From the human T2T-CHM13v2.0 reference genome, Homo sapiens: 64,000 bases of DNA. The notes under the pieces were generated by a model. The model was not told the DNA's origin and made no database searches. It was given only the letters and a program-made list of their open reading frames with translations. The DNA is taken from NCBI RefSeq assembly GCF_009914755.1, contig NC_060928.1; one strand, 5' to 3'. The translations under genes and the position numbers were made by a program. How positions within the stretch are numbered: the stretch's first letter is position 1; each line of letters starts with the position of its first letter. Shown in pieces: positions 1 through 64,000 of this stretch.

Positions 1-1324
1 ACATCAGATTTGCCTCAAACAGGTGCTGGCACAGATGGCCTGCTCACAAGTCCTGGCTTTATTTACAGCTTTTAAACACAGACAGATAAATTGACAAAAA
101 TGTTTCTCGATTTTATAATGTGCCGAATGCCCAAATTTGGCTATAAACTTATATTAATTTGTAAATGATTCACTTTAAACCTTGACCTCCCAAGTCATCA
201 GTAGCCTTAAAAAGACCATTTGTCTCCCCTGTTGTTTGCATACTTATGTGAATAGATTATCTCATATTTGCTATTGGTTGGATATGCCTTGTTTACTGCC
301 TTGATCATTTAATGATGATCTTTATTAAGTCAAATTGCATGTAGTCTGATGGCTAGATATTTCCAACCTCGTTGTGATTCCTTAAAGGATAATTATGCCG
401 TCTCTATTTTACTAGCCTTGGAGCATGACATTTAATAGGAATAGCAAAATAAATGACATGGAGCCCAAATGAAACTATCTTCAGGAAGAAGTTGATGGTG
501 TTGTTTCCTCCAGGTGATAAAATGTATCTGGAGAAACCATACTGTATATGTAGCCTGCAACATTATTTAATCTTTGCTGTGGTCTAAGATTTGGCATAGG
601 TGCACCAAAGGTTAAAATGTTAAAATTAAAAGTGAGTATTAAAGGGCACCAGAAAATGAGGACTAACATACATCCTTAAATTGGCTTATATTAAGGTATT
701 AATTTATCCCTACCCCAGTCTTATGTTTCTGAAGGGCTGAAAAACAGAGGAAATTGAGATCCAGCTCTATATTCATCAAGGAAAATATTTCAGAAGTGAA
801 AGTATGAAATGTTGCTTTCTCCATTTGTGCATAAGATCCATAGACCTATCTATTGAGTAGGTCATAAGAAAGCTGCTTACTAATACGACACCCTGCCCCC
901 TGTGCTTTACAAAGCTGTGTGTAACTTCGCTCTGTGTGTGCTTATGTGGTTCATAATTATTAACAATCTTGATCTTACATCCTGAGATTAGTGTTTATTA
1001 TGTAAATCTTTCTTCTTCTGAATATAATTTATGTTTTGTGTATTAGAACTGCAGGGTGGATCATCCATTGGTATTTGGGGAACTATAATGATTGAATGTA
1101 ATTTTTTTAGACTTTTTCATTCTTTGTGGGGATTCATTTCATCTAAGGGTGCAGGGCATGGGAGGGAGTGTGTGTCTTTGTAATGTGTCATTGTTCTCCT
1201 TTAACCCGCTTGTGTGATTTGCTTTAGCATTTTTTTCTTCTTAATTAATGCTTCCATCCTCATCCTTGCTGTGGCTGCTCATGTGTCCTCCTCCTCCTCC
1301 TGTCTTCTGCTTCTGACACTAAAG

Positions 1325-1420
1325 TGCGCAGCCCGCTTGAGAACTCAGTGCCCTGCCTAGCAACCCGCACCTTGGATGATGACCCCCGAGTGCGGCGCAC
1401 TCCCAGCGTGGGATGGCTAA
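1325..1420 (+). CDS. SLC4A4: Candidate in-frame alternative cassette exon of SLC4A4 (96 nt, 32 aa: (V)RSPLENSVPCLATRTLDDDPRVRRTPSVGWL(S))
   Basis: Polypyrimidine tract plus AG (tcctcctcctcctcctgtcttctgcttctgacactaaag) ends at 1324; donor AA|gtaagt at 1421. Length 96 nt. Open only in the phase-1 frame, which matches the phase-1 start of the next SLC4A4 exon; the other two frames contain stops. 7 CpGs in 96 nt against a CpG-depleted background. Confidence 0.65.
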
Positions 1421-1689
1421 GTAAGTCAATGGCTGGGGAAAGGGCAAGGAAGGTGGCGGTGGTCGGGAGAGGGAGGGCAGGAAGATCGGGCTCATGGTTA
1501 CTGAGTGGAGGGAAACCTCAAGAATGCCTGAAAGTGTAAGATGTAAATATTCCTAAAGTCGTAATTGCTGACTTATTTCTTCTACTGTCAAAGAGTACAG
1601 TAATAAAGAACTTCCTGGGTGATCTGCTGTCCTGAATCCAAGTTGAGGACATTGTAAGGCAGTGGAAGGATTGTGAGACTAAGGGGTGG

Positions 1690-1860
1690 GGCTGGCACTG
1701 GCAGCCCTCCCTCCATGGGACACTTCTCTGAACCTCAGTTTCCTCATGGTGATGCTGAACCTTCTTACTTCAGAGGACTGGGAGGAAGGTCACTGGAGAT
1801 GAGGTCTCTGAAGGTGGTTTGAAAGCATTCAAGTGCTAAGTAAGAGGAAGAGCTTACTAA
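1690..1860. mobile_element. MIR fragment
   Basis: cttctctgaacctcagtttcctcat core motif. Confidence 0.55.
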
Positions 1861-2409
1861 GTTAATAATGTTAAATACCTCAAATACCTACTATATGCCA
1901 GAAAGACAGAATGGGCTATGGACAACAAAAAAGGGGAATAAGATAGAATCTTTACTTTTTAAAAATTTAGAGCTTGGTAAAGTGACAAGATTTATGTACC
2001 TAAAACCAAAAGAGAACATGCACAGGAAGCTACATGCACTTTCCCACAGGTTTCTAAACTGAGTATATGTGATATAATTTTTTTAAAGTAGAGTATTAAG
2101 AGATGAATAAGGTGATTCCCTGTCCTTGGGGGGTTTCCTTTCTAATGAAGGAGACAGGACATAAATAGATAACAATTGTATAAAATGATAAGTGAAATGA
2201 ATGAAAATACATACACACACACACGATTGTGAGAACATACCCTTGGTCTGGGAGTGGCAGTAATAGAAAGGGCTTTTAGAGCAGGTGTTTTCTGAGCTAA
2301 ATCTTAAAGGAAAAGTATGAGTTTGATATATCCATAAAATAGAAACTTAATAATTTTCCTTGAATAATAAAAGTTACAAATACTAAATACTTTATGTTAT
2401 GCTATTTAA

Positions 2410-2530
2410 TTTTCTGAAGAATCTTGTGAAGTGGCTATTGTTATTACCCACATTTGACAGATGAAGAAATTAGAAAGGTTAAGTAACTTGCCTAGATCAC
2501 ACAGGTCATAAGTGTGTAGGGCAGGACTTG
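2410..2530. mobile_element. MIR fragment
   Basis: attacccacatttgacagatgaagaaattagaaaggttaagtaacttgcctagatcacacag. Confidence 0.65.
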
Positions 2531-2754
2531 AGCTTCATCATATGGTAGTTTCAACTATAATTTTATGGGTGATGCCTTACTGAAGTTAAAGTATAGGAAA
2601 CTTACATGGTCAGATTGCCCAAAAGATCTGCTAATCCCACAATGAAGCTCTAACACTCACATGATTCTCTCTGCAAGAATCAAGCATTTCTTCTAATAAA
2701 TTCTTTTACTACTTAATGATGCCTCTTGGGGAAAAAAATTTCAGGTAAAAAGTT

Positions 2755-2970
2755 TGGGCCTTGGAGTATAAAGTCAGGCAGGAATGGGTCTGAATCCTGG
2801 ATCTACCACTCCTGGCTTCCTGACTTTGGGCAAATTACTCTTTTACCGTAAACCTGGGTGTTTCAACCAACTATAAAACTGAGTTAATCTTACCAACATA
2901 GGATTGTTGTGAGAATTAAATTAGAAATATCTAAAGTATCTAGTGTAGTGCTCAGCACTCAGTTAATCCA
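2755..2970. mobile_element. MIR
   Basis: gggtctgaatcctggatctaccact...gactttgggcaaattac...ggattgttgtgagaattaaat. Confidence 0.65.
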
Positions 2971-3440
2971 GCATTACTGCTGATAGCAAAGTTCTTATAG
3001 AAATTGCTCAAGAAATTCTAGCTGTTTTTATTTTTTTAAGTTTCATTTATTCCATGTCAGACATCCAGACATTGAAGTATTTTTGTCGATAAAGTGTCAA
3101 GGAAATTGACCAAAGTGTTCAGTTTGCGGATGATATGGAAATATGGCAGCTATTTGGAAATCAACTTGAGACCAAACCCTGGACCAATCCTTCTGAGAAA
3201 CACATTTTAGTAATGAGGGAGGATTCTTCTCATTGTCTCTTTATGTGATGTAATCTCTCCCTAAATAATCAGCTTTGATGTATAATCACCTTCCCTAGGG
3301 CTTCTAATACTTACTGTATCCATTCAGTAAATGAAATAGACACCTAGTGAATAACTAAGGTGTGCAAAGTAGTGTTAAATACTGCTGGTTTTACCTACCT
3401 ATTCAACCTCACTTTTGTCTCTTCTCAATATAAACTCTAA

Positions 3441-3878
<438 letters not shown>

Positions 3879-5429
3879 TGAAGTTCCATCTCCTTTGTAA
3901 AATAGTTCTTATAAACACAGATCTTTTCAAGTCTTAAAATTCCATAACTCCTATTTTCTGTGCCTCACAATGGAAGATTTACCATATATTGTCTTACGTT
4001 GTTCTCTGATGTTTCATTGTCTTTATTTTTTCATTTCAACTATCTACATAAAAAAAAGCCTTCTCTAGGGTCTGTATCTCATGCTTTTGTGTCTCCTCTG
4101 GTGCAGGTACTTGAAACAAGGGTGTTGTACAATACACATTTGTTGACCCTTGATACTCCATCATTTCATTAAAAGCAACCAACAGCCCAGTTTTCACTAG
4201 GGCCCATCTTGGTCACCAGAAACCGTTAACCAAAAGTGAATATGGTTTACTTGTAAAAACTATTTCACCATATTTCTGCATATCCTGGTCTGATGAATTT
4301 GATTATCAATTTATTCTAATTGTTAACATGGACTTAAAAAACTGCCAGAATATTAGCTAAAAACAAATTTGTAACAAGGTTTTTTAAAGTTTATCTTTAA
4401 AGATTTTAGCAAGATATTTTCAGGCCTAATGTAACTAGAAGTTACTAACTACCTTTAAAAGCTTCATTTAAAGTTCCTTTTAAGGAGTAAGCTCTCATCA
4501 TTTTTACATTGTGTGCTTCTTATCTTCATTGTCACCTGAGGCAGATGTGAGCCTAGAGCTCTTATCCATTTCAAATGCTGCCAAGGTATTGAATTAGAAT
4601 TTGGAACAAAACCAAAAATGATTTCCTCTTACAGATCTCACCGGCAGGCCTGAAACCAGCCTGGGCTGGGGAAAACAAAGAGAAGCTACTTTTCAGGACA
4701 AGTTAATACCCACCTAAATGCCTTGCCATTATTAGAGCATAAGAACATACCCTATCTTGCTAGATCCAGAATGGCTTTTCACTCTTAGCGCTTATCTGTG
4801 AATTCAGTTTGACATCTAGCAGCCAGCATCATCTGAGCCCTTAGAAAACACTTGTGTCCTTTTGCATTTACTGGCAGTCGAAATCAGCTGCTTCAGACTC
4901 TCAGGTCTGAACTTCAAAGAAGAAAAGGAGGTTCAGAGTTTTTTTCTGTCATCTTATGCACATTCCTGGCATCTGCCTTCACCTTGCTTTGTATTTTACC
5001 TGTCTAGTTTGTCCATCTACTGGGCAGGGACCTGGTCCAGTTCAGTGTTTTGCTTTGCAAGTACTTACCCAGTGTTTAATGTTATTATTATCATCCCAAG
5101 TATTAGTAGTTGTAATACTGTTTTCTTTGTTTTTTTTTTTTATTTAATGAAACCACAGTGGTATAACTGTAGATTCTTGTTTCATCCTACAATCAGGCTA
5201 CACAGTTAACATTAGAATTTAAATAACTGAATTGTAAGTGGACATTTTTTTGCTTTTAAAAATTTTTCTTTGAGCATTTCTGGAATTAAACAATTCAAAA
5301 TCTTTTAACTTTTGGAGAGTTTACTGACTAAATTAAAATTACATAATTTTTCTCTGGCTCTAGGGTCTTCATAAAGTTTTACTTCTTTAGGAAAATGGTG
5401 AACCCAGAGAATTCACTTTAACAAGTTCA

Positions 5430-6240
5430 ATTCAACAGCTGTTCACCAAGCTTCCACTCTTCTAGTTATATGGTCCAATCAGAGGGAAGGAGATAAGGGA
5501 AACTCACAAATAACAATCATTTGAGAGAAGCTATGGTAAGTGCCACCAGGAGGGTAGGGGGCAGACTGGTTTGTCTACAGTGTGTACAACAGTAGCATTT
5601 ATTATACTCTCTGCAAATACTAATTAGAAGAATGAATGGTGGGGTATAAACAGAGAATTGGGAAAAGAATTCTTGGGAGAGACAGACTTTTCAATGGACC
5701 TTATATATTTCCGTAAATAGAGATTGTAGTAAGAGCAGGGTGAGACATTGAAAGATCATGCTAGGCTAGAGAAAAGTAAAAAAGCAACCATGTTGTTGAG
5801 AAAGTATAAATAAGAGTTTGTATGAGGTAGAGTGAGTTGATACATTAAATTAGCAGAAAGGGCATGGGAAGAAGATGTGTGGAGCTAGAGTGGCAAAATA
5901 ATTGGGCCATTTTGTGGAAGGTCTATGAAAGTTTTTAGTACGGAGATAGCATGGTTAGAACTTTATGTTAGGGAAATTAACCTGTCAGTCATTCTTTGAG
6001 TGGGAATCAGTTAGGAGATGATTTCAGTAGACCAGTGCTGGAAAAAGGATTTAAGCTAGGATTGCGACTGTGGAAGTGGAAAGGAGGGGATAATGCAAGA
6101 AATGTTATAGGAATGGTGTTGTCTAGACTCAATAACTGACTGAATGTTAGGGGAGGAAGAGAAAGGAGTCCAGGATGCCTCAGGAGGTAGCAACCAGGAA
6201 GATCATAGGAAACCATTCATGGGCACAGGTGCTGGGTTTA
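5430..6240. mobile_element. Degenerate L2 fragments
   Basis: Purine-rich tracts such as gggaggaagagaaaggagtccaggatgcctcagg resemble L2; approximate boundaries. Confidence 0.45.
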
Positions 6241-7169
6241 CAGAAGCATGACAGTTAAGATTTCTGCTCCCATCATACGTGTTGTGACCATCTTTGAAGA
6301 TATGTTTCACTAGCAGATTTTTAGGTTACCCATCATGGGCCAAGACTCTTCTAGATTCCTGCTTTGTTATCACACTCTTAGCTTGGTGTTTTTTTCTCCT
6401 AAACTTTCTTTTGAGGTGGAGAACAACCACCACATCACAACTCTCTTTATTGCCCAGTGAATTTTGAGCATTCTTATCTTGATTCCAAGCATCTCACTTT
6501 CCATCCCTCTGTTTTTTTCAGATGCAGACTTGTTTTTGAATGGAAATATTATTTGGGTCACTTATTGTACCATTTCCACGTATATTTTTGGCCTTTAAAA
6601 TCTAAAGCAATTCCAAGTACAACTTTAAAAATTCCTTCACTGTAGCTTTTCATAGTCACAATTTTCAAAAGATTGTAAGAAATAAAATCTTTCAGCAACC
6701 TGATGTCTATGTTCAGACTTTTTAGTTAACGTAAGACATTCAGAAATTGTATGTGGTATGCAAGAATGAGTTACAACATTCTTAAGATACAGGCAGTTCT
6801 AACCACTTTTTAATAAAGGAATTAGTTACTGTTTATCCTGAATTTATGAAAAACATATCATAAATTATTTCCTTGATATCTAATATTACATTTACAATGG
6901 ACTAAAATATATTATGCTGACTTTAGACAACTATAAATAGAGAAAATCAAGATGAGAGAATAAAAACGTAGAAATTCTGTTATATTTCAGAATACTGGGG
7001 ACTTGGAGGAGATTTCAAGAGGCACATATTTGGAAAAACGTTGGCAGTCTGCTAAAATTGTAAAACAGTTTTTTTTTTTTCCTAATAAGATTTTGGGATT
7101 TGTGAGGATTCAGACTTGTGCTTGACAAAATGGTGATATGTGTGATATATTTATAATCAGACTCTCCTG

Positions 7170-7985
7170 CTCATCACCAAAGCTGTCTGTTTTCCAAACC
7201 TTCCTGATCCTTACCATCTTTCTCCCTTCTTTCGGACTTGGAACCTTAGCGTCAACTTTGATTAATGCAACTTTGATTATACCTCCAGTATACCACTAAA
7301 CCTGTTAAATGTTACCTCCATATTGTTGCTTGCCTCAGTCTCCTTTCCAGTCTGACTTTCCTTGCTTTTGTTCATGTCCTTATTTCCTTTTGCTTAGTCT
7401 GATCCAGTAGCTTGTTTTCTGGGGTCAGTGGTTATAGTTGGGCATATGGAAACGCATCTTACACTTTGTTCCAGTTGACCTTATCATACCTGGCTGATAA
7501 GTTACCTCCTCATGTGGAAGTGTTCAGTGGTACCTGAGAGGATCTCAGGCAACCTCCAAATGCTTGAGTCTGGCATTCAAGGCCTAACCCATAGTGAACT
7601 AAAGTTGATTAAGTAGTATTTCACACATCTTTCTGTATTTGCCTTTATCTATACTACATTTCAGCAGTCACTTCCCATTACTAGAATTTGCTGGACGCTT
7701 AGTGCCTTTATCCTGAATGATTTTTCCACTTGGAATATTCTTCTTCCTCCTGAAACTTTCTGTTAAAATCTTGACCATCCTTCAAGGCCCACATTCTCCT
7801 TGAAGGCTTCTTAACTTGAGGTGCTCTTTACTGACCTTGAACTCTGATCCTTTTCTGAGACTCCTCACATGACATTTATCTCATTCTACTTTGCACTATA
7901 ATGTATGAGTACATGTCTTATTCCCTTTACTAGCTATCAATTTCTTAAGGGCAGGAATGTGTCTGATTCATTTAGGTATCCTTTA
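7170..7985. mobile_element. Degenerate L2
   Basis: ccatccttcaaggccc...cttaagggcaggaatgtgtctgattcatt typical of the L2 3' region. Confidence 0.5.
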
Positions 7986-7988
7986 TTG

Positions 7989-8198
7989 CAGGGATTGACA
8001 AACTGTGGCCTATGTACAAAATCCAGCTTGCCACCTGGTTTTGTAAATAAAGTTTTGTTGGAATAAAGCCATGCTCATTAGTTTATATTGTTGTCTATAT
8101 AGCTGCTTTCATGCTACAATGACGGAGTAGTGGCGGAGATCATGTAGCCTACAAAACCTGAAATATTTACTACCTGTCATTAAAACATTTTCTGACCC
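7989..8198 (+). mobile_element. MER58A (hAT-Charlie MITE)
   Basis: cagggattgacaaactgtggcc...ttttgtaaataaagttttgttggaa...cctgaaatatttactacctg...tctgaccct. Confidence 0.8.
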
Positions 8199-8274
8199 TT
8201 ATACTGTAGTCCTGATTCTCAAAGTAGGAACTGAAGAGCCCTAAGTGTCCCTGAGACCCTTTCAAAGGGATTGA

Positions 8275-8791
<517 letters not shown>

Positions 8792-8924
8792 TCCTAAAAT
8801 ATATTTTAACAGGTTGAACACAGAAGCAGACAAGAAAATCCAATTGTGTGTCATTTAATCATATATATATATATATTTAAAATATATATATGTTTAAAAT
8901 ATATATACATATATTTAAATGTAT

Positions 8925-9224
8925 TTTATTATTTATTTTTGAGTTGGAGTCTCACTTACTCTGTCACCCAGGCTGGAGTGCAGTGGTGCGATCTGTCTCA
9001 CTGCAACCTCCACTTCTTGGGTTCAAGCGATTCTCCTGCCTCAGTCTCCCAAGTAGCTGGGACTACATATGTGCGCCACCATGCCCAGCTAATTTTTGTG
9101 TTTTTAGTAGAGACGGGGTTTTGCCATGTTGCCGAGGCTGGTCTCGAACTCCTGGTGTCAAGTTATCCACCTGCCTCAGCCTCCCAAAGTCCTGGGATTA
9201 CAGGCGTGAGCACCTCACCTGGCC
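8925..9224 (-). mobile_element. AluS/J
   Basis: Full dimeric Alu reverse complement preceded by an AT-rich tail. Confidence 0.92.
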
Positions 9225-9819
9225 TCATTTGGTTGTATATTAAAGAGATTTGTAAAAATGTGAAACAGTGCCTTTCTTTTTATGAAATTTTTTGTTTCTG
9301 AAAGTATAGTTGTTTTTCATAAGATATACGACTTATGTTAACACGCAATGGTTTATTGTTAAAGTGAATTAATGAATAAATATTTAAAAATTTTTAGTTT
9401 TAATTCCTAATGTAACACGTATTGATAGATATGACCCAAATAAACAGACCCTCTTAATATTTAATTGTGTAAAGGTGTTCTGAGACCAAAAAGTTTGATA
9501 ACTGCTACTTCTTTGTGTCTGGCAGAATGCCTTATACATAGCAGTAAATCAATATATGCTGAATGAATGAATGAACAATAGAACCAGATGGTTCAAATCA
9601 GGAAATAAATGAAGTGTGGTGGTAATAATTGAAAGTATTGAAAGGGAAGGTTAAGAGTCATTGAGAAATGATATCTACTATGTGTTTGTGACTGTGATTC
9701 CTCTTTGTTCTCCCAGAGAACATTGATGAGGGATAGTGGAGTAGGAATGGTTTTGTTGGGGTGAGAGGAAGAGCAGGTCTTCCTGACTTTCTGTCTTTGC
9801 TGGTTTCATGACAAGTCAT

Positions 9820-10560
9820 GAAGAATGGGCTAGATTTTGCTATAGTGTGAGCTAGCCCCAAACATCTGTGTGGCCTAACAACACAGAAGTTTCTTTCTTA
9901 CTCATGCTACTATATGTGTAATGTGGATCTTCAGGGGTCTCTGCTCATCATTGTTAGTTAGGATCAGGCTAATAGAAGCCTTCTCTCATCTGTGTTTCCA
10001 CAGTCACCGTAGCAGTAAGCAAGGGTCATGGTGACTCACAAGCTGCCTCGTAAAGTTCTGCACAGAAATAATACATCATGTTTGTGTATATTTCATTTGA
10101 CATAGTGAGTCATGTATTGTATTAGTCCATTTTCATGGTGCTGATAAAGACATACCCAAAACTGGGAAGAAGAAGAGGTTTAATTAGACTTACAGTTTCA
10201 TGTGGCTGGGAACGCCTCAGAATCATGGCGGGAGGTGAAAGGCACTTCTTATATGGTAAGAGAAAATGAGGAATAAGCAAAAGCAGAAACCCCTGATAAA
10301 CCCATCAGATCTCGTAAGACTTATTCAGTATCAGGAGAATAGCACAGGAGAGACCAGTCCCCATGATTCAATTACCTCCCCCTGGGTACCTCCCACAACA
10401 CATGGGAATTCTGGGAGATACAATTCAAGTTGAGATTTGGGTGGGGACACAGCCAAATCATACCATGTGTCCACATCTCACTTTGAAGAATGATTATGCT
10501 ACCATGTGCCCTGAAGGTGGAGATTCAGAAATATTTGGTGGGCAGCACTAATGACTACCA
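9820..10560. mobile_element. Old MLT1 (MaLR) LTR, split by the THE1 insertion
   Basis: tgtggcctaacaacacagaagtttctttcttactcatg and tttcatttgacatagtgagtcatg...gaaatatttggtgggcagcactaatgactacca. Confidence 0.55.
10118..10465 (-). mobile_element. THE1C-like solo LTR (ERVL-MaLR)
   Basis: tgtattagtcc...gtggggacacagccaaatcatacca; imperfect 5-bp TSD tgtat/tgtgt. Confidence 0.88.
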
Positions 10561-11109
10561 CCCAGTCACAAAAGGAATTATAACTTGACTTTGGAGTGTG
10601 CTCTTCTTGGCAAGGCTGAGAGCAATGTGAAGTTATGGAAGGCCACTGTGCAGAAAATCTCCTGCATACTCTTACAATGGAGGATGAGGGCTTTTCACAT
10701 AATGAGGGAGGGTTGCCAGTTCAAGGTCTACTGAAGAACTGGTGAGACTGTGGTTTTACAGGAGACTTCTGAAGTATACTACATTAATTTGAAACTGATA
10801 GACAGTCTTTCATGCAAATATACAGTAAAGCACTCTTATTAGACCAAACAATGTCTGGATTTAATGATTGGAGACAGCTCAAGCGCTAAATACTTGAATT
10901 CGTTTGTCTGTGCACATGTGAGTGAGAGAGACAGAAGGAAAAGCAAATGCAGTATTCCAGCTACAGATATCAATTTCAAAGTTAATAATGAAATTTCTTT
11001 TTGGCAGCAAACTGTCGAATTTTACTTTGATGAAAATTGCTGGCAAAATCTTCAGAAACGAGGCTTTTCTTTCCATGGTAAGCTGAATATTTATTGTGTT
11101 TAGACTTGT

Positions 11110-12010
11110 CCTGGTAATTCAGATCTCATTTCTACTCCTCTTAATGCATCCTCCACCTCAATAGATCCTCATTCATCCCCTTGTCAGGCCAAAAAGTCCC
11201 TGTCATCTTAGACTTCTTCTTGCCCTTCACCCTCTGTACCCTTCAGTAACCATACTCTTCTGCCATTTTACTTCTGATTTATTCCCACCCTTCCTTGACT
11301 ATTACAACTGCTCTAATTCAGGTTTTTATCATCATCTCTTGTGGGACCACTTGAATATCCTCTTGTTTTCCACGCCTTCACTCTGACTTCTTAAAATCCA
11401 TCTTTCACAACTGCCAGAAGGATCTACGTTATGAACGCCACACATCACTCCCTCTGCTCAAAAACCTTTAGTGATGACTCTCTATCATTTTTAAACTCAG
11501 GTTCATGTTCCCTAGCCTGGCTAATACTTATAATGTCAAGCCTGAGTTCTCTAGCCTGTGGAATGCTTTTGAACTTGGTCTCTGCCTAACGCCCTAATCA
11601 TCTCTTGCCATTCCCACTCTTGTACTACAAGCTCTTGTAATTTAGATTTCTATATACTTAGATCCCATGCCTTGCAATCTCTCTATCACTTATTCATGCT
11701 GTTCCAATTGCCCCCTCTTGATGTGACTAAATTTAACCTATCCCTAAAGCTCTTATGTCCCGCAGGAGACTTTTTTCATAACTCTCATTATCTCCTCCTC
11801 CTCCCATCGCACTGCACAAATAACTCTCCCTTATTTGTGCTCTCATAACCCCAACCCCCTTCCCCCATTGACTTATCATTATACAATAATACAAATATGT
11901 TTCCTTCATCATTGGCAAAGTATCTAAAGAGCTTGAGCAGAACCCATTCAGTTTTGTATTCTTGGTGCCAAACATAATGTCACACGCTTAGACAAACATT
12001 CTGAACAATA
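11110..12010. mobile_element. Degenerate L2
   Basis: catcactcccctctgctcaaaaacctttagtga and similar L2 motifs. Confidence 0.55.
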
Positions 12011-12661
12011 AGGTGGTTCCATTTTTGTTTTTGACTATTGGACAAAACAGAGTTTGGAGGGAACGATGACGAATTTCTCAAATTCATCTAGATTTCTTTA
12101 TTTGTATGAATTAGTTTTTTTTTTCTGGTGGTGGTGATGGTGATATGTGGAGCTGTTACTGGGCCACAAATTGTGATTCCTCTTGCATAGATTGGGGCTT
12201 TTTTGAAGAAACTGATTTGTTCCTCATCCAGGGTCTAACATAGGGCCTGATACACAGACACTTCATAAATATTTGTTGACTAAATGGACACTTAACCTGA
12301 AAGGGAGAGAAAAGATGAGGTAACGTAAACCTAGAGCAGGAATGATTTTTCTAAATTGATCAGATTTTAGTCTTCATATCGCCCAAAAAACTGACCAGAC
12401 ACAGTGACATGAGGGAAGCTCTGCTGCTTTTCTGTGGCTGCTGATAGTAGTAGAATTTGAGAATTAGATTCTTTGGTTAGGGCCTTCGTTTCTTACTGTC
12501 TAGATCATTCTATCCATGACTGAGATATCACAAACAGGGCAACTATGACTACTCCAGCTATCATTTATTACACCAGTTCCCACAAAACATTTCTCTGAAG
12601 TAAGCATCACTCACTCCTTATTACAGATGAAGGAACTGAGGCTCAGTGAAGTTAAGTATTT

Positions 12662-12995
12662 ATGGTAGTCATTAGGGCTATTCACCAATATTCCAGGTCT
12701 GTCTCTTTCTGGGCAGGTATGAGGACCCTACGTCTTCAACCCACTTGAAGTTAGGTGTGAGCTCATGACTTTCTTTGGCCAAGGAAATGTGAGCAGGAGT
12801 AATAGAGGTCATTTCCCAGGAAAGCTTTAAAGAGAATGGCTGCTCCGTGCATCTGGGTCCTGGCCTGAGGACATAAATGCAGAACCAACCCCCAGCCAAT
12901 CCACAATGGTTATTATCATGAGTAAGAAATAAATCACTGGTGTTTTAAGCCATGAGAATCAAAGATTGTTCTACTGTAATCTAGCCTATCTGACA
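12662..12995. mobile_element. MLT1I/J-like LTR inserted in a MIR (MIR halves about 12600-12661 and 13000-13075)
   Basis: acttgaagttaggtgtgagctcatgactttctttggccaaggaaatgtgagcagg...catgagtaagaaataaatc...tttaagcca. Confidence 0.65.
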
Positions 12996-14013
12996 CGGAG
13001 TGTTTGAGGTCACTCAGTTAGTTGGGGGGAACAGGGTTTGAACTTGGGGGTTTAGACTCCAGATGGCACATTTCCTTGCTATTCCTCCCTCTGCTTCTTG
13101 TTCTCTCTACTCTCAGGTTTCCTTACTTCCAGCCACAGATGCTGCTCTTGTCTGCTCATAAGAAGTGTAGACACTGATGAGTCAGTATTTTACTGTTTCA
13201 AGTCAGAAAATGAAATGCCTGGTGTTTCTCAATGAAGGACAACAAGTCGGCATTCTGAAGTGTAATTTTCTGCAATGGTTCTGTTTTCTGAGACCCATTC
13301 TTATCAATCCCAGGAAACAGCTGGAGCACACTTACTATTATGGGCTGTGATCAGCTTTTGCCTCAGAAAGAGCCATTCACTGTGATGCAAGCAGTAACCA
13401 TGGTTACAAATCGAAGTGCAGTCTTACTAGGTGAATGTAGCAGAGATTCAGCATCCTTTTCGAGGATGAAGAACAGGATCAATTCAACTATAATGACAAG
13501 CTTTTCCATCTGTAAATGTCTTGCTTTAAAAATCGATTCTTCTAGCACACATTTAAGCTAGGGTCTTGATTTTGGGAATTGCTGTAGGTTTCAAGGTTGA
13601 ATTATTTCTCCATTTTCCTGAGAGCACCTTTGAATAATTTTTGTCTGAGTTTCTAGGGAAGTGTCTAGAGCCTGTAAGAAAGTGGCACTTCCTCTTACCC
13701 AGCTAGTGGCTCAGGTTATATTTGTTATTATTATAATAATGACCAAGAGAGCTGTGACTGTTGTCTTCAGTAACAGTGATTATCGTAACCTCAGATTGGG
13801 AAGATTCCTTCTCCCTTTAGTGGCGATAATTTTATCATACCCAGTTATAGGGGTAGAGTTTTGGGGAGTATACTAATTCATTCAGATCATCAATTCATTC
13901 ATTCATTTAAATATTTTTGAGTACTATTCTTTGCTCACTACTCAGCTAGGTGCTGGGAATTTACAATGATTAAGGCAGACACAGTCCCTATCTTAGAGAG
14001 CTACCAGTTAGAC

Positions 14014-14082
14014 CTTTTTTTTTGGAGACACGTCTCGCTGTGTCACCCAGGCTGGAGTGAGGTGGTGTGATCTTGGCTCACT
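14014..14082 (-). mobile_element. 5'-truncated Alu fragment
   Basis: T-run followed by gagacacgtctcgctgtgtcacccaggctggagt...ggctcact. Confidence 0.85.
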
Positions 14083-16845
14083 AGACTGTTTTTGTTTGTT
14101 TGTTTGTTTTTAACCAAGGAACAAGTGATGTTTATGATAACTGGACTAGTTTACTGGATAAAGTGGAGCTTATCCTGAACAAAGTGAGAAGTGCTTGTAG
14201 AGAGAGTGGTTCACATCTGAAGGAGGAGAATGAGAACGTAGAGACCGTCGAGGAGGTCGTTAGGTAGTGAGAGATCTAGACATGGCCATAGGAGTGTTGA
14301 TTAAAGGAACTGGAGAAAAGGCAGCTTAGTTAGTTCATGAGAGCTCCCTCAATACAAATATTTAGAGGAAAGTAGACTTTGGGTGATCATTTTAGTGAAG
14401 AAGATATTTTATTGAGACTCCTGATGTTTTTGGTTAAGGAGTGAATGTAATTTTTATAGTTCATTGATTTTCCAAAAAAAAAAAATCAATGATGTGATCG
14501 AAGTTTTAGTTTTCCCAGTTTCAGGCTGGCGAAGGCCTGTTGGTGAGGATATAGTCCTCTTATATGAGGAAGCAGGGTTTTTTCTTCAAAGGACCTTTGT
14601 ACACTAGTTTTATTGGGAGGGATGAGGACTGCAGGGACCAATGAGGGCCTTGTCATGAACATTCTAAGCTAAGCCTGGGAACATATGAAGACATACATTA
14701 TTTCTAAGGTGACTAATAGAAGCTATACATATTTAAGTGAAAACTAGCTTTTTCTGAGCATCTGTGTACTTGGGTTGGCACTCTGAACACAATCCTCACG
14801 CTTTTTCTTGGTCTGTGCAAATGCTACTGCTTACCTGGGATATTGAAACAGTTTACCACATAAAAATGAGCTTTATTAAAATGAAATGGATCACTTCATT
14901 AAGTGGCAGGCTTCCTGTCACTCAAAGTATGTAAATGGATATTAGGAGACTGGCTATGTATAATGTTATAGGAGGGAAACTGCTTGGATGAGAAGTTGGT
15001 TAGATGAGTTCCAGTTGCCCTTTAACTCTGTGATTCTATGAGCCACATCTACAACATACCCAGTCTCCAGAGAACCCACCTTGTGGGGTATCTAAACTCA
15101 TTGTTCCACTGTGTTGTGTTCCTGGTCCAGAGATAATGTACAACTGTGGGAAAGTTCTAGTAGTGCTGTACTGGGGGAATTTCTGAAGCCAAAGTTTTGA
15201 TACTGATTCTGATATGAATTTCTTTCTCATTCTTTGCTTTTCTCTTTACCTTGGTTCAGCAGAAAATGGATTTTTTTAAATGCACCTTTGCCCACTGGCT
15301 TAAGCAATCTTTAACTAGTATAACTAGGCCCAGTGAAGCATTCCCACAGCTTTTTTTGCATGGTGATTCATATATTTTACCACTTGCTCTTTTTTTCCTA
15401 CCGAATTCATTCTCCACACTGCTTTAGTAGTAAATATAGGAAAGTATATATTGCCTTCAAATCAGAATGACAGATACTAGAATGAGCTAAGACCATACTT
15501 TCCTCAAGAGAACATTAGAAATTACCATTAAAGAACTTTCTATATCCGTGATGTATATACATAAGTAAGCGAGGTACTTACTGCATTGATTTCTTAAGTA
15601 AATAATTACTAATGACCTATGCAGTAAGTGAGACATCTAACATTTTTCCTAGAAGCTCTTGTATTGGTTTGCCTAAAGTCATCACATACCCTCTGTATGA
15701 TGAATAACAACTACATTTAGGTCTCACTCCTTATTTCTTAAGTCAGCTCAAGATTTCAACCCCCACCTCAGGATATGAATTAGAACTGCAACCTCTCAGT
15801 TCTCTGAACTCATTTTCTTAGACTAGAAAATTACAAATGGTGAGTATATGGGATCGCACCATGGCAAATGTAGTTTACTGTTTCCTAAGGATCTTGAGTT
15901 CAGAGGGATTTATGCACATGATTACAGGGCAAAGGGAAAGAGAGGAAAACTAACATCTATTGAACAGCTGAGCAAGACACTTCCACATGTGTTTGCTTGC
16001 TTAATCCTTATGACATCCTGATAAGATATTTTTATTTCCATTTTACTACCTTTTCTTATTTTGTCTTTTTTCATGATATTAATAACATATTGGCATAATT
16101 CTTTTTATATATGTCTTTATGGATCCATTAGGCCCATCCAGAAAGGAGACGTGTGAGCCACCATGCTGTCTTCTCCTCTACTGCCCCCGCTCTGTCGCCT
16201 TCCAGTCAGAAAAATAATGCCTGTAGCAGGTAATGTTAGGCAGGTCTGTGTTGCAGAGCCAAATATCTTCACCAATGAGACTTCTTAGAACTAGATAACT
16301 TGATGTAATTTAGGAGTAGCACAGTATCAACCAAGAGCTGCAAGCATCTCAGTTCAGCTTGGGCTTTTCAATAAGAAGGAAATCCTGTGGCTGTCATAGC
16401 TCTGAACAGAATTTTCCAGAGTAACTCTAGGATCACTTGAGGTCCTGAAGCTATCACATCATTTGGACCCTAGATGGCACTTTAGCTGAATTGCGTAATT
16501 AATCTCTCCAAGGGGGAGAAAATGAGTATATGAGCAAGTGCACAATGGGACAGGTTGTACCCTACCTCTCTTCTTTCTCAGACTTACAGCACTTTGGTCT
16601 ACAGTGTCTTCAGGGTCACTTGGGTGAAAGAGGCATTATGGGTCCAGAGGTGTTTGTGCTCTTCTTTTCTGGAGGCTACTGCTAGAGTTGTGGGTGTCCT
16701 ATAGTCATTGATTGCTAAGAGTGTATCACTTAAATGAATGTGCAGTCAGCAAGACCTGAGGAGTTTACTGCATGAGGAAGCCAATTGAATGGCCTTTTCC
16801 CAAGTCATGTTTTGTGAGCTGTAAATCTAGAGCAGTGAGGAGGGG

Positions 16846-16951
16846 GCTTGAACCCAGGAGGTTGCAGTGAGGCCAGATCACGCCATTGCACTCAAGCCTG
16901 GGCGGCACAGCAAGACTCCGTCCCTCCCACCAAAAAAAAAAAAAAAAAAAA
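16846..16951 (+). mobile_element. Alu right-arm fragment with poly-A
   Basis: gcttgaacccaggaggttgcagtgag...cctgggcggcacagcaagactccgtc plus an A tail. Confidence 0.88.
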
Positions 16952-17142
16952 TTACCTCATTTGTACACCTTTTTCCTTCAAATACATTTGTATTATTATT
17001 TCTAATCCATTATTAATTGCATTTGTAATTTTAAGTAGTAAACCTATGTCTCTATTTTTTATAATTTGCTACAAAAACCTATTTTTGTAGCAAATATTGA
17101 CAGGGTCTTTTGACTTCTTACCTTGTGAAAAAAGGATGTAGG

Positions 17143-17357
17143 AGCATCACACACAGGGACCTGTTGGGGAGTAGGGGGTTAGGGGAGGGATAGCATTAGG
17201 AGAAATACCTAATGTAGGTGACAGTTTGATGGGTGCAGCAAACCACCATGGCACGTGTATACCTATGTAACAAAACTGCACGTTCTGCACATGTACCCCA
17301 GAACTTAAAAGTATAATAATAAAAAATTTAAAAAGTAGAAAAGAAAAACTAAAAAAA
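17143..17357 (+). mobile_element. L1PA (about PA7/8) 3'-end fragment
   Basis: ggagggatagcattaggagaaatacctaatgtag...ccccagaacttaaaagtataataataaaaa. Confidence 0.9.
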
Positions 17358-17462
17358 GAATGTTAGCATCCCTACTCTTTGCTGCCCCTCTTTTTGCTGC
17401 TTCCCTTCTAGACTTCTGTCATTGGTGCTTGTACTTTTTATTGTCAATATAGGTTAGATTTA

Positions 17463-17871
<409 letters not shown>

Positions 17872-19789
17872 TGAATAGAATTTATATCATTATGACTATA
17901 TGAATATGGTTTACCCTAAAGCTGTGTAATGAACTGTAAGTACATTTTCTTTTGGGTAGTTTTTCTTAAATATGGAGTTTTAGATTGCATTTTAAAAATT
18001 GCCTATTGTTACTACATTCCTAAGCTCTTTCAATATCTCAAGGATACTGATACACCTATGGAATCCCTTGATATCTCCTTGCAGATTCGCCCCTCCTGTT
18101 AGCTCCTCTCTTCCCTATGTTGCCCTCCTGCTTTACGAGACTGATTGCTTTCCACATCACTGCACAGTGGACATTCTGGCATTGACTTTCATTGTCATCC
18201 TGCGTTGGAGACCATATATCTCTTTTTTTCTTAGTTAATTCCCTCATTTTGCTTATCACACTGTCAGTAACTTTGTATAAAAGGACAAATTAAGGTTAAA
18301 ATTTTTTGGAGTTTTTTTTTTTGGCCCCAGCTTTTCTATATATATTTTTTTCATGCTCAATTGATGATTTGGAAGCATATAGAATTCTTTATTGAAGACA
18401 ATTTTCTTCCAGTCCTTTGAAATCATGTTCCCATTATCTTCTACCATTCTGTTTTGCTTAAGAGAATTCCAAAATCTGTTTCTTGTAGCTTTTCCTTTCT
18501 AGATAGAACACTTTTGGATTTTTATTTTCATCCTTAGTGTTATTAAATTTCACAATGATTCATCTGCATACAGGAATTTTTAAATTTTTTTTGGTTTATT
18601 TTATTTTTCCCTGGGTGTCCTTGTGATCTGAAGAAATATGTCCTTTATCTTTGGACTCTTGAATTCTCTTTGATAATGTTCTGGGATATTATATTCTCTT
18701 TGATAATGTTCTCTCTACAATTTTCCTTGTTCTGGCTTAGTAGAACTCCTAATAATCAGATATTGGGGTTCCTGGACCTCTTATCTATTCTCTTATGTTT
18801 TCTGGCTCTTTGCCCCTTCTTCCCATGCTCTTTGGAAAATTCTTGTTATAATATTTTCTAACAGTTTTATTGAGGTTTTTTCTTTTCTTTTTTTTGGCTG
18901 TATGTATAATCTCATACATATAGGTTTTAAGGTAATTATTGGTCTAATCTAAAATCTTTTCCTTGTTCTATTTTTCATAGCAGTCTCTTCATGTTTTGTG
19001 GATACAGTATCTTCTTAAATCTCTAAAAACTAATTAGAACTTTTATTTCAAGTTTTCTAAGTGATATTTCTTTTTTGGAATTCTTTTGCCTGCTTTTTTC
19101 TTTAAGGTATGGGTTTTAGTCTTTGACTTCCTCTCTTAAACCACTGATGGTACTCAATTGTACATTTGTACTTAAAAAAGAATATTTGCTTTAATGTAAG
19201 CAGGAGGCATAATTCTGAGGGGTGCTCTAAGCTCAAGAATTCAGAAGACTTTGCTGTGAGATACAAACACCTGTGCTAATTGCCCTGGTCTTTTCTGGAT
19301 ACTTCTTGAGCAGAGCCCTGCAGTGTAAATGCTTTGGCTTCTGGGTATTCTGCCCAATGGGGTAGTGTTATACTTTCTTGAATCCATCCCTTTCCTTGAA
19401 TCCATCCTTTTTAGCCTGTCCCTTACTCCTGCCTCCATTGTACTTGGCAGATTCCAATGTGAGTTTCTTCAGAGTTTTGCAGGGAAGATGTTCTCTTTTT
19501 TAACTCCATGTCCCTCTGCATGGAGTTTTACACTGACATTTCTAAATAGCATAAATGGTGTCATGTTCTACTATTCTATCTGCTCTTCTTCTTCCAGAAA
19601 GTTTTTGGAGTCTCTTGTCTATGCTGGTCTTCTATCTGTTCTTTTCATTGGTGTGGCTTTATACTTTTGTAAAAAGTGTTTTTTTGTGAATCTGTCATTT
19701 TTAAAGTATCTAGGAAGGTTGAAGAGATAAACCCAGTTACTATGTCATATACTAAGTTTACCATTTTGAAGTGGTACCCTACTTCAAGT

Positions 19790-20090
<301 letters not shown>

Positions 20091-20832
20091 TAAAGTATTT
20101 TTAATTTGGATGCCTCATCAAATCAGAGAATTCTTCCACTCATCTGAATCAGTAAAATTTTCCTATGTCTTGGAGCTGATGTCTACATATATATAGAAGA
20201 GAGTAGACCAAACTTATCTAAATTAGACACTGTATGTGTCCTTGGAATGATGTGGCTGCAGGAACCTACTGAAGATCCTCTTTACCTTGGCTTAGGGACA
20301 TTTACTGAAAATCACTCTGGGTCAGTGCCTGTTTGGAATGAAGGCAGCGAGATATTCATTTACTTCTGTTATGTTACACCGTTGATAGGTTTTCCCTCTT
20401 AGCCTTTAACTAGCTAGCATAGGCTTGCTGAAAGTACTATTCTTTTCTCTTTCTGCTTTTGTGAGATAAGAAGGTCACAAATTATTTTATATGGTTTCAT
20501 CACATTTTGGGGAGGGAATAATATTTTCTTCATAATTGTTGTGTGTGTGCGTGTGTGGGTATGTGTCTATGTATATTAGTGTGCTCATGTATGTGTGTGT
20601 GAATATGAGACAGAGAAAGAGAACTACAATCACAAATACTATAATCACAGGGACCACAGGTTCCTTGAAGTACATTATAGGGACTTTTTTATTTAGTAAA
20701 TTTTCCAGTCTTTATATGTCTTTTGAATGCTTTCTCAGCTGAGTGGAGATTTTGTATGCCTTATTAATGTATGTGTTTGTGAGAAAGAGCATGAAATATT
20801 TTTTAAGAAATGAAGCTACCTATTATATTATA

Positions 20833-21221
<389 letters not shown>

Positions 21222-23089
21222 TAGAGCATTTTGCTTTTGCTGGTTGAAATTGGAAAGAATTAGAAGCGGTGAAATTTTTGTATTTGATATTGAGATGTAT
21301 TAGACCTAACACTGAATCTTGGGAAAGGCCCAGAGAGTAGTCAGAAAATTAAAAAACAGGAATGAACAGGGTCTAGGGAATTGAGGTTAAATAGATTATC
21401 AAAGGGACTGTAGATAACAAAGGTCCCAAAGGGCAGGGAATGGCTTTTAAAATAAGAGAATAGTATTTATGAAGCCTAATTGATGCAGGTATCTGTGATT
21501 TGACCTCTACACACTTTCAGCTCTCCATATAAGGACATCCTCTCTATTATCTTTATCCCATACATTAGGAATGACATCAGCTTTTGGCTTCAACTTTACT
21601 CACATACTTTGATGGTTATCTGGGTCTTTTGATGTCTTATTTTCTCCACATTTGCTCCACTTTCCAAGACAATCATATGCTTCGACTTATTTTAGTTTCT
21701 CCCAGCTTTTCTCTACCCCAGCCTCTCCTTTCCTTTAGCTGAGATCCTTACACTCTGCCTTATTTCTCCTCCATCCTCACATCCTCATTCCTTCTTTGCA
21801 GGGAATTTCTCTTTTTCCTCTTTATTGCTTCTTCTTTTCCCTCTGCTCAACGACAGGCTTTGGGCCAGTTTGGCAGAGTCTTTCAGTTCTGTTAGTTCTG
21901 GGCCAGCTACAAACTTCTTACTTATTTACTCTAAGGCTGTCCAAGTCTGAAGGTTCTTGGAGTGTGCACACAGCATCTCCCTCCATAGGAAATGGACTTT
22001 GCACAGTAGTGTTTATAGTAGTAACTCCAAATGGAGGTAAAATGATACCCCATCACTATTATTCATTCACAAAGTATTAAGTGCCACTAATGCCAAGGTC
22101 TGAGGCTATAACTACAATCAAGACAAACCAAGGGCCTTGGCTCTAGGCTCTTGGAGTTTACATTATATAAAATAAAAACAAACTTTAAAAATATTTTAAA
22201 CAAAACAAAACAATTAAAAAGAAAATAAGCAAAAATACCCAAACTGATTTTTTCTTAGTTATGAAATTCCTCCAAAGGGCACCTTCTGACTGATGATATG
22301 TTTATAATAACTTTCCTTAGTCTAATATTTAAAATATTTTTGTCTTTTATTTAGGGTGTGGGGGATGGAAGTGGGTTGGAGACCATAATGACATGCTTAT
22401 TTTATTTTATTTTTTTTCACGGGATGGGGAAGCTCTTAATAACCTGTTGCTGTCTAAAACTAGGAAACTGGTCTGACAGAAATCCAAACTCTCTTTTAGC
22501 CTTTCTTCTAGACTTTGTCAATCAAACTCATTGTAAGCATCCTAAGTGATTTGTTCTCTTTGTCCCATTTTATTCCTGTTTTTAGTGAGTGAAATGGGAA
22601 GAAATTAGAACTGAAGTAACTTGAAATATGGAAAACTAACATAGAAATAATGGAGAATAGGCTGTATGTATATTGTGGAATTTTGCAAACACTTGACTAT
22701 GGCTATGAATGAAGACATTCAGAAGCCTGTGGTGTAATTCTTTTACAATTATATTGCTGCTGCCTTTAGCATCCTTCTTTGCCACAGAGCTGTGGTTTGT
22801 GACAACTATTTAATTAGAATGGCAAACAGAGTGGCTAAGTTCAATATTTCCCCCCTTCTTTTCTTTATGAAAATGAGAAAGTAGAGTAATACCATCTTCA
22901 TTTTTGGAACTGCTAAGTTGGAAACCAGGAACATAACTGCCTTAAACCTCTGTAGTGATGTTATTCTGCACATAATTGGCATGAAAATAGAATATATTCT
23001 CTGTGGTTGTACATTACATTTTCTCTTTATTAGCCATGATGAAGTTTATGTGTTTATGCAAATAACACAGAGAGATAAGTTTCCCTCTC

Positions 23090-23290
23090 AGAGGCAGTGA
23101 GATTGGCATTATGAGATCCATGTTTACATTATGGTTTTACCACTTGCTATGTGACCATGAACTTAACCTGCTTGAAGTTCATTTGTTTATTATCAAGTGG
23201 TAATAATAATACTAACCTCACAGTGTTGATATGAGGATTAAGTAAGATAATGTGAGTTCAGGTACCTAGTACTCAAAAAGATTAGTTGAC
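23090..23290. mobile_element. MIR
   Basis: ccacttgctatgtgacc...taataataatactaacctcacagtgttgatatgaggattaagtaagataatg. Confidence 0.65.
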
Positions 23291-24773
23291 CATTACTCTC
23301 GAATATAGACATTTTCTAGTAGGTTTGTTATGCCAACAAAGGAAGAAGAAAGAACATCAATGAGTCAATGTGGGTGTAGAAAACATTAACATACATTATT
23401 CTGAAATGACATTTATTGCTAGTTTTATGGTCCCAAGCAATGAAAATCAGACCCATACCTCCAAATATTCTGACAAGAACATGCAGATCCTCTTGTATGT
23501 CTATTACATGTAAGTTATCTTAGTTATTTTTTGTGCTACAAATGTTATTTATTCTTAAGAATAAAAAAAGATTCAATTTATTTCATAGGCCATGAGATCT
23601 TTGTTTTAGCTTGTCCATGGGTTCTCTATTGGCTCATTATGGAGGTATGAGGTGAGGAGGACGTTTATGTGTCATTGTATTACATTAATATGTACACATT
23701 CAAATATCTTCTTTCTGTGCCATAGATTCTCCTCACCCCTTTTTATTGTAACTAATAGTTATAATTGCAAAGGACTTTAAATTGCTACATGTGTGCTAAA
23801 GAATAACAATGATTTTCAAACTTAGTACAGAATGTAATTAATTTTTATAGCAACAGTATGTACCTGCCAAGTGGGTACTTTGAAAATGAAGTTGTTTTTG
23901 ATTGTGTGAAACTGCTTGAAAATGTGATTCTCCAAAGCTTTCTTTTTCTTATGGCCAGAAAATAGTGATATGGAAATTAATTATGATTATGCACTTGAGA
24001 CTGGTTCTTCTTCTGCTTTTATTTTCTTTTTTTTTAAATGAATCTTAAAAAACACAAAGTTTCTTTGGACCAAGAACAAGCATAAGACATTTTTACACCC
24101 TGGATTTTAGGTGGAAAGGTCCTGCTGGTTGTAGCTTTGAGTGGATGAAACACCACTTGCCCAAGAAGCAACATACTTTAGGGTACACTTGTATTTCACC
24201 TTTTTGGTGCAAGGTGACATTTTTCTCTAGCATCCTTACTTGCTCAGGATTGCAGTATAATGTGTTTACATTATAGGCCAAAATCTAAGTAGAAAACACT
24301 GATTTATTCTGACAATATGTCTTCTGAAATGTCAGATGTAAAATATTCACAAGAACGTTGTTAGGAACCTGTTTTCCAACACCTTCCCAGGTTAGCAAAA
24401 ATGCCACACACCAATTTCTAATTCCCATGTATAATCTGGTTGATAATCTCTTTTGGTCCTCATCTTTTTCTTCTTGGATTTGGGTGATATGTTTCTGGAA
24501 AAGGCTGATTAAACAGTGCGTTTCCAAAACAAAATTATTTATTTGGTTGTATAGGTGAGGATTCAGAGGAAAAGCCAGATAACCTCTTTGTGTGTTTATG
24601 TGGCAAGGATGATAAGTTAATGATTTGCTTGAGGTATGATAGTTTAGAGCAGTAGCTTGGGGAGGGCAAGATTATTAGAATTATCCTCTGGCGATACCCC
24701 TCCAACGTATATACTTCTTTCAACTTAGATTCCAACTAGTATAGATACTGTTAAGATAACTGGTTTATTTAGA

Positions 24774-24883
24774 GTAGTGGTTCTCAATCTTCAGCATGAT
24801 TCAGAATCCCCTGGAGGGCTTGTTAAAATGCACATTGGTGTCCACACTCCCCGCTCATATCCAGAGTGTTGATAGAATTGGTC
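24774..24883 (+). mobile_element. MER5A-like, left part (split by L1PB)
   Basis: tagtggttctcaatctt...cagaatcccctggagggcttgttaaaatgcac. Confidence 0.75.
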
Positions 24884-27384
24884 AGGCGTATTCAAAGAAG
24901 AATTGGTACTAAATCTTTTGACACTATTCCACAAGATAGAGAAAGAAGGAATTTCATTCTGTGAAGCCAGCGTCACCCTAATACCCAAACCAGGAAAGGA
25001 CATAATCAAAAAAGACAACTACAGACTGAAATCTTTGATGAACATAGATGCCAAAATCCTTAACAAAATACTAGCTAACCGAGTCCAACAACATATCAAA
25101 AAGATAATCCACCATGATCAAGTGGGTTTCATACCAGGGATGCAGGGATGGTTTAACATATGTAAGTCAATAAATGTGATACAGCATATAAACAGAATTA
25201 AAAACAAAAAAAATCACATGATCATCTCAATAAATGCAGAAAAAGCATTCAACAAAATCCAGCATCCCTTTCTGATTAAAACTCTCAACAAAATTGGCAT
25301 ACAAGGGACGTACCTCAATGTAATAAAAGCCATCTATGACAAACCCACAGCCAACATAATACTAACTGGGGAAAAGTTGGAAGCATTCCCTCCAAAACCT
25401 GGAACAAGACAAGGATGCCCACTTTCACCACCCCTCTTCAACATAACACTGGAAGTCCCTAGCCAGAGCAATCAGACAAGAGAAATAAATGGCATCCAAA
25501 TCGGTAAAGAGGAAGTCAAACTGACACTGTTTGCTGATGATATGACTGTTTACATTGAAAACCCTGAAGACTCCTCCAGAAAGCTCCTAGAACTAACAAA
25601 AGATTTCAGCAAATTTTCTGGATACAAGATTAATGTACACAAATCAGTAGCTCTTCTGTACACCAACAGCGACTCAACGGAGAATCAAATCAAGAATGCA
25701 TCCCCTTTTACAATAGCTGCAAAAAAATAAAATACTTAGGAATATACCTAACGAAGGAGGCAAAAGACATCAACAAGGCAAACTATAAAACACTGCTGAA
25801 AGAAATCATAGATGACACAAACAAATGGAAACATATCCCATGCTCATGGATGGGTAGAATCTATATTGTGAAAATGACAGTACTGTCAAAAGCAATCTAC
25901 AAATTTAACACAAACTCTATCAAAATACCACCATAATTCTTCACTGAGTTAGAAAAAAAAATTCCAAAATTCATATGGGACCAAAAAAAAGCCTGCATAG
26001 CCAAAGCAAGGCTAAGTAAAAAGAACATCTGAAGGCATCACACTACCTGATTTCAAACTATATTAAAAGGTCATAGTCACCAAAACAGCATGATACTGTT
26101 ATAAAAATAGGCACATAGACCAATGGAACAGAATAGAGAACCCAGAAATAAACCCAAATACTTACAACCAACTGATCTCCAACAAAGCAAACAAAAACAT
26201 AAAGTGGAGAAAGGACACCCTTTTCAACAAATGGTGCTGAGATAATCGGCTAGCCACAGGTAGGAGAATGAAACTGGATCCTCATCTCTCACTTTATACA
26301 AAAATCAACTCAAGATGGATTAAGGACTTAAATCTAAGACCTGCAACTATAAAAATTATAGAAGATAACATTGGAAAAACCCTTATAAACGTTGGCTTAA
26401 GCAAGGATTTCATGACGAAGAATCCAAAAGCAAATACAATAGAAACAAAGATAAATAGTTGGAACTTAATTAAAGAGCTTTTGCATAGCAAAAGAAACAG
26501 CAAAGTAAACAGACAACCCACAGAGTGGGAGAAACTCTCCACATTCTACACATCTGACAGAGGACTAATATCCAGGATCTACAACAAACTCAAACAAATT
26601 AGTAAGGAAAAAAAAATCCCATCAAAAAGTGGGCTAAGGATATGAATAGACGGTTCTCAAAAGAAGATATGCAAATGGCCCAACAAACATGAAAAAAATG
26701 CCCAACATCAGGAATGATCAGGGAAATGCAAATAAAAGCCACAATGCAAAACCACCTTACTCCTGCAAGAATGGCCATAATCAAAAAATCAAAAAACAGT
26801 AAATGTTGGTGTGGATGGCGGTGATCAGGGAACACTTCTACACTGCTGAGGGGAATGTAAACTAGTACAGCTGCTATGGAAAACTGGAAAACAGTGTAGA
26901 AATTCCTTAAAGAACTAAAAGTAGAACTACTATAGCAGCACAATTCACAATTGCAGAATTGAGGAACCAACTCGAATGCCCATCAGTCGACGAGTGGATA
27001 AAGAAACTGTGGTATATTTATAGGATGGAATACTACTCAGCCATAAAAAGAATGAATTAATGGCATTTGCAGTGACCTGGATGGGATTGGAGACCGTTAT
27101 TCTAAGTGAAGTAACTCAGAAATGGAAAACCAAACATCGTATGTTCTCACTGATATGTGAGAGCTAAGCTATGAGGACGCAAAGGCATAAGAATGGTACA
27201 ATGGACTTTGGGAACTTGAGGGGAAGTGTGGGAGGGGGTGAGGGATTAAAGACAACAAATATGGTGCAGTATATATTGCTTGGGTGATGAGTGCATCAAA
27301 ATCTCACAAATCATCACTACAGAACTTACGTAGCCAAATACCACCTGTATCCCAGTAATTTATGGGAAAAACAAAATAAAATAA
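24884..27384 (+). mobile_element. 5'-truncated L1PB1-like element (RT and C-terminal ORF2 remnant, 3'UTR, A tail)
   Basis: ORF 24903-25730 is an L1 ORF2 RT segment (FADDM). The 3'UTR gggtgagggattaaagacaacaaat...aaaatctcacaaatcatcact matches L1PB. Near-TSD agaattggtc (24874-24883) / agaattgctc (27385-27394). Multiple frameshifts and an internal deletion near 26930. Confidence 0.9.
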
Positions 27385-27394
27385 AGAATTGCTC

Positions 27395-27484
27395 TGGTGT
27401 GAGTGTCAATAATCTGCCTTTCTAACAAGCGTACAGGTGATGTGGATATTGCTGGTCTGGAGACCTCACTGTAGAAACCACTGA
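27395..27484 (+). mobile_element. MER5A-like, right part
   Basis: aatctgcctttctaacaagc...caggtgatgtggatattgctggtctggagacctcactgtagaaaccactg. Confidence 0.75.
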
Positions 27485-29874
27485 TTTAGAGGATTGGGAA
27501 GGATTTGTCTCTGCTTCAAGGTCTTGGGAAGTCAGGATGGGGAGTTTGGTAGGGAGGGGGATGGAAAAAGATTGAAGAATGCTGATCATCTTGCTTAGTT
27601 ACTAGAAGTGTTGACTAGCAGACTCTTGCAGTGTTAAACATTAGTGAAGCTGTTAATATTAATTACTTTTATTAATGAGAATCAGAGAAAGTTAGGAGAG
27701 GAAACAGATTTGATTATTTCTTAATACTAGTCTTCTCTTCCTCATCTGGTTCCTGCATTTTTCTTGGACCTGAACCTTTCTCTTGCTCCTCATATAGTAT
27801 AAATATAGATAGCCATACTATCACTGTCTTTCAGAAATGCGAAGAATGATGAGACGGTATATAAGGTTTCTTGGAAAAGCTGTCACATCAATCAAGATTA
27901 CAATTATAATGAAAACCTCATTAATTTGGCTTCTACCTATTCAGATTTTGCAGCAGTTAGGACAGTGCTTGGGCTGAAATGTGCCTTTGCAGTATTTATA
28001 AAGAGTGCCTATAGCAAATCAATGACTTTAGGCTATTGGCTAGGAAATTTAAATTACTTAATGGAAAACTGCTTTAAATTTATTTCAGTACTGCCACTTA
28101 CATATAAATTATTTGATGATTAGAAATTTATCTTACCTATTTATTTACATAAGCTATTTTCAACATGATTAGGATTGCTAAGGCTTCATTGCTTTAGGAT
28201 TGTATAATTCAGATTTATTCACTTATTCAGGCAGAACTTTTACTCAGTTAGTCCAAATAGCTGGTTTTGTTTTTAAATGTCAAGTGCAAAATTGTCTGTA
28301 CTCATCATTTTCTATTAGTTTCAATCTCAGCATTATTTGGGGGCATTCAGATTGTACCTAGTGTCTTTTGTATTGAGTGGACACTAGAAATCTAATACCT
28401 GGCTCAAAGAAGAAAATGTGCCCTTCAAAGGGGTTCTTTTAATTTTGCACATAAAGCACATTTTCAAATGTTATTTTCCTTTGAATAATGCTCTGTGCTT
28501 AAATTTTCCTAGAATAAAACACCCAACCAGGTAAAAGATTTAAGAGATCTAGGCCATGCTTACTTGATGAAATGCAGCAGAGTGGAAAATATCCTGTCTT
28601 GCCAGTTCAAGGAAATTATAATTTTTCTGATCTGGTAGTTAAAAGGAATGATATTTAAATAGCTGCTGTTATATAGGCATTAATTTATTAGGGGCAGATT
28701 TTAGTCTTTTGTGAAATTATATGTTGAGGTCTGTATCTGAAGGAATTAAAGTCTAATCTAAAGAATTATTTGGAAGCAAATGTGAAGCTATGTTAGAACT
28801 TCGGTGCTTCTTTTCAACCCTTGTCCTCTTGCTGTAAAGAGCAGCCTGAGTCAGATCATTGAGGATTAAGGATGAATGCATTACTCAGCACCCTGCAGCA
28901 GTTGGGTCAAACATCTTGGCTTTGAAAAGTTAGGTTTTTTTTTGCTTAGCAAGCCTAGAAATTTCAGGTCCAACTGCAGAATGAAAGTTCAGTATTCTGT
29001 TGATTAACATGGTCTACTTGAAAACAGCCTGTGGCTCTTCTACATGTCCTTCCTCTCTATTTGTGTATGATAGTGTCTGAAATCATTGGATGGATCACCG
29101 GTGAACCATATTGACAGCTGCTATATGGTCAGGGAGATTGGTTCCCATGTAGTATTCCGATGACATCCATCCTTTCACTTGAAGAAGAGGTTTAACATGT
29201 TAAGGGGGAAAAGAGGATATACTTATTTTATTCTGGCAAATGGGAATGCAGAGAAATAAGGCAGCCTGTGATAACACTACATTGAGGCAAAGAGTGAGGA
29301 TTCTACATCAGATGCCCACTAATGAGAAATATTCTTGATCCAAGTGTTAGCCAGAGAAGGGAACACTTTGACCAAGACTTTTCAGGTTGATCTGAGTGAG
29401 TGGCATGCTAGGAAGGGCTGCAAAGGCCTGGGGGAGAGGAGGTCTGGGCCTGGCATCCAGGGTCAGCTCTGCTGAAGATGAGGAAACAGCCGCTCTCTGC
29501 AGGCAACAGGAAAAGGAAAGGAAACCAGATAGATTAGCATGTATGTAAAGGGCAATGACAAAGAGTGAACAAAACCAGGAACAATTTTATTTTTATGCTT
29601 ATTGTCTTAGAAGTTTCTTTCAAAGTTTAGCTTACCTTGAAACTGAACCAGGCAGTAAGTCCTAAACAAGGTATTTGAGATTTTACATACTTTACATTTA
29701 ACTATGTTTGTACTCCAACCTGGACTCTGGAAAACTCTTCAGAAGAATCCTAGTGTGGTTAAAAGTATCATCACCATTTCCATCATCATCTACTAATGTT
29801 TATTAAGTATACCACCAAAGTCTTTGTGTTATTGAAAAGAAGTCTTTAATTAGAGTTTACTTGTGTTTTTCCAG

Positions 29875-29951
29875 GTAGCCCAGCCATGACCCATAGGAAT
29901 CTGACTTCCTCCAGTCTGAATGACATTTCTGATAAACCGGAGAAGGACCAG
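29875..29951 (+). CDS. SLC4A4: SLC4A4 (NBCe1) internal coding exon (exon 7 in NBCe1-B numbering as recalled), (G)[25 protein letters not shown]
   Basis: Acceptor ttgtgtttttccag| and donor CAG|gtaagc. 77 nt, phase 1 to phase 0. Translation matches the recalled NBCe1 sequence ...[42 protein letters not shown]... Confidence 0.96.
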
Positions 29952-30302
29952 GTAAGCAAAAAATTCTTGCTTCTTTGAAATGTAAGAGAACGTATATCTA
30001 AAAGATGCTGAGAAAGGATTAGAGGTGATGGTTGCTTCACTTAAAATGGACCTTTACGTGCAGACAACAGTTTGCACTTTCCTGGGCAGAAGGAGAAGCA
30101 GTGTGTGAAGGGAGCTGGAATCAGAAGGGAAAAATGTGCGTTTACTTCAGCTGTTGCAGATGCATCACTTGGGCAATTTAAATCTTAAAGCAATAGTTGT
30201 CTCAGCTTTAAAATAGTAATAATCCCTGCCTTCTGTTTATTCTAGGGATTAAACGAGATAACTTATGAAAAAAATACTTTGGTAAATTATAAAGAAATAC
30301 TT

Positions 30303-30600
30303 GCCTGGCACAGTGGCTCATGCCTGTAATCACAGCACTTTGGGAGGCTGAGGTGGGCGGATCACTTGAGGCCAGGAGTTGAAGACCAGTCTGGCCAACA
30401 TGACAAAACCCGTCTCTACTAAAACCACAAAAATTAGCCAGGCACGGTGGCACAGGGCTGTAATCCCAGCTACTCCACAGGCTGAAGCATGAGAATCGCT
30501 TGAACCCGAGAGGCAGAGGTTGCATTGCACTGAGATCGCACCACTGTGCTCCAACCTCAGTGACAGAGCGAGACTTTGTCTCAAAAAAAAAAAAAAAAAA
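30303..30600 (+). mobile_element. AluS (Sx/Sz-like), sense orientation
   Basis: gcctggcacagtggctcatgcctgtaatc...gagactttgtctc followed by A18; near-TSD aagaaatac/aagaaatgc. Confidence 0.94.
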
Positions 30601-31205
30601 GAAATGCTAAGAAATGCTGAAATTGTTGTTAACTTTTGGGGGATACTTTAGGGCAAGGTAATGACAGCTAAGTTCTCACTAGCTATATATTTGTTTGTCT
30701 ATTAAAACTTATAGTTGAATGAAGAGCAATCAGGTTTTGAATATCTGTTTGCTTTCTTTGGAAGAGAATATGGTGTAAACTGGGCCATTTTTGCCCAGCT
30801 ACGTAAATATCTCTGCAAGAAAATTATATTTTAAGAATATAGTATATGGAAAAATGATGCTTCCTAAATGAAAAAATTTCAAAGTTTTGAAGAAATGAAA
30901 GCAATATATTTAAAAAAATCATAGAAATCCTAAGACTGTTTCCCCAGGATTGAAGGAGAAGTAGCATATATTGGAAAGAAGAAGGAACATGAAGCAAGAA
31001 AATCTGGTCTTGCTACTTGTTCCAAAACTGGCTAGTTGTGTGATGATGGACACTAGTTTTGTTCTTTGCTAAGTGGAAACTATAATACATAACTCACCTC
31101 AGAAAATCAAATATCTGATCCTTGCTCTTTTAACTTACCATTTTGTCTTTTGATATAGTAGAAGAGATGGTTCTGGTTGGCTCCATGCTTGATATGCTAA
31201 TTGTA

Positions 31206-31529
31206 CAGTTAGTCCTCCATATCCGTGGTTTCATATCCATGGATTCAACCAACCATGGACAGAATGAAAATAAAATTGTGTCTGTGCTGAACACATACAG
31301 ACTTTTTTTTTGTTGTCATTATTCTCTAAATAATACATCATAGCAACTGTTTACATAGCATTTATATTAGGTATTATAAGTAATCTAGAGCAATTTAAAG
31401 TGTATATGAGGATGTGTGTAGGTTATATACAAATAGTATGCCATTTATATCAGAGTCTTTAGCATTGTCCAATTTTGTTATCTGATGGAGGTTGTGGAAT
31501 CAATCCCCAACATATACTGAGGGATGACT
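31206..31529. mobile_element. MER2 (TcMar-Tigger MITE)
   Basis: cagttagtcctccatatccgtggtttc...ggattcaaccaacc...atactgagggatgact. Confidence 0.85.
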
Positions 31530-31706
31530 TGTTCTTTCTCTTTCTGTCTTTTAAGTGGGTGAGTTTGAAGATTCTTCTTTTCACACTTTGCTGATTTTTT
31601 TCAAGAAGCCATATTCATGATGGTGTTCCTCTTTAACTGACAGCACTTGTAGTAGTCATAGAGGTTTATAGGCCTTGGTGAATTCTAGAAAGTACGGGAA
31701 GGGTGT

Positions 31707-31822
31707 ACATTCCATTCCATTCTCCCGTCCCTTCCCCTCCCCTTCCGTCCCCTCCCCTCCGTTCCCCTCCCCTCCCCTCCCCCTCTCCCTCCCTCCCTTC
31801 CTTCCTTCCTTCCTTCCTCCCT
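31707..31822. repeat. Polypyrimidine simple repeat (CATTC)/(CCCCT)n/(CCTT)n
   Basis: Directly visible. Confidence 0.9.
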
Positions 31823-34800
31823 GGTAGTGTCTTCATCATCTCAGATCTGAATTGCTAGAAAAGCTGTTGGAATTGATCCCTTGTCCCCATTTTTTCTCAA
31901 TTCAATATACTTTTTACATAGTTGCCCTCATTTTTCTACTCTAGATTAAAAATGGTTAGTGGCTTCCCATCATTTTAAGTTCAGGACTTCTTGATGACCT
32001 TTATGATGCTCTGAAATCTGATGTTATCCGTCTTGTCTTCATTTATTCATTTGTGTTCCCCAGAAGAGGGACTCTGTTTAGGTCAGGACTAATTTCTTTA
32101 CTTACCTCCCACTTTACATTGAGATAAATTCTTGACTCCTTCAGTTGCTCCTTCAGATGCTAATGTGGATTGTCACCTTCCTTTCATCTTTCTACCTCTT
32201 GAAATGATCAGGAAGAAGAGCATTTAAATATGGGTACATTGGTAGATACATACCTGTAGTGGAAAAGGGAGAACTCAGGCCACTAGAAGTTTTCTTAAAT
32301 TTATTTCGCACATTTTGTCTCCACTCATTGCTTACCAAGCCATGCTGATTATTTGCAAGGTTTGCCATGAGTCTTAATACTGGTTAAGGCAGTGTACTAA
32401 TTAGCTTAGGAATATCTTGTTGATGGAGTTCTTGAGGAAGCCTTCTTTTATTAAGGGCAGCTCTCCTTTTGCCAGGAATTTGGCAAGAAGCAGCTGGTAA
32501 ATGCTGACAGATAAATTTACTAACTTATTGGGTCTTTTCATATCTGGGCATATGCAGAAGAAATCTGATGGCTTAAGATGCATATTACATAAAATTTTGA
32601 TTCCAGTAGTAGAAGAAATATGTGGAACATTTTTTGTGGGTATTGATTTTGTTATAAAGCCCATGGGAATGGAGTCTTTAAAACCAGAATCTTCAGTGCC
32701 TATCACTAGCATCTCATAGTCATCAAGGTTCATGTTTAGATGAAGCGAGGAAAATTTAATTCAGGAATGTTCCTTTTGTTTTCAAAGCCAGCAAAGGAAG
32801 GTTGATGAATATATAATTATAAGACCAACTATTAATCTAATTTGTATCTATTACAGTGTATATAGTTAATCCAATGAGTTCTTCAAGAAAGGAAGAAACT
32901 CCATTCTCTCTTCCTACCAGAGTTTGAAGAGAGGCTTTTGTAACTAATTCATAATCTCTTCTACAACCAAAGGTACAGGTACAGAAATCAAACTAACATT
33001 TTCAGTTTCTATACCTACTATTTTGGTAACTTCAAATACAAAAACTCCTGGATCATTTTAGGGCAAGAAAAAGGAAAGTGGATTTGCAAGTAAGATGAAG
33101 CTGTGATAAACTCTGGCTTTTATTTTTTTTTAACCTGTTTCTTCTCTGTTTGGACAGGAAAGAAAAAAAAAGGTTTCCAGGCTTATGTTTGTTTTGAGAA
33201 AGCTTTTATAATTAATTAGCCAGTGTCCTGGAAGTGATCTTGGCAGTAAACTCAAACTTGTCTTGTGTACTTGTCCAAGTTGGCCCCAAAAACTTCCATT
33301 TGACCAGGACTGAAATTTCTGATTGACTGATTATTCTGCCTGGATACAATTTGAACAGTTGTGATGGTGCCTTGCAACTTCCTGGAGCTACCTAACTTCT
33401 TAGTAGCACAAAGAATGGGTTCAGAGTTATGAAGAGGAACAGAATTGCTCTTTCTGACAGCTACATAGTGACAGAATTTGAGGGCATATTTTTTATGAGA
33501 TTCTGTTTTGGGAAAACAGAAGAAACAAATCTGTGGGCTGCACTTTTTCTTTCTGGCTTTGCCAAGCCTATGTGCTTACGATTTCAGTAGCGGCTGCTTT
33601 ATTGAAAAATGGCTTAAAATAGTTAACAGCAGAAGAAGAGCATAGCCAGAATTTAGGTGATTCAATGCTTCAACCATATTCCAACTTGGATGTTATATTT
33701 ATTAAGCAGAAAAACACCTGTGGAGAAGTAGATTTAAAAAATACATCTGGAGTTCATCTAGTTGTAAATCTACATAAATAATCTCTTCTATTTTGTTGCT
33801 ATGGAGTATTTTTCACATTATCTAATTATGTTTCTTGATTGCCTTTGATTTGCTTTTCCATTTCTTCTTATTCTTTTTCTGTTCTTTTAAAAATTTACAT
33901 GTGAGGTGGGTGCTTATCAAATGCAGTGGATTTAGTTACAGTTTTCATGTGAATATGGCTTCAGCTATGAGGATAAGAAAGAGCTTTTCTCTTCATTTTA
34001 CCCCTTAGCTTTAACTCTTGTAGAAATACTGTGCTTAGTGGTGCAATGGCTTTAAAAATGTTGACTTTTTCCAGGTTTATTAATAATGCTATAACATCTC
34101 ACAATTACATGTCAACCTCAAGTGAAATTGTAGTCTGTAGATTGCAGTGGATGCAGTAGATGTAGAAATAGCCTGCAGATTCTCAGGGGGACACTTGAGG
34201 TCTACATAACCTTGTAACTGCTTATCTGGTTATTATTTCTGTGATATTCATTATTTAGCTGGCTAATCTGAGAATCTATTCCATAGGTCTTGTGGTGGAG
34301 TTTTGCCTAAGGTTACTTTCTAAAGCATATTAGAATCATTTTTAGCACTGTCTGTTGCCTATTATGTTTAAATATATTTTGCTGCCTTGATTCTTGTGTT
34401 TGAAGTCTTGGTCTTTTAAGGAAATAGACCTGAATTTAAATATTTTGTCAGAAAGTATGCGGATGAAACCATTAACCATGTATAAGTTTAAAGTTGCTAA
34501 GCCATAACTATCTTAAAATGAAATCTAGAAGGAAACATCCTGTGATTATTGGGGGAATAACCCCCAATCCTTTTCTTACACATACATGATATAGGAGTGA
34601 GTCAACCAAGTCCACTGAGATGACTTTTTCTCATGATTTTGAACATAGATTTCCATCCCAGGGCTCACATAAAGCTTCTCTTAGCATTAATAGTTATTTC
34701 ATGCTCACAGTGAAGGAAAAGTACAAAAGCACCTCCTTTTCCTTTCCATGGCTCAGTCAAAAAAACCTACAGTTCACACTGAATGTGGGTGGTCTTACTT

Positions 34801-35596
34801 CACCCCTCAGAGGAGGTACAGTGTCTAAGAAAGATTCATATTTTCTGAGGTTATAATAATTGTCTTTAGCATGTTTTCAGGGAGCAGTGAGACATTGCTG
34901 TGTTAGAGGAGCTCCAGATGGAATCACATCTGTGAAAACCTAAGAACAAAGGCATGTTGTGAGAAGGTAGTTAGGGTACTTAGAGGTCCTTAGTCACTAC
35001 AGTTTTGGTGACTTTGGTGAGCATCTCTCTGGCTCAGCACCTACAGCTTTCCTTCAGCCAGGTGTCCCTGAGGGGAACTTGTGTAGCCATGCAATGATAT
35101 CCTTGGGCCCCTTTCACAGGGAAACAGCTTGTGCTTAGATAATTAACAAAACATGTCTGTCATTATTTTTTCCCTGTCTACAAGAAATTTGGCTTAAGAT
35201 AGCTTCCTTTTCCCATTCTATGCTTCTCCCATATTCTTAAAGCTTAAACAGTTGACAGGGATTAGTAGGGTTTGAGAAGCATTGATATTAATACTGATTT
35301 AAAGAAGGTATGTATTTTAAAATTGGGACAGTTGCATCTCCGCATTTATTAATGTTGTACATTCTTAAAAGCTATTTGTCTGGAATAGAAAACTAGCATT
35401 CATTTAAGAACGGGTTTTGTATCAGCTTTAAACTGAAGTAGATGATCCTGTATGAAGTAAACTGAACTCTATCTCGTGTATTATTTTAGGAAAAAAGGAG
35501 CCTTTTGTGAAATTTAGAGCTATGGTTTTAAGTAACTGCGCTACAATAAATTTGAACTCCTAAAACACCCCATCACTGCATGCAGCTATGATTTGA

Positions 35597-36125
35597 ATTC
35601 ATTCATTCAAAATGTATATTCTGTGCTAGAAAATGTTCTTAGTTGTGGGTTCCAGAAGTGAATGAAACAGATAAATCTTTTGACTCATGGAACTTCCATA
35701 CTTTTGGGAAGAGACAGACTGTAATCAAGAAAAACAATAAATACATAGGATAATTTCACATAATCAAAAGTGCTATCTTGAAAATAAAGCAGGGTAATGT
35801 GGAGAGGTACAGGAAAACTATTTTAGGTAAGAGGGTTAGCCAGTAAGGAGAGGATCTGGTGAGAGAGGTTTCTAGGCTGAGCAAAAAGCAAGAGTAGAGG
35901 CCTAAGGCAGAAATGAAGATGATGTGTTCAAGAAACAGGAAAAAAAATATCATAAGTGGCTGGAGCAAATGTAGCAGGTGTGCAGTGGTAGACAAGTCAG
36001 GAAAATAGGCCGGAGGACCTTTTATTTTATTCTGAGTGCGGTGAGACACTCTCTTAGGATTTTTACCTAGAGTTTGTATGTTCTGATTTACATTTTAAAA
36101 AGCTCACTGGAGATGCAATGTGATA
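35597..36125. mobile_element. L2
   Basis: attcattcattcaaaatgtatatt...ttctgatttacattttaaaaagctcactgg. Confidence 0.65.
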
Positions 36126-37057
36126 GGATGGAGAAATTTGTGAATGTGTTGGATCGTCTGGTGTTATTCCTATATTAAGTATTGTATGAATATCCCAGTG
36201 CATTAAAATGAGAGCTCACAGACCCATAAGAGCCCATTTCTTAATGTGTTAGCCATAGCCATTAAGACCTTATTACTATCAGCAAAGGAAGTTCTTCTGT
36301 GCCATAGAAATATCGTAAGAAAGAAAAAGAGTTTCCCAGTTAAAAGGTCATCCATGTACTGTTAATTATATTACATTATTAATGAGTAAATATTAATTAT
36401 TGAAATATTTAATGCACTAGAAGTGGGTGTAAGCCACCAAGAATAGTGAGATTGAATTTTTGAGTAATTATATTTGCACCTGTGGTCCTCTTGTTATTAC
36501 TGTTGGCTAACATGAGGCATGCCAACTGGCTAATGACACATGATTCATGAAAGCTTCACTGGAGTCCTCTCTGAAGAATGGTAACAGGAAACCTTCTTAG
36601 TCTTTGTGGTTCAGAAAGGAGCATCAGGATGTGTAGGAACAGGACAGAACAGCCAAAAAGGGGCTCTGTGCCACATTCTTACCTGTTCCTATGAAAGAAT
36701 TGAACTCCGATTGCACTGCATCCCTGTATTCAACATTTAACCAAAGAAATTGTAGCTATTGCATATCTTAATAAACTGGCATGTTTTACATTTGATGTCA
36801 CTTTTTTTCTCTTTTCAATATGTAGCATTCTGCCAGTATGCCAATACCAGGAATATACCTAGAATATATTTCAGAGAACAGTAGCATGCTGTCAACAATA
36901 ATCTTTGATGGACGTATACTCTCACATCACAAGTTACTTACATCTGACAGAGACTTCATAAAAGAAACGAGCATTTTTCTTCTTGGAAGTGGCAAATTGT
37001 TACAAAACCAGAAAACAGCAATACCTTGTGATGAACACTCTTGAGTACAGTTTTTAA

Positions 37058-37412
<355 letters not shown>

Positions 37413-37489
37413 CCATGGAATCATTCTTTACTTACTATAGTAACATGTTATTATCCACAATATTTTTTAAAACTTTAGAATTTTCTGAT

Positions 37490-37960
37490 TCAAAATATAC
37501 AACAATGCTGTAAAATTTAAACAAAGCAAAAATGAATAAAATAAAAAGTGAAAATTCTTAAATTCAAATCCTTCAAAACAACTGCCATTAGCAGCTTGAT
37601 GTTGAGTTTAATGAACTTTTCTGATAGATGAATACTTATATATTTCTATATAAATAATAAAAATGTGATTGTATTGTTCTAAAATTTGATTTTTTTAAAC
37701 TAACAATACCATGGACACCTACCTTATTCTTCTTAAAGGCTATATAGTATATATGAATCGTATTTTATTGATTCTATCTTCTATGACTAGATATTTTCAG
37801 TTCTTTGCTGTACAAATAAGCCTTTAAGAAGTATCCTTATTGTAATTTTTCTGCATTCTTTCATGAGTATTTCTGGAGGAGAAATTTTTATAAGTGGAAT
37901 TGCTGGATTACCGTGTATTGCGAATTTAATTACCTTCCCAAAAGATTATATGAGTTATGT
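37490..37960 (-). mobile_element. Old L1ME-like 3' relic
   Basis: ataagtggaattgctggatta and ttctttgctgtacaaataag motifs. Confidence 0.5.
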
Positions 37961-39571
37961 TCTAGATCTTTAAACACTTTATTGAATCCGCCTCCACTGC
38001 TAAGATACTATTTGCTGGTCAGATTTGAGTTTATTCTTTATGTTTCACTCCACTAAAAGCTTAGTGATTCAAAATGAAAAGAATCTCAGTATCTAGCATT
38101 TGCCTCCCAGCTCACTTTGGGGGCTTTTTGTCAGAAGCTTAAAGTATAGAGATTAAAACTGAGTTTATTTTCCTGATCTAATTGGACGTCCGAGCTGGCT
38201 AATCACTTGTATTCTGAAGTAAGGAGGTGAAAAGTGCAGTGGCCATATACTTGCTTTGACTGAAGATGTTGCTGTTCCCAGCTCTGAGAGGGCTTTTCAG
38301 GCTCTGTGAGAATTTCCTTGGCAACCAAAAAATGGCTTCATCTCAAGAGCCCTTCTTGGTGGTCAGCATTTGGAACAAAAAGAAAAATTGCAAAAAGAGT
38401 TGGACAAGTGTTCCCTTTGAATATTATTCAACACATTTGCAGCTTGGATCTACATCTCCTTCCTTTCCTTCCCCCAACCCCCAAGAGAATTTTAAATGCA
38501 TATATGCCAGACTGTAAAGTTAGTTAAATAAAAAGTTTTATACCTTATATGGAGTGCTTTATTAGGAGCTTTGAAGGAGTGTTGTCAACTGAAATGGCTA
38601 ATAAAAAGATGAGCCAACACTTTTTTTTTTTAACATGTTGGGGCATATTTGCAGATTCTACTGCTCCCCAATTTCCCTCTTAATAGGGAATCTCTGCAGA
38701 GTAAGTTTATGAAGAGGTCACACCATGGGAGGAAGTTTTTCCTGTTCTTCTTTAGAAAGAGAAGAGCTCCCCACTGTTTCTAGCTCACTTGTCTGATTGA
38801 TCCAGTGGCTGGTTGATTTATGTGTCTCAGCAGAATCTCATGACCTTATCAGTCACCAGCAGAGCTTCCTGGTTTCTCCATGTGTTACCCACCAATGGGC
38901 TGGTTTTACTTCCTAGAACTGAACTGAAATGAAAACAATGATTCTTTTTTTTTTTTTTTTTGCCACCATGTTAAAAGGACAGCAGTAATGTTTTCTACAA
39001 TCTGAAAGCCAGTGGTTAATCATGCCAAGATGACATTCCTGACTAATCAGTGTTCCATGCATACACATATAAGAGGGTAGGAAGTAACTGAGTCATTGCA
39101 TAGGGAGTGATTGTAAGCTTTGAACTTCAAAATTAGCTGTACTCTTCATCATTCAGTAGCTGTATCTGATAGTATTGAGTCTATTGCTACGTAAGCAATA
39201 ATTAACAACTAGCATAGATTGGACATCTAATTACAACTAATGCTTTGGGGTTGGTACTGTCAACTCTATTTGACATATTGGCAAACTGGAGGCATGAGGA
39301 GATTAAGTAATTTCCCTAAAGTTAAATAGCATCTAAATGATAGAGCTGCATCCTGGTCCTAGTGCCTGTGCTCTTAGTGGATATAATGAGTTCTGCCTAG
39401 TTGGATTAGGGTCTTTTTAGGTCCCTGAAAGCCACTGTGGAACAGACACGTATTCAATCGAAGTTTCTGGCTTTTGGTTTGTCTTTGAGGCAAACATCAT
39501 GCTGAATAGGCTAATTACCAGAATTACTATTAAAAATGAATAATAAAAAATTTTTAAGGGTCTTATGGTGA

Positions 39572-40524
39572 CTGGATGGATGTTTCTGCTGCCACAATGA
39601 TTAAAATACTCAATGTTATGTGCTGATACTCTGGATGTCATTGGTGAAGGTCAGTGAAAAAAGACTGATATAATAAAAAAGTATAATCTATGATCTCAGA
39701 TTGTGAGTTTATATCTTAGCTGATTATTCACACCGAATAAACTGTGGTGCTGACAGTGAAGTGCAGCTGGGGTTCAGTGAAAGACACAACTGTGTGGGCC
39801 AAAGCCATCAATCAAAGAGGAACCAGGGACTTTAGAAGCATCTTTCCATTCTAGAGAACAAAAATAACAGAATAAAAGAGTTTTAACCAAATAAAACATT
39901 CTTCCTTGGATAAAAGGTTAGGTAAGAAATGGGAGAAATAAATTGGAATGCAACTATCTAGAGTTTAGCAATACAAGTAAAAGACTTAGTTCATCTAATA
40001 AATGGAAATTATTGTGGCTTTTAGAATTATTTGAAATAATAGCCAAACTTTCCAAATTTGAGGAAATACAACATTTCAATGTTTTTTTTTTTTGTAGTTA
40101 GTGTGACATGTAGAATTAGTGAAAGTAGATTAGTTAGTTGACTTGTCCACAGACCACAATGAATAGAGAGTTACAACACACTTAATTTACAGATCTTCAC
40201 TTGTGCTTTGCTAAACCCCATGGTTCTTTGACTTTCAGGCTGTTAAATATTCATTCTCACTATAGATAGGGTCAACTCTAGTTCATTTAGTCTGATAAAT
40301 GCACATCATTATGACCTTAAAATTTTGTTCTGGTAAGAGGAAAAAGTGATTATTATTGAACTTTTTTATTAATAAGCTAAGATATAAACTTACAATCTGA
40401 GATCATAGATTATACTTTTTTATTATATCAGTCTTTTTTCACTGACCTTCACCAATGACATCCAGAGTATCAGCACATAACATTGAGTATTTTAATCACT
40501 GTGGCAGCAGAAACATCCATCCAG
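39572..40524. repeat. 150-bp inverted repeat (arms 39572-39721 and 40375-40524, 148/150 identical, 653-bp spacer)
   Basis: Manual reverse-complement alignment: the only differences are 39597 A vs 40499 C and 39705 G vs 40391 T. Confidence 0.97.
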
Positions 40525-41117
40525 GATCATAGGAATAGCTTTGAAGACTTAAGTAAGCATAGTAAACCTTAACTCTTCTGAACTTCAGTTTTCTGATTCA
40601 TAATAGAGATATTATACTTCAGTCTGAACTGCTTTTTCTACTGAGTTGTTTTGTGAAAAGGAAAATACTTAATACACTTCAAAATGTTATATAAATCTTC
40701 ATCATCATTGCCATTTTCATTATTTAAATGGGCTACTGCTTTTTTATTTTTGGTTTTGCTTTGCAGTAAGATTTGGTGGGATGAAAGTCCATTTCATTTA
40801 GGTATCATTCCTTATCTTTTAAATTTGCATTGTTAATTTGGCTCTTTGGAGTTCATGCTCTTAACTTCTGCTCTATACTGCTCTATCCACACTGTAAAGA
40901 AATGTATGTCCGATTGTCATTTCATGAATCTTATTGAATGCACATTACTCTTGTACCCAAATTTCTCTTTTTCTCTCTACTTTTCCAAGTCTTACCTTTA
41001 CTTCAAAACTTGTCAAGTGTTACTTTTTCTTTATATCCATCCTTGAATATTCCAGCTTATGTTAACTACTCCTGTTTTGAATTTCCAATACCATCTAGTA
41101 CTTATTATTTTCATCAC

Positions 41118-41468
41118 TGATGTGGTTTGGCTGTGTCCCCACCCAAATCTCAACTTGAATTGTATCTCCCAGAATTCCCACATGTTATGGGAGTGACCCA
41201 GGGGCAGGTAATTGAATCATGGGGGCCAGTTTTTCCTTTTCTATTCTCATGATAGTGAATAAGTCTCATGAGATCTATGGGCTTATCTGGTGTTTCTGCT
41301 TTTGCTTCTTGCTCATTTTCTTTTGCCACCACCATGTAAGAAGTGCCTTTCACCTCCCTCCATGATTCTGGGCCTCCCAGGCATGTGGAACTGTAAGTTC
41401 AATTAAATCTCATTTTCTTCCTAGTCTTGGGTATGTCTTTATCAGCAGCATGAAAACTAACTAATATA
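41118..41468 (+). mobile_element. THE1C-like 5' LTR
   Basis: tgatgtggtttggctgtgtccccacccaaatctcaacttgaattgtatctcccagaattccc...ctaatata. Confidence 0.9.
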
Positions 41469-42976
41469 GTAAACTGGTACCAGAAGTGGGGTGTTGCTGA
41501 AAAAATACCCAAAAATGTGGAAGCAACTTTGGAACTGGGTAACAGGCAGAGGCTGGAACAGTTTGGAGGTCTCAGAAGAAGATAGGAAAATGTGGGAAAG
41601 TGTGGAACCTCTAGAGACTTGTTGAATGGCATTGACAAAAATGCTGATACTGATATGAACAATAAGGTTCAGGCTGAGGTGGTCTCAGATGGAGATGTGT
41701 AACTTGTTGGGAACTGGAACAAAGGTGACTCTTGTTATGTTTTAGCAAAGAGACTGGAGGCATTCTGCCCCTGCCCTAGAGATACGTGAAACTTTGAACT
41801 TGAGAGAGGTGATTTAAGGTATCTGGCAGAAGAAATTTCTAAGCAGCAAAGCATTCAAAAGGTGACTTGGGTGCTGTTAAAAGCATTCTGTTTTAGAAGG
41901 GAAACAGAGCATAAAAGTTCCGAAAATTTGCAGCCTGACAATGCAGTAGAAAAGAAAAACCCATGTTTTGAGGAGAAATTCAAGCCAGCTGCAGAACTTT
42001 GCATGAGTAGCAAGGAGCCTAATGTTATTCCCCAAGACCATGGGAAAATGTCTTCAGGCCATGTCAGAGACCTTCATGAAAGCCCCTCCCATCACAGGCC
42101 CAGAGGCCCAGTAGGAAAAAGTGGTTTCGTGGGCCACACCCGGGGTCCCCGTGCTGTATGCAGCCTAGGGATTTGGTGCCCTGTGTCCCAGATGCTCCAG
42201 CTGTGGCTGAAAGGGGCCAATGTAGAGCTCAGGCTGTGGCTTCAGAGGGTGGAAGCCTCAAGCCTTGGCAGCTTCCACATGGTGTTGAGCCTGCGAGTGC
42301 ACAGAAGTCAAGAATTGAGGTTTGGGAACCTCTGCCTAGATTTCAGAAGATGTATGGAAATGCCTGGATGCCCAGGCAAAAGTTTGCTGCAGGGGTGGGG
42401 CCCTTATGGAGAACCTCTGTTAGGTCAGTGCAGAAGGGAAATGAGGGGTTGGATCCCCCACACTGAGTCCCTACTGAAGCACTGCCTACCATAGCTGTGA
42501 GAAGAGGGCTACTGTCCTCCAGACCCCAGAATGGTAGATCCACTCACAGCTTGCACTGTGTGCCTGGAAAAGCTGAAGACACTCAATGCCAGCCCATGAA
42601 GGCAGCCAGGAGGGAGAATGTACTCTGCAAAGCCACAGGGGTGGAGCTGCCCAAGACCATGGGAAGCCACCTTTTGCATCAGTGTGAAAACTGGAGTCAG
42701 AGGAGATCATTTTGGAGCTTTAAAATTTGACACCCCCACTGGATTTTGGACTTGCATTGACCCTGTAACCCCTTTGTTTTGGCCAATTTCTCCCATTTGG
42801 AACAGCTGTATTTACCCAATACCTGTACTCCCATTGTATCTAGGAAGTAACTAGCTTGCTTTTGATTTTACAGGCTCACAGGCAAAAGGGACTTGCCTTG
42901 TCTCAGGTGAGACTTTGGACTGTGGACTTTTGGGTTAATGCTGAAATGAGTTAAGACTTTGAGGGACTGTTGGGAA
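41469..42976 (+). mobile_element. THE1-int internal region, lacking the 3' LTR
   Basis: gtaaactggtaccagaagtgggg...gagttaagactttgagggactgttgggaa; ORFs at 41862-42854 are MaLR-internal noise. Confidence 0.88.
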
Positions 42977-43339
42977 TACATTTTCAATTTTTGGAGAAGT
43001 TCAAGAGAGAGGCAGTTGTAAAATAGAATACTAGTGTGGTTTTTTTGGTTTTTGTTTTTGTTTTGGAATAAATCTGAATTTAGAATGATTCCACATTAAT
43101 TAGTTCCACAGGAGTATATACAGGCAAATTTTATATTGGTGGTATTCTCTTTCCCCTCTCCTTTCTTGAAAATAACAAGCCACTAGCCAGCCTGTGGTAG
43201 TGCATTAATCATTATTTTTACATTGATACAAACTATTGTGATTTTTTAAGCTGAGACCATAGAAAGCTGACAAAGCACTGTGGGCATATATAGCAAATGT
43301 AAGACAGGTTTTTGTGCTGAAAGAGTGTACAGAAAGTGT

Positions 43340-43830
43340 CACTCGTGGCTTATAACCATTCGATGACTACCTGTTGCCTTTATGATAAAGCCCAGAATCC
43401 TTGGCATGACCTTCCAAGACCTGCGTTATCCTGCCTGGTGTCTCTCTCCAAAGCAGATGTGCCAGGTTTTCTCCCGTCCTGACTTTACTACAACCATATG
43501 GTATTCTTCCAGTTTCACTAACATGGCAGTCTCCCTCCTACCTTTGGGTCTTTGGACATGCTGCTTTTGTTCACTGAAATGTGCTTCCTTGTCCAGGCAA
43601 CTGGTGTTCACCCATTATTTCTCTGTAAATGTCACCTTTTCAGGGAAGTTTTCTGTGACACGCCCCCCCCCTCTTGCCCCCAGTCTTTGCTAGGGGCTGC
43701 TGTTATAAGCTGTTACAGCACATGATGCTTTTCTACCATGACACCTACCACAACTGTCATCAAATAGTTGCCTATTTTAATTTTTGGCTACATGTTTATC
43801 TTCACTAATAGGCCATTTGCTTCAAAATTG
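43340..43830. mobile_element. L2
   Basis: gataaagcccagaatccttggcatgaccttccaagacctg...aaatgtcaccttttcagggaag. Confidence 0.6.
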
Positions 43831-43844
43831 GAGAAATGATATCC

Positions 43845-44035
43845 AGCCATCTGTAGTTCATGGACCATAGCCTGCCAGTAACTTGCTTTTGTATGGCTTG
43901 CAAGCTCAGCAAGGTTACAGTTTTAAAAAGCAGTTAAAAAAAAAGAATAAGTGACAGATACTGTATGTTTGCTCATAAAGCCTAAAGTATTTAGTGTTTG
44001 GTCTTTCACAGAAAAAGTTTGCCTGTCTGTGGTCT
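43845..44035. mobile_element. MER58-like hAT fragment
   Basis: cataaagcctaaagtatttagtgtttggtctttcacagaaaaagtttgcc. Confidence 0.6.
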
Positions 44036-46341
44036 AAGTTGTTGCTATACATGTTGGGTAGAAGAATGTAAGTGTATTTATATGCTACGTTTTATTTTCT
44101 GAGCAGGGCACTTCATTGTAATGTGGCATCTATAGGGCCTAGTGATGTTGCTGTAAGCACTTAGACAAACTGAGGGCCGCATGAACATCAGAAGGTTCTT
44201 AGCTGGATAAACAACTGTACTCGAAGTGTGTCAATTAATAGCCAGTGTAAAAGTGGAAGAGGTTTCTAATGCCATGGTACTTTTTAGCATGTATTGCTCT
44301 GCTAAACAACTGTATTAGCAATTTAGATTAAGACATAATACGTTATTATCAGATTTACAAATACACAAAACTGCCATCTAAAATTTAAGTAATATAATTA
44401 AGATGGAGAATGATCTTGACAGGCTTCAAACCACAGGAATTTCACAAGAGTAAGATAAACTATGTAAGATCTAAATGTGGAGTGAATAAGAACGTGAAAA
44501 ATCCTACTTTATTTGAACAGAGAATTTATGACTTTCAGCAGATTTAGACTCTTCAAAGGTGTCCATTATTCAGAAATACTTGAGGAGATGTAGTTATGGT
44601 AACAGTGTAGTGAGATGCCTGGGCACTAACCTAAGAAGAAAAATAGAAGTAACTCATCCAAAACTTTTAGAGATGAGAAAGCTTGAAGGGTACAAGGCTC
44701 ATGAAAGTTGCCTTCCAGTGAGAGAGAATAGATTTATTGTTTTTTGCTCCAGATATAAAATTGCAATAGCAGATGGATGTTTCGTGGAAGCAGATTTCAT
44801 TTCAATATAAGGATGAATTATATAGGAAATTGAGCTTTGTCACTAATGTATATATGAACTTTTTAAAGTCTTTCTTTGCACTTAAATAATACAGTAGGTA
44901 TCAGGACTACAGAAAGAAACAGCAAACAATCCCTGCTCTCCAGGAGGTCTCATTATAGACTGTGAGATGAATCGGTAAATAATGTAGGATGTTAGATGTC
45001 CTAGCACAGAAATGGAGTATGAATTTTGTCAGGAACTGGGGAGTGGGCAGAGGTGACTCTGAATTAACTCTTGAGTTGATGCTCCTTCTTTCACTATAAT
45101 GTACCAGAAGAAGCAAATGACTGTATGTTAGGAATGTGTTCACTGGGTGGGGTATTATAAACTAGTCAGTCTTTAAGTAATTTAAAGACTTTGTGATTTA
45201 TAGGAATTCAAAAATAAGAAGCCGACTTTGGGCTTGACCTTAGAACAAAGGAGTGAAGGGATCTCAGGTCAATATGTCAGTTAAGTAACCATAACCTACT
45301 GGTGGCTCAGCCAGAAGCCCCCAGATGCAGATGAAGAACCCCTCAACCAAACTTCTGTATAGTTGTTGCCTGCCTTTGTGTCAGTGTCTTATTTTCCTCT
45401 TGATTCCTTTTTTCTGCTTCTTCAGTATTCTTTATTGTTCTAATTTGGTACATGTTCTGAGACCTCCGTGAAGGGTACATTAAAAAATCTGCTAAATAAA
45501 TAATAGCATGACTACTACAGATTTAATTATAGCTATACAGCTGCCTGTTTGAAGTGTTCTGCTGGGGCCATATGTTCCCTTGTATATCTCAGCCCTGGAA
45601 AGACCTAGTTTAATTGTTTCCCAGCTTATAGTATTGAATTCTTAAAGAACTGCTAGCAGTCATTTGGAAGTCAATAGATTGTGTGTTTTACCTCAACTGT
45701 CTTTCTGCAACTGGATGTTTTATTGACAATTTCTTATTAGATCCCAAATAATCAGATATTAAAGCACTCATCCAGACAGGTCTTAAGAGCTATGTCTACT
45801 TGTTAGTTTTACAGTCTGATTTTTGTCATCATATTTGATGTGCTAAGTGAAAAGTACTTCTGCATTTAAGCACTTTCCCTCAATGGCTTTTTTGAAAAAA
45901 AGAAAAGTATTTTAGTGGATGATTCTTTTAATGGTTTTCTGTCCCCATGGTATGGTGGGAGCAGAAATGGAGGAGGACTTGGGAAAGGGCGCTTGTTGCT
46001 GTTCTAGAAGTATAACCTTGAACATGTATTAACTTCTCTGGTCCTCAGGAGGGCCAAAACTGAGCCCTTCTAGGTTCCTTCCAGTTCTAAAATTCTGTGA
46101 TTCAGATCAGCTGGGGAACATGCTCTTGCCAGTGAAATGCATCTGGAGAAGGGTGGTTGTTCCTTTTCCCACTGTGGTGGTCTGTGCATCTCTTCCCCCT
46201 TGTGCTTAGGAAGCCCAAATTTCCCATTTCTTGAGCCACAAAAATCTTTCAATATGAACTCTGTTTAGAGATCAAAGCCTCACAGAGTAACAGAGCTGTG
46301 GCCATTCTTATCTGCTTTTTCAGTGCAAAGATGGTCTAATG

Positions 46342-46512
46342 CAGTGGTTCTTAAGCTTTTCTCATGTCAAGGATCCATTTGAGCTTATGATGAAACTGTG
46401 GATGCTTTCACCAGAAAAATGCACAATAAATATGAAGGACAAAAAGTTGTGTGTAATTTCCAGGTGCCCATGCACTCCCTGGATCCCCATCAGCCAACCT
46501 TAAGAACCATTG
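46342..46512. mobile_element. Charlie4z-like hAT MITE
   Basis: Terminal inverted repeats cagtggttcttaag...cttaagaaccattg. Confidence 0.75.
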
Positions 46513-48139
46513 CTCTGTGCTTTGATAAGAGCCCTGACATCTCTGTTTTGTTCTGAGTGAAGGGACCTGCAGGTGAGGTTGAGAACAGTGAAGTAGAGGG
46601 CCTAAGGCCTGAAGCACCAGCCCTGAGCTTTGAATGGTGCCAAGGGCAGAGCTTTGTTGGGTTCATAAACTATACTAGGGTGGAGCAAAGGGTGGGAGAA
46701 GCAATGGAAAGTGTTTTTTCCAGTTTCTGCACAAGATAGGCATTCTGCATAAGTGTTTGTCAATCCATTAACTTTTATTTATTTATTATTTTCAAACTAT
46801 TAACTTTTAACTCTTGGTTGCCTACATTACCTCTGGTTATTCTACCCTTTTACCATGCATGCCTTGAACTTTTTAAGAGAGAAGTCTATGTTTTTTATTA
46901 GTTACCCCAACTGGGGTATGTGCAGAAGAGAATGCATGTAAAACAATTCTCCTGAAACTATATTTTTTATTTTTCTTGAAGTCAGTAGCCCCACAATGTT
47001 TTTTCATTTGTCTATTTATTTTGATTTCATATGGTTGTTCCTTCCATAACCTTTCTTTCCTAATGGCAGCTGGAGTTTGTGGGGCAGAAAGAATAAAAGA
47101 AATCCTATGTTTAGCATCTCTTTTTTGGGGGTAGGAGAGGGAAGACTATTAATAGATACTGCTTTTTAGATAATAATAGGTAAGGCCAAAGTTAGAAATA
47201 AAGCATTTCATTTTAAAACAAAGTGTTTCTGCTGAACATAGTCATTCAAGGATAAGGGTGTCATTCTGAGGGAATGCAGATCATTAAGATTGGTGCAGTT
47301 ATCATGAGGAATTATATTATATTTGTTTTACAGTGTAGTTGCACTGAACCACCCATGCTCACCTCAGTCTGCAGTTCATTTTGCAGCCTTAGCATGAGAT
47401 GCTGTCTCTTCAACCTTCTCAAGCTAAAATGCATGCAACTATACACTTGGTAGAATGAACTTACCTAGGGAGGTACTTTACTTTATGGATAACATGTTTT
47501 TAAGTCTATGATACAAACTGGTGGAAGAAATTTCTTTTTAAAGTTCAGATGATTGTATATCTGAATTAAATGTGGTGGCAATCTAGCTGTATTTTACTTT
47601 ATTCCCTTGGGAAAGAGAAATTTTATTTTTGTCAGTCACCTCTTCCCCTTTTTTCTAGGATTATATTAGAACTCTAATGTGATTATAATTATTGGTACCA
47701 TTTATTGACTATCTACTATACTATTTCAGGTACTGTGCTAGGAGCTTTTACCTATATCATGTTGTATATTATCATTAACCTTACTTTACAGATGAGTAGG
47801 CTAAATGTAGATGATAACTTTGTAGTCTTCTCAGCTTAACTGTTGCGTAGGTTAAACTTTAAAAAATTTAAGGCACAGATATTTTTAATGCACAGCTGAA
47901 TTTTAAATGATGTATCTGTGAATCACCAGTATTGGTGAAATATTTGCTTTTAATGTTGGAGAGCACTAAGCATTTGAAGAAATCAAATTCTCGTGTTGTG
48001 TGTCATGCTGGATTCTTCCTGCTCTGTCACCCCCTTTATCCAGGCATTTAATGAGTCTTATACATTCTGCCTTTTAATTTTTCTCAAATCTGTCTTCAAC
48101 ATTCAGTCCCACTGATGCTTTCTTGATTCAGGGCCCCAT

Positions 48140-48380
48140 AGTGTTCCTCCATTTAACATATTTATTGAGGGACCTATTATCTGCTCAGCATTGTGCATAA
48201 ATACTTTCAAAGATCACCTCATTTACTCTTCTTAATTCCACAGAGTAATCATTTATTATTCCCATTATACAGATGAGGAAACTCACTTTAAAGAAATGAA
48301 GTCATTTGTCCAGCGTCCCTCAGCTAATAAATGGAAGAACTGAGATTTTCTTCTAGCTCTGTCTAATTCCAAAGCTTATT
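48140..48380. mobile_element. MIR
   Basis: attattcccattatacagatgaggaaactc...gtcatttgtccagcgtc. Confidence 0.7.
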
Positions 48381-48521
48381 CCTGTTTTCACTACTTGAAT
48401 TTCAAACACTGGATAACAATTAGCAAGCTTAGCATGGTGAAGCTTGGACTCTGGAGACAGCCAGCCTTTGGTTTGAATCTTCGTTCTGCCTTTTCTAGTT
48501 TTGTGATGTTAGCTATATATA

Positions 48522-48848
48522 GCAGTTTCCCATCACCTGAGTGAGGTATGTTCCAAAACCCCCAGTGGATGTCTAAAACTGTGGACAGTACCAAACCTTA
48601 CATATACTGTGATTTTTCATATACTGTGATAAAAGTTTAGTTTACAAATCAGGAACAGTAAGAGATTGACAACAATAATTACTAATAAAACAATTACGAC
48701 AATATTGTATAATAAAAGTTATGTGAATGTGCGCCTACTCTTGCTCTCTCACAAAACATCTTATTGTACTGAGTTCACTTATTTTCAGACCCTGCTTGAC
48801 CATAAGTAACTGAAACTGCAGAAGCAAAACCTTAGATAAGGGGGAATT
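48522..48848. mobile_element. Tigger3a-like MITE inserted in a MIR (about 48425-48965)
   Basis: gttccaaaacccccagtggatgtctaaaac...cagtaagagattgacaacaat...gataaggggg. Confidence 0.8.
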
Positions 48849-50169
48849 TCTAAATCTCAATTTCTTATTGGGCAAATGGAGACCACAATAATAACTTACT
48901 TATAGAAATGTGGTGAGAATTTAATAAGATGATGCATACGAAGTTTTTGGTCCAGTGCCTGGCCAGAGATGATTGATTTAAAACATTTTAAATTATTATT
49001 ATTATTATTATTACTAGTAATTTTAGAATTATTATTGAAGCTCTTTGTGCCTGTTGGTAACAATGGTGCCTTTAGAATTCAGTCTTACCAATATGAGATT
49101 CAAAATCTTAAATCTGGAAGGAATTCAGTGTACAGCTGTTCTCCCAAAGAAAGACTCTTTTTCAAAATCTCACTGAGAAATCCCGGACAAGGGTAGGACT
49201 TTTAGCCACTTCAGCAGGGAATTTTTTTAAACAATGAATGGTAGGGACCTGTGGTCATAAGTTTTGGAACTCGTAAAGGCCCTTTGCTTCTTACTAGCGA
49301 CCTTTCTGAAGTCGACTACCACGAGATGGAGCACCATTAGTGGAGCTATCAGTGTCCCTGCTTGTTTCTATGCATGGGTGTAAAGATGCCACAACACAGG
49401 TGTGAACACATGGACTTCATGTGTTTAACAAACATTTATGGAATGCTTATTGCAAGGCCTTGGCTTTGTAAGGTACTGAGGAAACAAAGTTGAATGATAC
49501 ATGGTTTCTTTTCTTAGGGTACTTTAGACCTGTCTTTAAAGTACTTGTAGTCTGATAAGAGTCACAGCCAAGTCAATCAATGAATGCCTGGTGATAAGCA
49601 CAATTTCAGAGGTAAGGCTAGGGAAAGTCAGGGAAGGTGGGGGGTAGTCAGGGGAGTTAGTCTTTCCAAAGGCCTGGCTAGAGTTCAGAGGCATAAGTGG
49701 AATTTTGGGACTTTCCCTCTGAGATAGATGAATGAGTATTTCAAGTCTACTTCCTTCAGGCATGGAGCAAGTGACCTGTATTTATATACAGTGGAGTTCA
49801 TGGCACAACAGTGAAAGAGGAAAATAACTTATTATAAAAGAAAAAATACCTAACTTAGCTAGCACCTAGAACCTGCAGTTCTTGTTTTTCTTTAAATCTT
49901 TTTTAAAGTGCTGTTGTCTTTATTTGGTCTTCTCCTTTCCTTGTCTCTGTCCCACTTTATTTTATGCAGTTAAATACTATTAAATACTTTAAAATATGCT
50001 CATTAAAAATTTTAAAGGTATCTTTACAGAACCAAAACCATTGTAGATACTTAATTAACACTGTTTTGCTGTATAAAAGGCTCTGGTATTTCAGGAAAAT
50101 AGCTTCTAAACTTTAGGTAGTAAAATCTATTCCTCAGACATGTAATGGTTTCACCGTATAGTGAAGTGA

Positions 50170-50340
50170 ATATTCAACTCATGGCCTGGCCTTAGCTGTA
50201 TGAGTTTGGTGAAGACCTTTACGCTTTTGAGACTTAATTTCCCTCATCTGTAAAATGATGTAATAATACATTTCTTACAAGCTTGCTGTAAGAATTCCAG
50301 TAACATAGTACATATGAAAGTGTTTTAAAAACTGTAAGTA
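50170..50340. mobile_element. MIR
   Basis: aatttccctcatctgtaaaatgatgtaataata. Confidence 0.65.
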
Positions 50341-51125
50341 GCTATATGCGTATTGACAATTTTTTTAAAAAAATAATGTGAGACATTAAGAAAATGTGAC
50401 TTGGAGATTTTAACAAGTTGATTTTTAAACTGGGGCAGTACTTGAAATTTCATCCTGTTTAGGAAATCAGAACTAATGGATTGTACTTAATGTTATATTT
50501 AGTTTAATAGCCATTTGTAAATGTGCTGCTTTGCAGAATCATTTGCATTAATCGTGGTGAGATATATTTGGAAGGAAAAATTAGAAAATCAAATTTTTAC
50601 CCTCAGCATTGTTTTCATTTTGAAGTAGTGTTTTTTGGAAATGGAGTAAACACAAGTAGAAGAGTATTCAAAAAGTAAAAACATGTCACCAGAGCCTTTT
50701 GGCAACTTGTCTTATTTAATGATTTTGTCTGTATTCTTTCATATTTCATACACACTGGAAATCTCTGCATCATAACTATTAAGTTCCGAAAACATTAAAA
50801 GTGATTGTCTAAATTTTGGATTCTATGGGCTATCAAGCAATAGCTCTTTTTAGGCCTCTTAGATATTAGGCCAACGGTATGTAAATTTAGTCATTGGAAA
50901 TATTCTTCTAAATCACACCTTTAAGATAGCCTGAAGGGCAATCAGCATTTCCATTAACAACAAAACAAAAATATGTTTCTAGTAATTATCCCAGGGGTTT
51001 TCTTTTATGACACCAAAAGAGTCCTATCCCATAAATTAGCCTAACCAACACTTAAATAATATCCTTATTTAACAGAAAAATTTAAAGGTACTTTTTCCTA
51101 TGTAGTCTTAGAATAAAAGGTAATA

Positions 51126-52144
51126 TCTACTTTTGGTCTTTGATGATGGTGATGTACAGACGGGTTTTTGGTGTGGATGTCCTTTCTCTTTGTTAGTTTT
51201 CCTTCTAACAGACAGGACACTCAGCTGCAGGTCTGTTGGAGTTTGCTAGAGGTCCACTCCAGACCCTGTTTGCCTGGGTATCCGCAGCGGTGTTTGCAGA
51301 ACAGCAGTTTTTCATGAACCGCGAATGCAGCTGTCTGATCATTCCTCTGGAAGTTTTGTCTCAGAGGAGTACCCGGCCGTGTGAAGTGTCAGTCTGCCCC
51401 TACTGGGGGGTGCCTCCCAGTTAGGCTGCTCAGGGGTCAGGGGTCAGGGACACACTTGAGGAGGCAGTCTGCCCGTTCTCAGATCTCCAGCTGCGTGCTG
51501 GGAGAACCACTGCTCTCTTCAAAGCTGTCAGACAGGGACATTTAAGTCTGCAGAGGTTACTGCTGTCCTTTTGTTTGTCTGTGCCCTGCCCCCAGAGGTG
51601 GAGCCTACAGAGGCAGGCAGGCCTCCTTGAGCTGTGGTGGGCTCCACCCAGTTGGAGCTTCCCTGCTGCTTTGTTTACCTAAGCAAGCCTGGACAATGGC
51701 AGGCGCCCCTCCCCCAGCCTCACTGCCGCCTTGCAGTTTGATCTCAGACTGCTGTGCTAGCAATCAGCGAGACTCCGTGGGCGTAGGACCCTCCGAGCCA
51801 GGTGCGGGATATAATCTCCTGGTGCCCCGTTTTTTAAGCCTGTCGGAAAAGTGCAGTATTTGAGTGGGAGTGACCCGATTTTCCAGGTGCTGTCTGTCAC
51901 TCCTTTCTTTGACTAGGAAAGGGAACTCGCTGACCCCTTGTGCTTCCCGAGTGAGGCAATGCCTTGCCCTCCTTCGGCTCGTGCACGGTGCGCTGCACCT
52001 ACTGACCTGCACCCACTATCTGGCACTCCCTAGTGAGATGAACCCGGTACCTCAGATGGAAATGCAGAAATCACCCGTCTTCTGCGTCACTCATGCTGGG
52101 AGCTGTAGACCGGAGCTGTTCCTATTCGGCCATCTTGGCTCCTC
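51126..52144 (-). promoter_or_regulatory. L1 5'UTR (sense and antisense promoters), inverted relative to the L1 body
   Basis: Ends in cggccatcttggctcctc, the reverse complement of the L1 5' terminus GAGGAGCCAAGATGGCCG (YY1 site); CpG-rich. Confidence 0.9.
51696..51863 (+). pseudogene. L1 ORF0, truncated to 55 aa (MAGAPPPASLPPCSLISDCC...EKCSI*)
   Basis: Matches the recalled primate L1 ORF0 N-terminus; premature TGA at 51861-51863. Confidence 0.75.
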
Positions 52145-52182
52145 ACCATCATCAAAGACCAAAAGTAGATAAAACCACAAAG

Positions 52183-53194
52183 ATGGGGGAAAAACAGAGC
52201 AGAAAAACTAGAACTCTAAAAAGCAGAGCACCTCTCCTCCTCCAAAGGAAAGCAGTTCCTCACCAGCAGTGGAACAAAGCTGGACGGAGAATGACTTTGA
52301 CGAGTTGAGAGAAGAAGGCTTCAGACGATCAAACAACGAGCTACCGGAGGAAATTCAAACCAAAGGCAAAGAAGTTAAAAACTTTGAAACAAATTTAGAC
52401 GAATGTATAACTAGAATAACCAATACAGAGAAGTACTTAAAGGAGCTGATGGAGCTGAAAGCCAAGGCTCCAGAACTACGTGAAGAATGCAGAAGCCTCA
52501 GGAGCCAATGCAATCAACTGGAAGAAAGGGTATCAGTGATGGAAGATGAAATGAATGAAATGAAGCAAGAAGGGAAATTTAGAGAAAAAAGAATAAAAAG
52601 AAACGAACAAAGCCTCCAAGAAATATGGGACTATGTGAAAAGACCAAATCTATCTCTGATTGGTGTACCTGAAAGTGATGGGGAGAATGGAACCAAGTTG
52701 GAAAACACTCTGCAGGATATTATCCAGGAGAACTTCCCCAATCTAGCAAGGCAGGCCAACATTCAGATTCAGGAAATACAGAGAACGCCACAAAGATACT
52801 CCTCGAGAAGAGCAACTCCAAGACACATAATTGTCAGATTCACCAAAGTTGAAATGAAGGAAAAATGTTAAGGGCAGCCAGAGAGAAAGGTCGGGTTACT
52901 CACAAAGGGAAGCCCATCAGACTAACAGCGGATCTCTCATCAGAAACCCTACAAGCCAGAAGAGAGTGGGGGCCAATATTCAACATTCTTAAAGAAAAGA
53001 ATTTTCAACCCAGAATTTCATATCCAGCCAAACTAAGCTTCATAAGTGAAGGAGAAATAAAATACTTTACAGACAAGCAAATGCTGAGAGATTTTGTCAC
53101 CACCAGGCCTGCCCTAAAAGAGCTCCTGAAGGAAGCACTAAACATGGAAAGGAACAACCGGTACCAGCCGCTGCAAAATCATGCCAAAATGTAA
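52183..53194 (+). pseudogene. L1 ORF1 (frameshifted)
   Basis: ATG at 52183 (MGEKQSRK...), split over ORFs 52269-52871 and 52865-53194, ending ...QPLQNHAKM*. Confidence 0.92.
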
Positions 53195-53257
53195 AGACCA
53201 TTGAGACTAGGAAGAAACTGCATCAACTAACGAGCAAAATAACCAGCTAACATCATA

Positions 53258-57086
<3,829 letters not shown>

Positions 57087-57765
57087 ACAATGAGAACACG
57101 TGGACACAGGAAGGGGAACATCACACTGTGGGGACTGTTGTGGAGTGGCGGGGGAGGGAGGGATAGCATTGGGAGATATACCTAATGCTAGATGACGAGT
57201 TAGTGGGTGCAATGCACCAACATGGCACATGTATACATATGTAACTAACCTGCACCTTGTGCACGTGTACCCTAAAACTTAAAGTATAATAATAATAAAA
57301 AAAAAGAATAAAAGGTAATAGCTGATTAAGTTTAGAGAATACTGATTCTTATCCTTTTTCTTCTTCTACCATTTCCTAGTTCGGCAACCATGCAAAGAAG
57401 CGAGATTTAGAAATGGAATGTTGAGGTGTGTTTAAGATGGTATTTGTCCAGGCTATTCAGGAACACGCAAGCCCTGTCCTCAGCTCAACACTCTCTCCAG
57501 AAGATCATCGGAGAAATGTGTACACAGAGAAACAAAGGCCAAGGAACCCTTTATTGTTGGCTGAGGTTTTGTCTTCAAACCCAGAAGCAGAACACTGGTA
57601 AACTATATAGAGCCTTCTGCTTCAGAATAGCCTCGCAGCAAAACAGGCTGGTGGTTGTACTAGGCTTGCTCTTTTACTTGAAACCAAACCTGAACCATGA
57701 GTCTTCCTTCTCTTCTACAGTGAAAGGCTAGAATATAGCTTTCAGTGGGAAAAACTCCTGTCTTG

Positions 57766-58652
57766 TGTAAACCAAAAAGTATCTGAGACAAGTCTCAATC
57801 AATTTATAAGTTTATTTTGCCAAGATTGAGGACATGCCTGTGACAGCCTGAGGCGGTCCTGACAACATGTGCGCAAGGTGGTCGGCTACAGCTTGGTTTT
57901 ATACATTTTAGAGAGATGCAAGACATCAGTCAATACATGTAAGATGTACATTGGTTCAGTCCAGAAAGCAAGGAAAACTCAAAGTGGGGGTGGATGGTGG
58001 GGCAGGGAGATGGGCGTCCAGGTCATAGATGGATTCCAAGATTTTCAGATTGGCAGTTGGTTGAAAGAGTTTATCTAAAGACCTAGAATCCATAGAAGGG
58101 AGTATCTGGGTTGAGATAAAGGGTTGTGGAGAACAAGTTTCTTCTTATGCAGATAAAACCTCCAGGTAGCAGGCTTCAGAGAGAATAGATTATAAATGTT
58201 TCTTAGCAGACTTAAAAAGGTGCCAGAAGATCAGGGAAAAGACCTGGAAAGGGAAAGGGAATCTCTATAGAATGTCAATTATCCTCACAAGAGATAGCTT
58301 TGTAGGGCCATTTCAAAATATATCAAAGGAATATATTTTAGGGTAAAATACTTCAGTTTCTTTCAGGGCCTTCTATGTGCCATATGATGCTGTACTAAAG
58401 TAAGGCTGGAATTTTTTTTATTGCTACAATAAAACTCTTTTATTGCTACAAAAAGTCTTAAAATCTCTGTTTCAATGTTAATGCTGGTCACTTGTGTATG
58501 AATTCCATGGGGAAGAGGGTATAATGAGGCATGTCTTACCCCTCTCTTCCCATCATGGTCTGAACTAGTTTTTCAGGTTAACTTTGGAATGCCCTTGGCC
58601 AAGAGGAGGGGTCCATTTAGATGGTTGTGGGGCTTAGAATTTTTAGTTTACA
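57766..58652 (-). mobile_element. MER4-family (MER4D-like) ERV1 solo LTR
   Basis: tgtaaac...gtttaca termini; 4-bp TSD cttg at 57762-57765 and 58653-58656; typical MER4 text aagtatctgagacaagtctcaatcaatt. Confidence 0.85.
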
Positions 58653-60655
58653 CTTGATACTCGAAACACAGCTGGTGTAGGATAATTGTCTTAGAATTCA
58701 AAAAGTTCAGATAAGCCGCCTACTTCCCCATGTATGGAATAAGGGGGATGCTGCTCAAAGGTGTGGGGAGGGTGGAGATAGGAACAGCCTTCTATTAACC
58801 AAAGAAGCCAATTGTAGGCAACGTACTAGTCTCTAACCATCATGCTCTCAGATTTCCAGAGTTTGATACTGTGTGCTCCACATAGATATGTATAGTTCTT
58901 GGTAGGTGAAACCTATTTCAAAACTGTCCCAGTGATAAATTTTCACAAGGCTGTCTTTGATGGCTTCCTTCTACATCCCAGCCCTTGTTGGAGGCTAATT
59001 TTAACCTAAGAAAAATATAATTGCCAAGGTTATATTATATTTATCTAAAGTAATGGAATATTAGAGTTTGATTACCATTGGAGGGTAAAGGCAGGAAGAT
59101 ACCAACTCAGACATAGCTTGGGTGTGGTGTGTACATTCCTATAACTTCTAATCTTTATAAAAATCTTTATGAGTTACAGCTGTAAAATATGGTTGTAGTT
59201 TTTCACTGTCCTTTATTACCCTTAAGTATTCCCCACCAAGGGAGTGCTACATATATGCCATATTTGCAGTGAAATAAGAATTTATTAAGAAATACATTGT
59301 AGTATGTTTTATTAAAGTAAAACACACATATGGGTATGCATAGATAGATGCAAAAATCATGTTTACTTGATGATTTTTCACAATGTGAACACACCTATAT
59401 AATTGTCACTCAAATTATGAAACAGAACATGAGCAGTGTTATATATTTGTTTTTAAATTCATTAATCTCTAGTTTTTATTTTCTTCTTTTGCTTTCTTTG
59501 AATTTAATTTGCTGTTTTCTTATTTGTTAAGATAATATATTTAGATCATTAGACTTTAGCTTTTCTTTTTTTGTAACATTGACAGTTAAGGCATGAATGT
59601 TACTGAATGCATGTTTGCAGCTTCATTCCACAAGTTTTGATATGTCATGTGTTCATATTATGAGTAATATTGACTTTAACAAGTCAATGATATAATATTT
59701 TTATCTCTAGGACAAGTATTTTGTTTTTTAAATGGATTCCATTTAAATTCCCATCTTGAAATCAATATTTAAAAAATATGATGTTATTTCAAAGTCTGTG
59801 TCTGATAACCATAGTATATAATTCTCCTTTAAGGTTATTTCTAATTTCTGTTTTTACCCCCTCTTGGGATTCCAGTCATTTGATCTTGTCTTCTGTTATG
59901 TCTAACAACTTCTGATTAAATGTCAGATATAAAATATCCATAGTAGAGATAATTTTATACTCTAGATGATATTATCTTCCTTCAGAGATTGTATTTGCTT
60001 TTGGCTGGCATTTGGGTTAGGGGCAGGTCACCTTAATATTCAGCCTGGAATTAAGCTGATTGGAAGCTGAATATAGTTCACCAAGTGCATAGGCTTACAA
60101 CCATCCACACAGAATCTGAATCTTGGGATTCACAGTCTCAGAGATACCCGCCATGATAGAGAAATATAGTTGGGCCTATGAAACAGACTCCGAGTAAACT
60201 TATCTAACCAGCCACATAGATGAAGATGTCAAGTCTGTTTTTTTCTATTTAATTGTCTTACTGTAAGAGAAAGAAGTCAGCTTGCTTCCTGTCTTCATGA
60301 CACTTTAATTTTCCCATTAGAAAGAAAGTCCCCTTGAATTTATCAAACTCTAATTCATCAAATTGGCCACATTCCCTGAGGTGCAGAGAAGAGGAATAAA
60401 TAGGCAGAGGCCGGAACCTGGTAAGGTGAGAGAACACTTCTTTCTACCTTAAGAGTTAATATTGTTGTTTGCATATGGTAAATGAATAAATTCATAGTCA
60501 GAGAGCATAAATAACCTACTAAGATGCTGTTAGACCTGGGCTCTCCCTTACACTTTTGAGTTTCTTGGATCTTAAGATTCTACAGTATGTAATTATTTTC
60601 TAACACTATTATTTTCAGCACTGCCTAAAAGCCAGTCTCAGTGAGATTTAAAGGC

Positions 60656-60788
60656 AGGGTGGCCATAATAATTTTCCTTTTAAACCAAGACATTTTTGAG
60701 AATGAAAAGAGGTACTATTAGTCATTACGCCAGGACAATAGGGTAAACTGGGACTGTTATGGGCCAACTGGTAGGTATGGTGATCTTA
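60656..60788 (-). mobile_element. MER94 (hAT-Blackjack)
   Basis: agggtggccataataatt...gacatttttgagaatgaaaagagg...attacgccaggacaa...aaactgggactg. Confidence 0.75.
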
Positions 60789-63339
60789 CTTTACTACTGA
60801 TACAGATACCTTCTGCAATGGAAGGTCGTGGAATTGGGTGACGTTGAATGATTCTGAGCTTACCACATGAGTTTGTTTGAAAAATAAGAGCTGAAAATAC
60901 CCGAAGACAATGGAAGGGTGGGGGACAGGAGAAAATTAGCAGGACGAAGAGAAAATAAACCAAGAAGAAGAAATGAAGAGAGGAAAGAACAATAAGAATG
61001 CCAGAAATCAGATATTTGCCCAGGAAAACAGGTGAATGTTAGCATGTGGACATGAGGCAGGGTAAATAGAAAACAGGTACAGATTTGAAGATTAAAATCA
61101 TCATGGAGGGGAAAAAATAATGTATAGAATGAGATAGCAATGGGTATAAGCTTTGCAAAAAGAACGAGAAAGTATACTCAAGTTTAGATGATGTTATAAT
61201 ATCATTTATAGCAAGGACATTGAAGAGCCTACAGGATAACATTCTAGTAAATTAGATTTAAAGGACAAATTGTGAGTATTCCTGGTTATAAATAACACTT
61301 TATTATTGATGCAATTATTTTAACACATGCAGAAACATGGCAGAGAAAAGGAGGTAGTGTTTAAATATCTGCCCAGTGACTGAGGAATACTATAATATCC
61401 TGGATCTACAGGTGATGCTGCAGGTCTGAGAGCAATGGTAAGGAAGCTAGGAGGACGTAATATTAATGATATGATTATCCCACCCATATAGATAACCTAA
61501 AATATGTGAACTGCTTTCATAGAAGGCAGAAGAATCCAAGACCTGAGTGGAGTGTGAAAGATTGAACTTTAAAAATAGCTATGTGTGATGCATATTACTT
61601 GTGTATGAATAACTTTTCCATCATCACATAGAACTGTCATCTCAGGTTAAGCGACCTCTTATGCTAATACTGTGATAGCTGGGTTGTTGTTGGAAAACCA
61701 CTCAGAAAATAAGAAAGGTTAAAAAAAATTGTAAGATAAAACATTTATAGCAGAAGGCAAAATATATACTTCTGAGTAACTATAGCATCACTATACTCTG
61801 GAAGAAAGAATACAGGCTAGTGTAAAAGGAACCTGGAATGTAACATCTGGATTCACAGAGCTGATGTTAATAGCCTGGTAAAGACAAAAGATCACAAAAT
61901 CAGTGAACTAGTCAAAGTATTTTTGAATAATTGTAGTACCACAAGGCAGCCATTTAAAATTCACTCCTCTGAAGCCTAGGTTGGCTAAAGGAATTTTTGT
62001 TTTTCACTCTGTGTGTTCTTGTAGTTGACCCTGCATAAAATCCAGGCTGGTTATTTTTTGAAGAAACAACTTACAATCTATAAGAAAGGAATGTTCAACT
62101 TCACCATAGGAATTCAGTCCAAATGCATTTATTGAGCGATATCAACCTGATATGAAAGCCGTATATTCTATTCTTGTTTTATCTTTTATTGTTCTTTATA
62201 TTTTCTGGTCCTATTTACCTCTTTGTTTAATCTTTACATTTTTTCTAGTACTTTATTATTGTTCACAGTTTATTGTGTAAGCCTAGAATTGGTTTTCATG
62301 CTTTAGCCATTACTTTTCCTTTATGAGATGTTATTGTACTTGGAAAAGATAATGTGTGAATCAGTGTTTGATGAGCCAAAATTATGGGAGAGATTTTTAA
62401 ACTTTGACTTAGAGAAGAACCTTTTTTGAACTCTGTTACTAGGTGTGATTGGTGTGTCTTGTGACCTCCCATTGGACAGTGTACTTTTTATATGGTATTT
62501 ATGTTTCTTTTTTCATTGCAGCATTACAGGGTGTCTGTTTTCTACAGTGCCTTCTTATTACTAAGCTTTGAACATTGTAGGCACCCATAAAGTCTGAGGA
62601 CATTTAAGTACATTTGAGAGTAGGATTAGATGGAAGATGAGAAAATTTCCATCCAAAGCAGAATTTTCTAATCTGATTCTGTATCATAATGTGCTTTATT
62701 TATTTCCCAGTGGGATATAAAGCATTCCTAGGTATACTAAAGTTTCCAAAAAAAAATCTGTAGTACAGACAGTTGTTTAATTTCATTTAACCTGCTGTTC
62801 CTCACATTTATCTGACAAATACACTTTTGTATCTGGGCTCTGCAGTAGACAGAAATGCACCTCAAATTAATTGAAGCCCAAAAGGGGATTTAGTGGCTTA
62901 TGAAACTGGGAAGAATTCTTGGTGAGTTCACAGAACAGACAAGCTGCAGGATGTCACTGACTGAGACTGGGGACTCAACAGTCTTTCTCTTCATCCATTT
63001 TCCTCTTTTGATTCTGCTGGTTTCATTTTGGGTGCTGACCTCACCCTTTCCTGGTGTGGACAGTCCTGTGCCCTTTCAACACGACGGGGAACAACCTCAG
63101 CTGAAAGGGAACATGTTGATTTCTACACTTCTAAATATTGATTTTTCCAAAAGGTTTCATCCCTGTGATTGGCCTCCATGCTGTAGACCAACCACTCTTG
63201 TCAGGGGAGGAGTTTACTAAGATTGGCTATATCTAGGTCTTTTGTCCACATATGTGGCCTGGATAGGATGTGTAGAACCCACTTCTTTAAGAAGAGAGTT
63301 AGGAAGGCTTGTTGGGAAGAGCAGAAATAATAACCATCA

Positions 63340-63820
63340 CTCATCATTCAACAAATATTTATTGAACGTTTTTCCTCAGCCCCTCAGGCACTTTTCTAGA
63401 CATTAGGGACCTAACACTGAACAAAATAAATGAATATTCCTTCTTCCAGGGAGCTTACATTGCAGTGTAATAAAAAGGCAACATTCTAATAAAAATGAAT
63501 AAAAATGATAAGGAAAACTATGTTTGACTACAATAAGTACAAGGCAGATAAAATAAAGCAGAAGAGTAAGAAGTATCTGTGGGGAGAAGGGAGTTAAAAT
63601 TTTAGTGTGTCCAGGGAAAGCCTCTCTGATGAGAAGGTCACTTAATTAAATATTGGAAGGAAGTGAAGGAGGGAGCCCTGCATATATCCCATTCAGAGGA
63701 CACAGCAGATGTGAAGGACCTGGGGCAAGTGTGCCTGGTGTGTCTGAAGGAGGACATAGAGAGTAGAATGTGGGCATGGAGAAGACCATGGAGGACATGG
63801 AGGGTAGAGTGTGGGCAGTA
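63340..63820. mobile_element. L2
   Basis: tcattcaacaaatatttattgaa...cagggaaagcctctctgatgagaaggtcac. Confidence 0.7.
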
Positions 63821-64000
63821 GGTTCCAGATTTAACCTTTAAAATCCGAATTTTTGTGGGCATTTTATGGTCTTCTGGTCTGATTTCTAGTGCTACAGAGT
63901 CCATTCCTTCATAATATTTATTACAGCTGAATTATGTGCAGAGCTGCTGTTCAGGCACCACACATTTTTATTTTAGAATAGCTATTGGTTTCTCTTAGCT

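What the first reader, a model, noticed from the sequence alone, without database searches (positions are those of the whole stretch)
39572..40524. Near-perfect 150-bp inverted repeat of apparently unique sequence: intronic dsRNA with a single A-C mismatch
Seen: 39572-39721 is the reverse complement of 40375-40524 at 148/150 positions, with a 653-nt spacer; the arms do not resemble any transposon I recognise. In the SLC4A4 sense pre-mRNA one difference becomes a G-U wobble (G39705/U40391) and the other an A-C mismatch (A39597/C40499), so 149/150 positions pair. Known: long duplexes are ADAR substrates, with A opposite C preferred, and potential Dicer/PKR/MDA5 ligands. This duplex is much more perfect than typical inverted Alu pairs. 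Inference: a non-Alu hyper-editing or hairpin-RNA locus.
Basis: partly seen in the sequence, partly recalled or inferred. Interest (0 to 1): 0.75.

Follow-up and report, generated by a model that had tools for sequence, protein, structure and literature searches.

The report
Small unique inverted duplication in SLC4A4 intron
A 155-base stretch of an SLC4A4 intron is present a second time, flipped, 643 bases downstream, so the intron RNA can fold into a long near-perfect double helix; this is a real but fairly ordinary by-product of DNA copying errors, and its editing by ADAR enzymes is plausible but untested.

Summary

The arm occurs exactly twice in the whole genome held. The edges are sharp, there is no target-site duplication above chance, and there is no Rfam match. 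It is therefore not a transposon's terminal repeats and not an Alu pair.

Most likely it is a local inverted duplication made by template switching or break repair. Arm divergence dates it to roughly 10-20 My ago, with a wide interval.

As RNA the arms pair completely, giving about -261 kcal/mol on either strand. Editing, small RNAs and immune sensing could not be tested.

It is not exceptional. In 314 kb of the same gene I found a second single-copy inverted repeat (269 bp, 97.8%), whose right arm sits inside a TA/TG microsatellite. Published genome-wide catalogues list thousands of non-repeat dsRNA and hyper-editing loci.

Verdict: real, a new member of a known kind, of modest interest.

The parts
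39572..39726 (.). Left arm of the inverted repeat (155 bp; GC 33%, no CpG)
   Evidence: one of only two genomic copies
39727..40369 (.). 643-bp spacer (the loop in RNA). It is unique sequence, GC 33%, with a T12 run at about 40082-40093, and has no homology to the arms.
   Evidence: no tandem repeat
40370..40524 (.). Right arm, the reverse complement of the left arm at 152/155 positions
39597..39597 (+). On the antisense strand this pair becomes a G:U wobble.
   Evidence: sequence context TGCCACA[A]TGATTAA
39705..39705 (+). G opposite T40391: a G:U wobble in sense RNA, and a C:A mismatch in antisense RNA
39722..39722 (+). G opposite A40374: a G:A mismatch 4 nt from the inner edge of the arms. 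It is either a later substitution or an untidy junction followed by 'TAAT' microhomology.

Best explanation
This is a lineage-specific local inverted duplication of single-copy intronic DNA. A stretch of about 150-155 bp was copied in reverse complement to a site about 650 bp away, by a replication template switch or by fold-back/templated repair of a break. It is not the ends of a transposon and not a pair of repeat-family insertions.

The three arm differences are ordinary point substitutions accumulated since the event, which puts it roughly 10-20 million years ago with a wide error.

As a consequence (inferred, not shown), every SLC4A4 pre-mRNA carries a stem of about 155 bp with a 643-nt loop, deep in an intron. 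In the nucleus that stem is a good substrate for promiscuous A-to-I editing by ADAR1 p110 or ADAR2, and it is then degraded with the intron. I expect no effect on splicing or on the protein, and I read the element as a neutral by-product rather than a selected device.
For: Shown:
- Two copies only in the genome, in a unique neighbourhood.
- Arm edges are sharp. Outer and inner 200-bp flanks align no better than shuffles: 153/300 and 28/300 shuffles reach the observed score.
- The best flanking direct repeat is 4 nt even with +/-6 nt slack, which is typical of random positions (mode 3-4 in 2000 trials).
- There are no tandem repeats at the edges and no Rfam family at E<=1.
- Differences are 2 transitions and 1 transversion, with no CpG in the arms. 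K = 0.0196 gives 9.8-19.6 My at 1.0-0.5e-9 per site per year; the Poisson interval spans 2-57 My.
- Predicted RNA: the arms pair fully in the MFE and centroid folds of 39540-40556. Duplex energy is -260.9 kcal/mol (sense) and -260.6 kcal/mol (antisense).

By analogy:
- A second single-copy inverted repeat in the same gene (L024:3407-3675 / 5287-5555, 263/269, 1611-bp spacer) has its right arm flanked on both sides by TA/TG microsatellite (TRF 5178-5287 and 5542-5704). That arm is therefore an insertion copied from upstream into a break-prone tract.
- Template switching is documented to create nearby perfect inverted repeats in great-ape genomes (PMC7954356, passages seen).

Neutrality:
- Of 7 transitions in the two repeats, 3 give G:U wobbles and 4 give A:C mismatches in sense RNA. 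Chance expects about one half, so there is no sign that pairing is protected.
Against: - No outgroup genome could be consulted. The ancestral state, which arm is the copy, and whether the spacer was inverted are all unknown for this repeat.
- Junction microhomology is weak: only 'TAAT' beyond a mismatch at the inner edge, and none at the outer edge.
- The tract is longer than any event in the great-ape template-switch set (median 12 nt, maximum 128 nt), and the template lies further away than that method scans.
- Both single-copy inverted repeats found are about 98% identical, while the 6 low-copy direct repeats in the same 314 kb are 76-92%. All 2 rank above all 6, which has a 1/28 chance. 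This could mean arm-to-arm gene conversion, in which case the age estimate is only a minimum.
- A very old repeat family diverged beyond about 80% identity could escape the genome search. I could not run RepeatMasker or Dfam, and the sequence held carries no masking.
- Editing and dsRNA formation in cells were not tested.
Confidence: 0.65

Rival explanations
1. This is an older inverted repeat whose arms are kept nearly identical by arm-to-arm gene conversion or repeated template switching, or by selection for a hairpin RNA. On this reading 98% identity does not date the event.
For: In 314 kb of the locus, the 2 single-copy inverted pairs are 98.1% and 97.8% identical, while the 6 low-copy direct pairs are 76-92% and no single-copy inverted pair of intermediate identity is seen. 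Homogenisation of inverted-repeat arms by template switching is described in yeast (PMC8604942, abstract only, in the listing).
Against: The sample is only 2 versus 6. The substitutions show no bias towards pair-preserving changes: 3 of 7 transitions are wobbles. Arms of 155 bp are short for efficient homologous conversion (recalled, not tested). The flanks show no trace of an older, larger repeat.
Confidence: 0.12
2. This is a micro-inversion of about 0.8 kb with a duplicated breakpoint. Staggered breaks or two template switches inverted arm plus spacer and left the arm at both ends, so the spacer is inverted relative to the ancestor.
For: The layout arm-spacer-inverted arm, with sharp edges and no target-site duplication, is what such an event leaves. 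Micro-inversions flanked by inverted repeats are documented between human and chimpanzee (PMC8755829, passages seen).
Against: Those documented inversions are 17-33 nt with flanking repeats of 3-75 nt, which is far smaller. Nothing in the human sequence alone gives the orientation of the spacer. The second repeat is better read as a simple insertion into a microsatellite.
Confidence: 0.12
3. These are the terminal inverted repeats of a DNA transposon, MITE or foldback element of 953 bp.
For: The long terminal inverted repeats with an unrelated interior superficially fit.
Against: It is a single locus in the genome. No target-site duplication exceeds chance. Arm identity of 98% is far above the 73-89% of the repeat-family pairs around it. 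That no DNA transposon has been active in the human lineage for tens of millions of years is recalled knowledge, not tested here.
Confidence: 0.04
4. This is an assembly artefact, such as a chimeric fold-back read.
For: None was found. The question could not be checked against reads or another assembly.
Against: The arms differ at 3 sites with a transition-rich pattern. They are separated by 643 bp of unique sequence rather than joined head to head. A second repeat of the same kind, with 6 differences of which 5 are transitions, lies 128 kb away.
Confidence: 0.02

Closest known systems
Template-switch mutations / templated inverted insertions (four-point model; great-ape survey PMC7954356)
   Same: A stretch is copied in reverse complement from nearby sequence, which creates a near-perfect inverted repeat with sharp edges and no target-site duplication. 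Such events are known to generate hairpin-forming sequence.
   Different: This tract is 150-155 nt (269 nt in the second example), against a median of 12 nt and a maximum of 128 nt in that survey. The template is about 0.8 kb away. Junction microhomology is not clear.
Non-repetitive intramolecular dsRNAs and hyper-edited regions outside repeats (PMC11838218; PMC4365171; PMC7006430)
   Same: It is intronic, its arms lie outside known repeat families, and it has a loop of a few hundred nucleotides. The edited non-repetitive class has a median length of 144 bp and a median loop of 509 nt.
   Different: It is much tighter than the class median: 98% paired with a 124-bp uninterrupted run, against a median of 87.5% paired and 30 contiguous bp. 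Its editing status is unknown. It is below the >300-bp cut-off used for the 'long, nearly perfect' lists.
Inverted Alu pairs in introns
   Same: Both are an intramolecular duplex in pre-mRNA and an expected ADAR substrate.
   Different: The arms here are single-copy, 155 bp and 98% identical. The multi-copy inverted pairs in the same gene (65-66 of them) are 73-89% identical.
Large palindromes with arm-to-arm gene conversion (such as those of the sex chromosomes; recalled)
   Same: Both have near-identical inverted arms around a unique spacer.
   Different: This one is two to three orders of magnitude smaller. Conversion is not shown, and the arms contain no genes.

Membership tests
DNA transposon / MITE (terminal inverted repeats) | Target-site duplication directly flanking the element | tested here: not met
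   The best direct repeat is 4 nt, and only with boundaries shifted by +6/-1. Random positions give 3-4 nt as the mode (2000 trials).
DNA transposon / MITE (terminal inverted repeats) | Several related copies in the genome | tested here: not met
   The arm has 2 of 2 matches, both at this locus. The 2.1-kb region has no other match over the arms. Copies below about 80% identity could be missed.
DNA transposon / MITE (terminal inverted repeats) | Match to a curated repeat consensus (Dfam/Repbase) | not testable with these tools
   No repeat library is on hand, and the sequence files carry no soft-masking.
Inverted pair of interspersed repeats (such as Alu) | Each arm belongs to a multi-copy family | tested here: not met
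   Each arm has 1 hit (its partner) in 314 kb, against 10-91 hits for the arms of the other 66 pairs.
Template-switch / templated inverted insertion | Reverse-complement copy of nearby sequence with sharp boundaries | tested here: met
Template-switch / templated inverted insertion | Microhomology at the switch points | tested here: inconclusive
   The inner edge has 'TAAT' beyond a mismatch in AT-rich sequence; the outer edge has none.
Template-switch / templated inverted insertion | Ancestral allele lacking one arm | not testable with these tools
   No primate genomes are held. For the second repeat, polarity is inferred from its insertion into a microsatellite.
ADAR hyper-editing locus | Long intramolecular duplex within one transcript | tested here: met
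   By prediction only: the MFE and centroid folds pair the whole arm, the duplex energy is -260.9 kcal/mol, and both arms lie in one SLC4A4 intron according to the annotation supplied with the finding.
ADAR hyper-editing locus | Clusters of A-to-G mismatches in RNA-seq on both arms | not testable with these tools
   No expression data are held. 'SLC4A4' is not in the held supplement text of PMC4365171 or PMC7006430. The supplement of PMC11838218 was unreadable.
Known structured RNA / miRNA family | Match to an Rfam covariance model | tested here: not met
   0 matches at E<=1 in 38500-41600, both strands.
MDA5-type 'long, nearly perfect' dsRNA (as defined in PMC11838218 and PMC7006430) | More than 300 bp and more than 96% paired | tested here: not met
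   Pairing is 98% but the length is only 155 bp.

The most novel reading that the evidence does not exclude
The two single-copy, roughly 98% identical inverted repeats in SLC4A4 are not young. They are small palindromes held near-identical by continuing arm-to-arm conversion (hairpin-templated repair), possibly because the intronic hairpin RNA is used, for example as an ADAR sink or timer or as a source of small RNAs in kidney or astrocytes. That would make them a miniature, autosomal, non-genic counterpart of sex-chromosome palindromes, and would imply a class of concertedly evolving micro-palindromes in introns.
Probability: 0.07. Interest if true: 0.6.

Novelty: new member of a known kind. 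Interest (0 to 1): 0.27.

Why it matters
If the reading is right, the locus is a clean natural example of how replication or repair errors create long, almost perfect hairpins from unique sequence. The tract is longer than in the published great-ape template-switch sets.

It would also be a convenient non-Alu, uniquely mappable test substrate for ADAR editing, including one ready-made A:C mismatch, in a gene highly expressed in kidney, pancreas and astrocytes.

It does not by itself open a new question. Genome-wide catalogues of such structures and of non-repeat hyper-editing already exist. Nothing here suggests an effect on SLC4A4 function.

Tried and rejected
- **Rfam:** nothing at E<=1.
- **Extension of the repeat into the flanks:** no score above shuffles. 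By eye, a 9-nt partial complement (TCTTATGGT / ATCATAGGA) just outside the arms pairs in the fold, but it is not significant.
- **Target-site duplications:** tested for the whole unit and for each arm alone; none above chance.
- **Tandem repeats at the arm edges:** none, unlike the second repeat.
- **Literature on this locus:** 'SLC4A4' with 'inverted repeat' and 'editing' (8 papers), with 'A-to-I' and 'intron' (6 papers) and with 'ADAR' (57 papers, 12 listed). By title and abstract none concerns this intron.
- **Supplements:** 'SLC4A4' is absent from the held supplement text of PMC7006430 and PMC4365171. These files may be truncated or may lack the large site tables. The supplement of PMC11838218 held no readable text.
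- **Soft-masking as a proxy for RepeatMasker:** the files are all upper case.
- **Which arm is the copy:** no signal in the human sequence alone.

Full report
**1. The observation**

The inverted repeat is real and at the stated place. The repeat finder gives arms 39572-39726 and 40370-40524, 155 nt, 98% complementary, 643 nt apart.

A direct comparison finds three differences:
- 39597 A / 40499 C
- 39705 G / 40391 T
- 39722 G / 40374 A

The longest unbroken run is 124 pairs. On the antisense strand the first two swap roles.

Chance is excluded. A 60-nt piece of the arm matches twice at <=3 mismatches, against none in 100 shuffles. The only other inverted pair >=80 nt within 10 kb in the 64-kb window is 79% complementary.

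**2. What it is not**

- **Not a repeat family.** The arm has two matches in the 3.1-Gb genome held, both at this locus. The surrounding 2.1 kb has only four other matches, each 45-55 nt and none over the arms.
- **No larger or older repeat around it.** The 200 bp outside and inside the arms align no better than shuffled sequence: 153/300 and 28/300 shuffles reach the observed score.
- **No target-site duplication.** Tested for the 953-bp unit and for each arm alone. The best is 4 nt with shifted boundaries, and random positions give 3-4 nt as the mode.
- **No tandem repeat at the edges**.
- **No Rfam family** at E<=1 on either strand of 38500-41600.

I could not run a repeat library, and the files carry no masking. 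A very old, strongly diverged family is therefore not formally excluded. It would also not explain 98% arm identity.

**3. Context from the same gene**

I then ran self-BLAST on it.
- There are 67-68 inverted pairs of >=60 bp within 5 kb.
- 65-66 of these involve arms with 10-91 hits in the sample, meaning interspersed repeats, mostly Alu-sized. They are 73-89% identical.
- Exactly two are single-copy. One is the finding. The other ('IR2') is at chr4:74877407-74877675 / 74879287-74879555, which is L024:3407-3675 / 5287-5555. It has 269-bp arms, 263/269 identical, with a 1611-bp spacer holding an Alu-like element and an (AT)n run.

IR2's arm is also present only twice in the genome, and its flanks likewise show no further homology. 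Its right arm is embedded in a TA/TG microsatellite that continues on both sides (TRF 5178-5287 and 5542-5704). Such dinucleotides make up 0.87 and 0.79 of the flanks there, against 0.40 and 0.29 beside the left arm. That arm is therefore an insertion copied from 1.6 kb upstream into a break-prone tract, which gives polarity and a plausible trigger for one event of this kind. For the finding itself no such signature exists.

**4. Origin and age**

The best reading is a local inverted duplication by template switching, or by fold-back/templated repair.

Template switches are documented to create nearby perfect inverted repeats in great-ape genomes. The tracts captured there have a median of 12 nt and a maximum of 128 nt (PMC7954356, passages), so this event and IR2 are long examples.

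Junction microhomology is unconvincing: 'TAAT' beyond a mismatch at the inner edge and none at the outer edge.

A variant I cannot separate without an outgroup is a micro-inversion of about 0.8 kb with a duplicated breakpoint. Documented human-chimpanzee micro-inversions are much smaller (PMC8755829, passages).

The differences are 2 transitions and 1 transversion here, and 5 and 1 in IR2. This looks like ordinary substitution rather than sequencing error. With no CpG in the arms, K = 0.0196 gives about 10-20 My at 1.0-0.5e-9 per site per year, with a Poisson interval of 2-57 My.

One caveat applies to the date. Both single-copy inverted pairs are about 98% identical, whereas the six low-copy direct pairs in the same sample are 76-92%. 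With 2 against 6 this is only suggestive (1/28). It would fit arm-to-arm conversion or rapid loss of inverted repeats, and then the date is only a minimum.

**5. How it most likely works as RNA**

This part is inferred. Folded as RNA, 39540-40556 pairs the whole arms in both the MFE (-411.8 kcal/mol) and the centroid structure. The two arms alone give -260.9 kcal/mol (sense) and -260.6 kcal/mol (antisense).

Both arms lie in one intron. The nearest listed exon of the selected transcript ends at 29951, and no downstream exon lies in the window. The duplex should therefore exist only in nuclear pre-mRNA or the excised intron.

Established knowledge (recalled) is that long near-perfect duplexes are edited promiscuously by ADARs, and that A opposite C is favoured. 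The A at 39597 has A on its 5' side and U on its 3' side, which is acceptable but not the best context.

The duplex is long enough for PKR-type binding, but shorter than the >300 bp that PMC11838218 takes as favouring MDA5. Cytoplasmic exposure would need intron retention or lariat leakage.

There is no sign of selection on pairing. Of 7 transitions in the two repeats, 3 are wobbles and 4 are A:C mismatches in sense RNA. I therefore read the element as a neutral by-product.

**6. Comparison with what is known**

The class is well described.
- dsRNAscan predicts 5,134,754 human dsRNAs. About 497,000 are non-repetitive and 4,597 of those are edited (median 144 bp, 87.5% paired, loop 509 nt). In all, 31,017 are >96% paired (PMC11838218, sections 6-10 and Table 1).
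- Barak et al. describe near-perfect inverted duplicated sequences in pre-mRNAs and list 197 human cases >300 bp and >96% identical (PMC7006430, passages).
- Porath et al. found 3,539 hyper-edited regions outside repeats, of which 1,174 have an antisense match within 10 kb (PMC4365171, section 12).

This locus is tighter than the class median but below the 'long' cut-offs. I found no paper that mentions it and no entry in the supplement text that I could read (unreadable). Whether it is catalogued or edited therefore remains open.

**7. Verdict**

- It is a new member of a known kind, of modest interest.
- The most novel reading still open is concerted evolution or function of such micro-palindromes. 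I put that at about 7%.

Noticed in passing
L024:3407-3675 and L024:5287-5555 (chr4:74877407-74877675 / 74879287-74879555, outside the window, same gene): A second single-copy near-perfect inverted repeat: 269-bp arms, 263/269 identical, 1611-bp spacer, and only these two copies in the genome. Its right arm is inserted inside a TA/TG microsatellite, so it is the derived copy.
   Followed up: yes
314 kb of the SLC4A4 locus (L003-L028 plus the window): The single-copy inverted pairs within 5 kb (2) are both about 98% identical, while the low-copy direct pairs (6) are 76-92%. No single-copy inverted pair of intermediate identity was seen. The sample is too small to interpret, but the pattern hints at conversion or rapid loss of inverted repeats.
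   Followed up: partly
window 21050-21147 and 30303-30400: A 98-nt, 79% complementary inverted pair lies 9.2 kb apart. Both arms fall in stretches that the supplied annotation marks as masked repeats, and they bracket the coding exon 29875-29951. This arrangement can favour back-splicing or exon skipping.
   Followed up: no
window 40082-40093: A run of twelve T in the spacer. No retroposed element or target-site duplication was identified around it.
   Followed up: no
L024:4704-5065: The spacer of the second repeat holds an (AT)n array (TRF 4704-4783) directly followed by an Alu-like element on the minus strand. I named it from the look of the sequence, not from a library.
   Followed up: no
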